In this document: positions 1 to 14,898 of the stretch, in pieces
Numbering within the stretch: the stretch's first letter is position 1
Layout: each line of letters starts with the position of its first letter
NCBI GenBank assembly: GCA_040905425.1
Contig: JBBDRO010000092.1
Location: forward strand, 3,894 to 18,791
Direction of reading: 5' to 3'
From: Gemmatimonadota bacterium
GTDB lineage: Bacteria; Gemmatimonadota; Gemmatimonadetes; Longimicrobiales; RSA9
Length of the DNA: 14,898 bases
Notes under the pieces: model-generated
Databases searched by the model: none
What the model saw: only the letters and a program-made list of their open reading frames with translations
Told to the model about the DNA's origin: nothing
Position numbers and translations under genes: made by a program

Positions 1-504
1 GCGTTCATCTCCACACGCTCGAAGAAGTTCGCGGCCATCGTGGCGGGCGCGGCGGCCACCAACCTGGTGTCCGACTTCAACCAGCTGTGGAAGAGCGCCG
101 GGACGAACCAGCACCGCTACGACACGTACGGGCAGGGGCGCTTTGCCACCAACCCGTTCGATGACCTTGACCTCTACATGGATCAGTCCGCCACCTTCAA
201 CGCCCGCACCATGGACACGCCGTTGCTGCAGCTGCACGGCACGGACGACGGCTCGGTGGAGTGGCTGCAGGCGGTGGAGTTCTACAACGCGCTCCGCTTC
301 AACGGCAAGAACGTCATCCTCCTCTCCTATCCCGGCGAGGGGCACGGCCTGGGCAAGTACGAGAACCAGCTCGACTTCCAGAAGCGCATGCGGCAGTTCT
401 TCGACCACTACCTGAAGGGCGCGCCGGCGCCCACCTGGATGACGGACGGCCGCACGTTCCTGGAGAAGGAGCGAGCGCTGAAGGCGGGCGGCGGCGGCGC
501 TTGA
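1..504 (+). CDS. S9 family (prolyl oligopeptidase/acylaminoacyl peptidase-like) peptidase, C-terminal fragment, 5'-truncated by the window
   Basis: Frame 1 is open from base 1 (AFISTRSKKFAAIVAGAA...). It has the typical S9 C-terminal motifs TPLLQLHGTDDGSV (catalytic Asp region) and YPGEGHGL (catalytic His), then FFDHYLKG. Stop TGA at 502-504. Confidence 0.9.
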   Translation, partial: AFISTRSKKFAAIVAGAAATNLVSDFNQLWKSAGTNQHRYDTYGQGRFATNPFDDLDLYMDQSATFNARTMDTPLLQLHGTDDGSVEWLQAVEFYNALRFNGKNVILLSYPGEGHGLGKYENQLDFQKRMRQFFDHYLKGAPAPTWMTDGRTFLEKERALKAGGGGA

Positions 505-531
505 CCCGGGCCCCGCGCGGGGTTACATAAT
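501..531 (+). promoter_or_regulatory. Candidate sigma70-type promoter for greA
   Basis: TTGACC at 501-506 overlaps the upstream stop codon. An AT-rich TTACATAAT at 523-531 sits in GC-rich DNA. Spacing is 17 to TACATA or 19 to CATAAT, so the fit is imperfect. Confidence 0.4.
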
Positions 532-533
532 CA

Positions 534-686
534 GGGACCGCGCGGCACCCATGGCGCGGTCTTGAACCTGGAGCCCGGTCCAAGCCTCCGACCCGGTCGG
601 CGATTCTTCGCCGGGGAGGCGGACCGGGCTCGACCTATCCTGGAGCTCCGTAGGTCCATCGGCGCCACCACCGTGCGGTGGGCGCC
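534..686 (+). promoter_or_regulatory. Structured 5' leader of greA (four consecutive hairpins), possible cis-regulatory RNA or sRNA
   Basis: Stems read by eye: GACCGCGC 536-543 with GCGCGGTC 554-561; GAGCCCGGTCC 571-581 with GGACCGGGCTC 621-631 (inner GCCTCC/GGAGGC and CGGCGA/TCGCCG); GACCTA 632-637 with TAGGTC 651-656; GGCGCC 661-666 with GGCGCC 681-686 (inner CACC/GGTG). Confidence 0.5.
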
Positions 687-708
687 CGCGCGGAGCATTG
701 GAGTCATC

Positions 709-1185
709 ATGCTGGAAGAGATCAAGCAGAAGCTGGCGGACGAGATCGACCGCCTCATGGAGGAACTCACCGTCACGCTCCCCGAGGCCATTCGCAAGGC
801 CGTGGAGCTGGGTGACCTGTCCGAGAACGCGGAGTACAAGTCGGCGCTGGAGCGGCAGCAGTTCGTGCAGGCGCGGCTGAATCATCTGACGCAGCGAGCC
901 AACGAACTCTCCAAGATCGATCCGAAGGCGCTGGAGAAGGACACGGTGGGCTTCGGCTCCAAGGTGGTGGTGCAGGAGGTGGGCACCAAGCGGAAGACGG
1001 AGTACGTGATCGTCTTCGGTGACTTCATTGACCTGGACTCCAACCAGATCTCCATGGCGTCCCCCATCGGACGGGCGCTGCTGCACAAGAAGAAGGGGGA
1101 GGAAGCCGTGGTGGACCTCCCGCGCGGCGAGGTGAAGTTCAAGATCGTGGAGCTCACTACCCTGCCGGAGATGGTGGCATCATGA
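709..1185 (+). CDS. greA: Transcription elongation factor GreA
   Basis: 158 aa from ATG 709, with a GGAG RBS at 700-703. Contains GDLSENAEY (acidic coiled-coil tip), VGFGSKV and ISMASPIGRALL. Confidence 0.93.
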   Translation: MLEEIKQKLADEIDRLMEELTVTLPEAIRKAVELGDLSENAEYKSALERQQFVQARLNHLTQRANELSKIDPKALEKDTVGFGSKVVVQEVGTKRKTEYVIVFGDFIDLDSNQISMASPIGRALLHKKKGEEAVVDLPRGEVKFKIVELTTLPEMVAS

Positions 1186-2516
1186 TGCGCGGAGCAGTGA
1201 GGCTCCCGATCCTGGTGGCCGCGTTCGTGGCGCCCTTCGTGCTCGTGGCGCCCGCCTTTGTGACGCCGGCCGCCGCCCAGGCCACGTGCCCCGACAGCGA
1301 TCCGTACTGCGCGGAGGTGGCGGCGCTGAGCGCCCGTGCCGACGTGGCGGCGGCGCTCGAGGCGGCCGGCACGCCCGGGGCGCGTGAGCGCGCGCGTGCC
1401 GACCTGATCGAGCTGACGGAGATCCCGGCCCCGCCGTTCGCTGAGGAAGTGCGGGCCCGCCACTACGCGGACATGCTCCGCGCCGCGGGGGCGGACAGCG
1501 TGTGGATCGATGAGGAGGGCAACGTGCTGGCGCTGCGCCGTGGCGTGGCGGGAGGAGGGCTGCTGGGCATCGGCGGCCACCTGGACACCGTCTTTCCCGA
1601 GGGCACGGACGTGACCGTGCGCGTGAGCGGGGATACGCTCTTCGCGCCAGGCGTGGGGGATGACACCCGCGGGCTGGTAGTGGTGCTGGAAGTGCTCCGG
1701 GCGCTCGAGGCGGCCGGCGTGGAGACGGCGGCGGACGTCCTCTTCATCGGCACCGTGGGTGAGGAAGGGCTCGGAGACCTGCGCGGCATGAAGCACCTCT
1801 TCCGCAGGGGCGGCCCGGCGTTCGACTCCTTCATTGCCGTGGACGGGGGCGGCACCCGCTCCATCACGGCGCAGGCGCTCGGCTCCATCCGCTACCGCGT
1901 GACCTTCCGCGGCGAGGGCGGCCATTCCTGGGGCGCCTTCGGCACCGGCAACCCGGCGCACGCGCTGGGCCGCGCCATCCGGCTCTTCGATGAGGCGGCC
2001 GACGCCTTCACCGCCGACGGCCCCCGCACCAGCTACAATGTGGGCCGCATCGGCGGCGGAACCTCCGTCAACTCCATTCCGTTCGAGGCGTGGATGGAGG
2101 TGGACATGCGCTCCGAGAGCCAGGAGCGGCTGCAGGAGATCAACCAGATCTTCCGCGCCGCCATGCAGCGGGCCGTGGCGGAGCAGAACCCGGTGGCCCG
2201 GCGCGGCGACGCGCTCACCGTGGAGCTGGACCCCGTGGGGGACCGCCCCAGCGGTGAGACGGACCCCGACGCGCCGCTCCTGCGCCGCGCCGTGGCCGTG
2301 ACCCGGCACATGGGGGAGGAGCCGAGCATCGGCCGCTCCTCCACGGATTCCAACATTCCCATCTCCATGGGCATTCCCGCCGTGACCATCGGCCGCGGCG
2401 GGGAGGGCGCCAACGGGCACGCCCCCGACGAGTGGTGGCGGGACACGCCCGACTCCCACGTGGCGGTGCAGCGCGCGCTGCTGCTGGTGGTGGCGGAGGC
2501 CGGCCCCGCGAACTGA
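1182..2516 (+). CDS. Secreted M20/M25/M40 family metallopeptidase/amidohydrolase
   Basis: Signal peptide (MMRGAVRLPILVAAF...AAAQA). Metal-ligand motifs GGHLDTV, GVGDD, VGEEGLG and C-terminal GHAPDE; GGHSW in the dimerisation domain. ATGA overlap with the greA stop. Confidence 0.9.
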   Translation: MMRGAVRLPILVAAFVAPFVLVAPAFVTPAAAQATCPDSDPYCAEVAALSARADVAAALEAAGTPGARERARADLIELTEIPAPPFAEEVRARHYADMLRAAGADSVWIDEEGNVLALRRGVAGGGLLGIGGHLDTVFPEGTDVTVRVSGDTLFAPGVGDDTRGLVVVLEVLRALEAAGVETAADVLFIGTVGEEGLGDLRGMKHLFRRGGPAFDSFIAVDGGGTRSITAQALGSIRYRVTFRGEGGHSWGAFGTGNPAHALGRAIRLFDEAADAFTADGPRTSYNVGRIGGGTSVNSIPFEAWMEVDMRSESQERLQEINQIFRAAMQRAVAEQNPVARRGDALTVELDPVGDRPSGETDPDAPLLRRAVAVTRHMGEEPSIGRSSTDSNIPISMGIPAVTIGRGGEGANGHAPDEWWRDTPDSHVAVQRALLLVVAEAGPAN

Positions 2517-2584
2517 GCCGCGCCGGCAACCGCCCCGGCGCCCGCACCGAGCCGGCGGCACGGATGGTGAAGGTGCCCACCCGC

Positions 2585-3667
2585 ATGGCGGACATCGAGC
2601 TCTATCCCAGACGTGAACGGCGCCGGCGCCTGGAGCGCGCCGGCCTCTCGGGCCGCGCGGAGCGCGGGCTGAACACGGCCATGGCCGTGACGGTGGCGCT
2701 CTTCGTCACCGGCTGGGCCTTCACCGTGGCGCAGGCCGCCACCACCGATGTGCCGTTCGGCCTGGGCGGGCGGGTCACCGCCAATCCGCTCTCCCCCTCC
2801 GCTCCCCCCGAGACCGCCTTCCTGCTGGACGCCGCGCTGCGGCGCCTGGCCGCCTCCACCGAGCTCTACGGCGAGAGCGGCGATGTCCGTGTGCTCGTTC
2901 AGGAACCGGGCGACACCGTGCTCCAGGTGGAGGTGCCCGAGGAGGGTGTGGCCCTCGATGCGGAGGCGGACCCGGAAGCGCCCGGTCTGCTCCGCCTGGT
3001 AGCCCGCATCGGGGAGGCCATCCGGCCGGTGCCCCGGCTCACCATCCTGCGCATGGTGCCCATCACGGAGCGGGTGGGCGGCGCCATCCGGGGCTACCGG
3101 GTGGGCGAGTGGCCCTACGAAACCAGCGGCACGCCCGACTCACCGGAATACGCCCCGCCCGCCGGGCTGGTGGAGGTGGAGCGGGACATGGTGGACCTGC
3201 CCGTCTCCACGCACTTCACGCTGGGAGACTTCCTCACCAAGGGCCAGGAGAACGTGTGGCCCAAGTTCGTCTTGATCTCCCCCCGTCTGCTCGACAAGCT
3301 GGAGCTCACCATCGACGAACTGGAGGCCATGGGCCATCCCGTGCGTGATGTGGGCATCATCAGCGGCTTCCGCCATCCGCACTACAACGAGGCCGGCGGC
3401 AACCCGGCCGGACGCGGGGCCCTGTCCCGCCACATGTACGGTGACGCCATGGACTGGTTCGTGGACCATGACGGCAACGGCAGCATGGATGACCTGAACG
3501 GCGACGGCCGCGTGGACGTGGCCGACGCCCGCGTCATGGCCGAGGCGGCCGAGCGCGTCGAGCGGAAGTACCCCCACCTGGTGGGCGGCATCGGCATCTA
3601 TCGCCCCACCGGCGCCCACAACGGATTCGTGCACCTGGACACGCGCGGCTACCGGGCGCGCTGGTAG
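2585..3667 (+). CDS. Membrane-anchored peptidase M15A/LAS-type (D-Ala-D-Ala carboxypeptidase-like, YcbK/MepK-related) Zn metallopeptidase
   Basis: ISGFR..., H-x6-D (HMYGDAMD) and FVHLDTRG motifs. Arg-rich N-terminus followed by one hydrophobic helix. Start is uncertain (ATG 2585 or ATG 2564). Confidence 0.8.
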   Translation: MADIELYPRRERRRRLERAGLSGRAERGLNTAMAVTVALFVTGWAFTVAQAATTDVPFGLGGRVTANPLSPSAPPETAFLLDAALRRLAASTELYGESGDVRVLVQEPGDTVLQVEVPEEGVALDAEADPEAPGLLRLVARIGEAIRPVPRLTILRMVPITERVGGAIRGYRVGEWPYETSGTPDSPEYAPPAGLVEVERDMVDLPVSTHFTLGDFLTKGQENVWPKFVLISPRLLDKLELTIDELEAMGHPVRDVGIISGFRHPHYNEAGGNPAGRGALSRHMYGDAMDWFVDHDGNGSMDDLNGDGRVDVADARVMAEAAERVERKYPHLVGGIGIYRPTGAHNGFVHLDTRGYRARW

Positions 3668-3702
3668 CGCGCTGCGGGCAGCCCCACACCCGAGGAGACA
3701 CC

Positions 3703-4218
3703 ATGGCCGAGGAGAACGCCAACCCATCCTTCCCCCGCCGCGTACCGGGCGAGGCGGTCCGCGCACCGGCGGTGGCGCGCGTGCGCGAGGAGGACCTGGA
3801 ACCGCATGCCGGCCTGCGCTACGTGGCGCGCCTCTTCAAGGTGCTGGCCATGCTGCTCCTGCTCATGCTGGTGGCCGAGATCATTATCGGCCTCACGCAA
3901 CAGGGCACGGCCGCCCTTCCCACGCTGCTCGTGGAGGCCACGCGCATGGTGGTTTTCGCCGGCTTTCTCTGGGGCGCCGGAGACATGGCGCTCATGCTCA
4001 TCGAATCCAACCACGACCTGCGCGCCACGCGCATCCTGCTCGGCCGCATGAACGGCCGCATGCAGCGCTGGATGGAGCACGTGGGCGTGCCGCAGGCCGA
4101 CCGGAGTTCCGATGCCCCGGCCGGTGCGGAAACGGGCGCCGCGGGGATGCGCAACACCGGCACCACGCCGCTGCCGCCCGAGGTGGATGATCTCGAGGGC
4201 GGCCCGACGGAGGATTAG
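3703..4218 (+). CDS. Hypothetical membrane protein (two predicted TM helices, low-complexity acidic tail)
   Basis: Strong GAGGAG RBS before ATG 3703 and host-like codon usage. Hydrophobic segments FKVLAMLLLLMLVAEIIIGL and MVVFAGFLWGAGDMALMLI. Confidence 0.8.
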   Translation: MAEENANPSFPRRVPGEAVRAPAVARVREEDLEPHAGLRYVARLFKVLAMLLLLMLVAEIIIGLTQQGTAALPTLLVEATRMVVFAGFLWGAGDMALMLIESNHDLRATRILLGRMNGRMQRWMEHVGVPQADRSSDAPAGAETGAAGMRNTGTTPLPPEVDDLEGGPTED

Positions 4219-4279
4219 CGCAGCACCTCCCTGCCGCCTAGTTTGACGCATCCCACACGTCATCCGGAGGCATTTTTCC

Positions 4280-5155
4280 ATGCGACGTCCCCTCGTCCTG
4301 CTGCTGGCGCTCGTCCCGTTCCTGGCCACGCCCGCCCTCGCGCAGGGCAACCTCATCATCGTGGGCGGCGGCGGCCGCCCCGACACCATCATGGGCAAGT
4401 TCGTGGAACTGGCCGGCGGCCCGGGCGCCAGGATCCTGGTCATCCCCAACGCCAGCGCCAACGCGGAGGGAGCGGGCGAGAGCCAGGCGGAGGGCCTGCG
4501 CCGCCTGGGCGCCGATGCCTCCTTCGTGGCGCTCGACGCCGCTTCCGCCGATGACCCGGCCGTGCTGGAGCGCTTCGAGGGCGTGACAGGTGTGTGGTTT
4601 CCGGGCGGGGTGCAGAGCCGCCTCATGGACGTCATCGGCGGCACACGGGCAGCGGACGCCATCCGCCAGGTCTACACCCGGGGCGGTGTGGTGGGCGGCA
4701 GCTCGGCCGGCGCGGCGGTCATGACCACGCCCATGATCACCGGCGGGGAGAAGCGTCCCGCGCGGGAGGATGATGACTGGAACATCATCGAGCGGAACAA
4801 CGTGGAGTGGGCCGACGGGCTGGACCTGCTGCCCGACGCCGTCGTGGACCAGCACTTCGTCCGCCGCAAGCGCCACAACCGGCTCATGAGCCTGGCCATG
4901 GAATACCCCGACAAGGTGGGCGCCGGTATCGACGAGGCAACGGCCATCTGGGTGAAGGCCGACGCCACGTGGGAAGTGCTGGGCCGCAGCGTGGTGGTGA
5001 TCTACGACGCCCGCCCCGCCAACGTGTCGCCCGATCGGCTGCCGCTGGGCGCCGCCAACATGCGGCTCCACGTGCTACCGCACGGCGGCATGTTCAACCC
5101 CGCCACGGGCGCGGCCATCATGCCGGGGGGAAGCGTGCCGGTGAAGCGCTTCTGA
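4280..5155 (+). CDS. Cyanophycinase (peptidase S51) with N-terminal signal peptide
   Basis: Motifs LIIVGGG, WFPGGVQ, GGSSAGAAVM (nucleophile Ser), DQHF (His) and GIDEAT (Glu). GGAGG RBS at 4266-4270. Signal peptide MRRPLVLLLALVPFLATPALA. Confidence 0.88.
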   Translation: MRRPLVLLLALVPFLATPALAQGNLIIVGGGGRPDTIMGKFVELAGGPGARILVIPNASANAEGAGESQAEGLRRLGADASFVALDAASADDPAVLERFEGVTGVWFPGGVQSRLMDVIGGTRAADAIRQVYTRGGVVGGSSAGAAVMTTPMITGGEKRPAREDDDWNIIERNNVEWADGLDLLPDAVVDQHFVRRKRHNRLMSLAMEYPDKVGAGIDEATAIWVKADATWEVLGRSVVVIYDARPANVSPDRLPLGAANMRLHVLPHGGMFNPATGAAIMPGGSVPVKRF

Positions 5156-5162
5156 GGCAGCG

Positions 5163-5211
5163 ATAGATTGATAATATTCAAATAGATTGTTAAATCTGGG
5201 ATAGATTGCTA
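5163..5211 (+). repeat. Three direct repeats ATAGATTGNTA at an exact 19-bp period
   Basis: ATAGATTGATA at 5163-5173, ATAGATTGTTA at 5182-5192 and ATAGATTGCTA at 5201-5211, within a strongly AT-rich intergenic stretch. Confidence 0.92.
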
Positions 5212-5222
5212 CATTTCGCGTA
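5187..5222 (+). promoter_or_regulatory. Sigma70-like promoter giving a probably leaderless transcript of the ATPase gene
   Basis: TTGTTA at 5187-5192, a 17-bp spacer, extended -10 TG at 5207-5208 and TACATT at 5210-5215. The ATG at 5222 lies 7 nt after the -10 box, and no Shine-Dalgarno precedes it. Confidence 0.65.
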
Positions 5223-6406
5223 TGGATCCCCTCCGAAACCCCTTCGCTCCCGGCGCAGGCAGTCGCCCGCCCGAACTCGCGGGCCGGGAGGAAATCATCC
5301 AGTCTGCCCGCATTGCCCTGGCCCGGGTGCGGCTCAGCCGCCCGGAGAAGAGCCAGATGCTCCTGGGATTGCGGGGCGTCGGGAAGACCGTGCTGCTCAC
5401 CCGTATTGGAGAAATGGCCGAGGAGCAGGGCTATCTCGTGGCCATGCTGGAGGCCCCCGAAGGTCAGAGATTAGCAGAGTACCTGGCCCCAGGGCTGAAG
5501 AGTGTCCTGCTGCAGCTGAGCCAGGTAGAAAGAGCCAGGGATTTAGCGAATCGCGCTGCGGCTGCACTCAGAGGCTTCGCCAGCGCCTTCAAGGTTACCA
5601 TTGGGGACGTGGAGATCGGCGTCTCAGAGCCGCCGACCGCCAATAGCGGAAATCTCGATATCGACCTCCCTGAGCTTCTGCTCGCAACAGCAGCAGCGGC
5701 CAGGGCGGCAGAGAGCAGTGTTTGCATCTGTATTGATGAGGTTCAGTATCTCGGAGAGGAAGACCTCCGGGGTCTAATCGTTGCCCTGCACCGCATCTCA
5801 CAGAAGGGACTGCCGCTCATTGTGTTCGGCGCGGGGCTGCCCCAGGTGGCCGCACTTGCAGGCGAGGCAAAATCATACGCGGAGCGCCTCTTCGACTATC
5901 CGGATGTCGGCCCGCTTGCCGCCGACGCCGCGCGAAGCGCGGTCGAGGAACCGGTAAGGCACGAGGGCGCCTCGATCGAGGGCGACGCACTCGATTATGT
6001 GGTCGAGGTGACGGAGGGTTATCCGTACTTCCTGCAGGAGTGGGGAAAGCACACGTGGAATGCCGCAGGCTCCTCACCGATAACCGCAAAGGTCGTCGCC
6101 GCCGCGAGCCAGTCGGCGATCAATGCACTCGACAACAGCTTCTTTCGAGTCCGTTTTGATCGTCTTACCCCACGGGAACAGGACTACCTGCGCGCGATGG
6201 CCGACCTCGGCCCAGGGCCGCACAGATCTGGAGCCATCGCGGAGCGGCTCGGCAGGTCCGTTGAAAGCATGGGCCCCCTCCGCAGCGGCCTGATCAAGAA
6301 GGGGATGATCTGGAGTCCCGCACACGGCGACACCGCCTTCACTGTGCCCATGTTCGATGGCTTCATGAAGCGAGCAATGCCGGCATGGGGTGATCCCGCG
6401 CTCTAG
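5222..6406 (+). CDS. AAA-family P-loop ATPase (AAA_16/archaeal-ATPase-like) with probable C-terminal winged helix
   Basis: N-terminal NPFAPGAG...LAGRE, Walker A GLRGVGKT, Walker B ICIDEVQ and TEGYPYFLQ. The C-terminus LTPREQDYLRAM...SGAIAERLGRSVESMGPLRSGLIKKGMI is wHTH-like. Many A/T-ending codons compared with the neighbours. Confidence 0.88.
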   Translation: MDPLRNPFAPGAGSRPPELAGREEIIQSARIALARVRLSRPEKSQMLLGLRGVGKTVLLTRIGEMAEEQGYLVAMLEAPEGQRLAEYLAPGLKSVLLQLSQVERARDLANRAAAALRGFASAFKVTIGDVEIGVSEPPTANSGNLDIDLPELLLATAAAARAAESSVCICIDEVQYLGEEDLRGLIVALHRISQKGLPLIVFGAGLPQVAALAGEAKSYAERLFDYPDVGPLAADAARSAVEEPVRHEGASIEGDALDYVVEVTEGYPYFLQEWGKHTWNAAGSSPITAKVVAAASQSAINALDNSFFRVRFDRLTPREQDYLRAMADLGPGPHRSGAIAERLGRSVESMGPLRSGLIKKGMIWSPAHGDTAFTVPMFDGFMKRAMPAWGDPAL

Positions 6407-6702
6407 TGAGGCGAGCGGTCGCGCCGGCTGGCCGGTCGACCCGAACTCCTACCCGCCCTCCTTGCGCGAGCGCGCCAGCGCCCGCAGCAGCCGCATGGCA
6501 TTGCGCGGCGAACGGAGCAGGTGCCTACCATCACGCGTTTATTGCGCTGTGCAGCTCGAGGAAATCCCGTCAAACGGTCAGGGGTCAATCCCGTCTCTTC
6601 ACCGGCATCCAGCCGCACCTCAACGTCCCCCGAGGTTGCGGCATAACCCCCACCCGCACGACCTTTCCCCTACACACAGCAAACCCCACCCGGAGAGCCG
6701 TA

Positions 6703-9700
6703 ATGAGCCCCACGCACACGCCCCACCCCCCACAGCGCTGGCCACTCTCCCTGATCGCTCCGGCCGCCCTGGCCGCCCCGGTTGCTCTGGCCGCCCTAAC
6801 AGCCCTGACCGCCCTGACCGCCCTGACCGCCCTGACCGCCCTGACCGCCCTGACCGTCCTCACCGCCGCCCCCGCCCACGCCCAGCAGCGTTCCGGCGCC
6901 CTCACGGCCGCCACCCTGGACGAGCTGGCCTTCCGGGAGATCGGCCCGGCGGTGACCGGCGGGCGCATCCACGACGTGGAAGCGCTGCCCGAGGACCCGT
7001 CGGTGGTCTACGTGGCAGCGGCCTCGGGCGGCATCTGGAAGTCGGAGAACATGGGCACCACGTGGACGCCCATCTTCGACGACCAGCCGGTCTCCACCTT
7101 CGGTGACATTGCCATCGCGCCGAGTGACCGGCAGGTGATCTGGGCGGGCACGGGCGAGCAGAACAACCGGCAGAGCACCTCGTGGGGCAACGGCGTCTAC
7201 CGCTCCGCAGACGGCGGCGCCACGTGGACGCATCTGGGCCTCGAGGAGACCCGCCATATCGGCCGCGTGCGCGTGCACCCGACCGACCCCGATGTGGCGT
7301 GGGTGGCGGCGCTCGGCAACCTGTGGGCGCCCCACCCGGAGCGGGGCGTCTTCAAGACGGACGACGGCGGCGCGAGCTGGCGGAAGACGCTCTTCGTGGA
7401 CCAGAACACGGGCGCCGTGGACCTGGTGCTCGACCCCTCCAACCCGAACGTGCTCTACGCCGCCGCGTACCAGCGGCAGCGGCGCGCCTGGGGCTACAAC
7501 GGCGGCGGCCCCGGCAGCGGCATCTACAAGAGCACGGACGGCGGCGAGAGCTGGAGCGAGCTGACCAACGGCCTGCCGGTGGATGACATGGGCCGCATCG
7601 GCCTGGCCATCGCGGAGTCCAGTCCCAACATCCTGAACGCCATCGTCGAGACGTCGGATGACGCCACCCAGGGCATGTATCGCAGCGAGGACGCCGGCGC
7701 CACCTGGACGCGGGTGAACGAGCTGAACGCCCGGCCCTCCTACTACAGCCACATCTACATCGACCCCAACAACCCGGAGCGCGTCTATTCGCTGGCGGTG
7801 TCCTTCTACAAGAGTGAGGACGGCGGCCGCAGCTGGCGCACCATGCCCACGCGCCAGCAGTATGACGTGGGCGTGCACAGTGACTTCCACGCCCTGTGGA
7901 TCGACCCCAACAACTCCAAGCACCTCATCCTGGTGGGAGACGGCGGCGTCTACCAGAGCTGGGATATGGCGGAGCACTTCACGCGCGTGAACAACGTGCC
8001 GGTGGCGCAGGCCTACGGCATCGGCGCCGACGGCCGGGACCCTTACTACCTCTACGTGGGGCTGCAGGACAACCACTCCTGGCAGGGTCCCAACGCCACG
8101 CGCCACTGGATCGGCATCCTGGGGGACGACTGGCAGCAGATCGGCTTCAGCGACGGGATGTACCACCAGGTGGATCCCATGGACCCGGAGAACGCCCACT
8201 ACGTCTTCAGCAACAACGAGAACGGCGGCTACACGCGCGTGGACGCCTTCACCGGAGACATCCTGAACATCCGGCCCCCCAACGTGGCCGGGGAGCGGAG
8301 CCGCTTCGACTGGGTGGCGCCCTCGCTGCTGTCCCGCCACGACCCGCGCGTCTTCTACGCCGGCGGCAACCGCCTCTTCATCTCGCGGGATCGGGGCAGC
8401 TCGTGGAGCTGGACCGAGGACCTGACCCGCCAGATCGATCGGGACACGCTGGCCATCATGGGCGTGCTCGGCGCCGACATTGCGCACTCCAGGAACGACG
8501 GCACCTCCACGCACAGTGAGATCGTCACCATCGCGGAGAGCCCGCTGGACGGCCGCATCCTCTGGGTGGGCACCGATGACGGCAACATCCAGATCTCGCG
8601 CGACGGCGGAACCACCTGGAACGAGGTGTCCGGCAGCGTAAACGGTGTGCGGAACGGCACCTACGTGAGCCGTGTTCATGCGTCCCGCCGCTCGCCGGGG
8701 ACCGCCTACGCCACCTTCGACGCGCACCGGGACGGGGACTTCCGCCCCTACGTCTTCCGCACCACGGACTTCGGCGCGTCGTGGGAGAACCTGAGTGGCG
8801 GCTTGCCGGACGGCGCCGGCTCGGTGAACGTGATCGCCGAGCATCCGGCCAACTCGGAGGTGCTCGCGCTCGGCGCGGAGCACGGGCTCTTCGTGAGCGG
8901 AGACGCGGGCGCCACCTGGCTGCGCTACGGCGGCGGGCTGCCCACCACGCTCTACGACGACCTCCTCTTCCACCCCAGGTACCACGACCTCATCGTGGCC
9001 ACGCACGGGCGCGGCGTGTGGATCCTGGATGACGCCCGCCCGCTGACCATGACCCGGGCCATGGCCCAATCGGCCGCCCACCTCTTCCCCATCCGTCCCG
9101 CCACCACCTTCCACAAGTGGAAGGACACGTCCTATCGTGGACAGGACATCTGGACGGGAGAGAATCCGCCCGAGGGCGCCATCATTACCTACACTCTGGG
9201 CAGCGCCGCCCCCGAGGCCACGCTGACCATCACCAACGCCGTGGGCCGCACGATCGCCACGTTGGAAAGCGACGACGCCCCGGGCGTTCATCGCGTGATC
9301 TGGGATCTGCGCCACGCCATGCCCGGCGGGCGCGGGGAAGGCCCCTTCGTCATGCCGGGCACCTACACGGTGACGCTCGCGGCCGGCGGTGCCACGGCGC
9401 GCCAGCAGGTGGAGGTGCGGGGGGATCCGGCCGTGGCGGTGAGCGCCAGCGACCAGGCCGAGCGGGAACGCTTCTTCACCGCCATCCTGGACCTCATGGC
9501 CGCGGCCGAGGCGCTGGCCCCCCGCGTGCAGGACGAGGAGCTGGCCGACCGCCTGCAGGGCGCGGCGCGCGACGCCTCACGCCTCATCGGCACCTACATG
9601 GGCAGCGGCGTGCGGCCGGGCAGCATGTACCCGCCCACGCAGACCCACCTGGACGCGCTGGCGGAGGCGCGCGCGGAGGTGGACGCGGTGCGGCGCGCGG

Positions 9701-9711
9701 TGGGCGGCTAG
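6703..9711 (+). CDS. Secreted BNR/Asp-box (VPS10/sortilin-like, GH74-like fold) beta-propeller protein, putative glycosyl hydrolase
   Basis: ATG 6703 with GGAGA RBS; signal peptide ending PAHA. N-terminal FREIGPAVTGGRI. Repeated S/TxDxGxxW boxes (SADGGATW, TDDGGASW, STDGGESW, SEDAGATW, SEDGGRSW, SRDGGTTW, TTDFGASW, SGDAGATW). C-terminal Ig-like WDLR...PGTYTVTL and helical tail. Confidence 0.87.
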   Translation: MSPTHTPHPPQRWPLSLIAPAALAAPVALAALTALTALTALTALTALTALTVLTAAPAHAQQRSGALTAATLDELAFREIGPAVTGGRIHDVEALPEDPSVVYVAAASGGIWKSENMGTTWTPIFDDQPVSTFGDIAIAPSDRQVIWAGTGEQNNRQSTSWGNGVYRSADGGATWTHLGLEETRHIGRVRVHPTDPDVAWVAALGNLWAPHPERGVFKTDDGGASWRKTLFVDQNTGAVDLVLDPSNPNVLYAAAYQRQRRAWGYNGGGPGSGIYKSTDGGESWSELTNGLPVDDMGRIGLAIAESSPNILNAIVETSDDATQGMYRSEDAGATWTRVNELNARPSYYSHIYIDPNNPERVYSLAVSFYKSEDGGRSWRTMPTRQQYDVGVHSDFHALWIDPNNSKHLILVGDGGVYQSWDMAEHFTRVNNVPVAQAYGIGADGRDPYYLYVGLQDNHSWQGPNATRHWIGILGDDWQQIGFSDGMYHQVDPMDPENAHYVFSNNENGGYTRVDAFTGDILNIRPPNVAGERSRFDWVAPSLLSRHDPRVFYAGGNRLFISRDRGSSWSWTEDLTRQIDRDTLAIMGVLGADIAHSRNDGTSTHSEIVTIAESPLDGRILWVGTDDGNIQISRDGGTTWNEVSGSVNGVRNGTYVSRVHASRRSPGTAYATFDAHRDGDFRPYVFRTTDFGASWENLSGGLPDGAGSVNVIAEHPANSEVLALGAEHGLFVSGDAGATWLRYGGGLPTTLYDDLLFHPRYHDLIVATHGRGVWILDDARPLTMTRAMAQSAAHLFPIRPATTFHKWKDTSYRGQDIWTGENPPEGAIITYTLGSAAPEATLTITNAVGRTIATLESDDAPGVHRVIWDLRHAMPGGRGEGPFVMPGTYTVTLAAGGATARQQVEVRGDPAVAVSASDQAERERFFTAILDLMAAAEALAPRVQDEELADRLQGAARDASRLIGTYMGSGVRPGSMYPPTQTHLDALAEARAEVDAVRRAVGG
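6793..6864 (+). repeat. In-frame 9-bp tandem repeat (GCCCTGACC) encoding Ala-Leu-Thr in the signal peptide
   Basis: Six perfect copies at 6802-6855, plus degenerate copies GCCCTAACA (6793-6801) and GTCCTCACC (6856-6864). Confidence 0.95.
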
Positions 9712-11684
9712 CCGCCCGCCGCCGCCAGCCGCCGGACGGCCTCCACCAGGCTCTCCACCCGGGTGGGGTCAACGCTGCGCGCCACGTCATTCTCCAGGCT
9801 GGAGGCCACGTTGTTCAGCGCGCCACGGCGCTCCGAGCTGGAACGGCCCTCGGCGCTATCGAGCGCCTGCCGGGTGGCGCGGATGCGGTCGGCCGCCAAC
9901 CCGTTGTTGCGCTCCAGCTGGTCCACGAAGGCCCGCGCCAGCGCGAAGCTGGGCGGCCACACGAAGTGCGGCTGACCCTGCGCGTTCAGGTGCGTCAGGT
10001 GCACCGTGTTGGCCGCGTCGATCTCGTTCTGCGTGAGCACCTCGCTGGGCGTCAGCTCGAAGATGTCCAGCCCGCGCGCGATCTCGGAGTTCACGAGCAC
10101 GCCGTTGTACCAGTAGACCGACCAGGAGCCCGCGCTGGTCTGCCGGTCCGGGTTCAGCGGCCCGCGGTCGTGGAAGGCAATCTCCACCGGGTTGGCCGGG
10201 TCGGTCCAGTCGAAGACCGAGATGCCGCCCTGGTACCAGCCCTGCACCATCACGTCGCGGCCCGGGATGGGGATCAGCGAGCCGTTGTGGGCCACGCAGT
10301 TCTCCAGCGACGTCTGCGGCGCGGGCATCTTGTAGTAGCTCTGGAACTCCATCTGGCCGTCATTGATCGTGAAGAGCGCGTTCGCACCCCACTCGTAGGG
10401 ATCGTCGATGCGGCACTTGGGCCCGCCGCCGCCGCCCCACTCGTCGGTGAAGAGCACCTTGCTGGCGTCATTGCTGAAGGTGGCGGAGTGCCAGTAGGAG
10501 AAGTTCCGGTCGGCCACCTCGTCGACGCGGCGCGGGTTGACGGGGTCGCTGATGTCCAGCAGCAGCCCGTAGCCGCCGCACGCGCCGCCCGCCAGCCCGG
10601 CCCAGGGGTAGACGGTGATGTCGTGGCACTGGCTCGGGCCCCTGCCCTCTCCCTCACCACCGAAGAGCTGCGCAGCGATGCGCGGCAGCGCCTGGCGGAG
10701 CGCCGCGCTGTCCGCGGCCGTCACCGTGCTGCCGCCGCGAGCCGCGGCAATGCTGTCCAGCATGCTCTCGATCACGCGGCCCCGCAGGATGCGGTACTGA
10801 CCCTCGACCTGCACCACGAAGTCCCCGCGTGCCTCGGCAGCGGCCACGTCAGCCGGCGCCTCACCGTGGCGCGGCGGGGACACCAGGTCCTCGAAGATGC
10901 GCGGCGAGGAGACGATGGCCGCCGCCGCCGGGTTGTTCACCGGCACGCGGATCACCTCGATACGGAAGAGCGCCGTGTTGGGGTCCTCGTCCGGCATGAC
11001 GCCCACGCACCCGGGCAGCTCCTCTGCCGGACGCACGCGGGAGGAACCGGAGATGTAGACGTAGACGTTCTCCGTGTCCCCCGGATGCTCCAGCACCGTG
11101 TGCGTGTGCGAGCCGCGGCACGTCTGCACGTTGCCCACGTTCACGGGGTTGTCCAGATCGCTGATGTCGAAGATGCGGATGCCGCGCAGGCGGTCCTCAC
11201 TCACGGTCTCGTCCACGCCCTGGCCGCCGCAGTCCAGGCGGGCAGACGGCGCTTCGCCGGAGACGAAGAGCAGGTTGCGATAAACGGAGACGTCGCTTTG
11301 AGAAGCCGGGCAGAAGTAGCCCTTGCGCAGCCGGGGCGCGCGCGGATCCGAGATGTCCCACACCTGGAAGCCGTTGTAGTTGCCCTGGATGGCGTAGTCC
11401 CCCACGAAGGCCAGATCGGAATTGGTGGCGTCGAAGGGATCCGGCTTGGGCGTATTGGAGAGCAGGCGCAGGTTCCAGATGGCCTCACCGGCGTCGTGCA
11501 CGCCGGCGCGGAGCCCCACCCGCGGGTCGGGCGAAGGTGGCGTGACGGTGAGGCCGGTAGGCGCCGCCGAGGTGGACGGCGCCAGGACGGGCGGATTGCC
11601 TGTGGAGGTCGAGGCGCAGGACGCCAGGACGGGTACGCTCACGCACAGCGCGAGCGCCCGGATCCACGATGGACGTAGGCTCAT
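9708..11684 (-). CDS. LVIVD-repeat beta-propeller lipoprotein
   Basis: Lipobox-like VLASC. NSDLAF...QGNYNGFQVWDISDP and repeated strands (IRIFDISD, LLLDISDP, ISVFDWTDP). Its TAG stop overlaps the convergent gene's TAG (CTAG 9708-9711). Confidence 0.82.
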   Translation of the reverse strand: MSLRPSWIRALALCVSVPVLASCASTSTGNPPVLAPSTSAAPTGLTVTPPSPDPRVGLRAGVHDAGEAIWNLRLLSNTPKPDPFDATNSDLAFVGDYAIQGNYNGFQVWDISDPRAPRLRKGYFCPASQSDVSVYRNLLFVSGEAPSARLDCGGQGVDETVSEDRLRGIRIFDISDLDNPVNVGNVQTCRGSHTHTVLEHPGDTENVYVYISGSSRVRPAEELPGCVGVMPDEDPNTALFRIEVIRVPVNNPAAAAIVSSPRIFEDLVSPPRHGEAPADVAAAEARGDFVVQVEGQYRILRGRVIESMLDSIAAARGGSTVTAADSAALRQALPRIAAQLFGGEGEGRGPSQCHDITVYPWAGLAGGACGGYGLLLDISDPVNPRRVDEVADRNFSYWHSATFSNDASKVLFTDEWGGGGGPKCRIDDPYEWGANALFTINDGQMEFQSYYKMPAPQTSLENCVAHNGSLIPIPGRDVMVQGWYQGGISVFDWTDPANPVEIAFHDRGPLNPDRQTSAGSWSVYWYNGVLVNSEIARGLDIFELTPSEVLTQNEIDAANTVHLTHLNAQGQPHFVWPPSFALARAFVDQLERNNGLAADRIRATRQALDSAEGRSSSERRGALNNVASSLENDVARSVDPTRVESLVEAVRRLAAAGG

Positions 11685-12373
11685 GGTGTTCTATCCGTGG
11701 GAGGGTGGAGGCTGCCGCCGTCCCCGAAGAGGAGGGCAATCAGCATGGTGCGCATGCGTTCGATCTCGCTGGACTGGTCGGCGCCGATGTCGGACGCCAG
11801 CTTGAAGACCATCTCGTTCTGCGCGGCGCCGTCGGTGGCCAGCAGTTCATCGACCATAATGATGGCGCCCTGGTGGTGCTGGATCATGTAGGTCAGATAG
11901 AGGCGGTCGAACTCCTCACCACGCGCCGCGTCCAGGTTGGCCAGCTGCTCGGCGGAGAGCATGCCGGCCATCTGCATGTCGTGGTGCCCGCCGTGCATGG
12001 GCGCGTCCATGCCGCCGGCCGCTGGGTCGGTTACCGGCAGGTCCTGGTCACGCAGCCACTGCTGCATGAGCGCGATCTCGTCCTTCTGCCCGTTGATGAT
12101 GCGTGCGGCCATCGTCTGGAGGGCCGGGCTGGCACCGTGCGTGGGCGCCATGGCGGACATGACCAGCGCCTGCGCGTGATGGTGGATCATGCCGGTCATG
12201 AAGGCCGCGTCGGCCGGCGTGTAGGATGAACGTACGCTGTCGGACACGGCCGCCGCGGCCGCCACGCCGCCTGGCGCGGGCGTCACGATCACCGGCTCCC
12301 GGGCGGTCTGGCCGCAGCCGGCCGCGCCTACGAGGAGGCTACCGGCAAGCAGCGACAGGGCGGATTTCCGCAT
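11681..12373 (-). CDS. DUF305-family (ferritin-like, CopM-related) lipoprotein
   Basis: Lipobox-like GAAGC. Duplicated motifs DAAFMTGMIHHHAQALVM and DRLYLTYMIQHHQGAIIM, Q..EI..M, and a Met/His-rich linker MDAPMHGGHHDMQMAGM. ATGA overlap with the downstream LVIVD gene. Confidence 0.9.
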   Translation of the reverse strand: MRKSALSLLAGSLLVGAAGCGQTAREPVIVTPAPGGVAAAAAVSDSVRSSYTPADAAFMTGMIHHHAQALVMSAMAPTHGASPALQTMAARIINGQKDEIALMQQWLRDQDLPVTDPAAGGMDAPMHGGHHDMQMAGMLSAEQLANLDAARGEEFDRLYLTYMIQHHQGAIIMVDELLATDGAAQNEMVFKLASDIGADQSSEIERMRTMLIALLFGDGGSLHPPTDRTP

Positions 12374-12441
12374 GAGGGTCCCCCGGACTTTGTGGCGGAT
12401 CGCAGGTTCGAAGACGGCGGAGCTATTCCCGACGCTCCGTC

Positions 12442-12470
12442 AATTTACGCCAAGCGGCGCATCGTGCCAA
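12442..12470 (-). promoter_or_regulatory. Candidate sigma70 promoter for the DUF305-LVIVD operon
   Basis: On the minus strand: TTGGCA (12470-12465), a 17-bp spacer and TAAATT (12447-12442), about 70 nt upstream of ATG 12373. Confidence 0.5.
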
Positions 12471-12527
12471 GCCGGCACCGGCGGGGCATCCTCCGGGCCC
12501 GCCGCCCTCGAACCGCACGTTCGCGTG

Positions 12528-14090
12528 TCATGGGCTATCCTGGCGCCGCAGCAGGAGCGCACTCTCCGTGCGCGTGACCACGCGCCACCCGGGTGGTGCA
12601 TCGTCTCTGGTGGTCGTGGGCACCTGCCACCCGTCCACGGGCGGTACCACCAGGTCCAGTCCGGAACTGCCGGAGTGTGTGATCCACAAGTACAGGGCGC
12701 CCGGAGGCAGCGTGGATGGGTCGGGCGCCTGTACCGTGTGCACACCGCCGTGGACACTCAGCACCCGCGGAGCGTTGGACCACACGGGGACTCGCGCCAG
12801 GGCGGCATCGGCGCTCAACACCTCTCTCATCTCCTCCGCAATGCGGCGGAATTCCGGATCGTTCGCGCCCAGACCGTCCACCTGCCGTGCATTCACCACG
12901 CCGGTTACCGCTGTAATGCATCCGAGGATCACCCAGGGCGCCCTGCTGCGGGGGATCCACGCCAGCAGCAGCGGCAGCAGGCCGTACATCAGCAGCCGGG
13001 CGCCCGGATCGTACCAGCGGATGAGCAGGAGCAGGACGGAAAGCCCCACCACCGCGAGTCCGATCCTGCGCAGTCCGCCCTGACGCCCATCACCCGCGCG
13101 ACTCCGCAGGACCACGACGGCCGCCAGCCACGCTCCAACGCACGCCGCCGCGAACGCCAATGCAAGCGGGTCGCGGAGGGTGCCGTGCCAGGGAACCACC
13201 ACGTTCCGTACGATACTCCACGCCAGGATGACGGGCGCCGCCAGCACGTCGAGCACGGCTGTCGGACGGTGGGTGGGCGCCACCACCTGTCCTGTTATTG
13301 TGGCACTCCACCACATCAATACCAGGATCGTGGCGCCCCAGAGCAGAAGCGGCGGCAGTGCCACTCGTGGCCGACGCCACCACCCGGTCCCGAGCAGGAC
13401 AGCGGGCAGGAATACCGCTGCCACGAGCTTGAGGGCGGGCAACAAGGCCAGCGCGGCCAGGGCCAGCGTCGCGACCAGGCGCCACCGGTCGGGCGCCCGT
13501 TCCCGGCCCGCGTCCTGGTGCCACCGGTCGGGCACCCGTTCCCGGCCCGCGTCCTGGTGCCACCGGTCGGGCGCCCGTTCCCGGCCCGCGTCCTGGTGCC
13601 GGACGATTGCGAGCAGTGCGGCCAGGAAGATGCCGTAGGTGAGCACGTCGGGCTTGGCCACGCTGCACAACACCCGAAAGAAACCCATGCCGAGCGTGAG
13701 ACCAAGCCCCAGCGCCGCGGCGGGCGCCCAGCCGGCGCCGAGTGCCAGAACGATCATGGCGTAGACCGCCATGGCCAGCGCCACGCCATTGAGGAACTGA
13801 GCGCCCGCCAGCGGCTCGCGGAAGTGTGAGATCAACCAGGAATAGCCCGGGGGCCAGTGCACTACGGGAGCGCCGGCGGCGTCGACGAAACCCGCTCCCC
13901 CTGCTATGGACCGGGCCATTTCCACGAGCGTTATGGCGTCGGCATCCCGAACCGCCACCCCACCGGCCGCCAGCGTGGCGGTGAGCGCCACCCCCAGACT
14001 CAGCAGGCCGGCTGCGTACAGGTCGGTGCGCGCAATCGGGGCCCGGCCCCCGCCGCGCGCGGCAGCTGACGGCAGAACCGCCCCGCCCAC
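12528..14090 (-). CDS. Polytopic membrane protein, GT-C fold (ArnT/PMT-like) glycosyltransferase-like
   Basis: First TM followed by DADAITLVEMARSIAGGAGF...HWPPGYSWL, resembling the GT-C first external loop D...ARxL..G.G...(H/Y)PPxY. Many TM segments and a soluble C-terminal domain. Start is uncertain; GTG 14090 was chosen because it lies 2 nt after the dehydrogenase stop. Confidence 0.62.
   Translation of the reverse strand: MGGAVLPSAAARGGGRAPIARTDLYAAGLLSLGVALTATLAAGGVAVRDADAITLVEMARSIAGGAGFVDAAGAPVVHWPPGYSWLISHFREPLAGAQFLNGVALAMAVYAMIVLALGAGWAPAAALGLGLTLGMGFFRVLCSVAKPDVLTYGIFLAALLAIVRHQDAGRERAPDRWHQDAGRERVPDRWHQDAGRERAPDRWRLVATLALAALALLPALKLVAAVFLPAVLLGTGWWRRPRVALPPLLLWGATILVLMWWSATITGQVVAPTHRPTAVLDVLAAPVILAWSIVRNVVVPWHGTLRDPLALAFAAACVGAWLAAVVVLRSRAGDGRQGGLRRIGLAVVGLSVLLLLIRWYDPGARLLMYGLLPLLLAWIPRSRAPWVILGCITAVTGVVNARQVDGLGANDPEFRRIAEEMREVLSADAALARVPVWSNAPRVLSVHGGVHTVQAPDPSTLPPGALYLWITHSGSSGLDLVVPPVDGWQVPTTTRDDAPPGWRVVTRTESALLLRRQDSP
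13481..13600. repeat. In-frame 39-bp tandem repeat x3 (HQDAGRERAPDRW on the minus strand)
   Basis: Copies at 13481-13519, 13520-13558 and 13559-13597 of GCCACCGGTCGGGCGCCCGTTCCCGGCCCGCGTCCTGGT. One substitution at 13534 (Ala to Val). Confidence 0.95.
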
Positions 14091-14092
14091 GC

Positions 14093-14898
14093 TTAGTGCC
14101 CCCGCATTTCCTCCGCGTCCGCCACGCGCTTGAGCGCGATCATGTAGGCGGCCGTGCGCAGGGGGACGTTCCGCTCGCGCGCCACGGCGGCCACGTCGCG
14201 GTAGGCGTCGGTCAGCTTCCGCTCCAGCTGCTGGCGTACGTGGTCCAGCTCCCAGCGCAGCTGCTGCAGGTTCTGCGTCCACTCGAAGTAGGACACCACA
14301 ACGCCGCCGGCATTGGCCAGGAAATCGGGCAGGACGGGAATGCCCCGCTCCTCCAGGATCTTGTCCGCGATCGGCGTGGTGGGCGCATTGGCCGCCTCCA
14401 CCACCATGCGGCACTGCAGCTGGTTCACGTTGTCCTCCTTGGTGATCACGCCGCCCAGCGCGGCGGGCACCATGAAGTCACACGGTACGCCCCAGAGCTC
14501 CGCGGCGCCGAGCGTGTCCCCGCCCGCGAACCCGCCCACCGTGCGCGCCTCCGCCACGTGCGCCGAGAGCGCCGCCACGTCCAGCCCCGCGTCAGCCACC
14601 ACGCCGCCATCGGCGTCCGTCACCGCCACCACCTTCACGCCCTCGGCGGCCAGACAGGCGGCCAGGTGGCTGCCCACGTTGCCGAAGCCCTGGATGGCCG
14701 CGGTGGCGCCCTCCCAGGGCAGGCCCAGGTCCCGCGCGGCCTCGCGCATGGTGATCATCACGCCCCGGCCGGTGGCCTCCTCCCGGCCCAGCGAGCCGCC
14801 GAGCGCCACCGGCTTGCCCGTCACGATGGCCGGGCTGTAGCCACGCTTCTGGCTGTACTCGTCCAGCATCCACGCCATCACCTGCGCGTCCGTGCCCA
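14093..14898 (-). CDS. gdhA: Glu/Leu/Phe/Val dehydrogenase, probably glutamate dehydrogenase; C-terminal part, 5'-truncated by the window
   Basis: GTDAQVMAWMLDEYS, VTGKPVALGGSLGREEATGRG, Rossmann IQGFGNVG, EAANAPTT and PDFLANAGGVVVSYFEW. Frame is open to the window end. Confidence 0.9.
   Translation of the reverse strand, partial: GTDAQVMAWMLDEYSQKRGYSPAIVTGKPVALGGSLGREEATGRGVMITMREAARDLGLPWEGATAAIQGFGNVGSHLAACLAAEGVKVVAVTDADGGVVADAGLDVAALSAHVAEARTVGGFAGGDTLGAAELWGVPCDFMVPAALGGVITKEDNVNQLQCRMVVEAANAPTTPIADKILEERGIPVLPDFLANAGGVVVSYFEWTQNLQQLRWELDHVRQQLERKLTDAYRDVAAVARERNVPLRTAAYMIALKRVADAEEMRGH

Follow-up and report, generated by a model that had tools for sequence, protein, structure and literature searches.

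DnaA, an AAA+ protein of the initiator clade, binds DNA through its C-terminal domain and, by way of the DnaA boxes in the dnaA promoter, represses its own gene in a nucleotide-sensitive manner. Plasmid iterons are tandem direct repeats of ~17-22 bp situated by an initiator gene, and autorepression is typical of these iteron/Rep systems. In archaea, the origin recognition boxes known as ORBs are 20-35 bp long, and the ORB/origin layout is one of inverted arrays flanking an AT-rich centre by the initiator gene. The archaeal Orc1/Cdc6 initiators bind these repeats beside their own genes (PDB 2qby, 2v1u, 1w5s/1w5t). Archaea, and a haloarchaeal provirus as well, are also described as having Orc1/Cdc6 homologues that regulate by binding promoters; Orc1-2 of S. 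islandicus and Orf8 of the provirus SNJ2 are regulators that are not initiators (PMC10123103). AAA+ proteins that bind DNA, regulate themselves and have ORC-like repeats next to their genes are a kind already known, to which the locus described here would add a bacterial, clade-specific direct-repeat variant.

The locus lies within a window (the whole stretch of DNA that was analysed, 14,898 nucleotides) from a Gemmatimonadota bacterium. It resembles the archaeal Orc1/Cdc6 systems in the AAA+ base, lid and C-terminal winged helix of its protein, in the oriented repeats that adjoin the gene and, to judge by the precedents for promoter binding and for mobile carriage (PMC10123103), in the carriage on mobile elements. 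It differs from them in that the family is bacterial, fails the orc1/cdc6 model TIGR02928 and has no linked MCM or other helicase partner. Unlike the ORB boxes, the sites of this family are sub-sites of ~10 bp, and the array coincides with what appears to be the promoter of the gene itself. The closest analogy for the mechanism that we propose below is the autoregulation of dnaA, from which the present case differs in the DNA-binding domain, in the sites and in the clade-specific sequence of the array; moreover, DnaA is an essential core gene, whereas here we deal with an accessory and apparently transferred cassette.

The likeness to plasmid iterons resides in the three 19-bp units found directly upstream of the gene of a winged-helix protein. 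Unlike an iteron/Rep replicon, however, the locus shows no Rep family (Pfam, NCBIfam) and is flanked by cyanophycinase and BNR-repeat genes of a chromosomal housekeeping type; the arrays of most family members are inverted rather than purely direct, and the plasmid contexts of the family are heterogeneous. The label of iteron, used in the original prediction, is not supported, since a Rep-family gene is missing and the replicon contexts are not consistent, and the idea of a plasmid Rep was rejected, with only one of the seven inspected plasmid contexts located next to parAB. The protein is also unlike the STAND/NLR ATPases (NRC4, RPP1, CED-4, Apaf-1), having no sensor repeats or effector domain and matching best to proteins of the ORC and PF01637 types. 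Considering the sequences compared, the array is best supported as a clade-specific direct-repeat variant of a putative family-wide promoter-operator, carried on a mobile Orc1/Cdc6-like ATPase gene.

The ATPase and its flanking genes

The gene downstream of the array, its conserved motifs and its neighbours are as follows (positions are those of the window):

4280..5155, + strand: cyanophycinase gene, upstream neighbour, outside the module (TIGR02069)
5156..5221, no strand: AT-rich intergenic region of 66 bp, GC 0.348, from the cyanophycinase stop codon to the ATPase start codon
5222..6406, + strand: gene of the 394-aa AAA_16 / Orc1-Cdc6-like ATPase (Pfam, alignment, structure model)
5366..5389, + strand: Walker A, GLRGVGKT, residues 49-56 (G49-T56), invariant in 95 sequences
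5735..5740, + strand: Walker B, D172-E173, invariant in 95 sequences
6170..6340, + strand: C-terminal winged helix, approximately residues 317-373 (model and alignment)
6704..9711, + strand: gene of a secreted BNR/Sortilin-repeat protein, downstream neighbour, outside the module; ATG 6704 is the likely true start

Given this start of the BNR gene, the spacer after the ATPase gene measures ~300 bp. The start codon of the ATPase is secure, as judged by the invariant M1 and the conserved N-terminal NPFxPGAG block in 95 aligned homologues. The composition of the gene (GC 0.634, GC3 0.722) can be set against the four genes upstream, with GC3 values of 0.87-0.93.

The protein belongs to Pfam AAA_16 (PF13191; 52.6 bits where the cutoff is 32.6, with the match at residues 18-201). 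It fell below the cutoffs of ATPase_2 (PF01637; 17.7 bits against 33.2) and of TIGR02928 (17.6 bits against 181.3, with the match confined to residues 16-69), and searches of NCBIfam and, with the single sequence, of PDB returned generic AAA matches only. The AlphaFold model, generated from the alignment of 95 sequences (pLDDT 94.1, pTM 0.91), had as best Foldseek match the DNA-bound Cdc6/Orc1 of Sulfolobus solfataricus (2qby_A, E 3.6e-10). The solved PF01637 members PAB2304 (2qen) and SSO1545 (2fna) were also top structural matches, at a sequence identity of 16-18% and, as stated, with the protein of the window below the cutoff of their family; the literature searched contained no papers naming either of them. 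In addition, the family profile matches human ORC4 (E 3e-6). In the model, the succession of AAA+ base, lid and C-terminal winged helix is an Orc1/Cdc6-like fold. The winged helix corresponds to the final ~60 residues. Homologues share its framework (R335, R354, K360-G361-M362 and the wing) but vary where the recognition helix begins (residues 345-351). The protein ends after this domain and has no sensor repeat or effector domain.

The repeat array and the predicted promoter

The components of the array, all of them in the intergenic region of 66 bp, are listed here:

5163..5219, + strand: whole array, three 19-bp units (sequence and relatives L108, L110 and L109)
5163..5173, + strand: repeat 1, ATAGATTGATA (sequence); a further extended -10-like element, TGaTAATAT (5169-5177), is made up of its 3' part and the adjoining bases (by inspection)
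5182..5192, + strand: repeat 2, ATAGATTGTTA; the left palindrome arm falls within it, as does the -35-like TTGTTA (5187-5192)
5201..5211, + strand: repeat 3, ATAGATTGCTA; overlaps the extended -10, TGc-TACATT (5207-5215)

The motif ATAGATTG, followed by A, T or C and then by TA, starts at 5163, 5182 and 5201, i.e., with a period of 19 bp (19 + 19, start to start), and the three 11-mers have the same base at 10 of the 11 positions. Within every 19-bp unit the strong ATAGATTG sub-site is followed ~8-9 bp further on by a weaker, TA-rich one (TAATAT, TAAATC and TACATT). A small palindrome, AGATT-GTTA-AATCT, is present at 5184-5197 and forms a 5-bp stem in the predicted fold, although the fold of the 81-nt region as a whole was no better than those of shuffled sequences (z +0.21). 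No Rfam family matched the region, the sole match with E ≤1 (E 0.5) being spurious, as its 16.8 bits compare with a gathering score of 160. The inverted 7-mers that share one centre number at most three in the window, below the 95th percentile of the shuffles (6), and the array is thus without a dyad.

The gap is the sole strongly AT-rich spot of the window, with a GC content of 0.348 against 0.697 for the window overall. The 60-bp segment with the lowest GC (0.28) begins at 5163 and the runner-up has 0.47; in the complete genome (4.12 Mb, 70.5% GC) just 85 regions have a GC of 0.30 or less. All of this reproduces the coordinates and the identity of the three phased repeats, the AT-richness and the palindrome that the original prediction had described. 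A shuffle test allowing up to two mismatches gave three sites against a mean of 0.99, with at least three sites in 13 of 200 shuffles, which is weak taken alone. We nevertheless hold the repeats to be real because all three sites are exact and evenly spaced. Elsewhere in the 4.12-Mb genome the exact motif occurs only once more, as ATAGATTGATA upstream of another gene on contig C78, where a hand estimate from the base composition gives ~0.3 exact sites expected per genome. Clusters of ATAGATTG on one strand (one mismatch allowed, within 60 bp) were restricted to this array and to one pair with one mismatch in an AT-rich spacer of contig C4. A genome-wide regulon signal was rejected, with both the C78 site and the C4 pair at chance level.

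Inspection of the sequence also reveals a promoter geometry: TTGTTA (5187-5192), a spacer of 17 nt, TGc-TACATT (5207-5215), 6 nt and the ATG at 5222. The assignment of the -35 to repeat 2 and of the extended -10 to repeat 3 had been made before and we arrived at the same placement. This predicted promoter agrees with the consensus at 8 of 12 positions, and since the scan tool had a threshold of 9 of 12 it gave 0 promoter-like sites. The candidate binding sites overlap, by sequence, the -35 and the -10 so predicted for the gene of the ATPase itself. There is no Shine-Dalgarno sequence before the ATG at 5222 and the -10 ends 6 nt before it, hence the predicted mRNA of the ATPase gene is probably leaderless.

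Repeats upstream of homologous genes

Nearly every homologue has a 60-90 bp AT-rich stretch of short repeats directly upstream. In order to quantify them, we have used the 100 bp upstream of 89 homologues from many phyla (two near-duplicate pairs were kept) with dinucleotide shuffles as controls. Allowing one mismatch, direct pairs of 7-mers amounted to 1257 against 760 +/- 31 in the shuffles, and inverted pairs to 1514 against 767 +/- 36. The spacing of the direct repeats peaked at 9 bp (128 observed against 18 in the shuffles) and 10 bp (229 against 18), and again at 19 bp (60 against 15), 20 bp (111 against 14) and 30 bp (42 against 13). The expectation that phased repeats would recur in front of homologous genes is borne out by these 89 regions, and the 19-bp period of the window is the second harmonic of the phasing of the family.

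In the canonical layout, two or three direct sub-sites spaced by ~10 bp are followed by an AT-rich centre of only ~8-19 bp and by two or three inverted copies. A strong dyad (above the 95th percentile of the shuffles) was found in 38 of 104 non-redundant loci, with its centre at a median position of -42; it extends over ~56 bp, from about -68 to -12 relative to the start codon, and the longest inverted arms reach ~33 bp (L077). Since the window lacks a dyad, it represents a direct-repeat variant, as does L075, where seven direct copies are present. Sub-sites resembling TATAAT occur in other clades, and in some homologues (L045, L106 and L107) the array is absent altogether. A TAnnnT hexamer whose end lies 4-9 nt (mode 6) ahead of the start codon, with no Shine-Dalgarno sequence, was present in 36 of 103 loci, the window having the same arrangement, while 29 of the 103 have a Shine-Dalgarno sequence and are not leaderless, most of the closest relatives of the window included.

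For the motif of the window itself we have examined 17 non-redundant loci, among the matches listed, whose proteins are at least ~67% identical to that of the window; three come from metagenome-assembled genomes (MAGs) named Rhodocyclaceae, Planctomycetales and Chromatiaceae. Five exact duplicates had been dropped and L123, L124/126, L130 and L132 (at most 65% identical) left out. With up to one mismatch, ATAGATTG was found 27 times in the 3.4 kb of upstream DNA (200 bp per locus), always on the coding strand and in 14 of the 17 loci, against 19 times in the remaining 79.6 kb of the same loci, i.e., 7.9 against 0.24 per kb, a difference of ~33x. L108, L109 and L110 carry a block, ATAGATTGATAAGAT-N4-ATAGATTGCTAC, that aligns with the array of the window, and pairs spaced by 19 bp recur in these three and in L125. 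Units ~54 bp apart recur in five of the 17. Most of these relatives have a promoter-like unit ~70-110 bp upstream and a leader of ~70-90 nt with a Shine-Dalgarno sequence, and further units are located inside this presumed 5' leader; the window, by comparison, is predicted to have a compact, leaderless arrangement.

Distribution and mobility of the family

The family is large, with more than 595 loci in species-representative genomes, from many phyla according to the record titles, and at least 2,251 clusters at 50% identity (profile search, E ≤1e-30). Among the matches listed, identity across the phyla named in record titles is 45-79%. Nearly all members have 380-410 aa and no additional domains, and where an annotation exists it reads merely 'ATP-binding protein' or 'AAA family ATPase'. 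The literature searched, which comprised papers readable without a subscription, held no description of this bacterial ATPase family.

The gene is scattered among the relatives of the window, with a match in 12 of 60 other genomes and three or four copies in some of them (G015, G016 and G018, flagged as unpublished, enter just as no-match rows of this tally and as three rows of the synteny check). The closest intact relatives among the matches listed, with 70-76% identity, are in MAGs named Rhodocyclaceae, Chromatiaceae and Planctomycetales and in metagenome contigs. The closest match listed of all, L032 from a MAG named Gemmatimonadetes (79% identity), is a 5'-truncated copy in which the array is missing, and for this reason it provides no footprint. 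The patchy spread, the closest intact relatives in MAGs named from other phyla and the low GC3 point to a horizontal acquisition of the ATPase gene. In a comparison aimed at an empty site, the cyanophycinase orthologues of the relatives were at most 53% identical and synteny with the BNR gene was not kept. Among plasmids, 120 of 72,556 records have a homologue; of seven contexts inspected, one is divergent from parAB and six are accessory regions with IS elements, toxin-antitoxin and tra genes. An origin from phages was rejected, with a homologue in only one of 50,697 phage records.

The neighbourhood holds no conserved partner gene; its most widespread cluster, a generic ABC ATPase, is present at 6 of ~112 loci. 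A Pfam scan that covered 125 of the 151 nearest-neighbour ORFs found a heterogeneous set: those with a match are mostly housekeeping or metabolic, many have no Pfam match, and a minority are restriction-modification, integrase, RHS, HTH and TraG genes. In L088 the cassette sits between pheS and pheT (both flanks confirmed by Pfam); L085 has PheT downstream, and its upstream frame ends in the same peptide as the PheS of L088. In three Acetobacteraceae it lies between carA and carB. Type I restriction-modification genes flank L014, L015, L065 and L098 (as shared neighbour clusters); according to Pfam, the upstream ORF of L014 is of the HsdS type and the downstream ORF of L015 of the HsdR type.

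With no adjoining gene conserved, the locus looks like a one-gene module made up of the ATPase and the array, as had been proposed, and the Orc1/Cdc6-like fold with its C-terminal winged helix agrees with that proposal. The suggestion that the module might be a defence sensor fared less well. Restriction-modification genes do flank a few loci, but PADLOC-DB v2.0.0 gave no significant match for the ATPase (best E 0.003, to Cas3 and mad8 fragments, and none at or below 0.001).

Recognition helix and array sequence

When the loci are ordered by the protein tree, the sequence of the array follows the clade. In genomes with several paralogues each of them has an array of its own; in G043, for example, L010 has an array of the AGTTAG/CTAACT type and L025 one of the TCGTAGTAAAC type. 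Such differences within one genome argue against a single host regulator.

Where residue 348, in the initial part of the recognition helix, is Glu, the loci contain a mean of 3.1 AAGAT/TAGAT words per 150 bp, against 0.6-0.75 in the Thr, Gln, Ser and Asn classes; with a threshold of two words, 19 of 20 Glu348 loci were positive against 11 of 75 others, a trait that was picked post hoc, after inspection of the data. In a tree built without the helix columns, Glu at 348 changes at least five times. Among the four independent pairs of this tree the motif went in the same direction 3.4 times on average and never in the opposite one; with only four pairs the sign test was out of reach of significance (median p 0.25). 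The covariation of repeats and recognition helix expected in the original prediction is apparent in the counts across loci, the independent pairs being too few to give it significance, and we regard covariation of the array sequence with the recognition helix as suggestive only.

What binds the array

The array travels with the gene and no partner is conserved, so the binder should be either the ATPase itself or a universal factor such as RNA polymerase. We lean, on balance, towards the ATPase, i.e., towards the array being a promoter-operator by which the protein would repress its own promoter, within a self-contained and horizontally transferred single-gene cassette. The promoter would be built into the repeats, with the -35-like TTGTTA in repeat 2 and the extended -10 (TGcTACATT) in repeat 3, and transcription would start at or beside the ATG to give a leaderless mRNA. 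As the period of 19 bp is close to two helical turns, the phased sub-sites would be lined up on the same side of the DNA, where the winged helix of the ATPase may read them. Cooperative assembly over the -35 and the -10 would then occlude RNA polymerase and turn off transcription of the gene, a negative feedback that could hold the level of the ATPase fixed in any host. Control of this assembly by ATP is suggested by the AAA+ fold and the intact motifs. A leaderless mRNA, an AT-rich promoter of its own and negative feedback would together make expression independent of the host, which would suit a gene that crosses phyla.

The similarity of the sub-sites to sigma-70 elements opens another explanation, with RNA polymerase as the universal binder behind the conservation across phyla. 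The array would then be a promoter only, formed by stacked sigma-70 elements and phased A/T tracts; strong, host-independent and perhaps curved, it would have no dedicated repressor. Each unit reads, by inspection, TTGnTA / TGnTAnnnT, with a spacer of 17 nt from its -35-like box to the -10-like box of the unit that follows, the sub-sites of other clades are TATAAT-like, and the ~10-bp phasing of A/T-rich words seen in the family data is also a property of intrinsically bent promoter DNA. However, the conserved ATAGAT core lies outside the positions of the sigma-70 consensus, and whole 10-bp units, non-promoter bases included, are identical within a locus yet differ between clades. A promoter would not need inverted arms as long as those of L077, and close relatives carry units in the presumed 5' leader. 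We consider that a promoter without a repressor is unlikely. The possibility that the array arose as a functionless local duplication, by replication slippage in an AT-rich spacer, is the least probable of all those weighed here: short tandem repeats arise easily and the region gave neither a fold signal nor an Rfam match, but motif, strand and spacing are kept in relatives whose proteins are 67-76% identical, and phased repeats are found throughout the family.

Two further explanations keep a protein as the binder and change its role or its origin. In one, an ORC-like protein would melt or remodel DNA at an origin-like or iteron-like site for the replication or mobilisation of the cassette, or of an element to which it formerly belonged, the chromosomal copy being a relic. 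The fold, the archaeal ORB/origin look of inverted arrays around an AT-rich centre beside the gene, the plasmid homologues and the one context divergent from parAB all agree with it. Yet the centre has only ~8-19 bp, none of the neighbours examined encodes a Rep protein, a helicase or its loader, six of the seven plasmid contexts are accessory regions, and many copies are inserted between housekeeping genes such as pheS/pheT and carA/carB; besides, the array always adjoins the start codon, as a promoter-operator would. An origin is, in our opinion, very improbable. Less probable still is an operator for another transcription factor, encoded by the host and controlling the foreign gene. Host silencers commonly target AT-rich promoters of foreign genes, and the additional exact ATAGATTGATA upstream of a gene on C78 could be read in this way, but the gene keeps this motif in hosts whose names place them in different phyla, the paralogues of one genome have unlike arrays (L010 versus L025) and, the C78 site excepted, the motif is missing from the rest of the genome.

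Implications

Apart from self-repression of the ATPase gene, which we favour, the module might be a bacterial counterpart of the ORC-plus-origin-box pair, in which an ATP-dependent polymer on the phased sites would sense or exclude foreign DNA, or drive its own spread. We consider this distinctly unlikely. If true, the gene would act by itself as a switch for immunity or incompatibility, with 'immunity groups' that differ by clade, or would be an element spreading between conserved housekeeping genes, and the autoregulation would be a mere visible by-product.

With self-repression as the preferred reading, the locus would provide a minimal system, one protein and ~60 bp of DNA, in which the recognition of phased sites by an ORC-like AAA+ protein could be studied in bacteria. 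It is directly testable, consisting of a single gene with its own putative promoter-operator, an apparent covariation of helix and array, and insertions even between pheS and pheT or carA and carB. The question that it poses is the reason why so many bacteria retain such an ATPase gene.

Chromosomal and plasmid settings of the ATPase cassette

Several homologues of the window ATPase lie inside gene pairs that are conserved and have housekeeping roles. The cassette (the Orc1/Cdc6-like AAA_16 ATPase gene with, in nearly every homologue, an AT-rich repeat array upstream) separates pheS from pheT in two Acidobacteriaceae MAGs (loci L088 and L085) and carA from carB in three loci of Acetobacteraceae (L090, L106 and L107). 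The ATPase genes of L106 and L107 begin immediately 3' of carA and are not preceded by the AT-rich array.

Another setting is that of the type I restriction-modification loci, a known slot for passenger genes. Genes of this kind (hsdS-like and hsdR-like) flank the homologues in L014, L015, L065 and L098, and also in L041 and L052. In three loci (L013, L031 and L042), the cassette has an orphan ATPase of another type (AAA_14 + DUF4143) as its neighbour. On the 75 kb plasmid pPO70-3 of Pandoraea oxalativorans (L208), the homologue and a parA-parB pair are oriented divergently, which puts the homologue in a place often taken by a replication initiator gene. PLSDB gives no replicon type for this plasmid.

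Multiple and truncated copies

Genome G043 carries two near-identical homologues (L010 and L022), ca. 6 kb apart and with near-identical arrays; one of the two gene copies has a TAG in frame. Elsewhere in the same genome lies a more distant third paralogue (L025), with a different array. The closest protein match to the window ATPase (79% identity) comes from a MAG named Gemmatimonadetes (L032). This 5'-truncated copy, which has neither the array nor the ~120 N-terminal residues, is probably a decaying remnant.

The repeat motif in the rest of the source genome

Beyond the window array, a single exact ATAGATTGATA was found in the genome (contig C78:88444-88454, minus strand), about what would be expected by chance. 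On one side of it is a GC-rich hairpin, and on the other begins an ORF that encodes a protein with a signal-peptide-like N terminus. Outside the window, the only other pair of matches to the 8-mer core of the repeat (up to one mismatch) falls within an AT-rich spacer (contig C4:860-1010). Read by eye, without a family search, this spacer is preceded by a VapBC-like ORF pair and followed by an ORF resembling a Y-family polymerase gene. It also contains a near-palindrome that could be a damage-response operator.

The downstream BNR/Sortilin gene

For the long BNR/Sortilin ORF downstream of the ATPase gene, given with a start at 6406, the most likely start codon is the ATG at 6704 (coding 6704-9711), which GGAGAG shortly precedes. 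At its N terminus the protein has a signal-peptide-like segment that includes a tandem ALT/LTA repeat. The GC3 of the BNR/Sortilin gene, 0.661, is no less atypical than the ATPase gene's, so this gene may be foreign as well.
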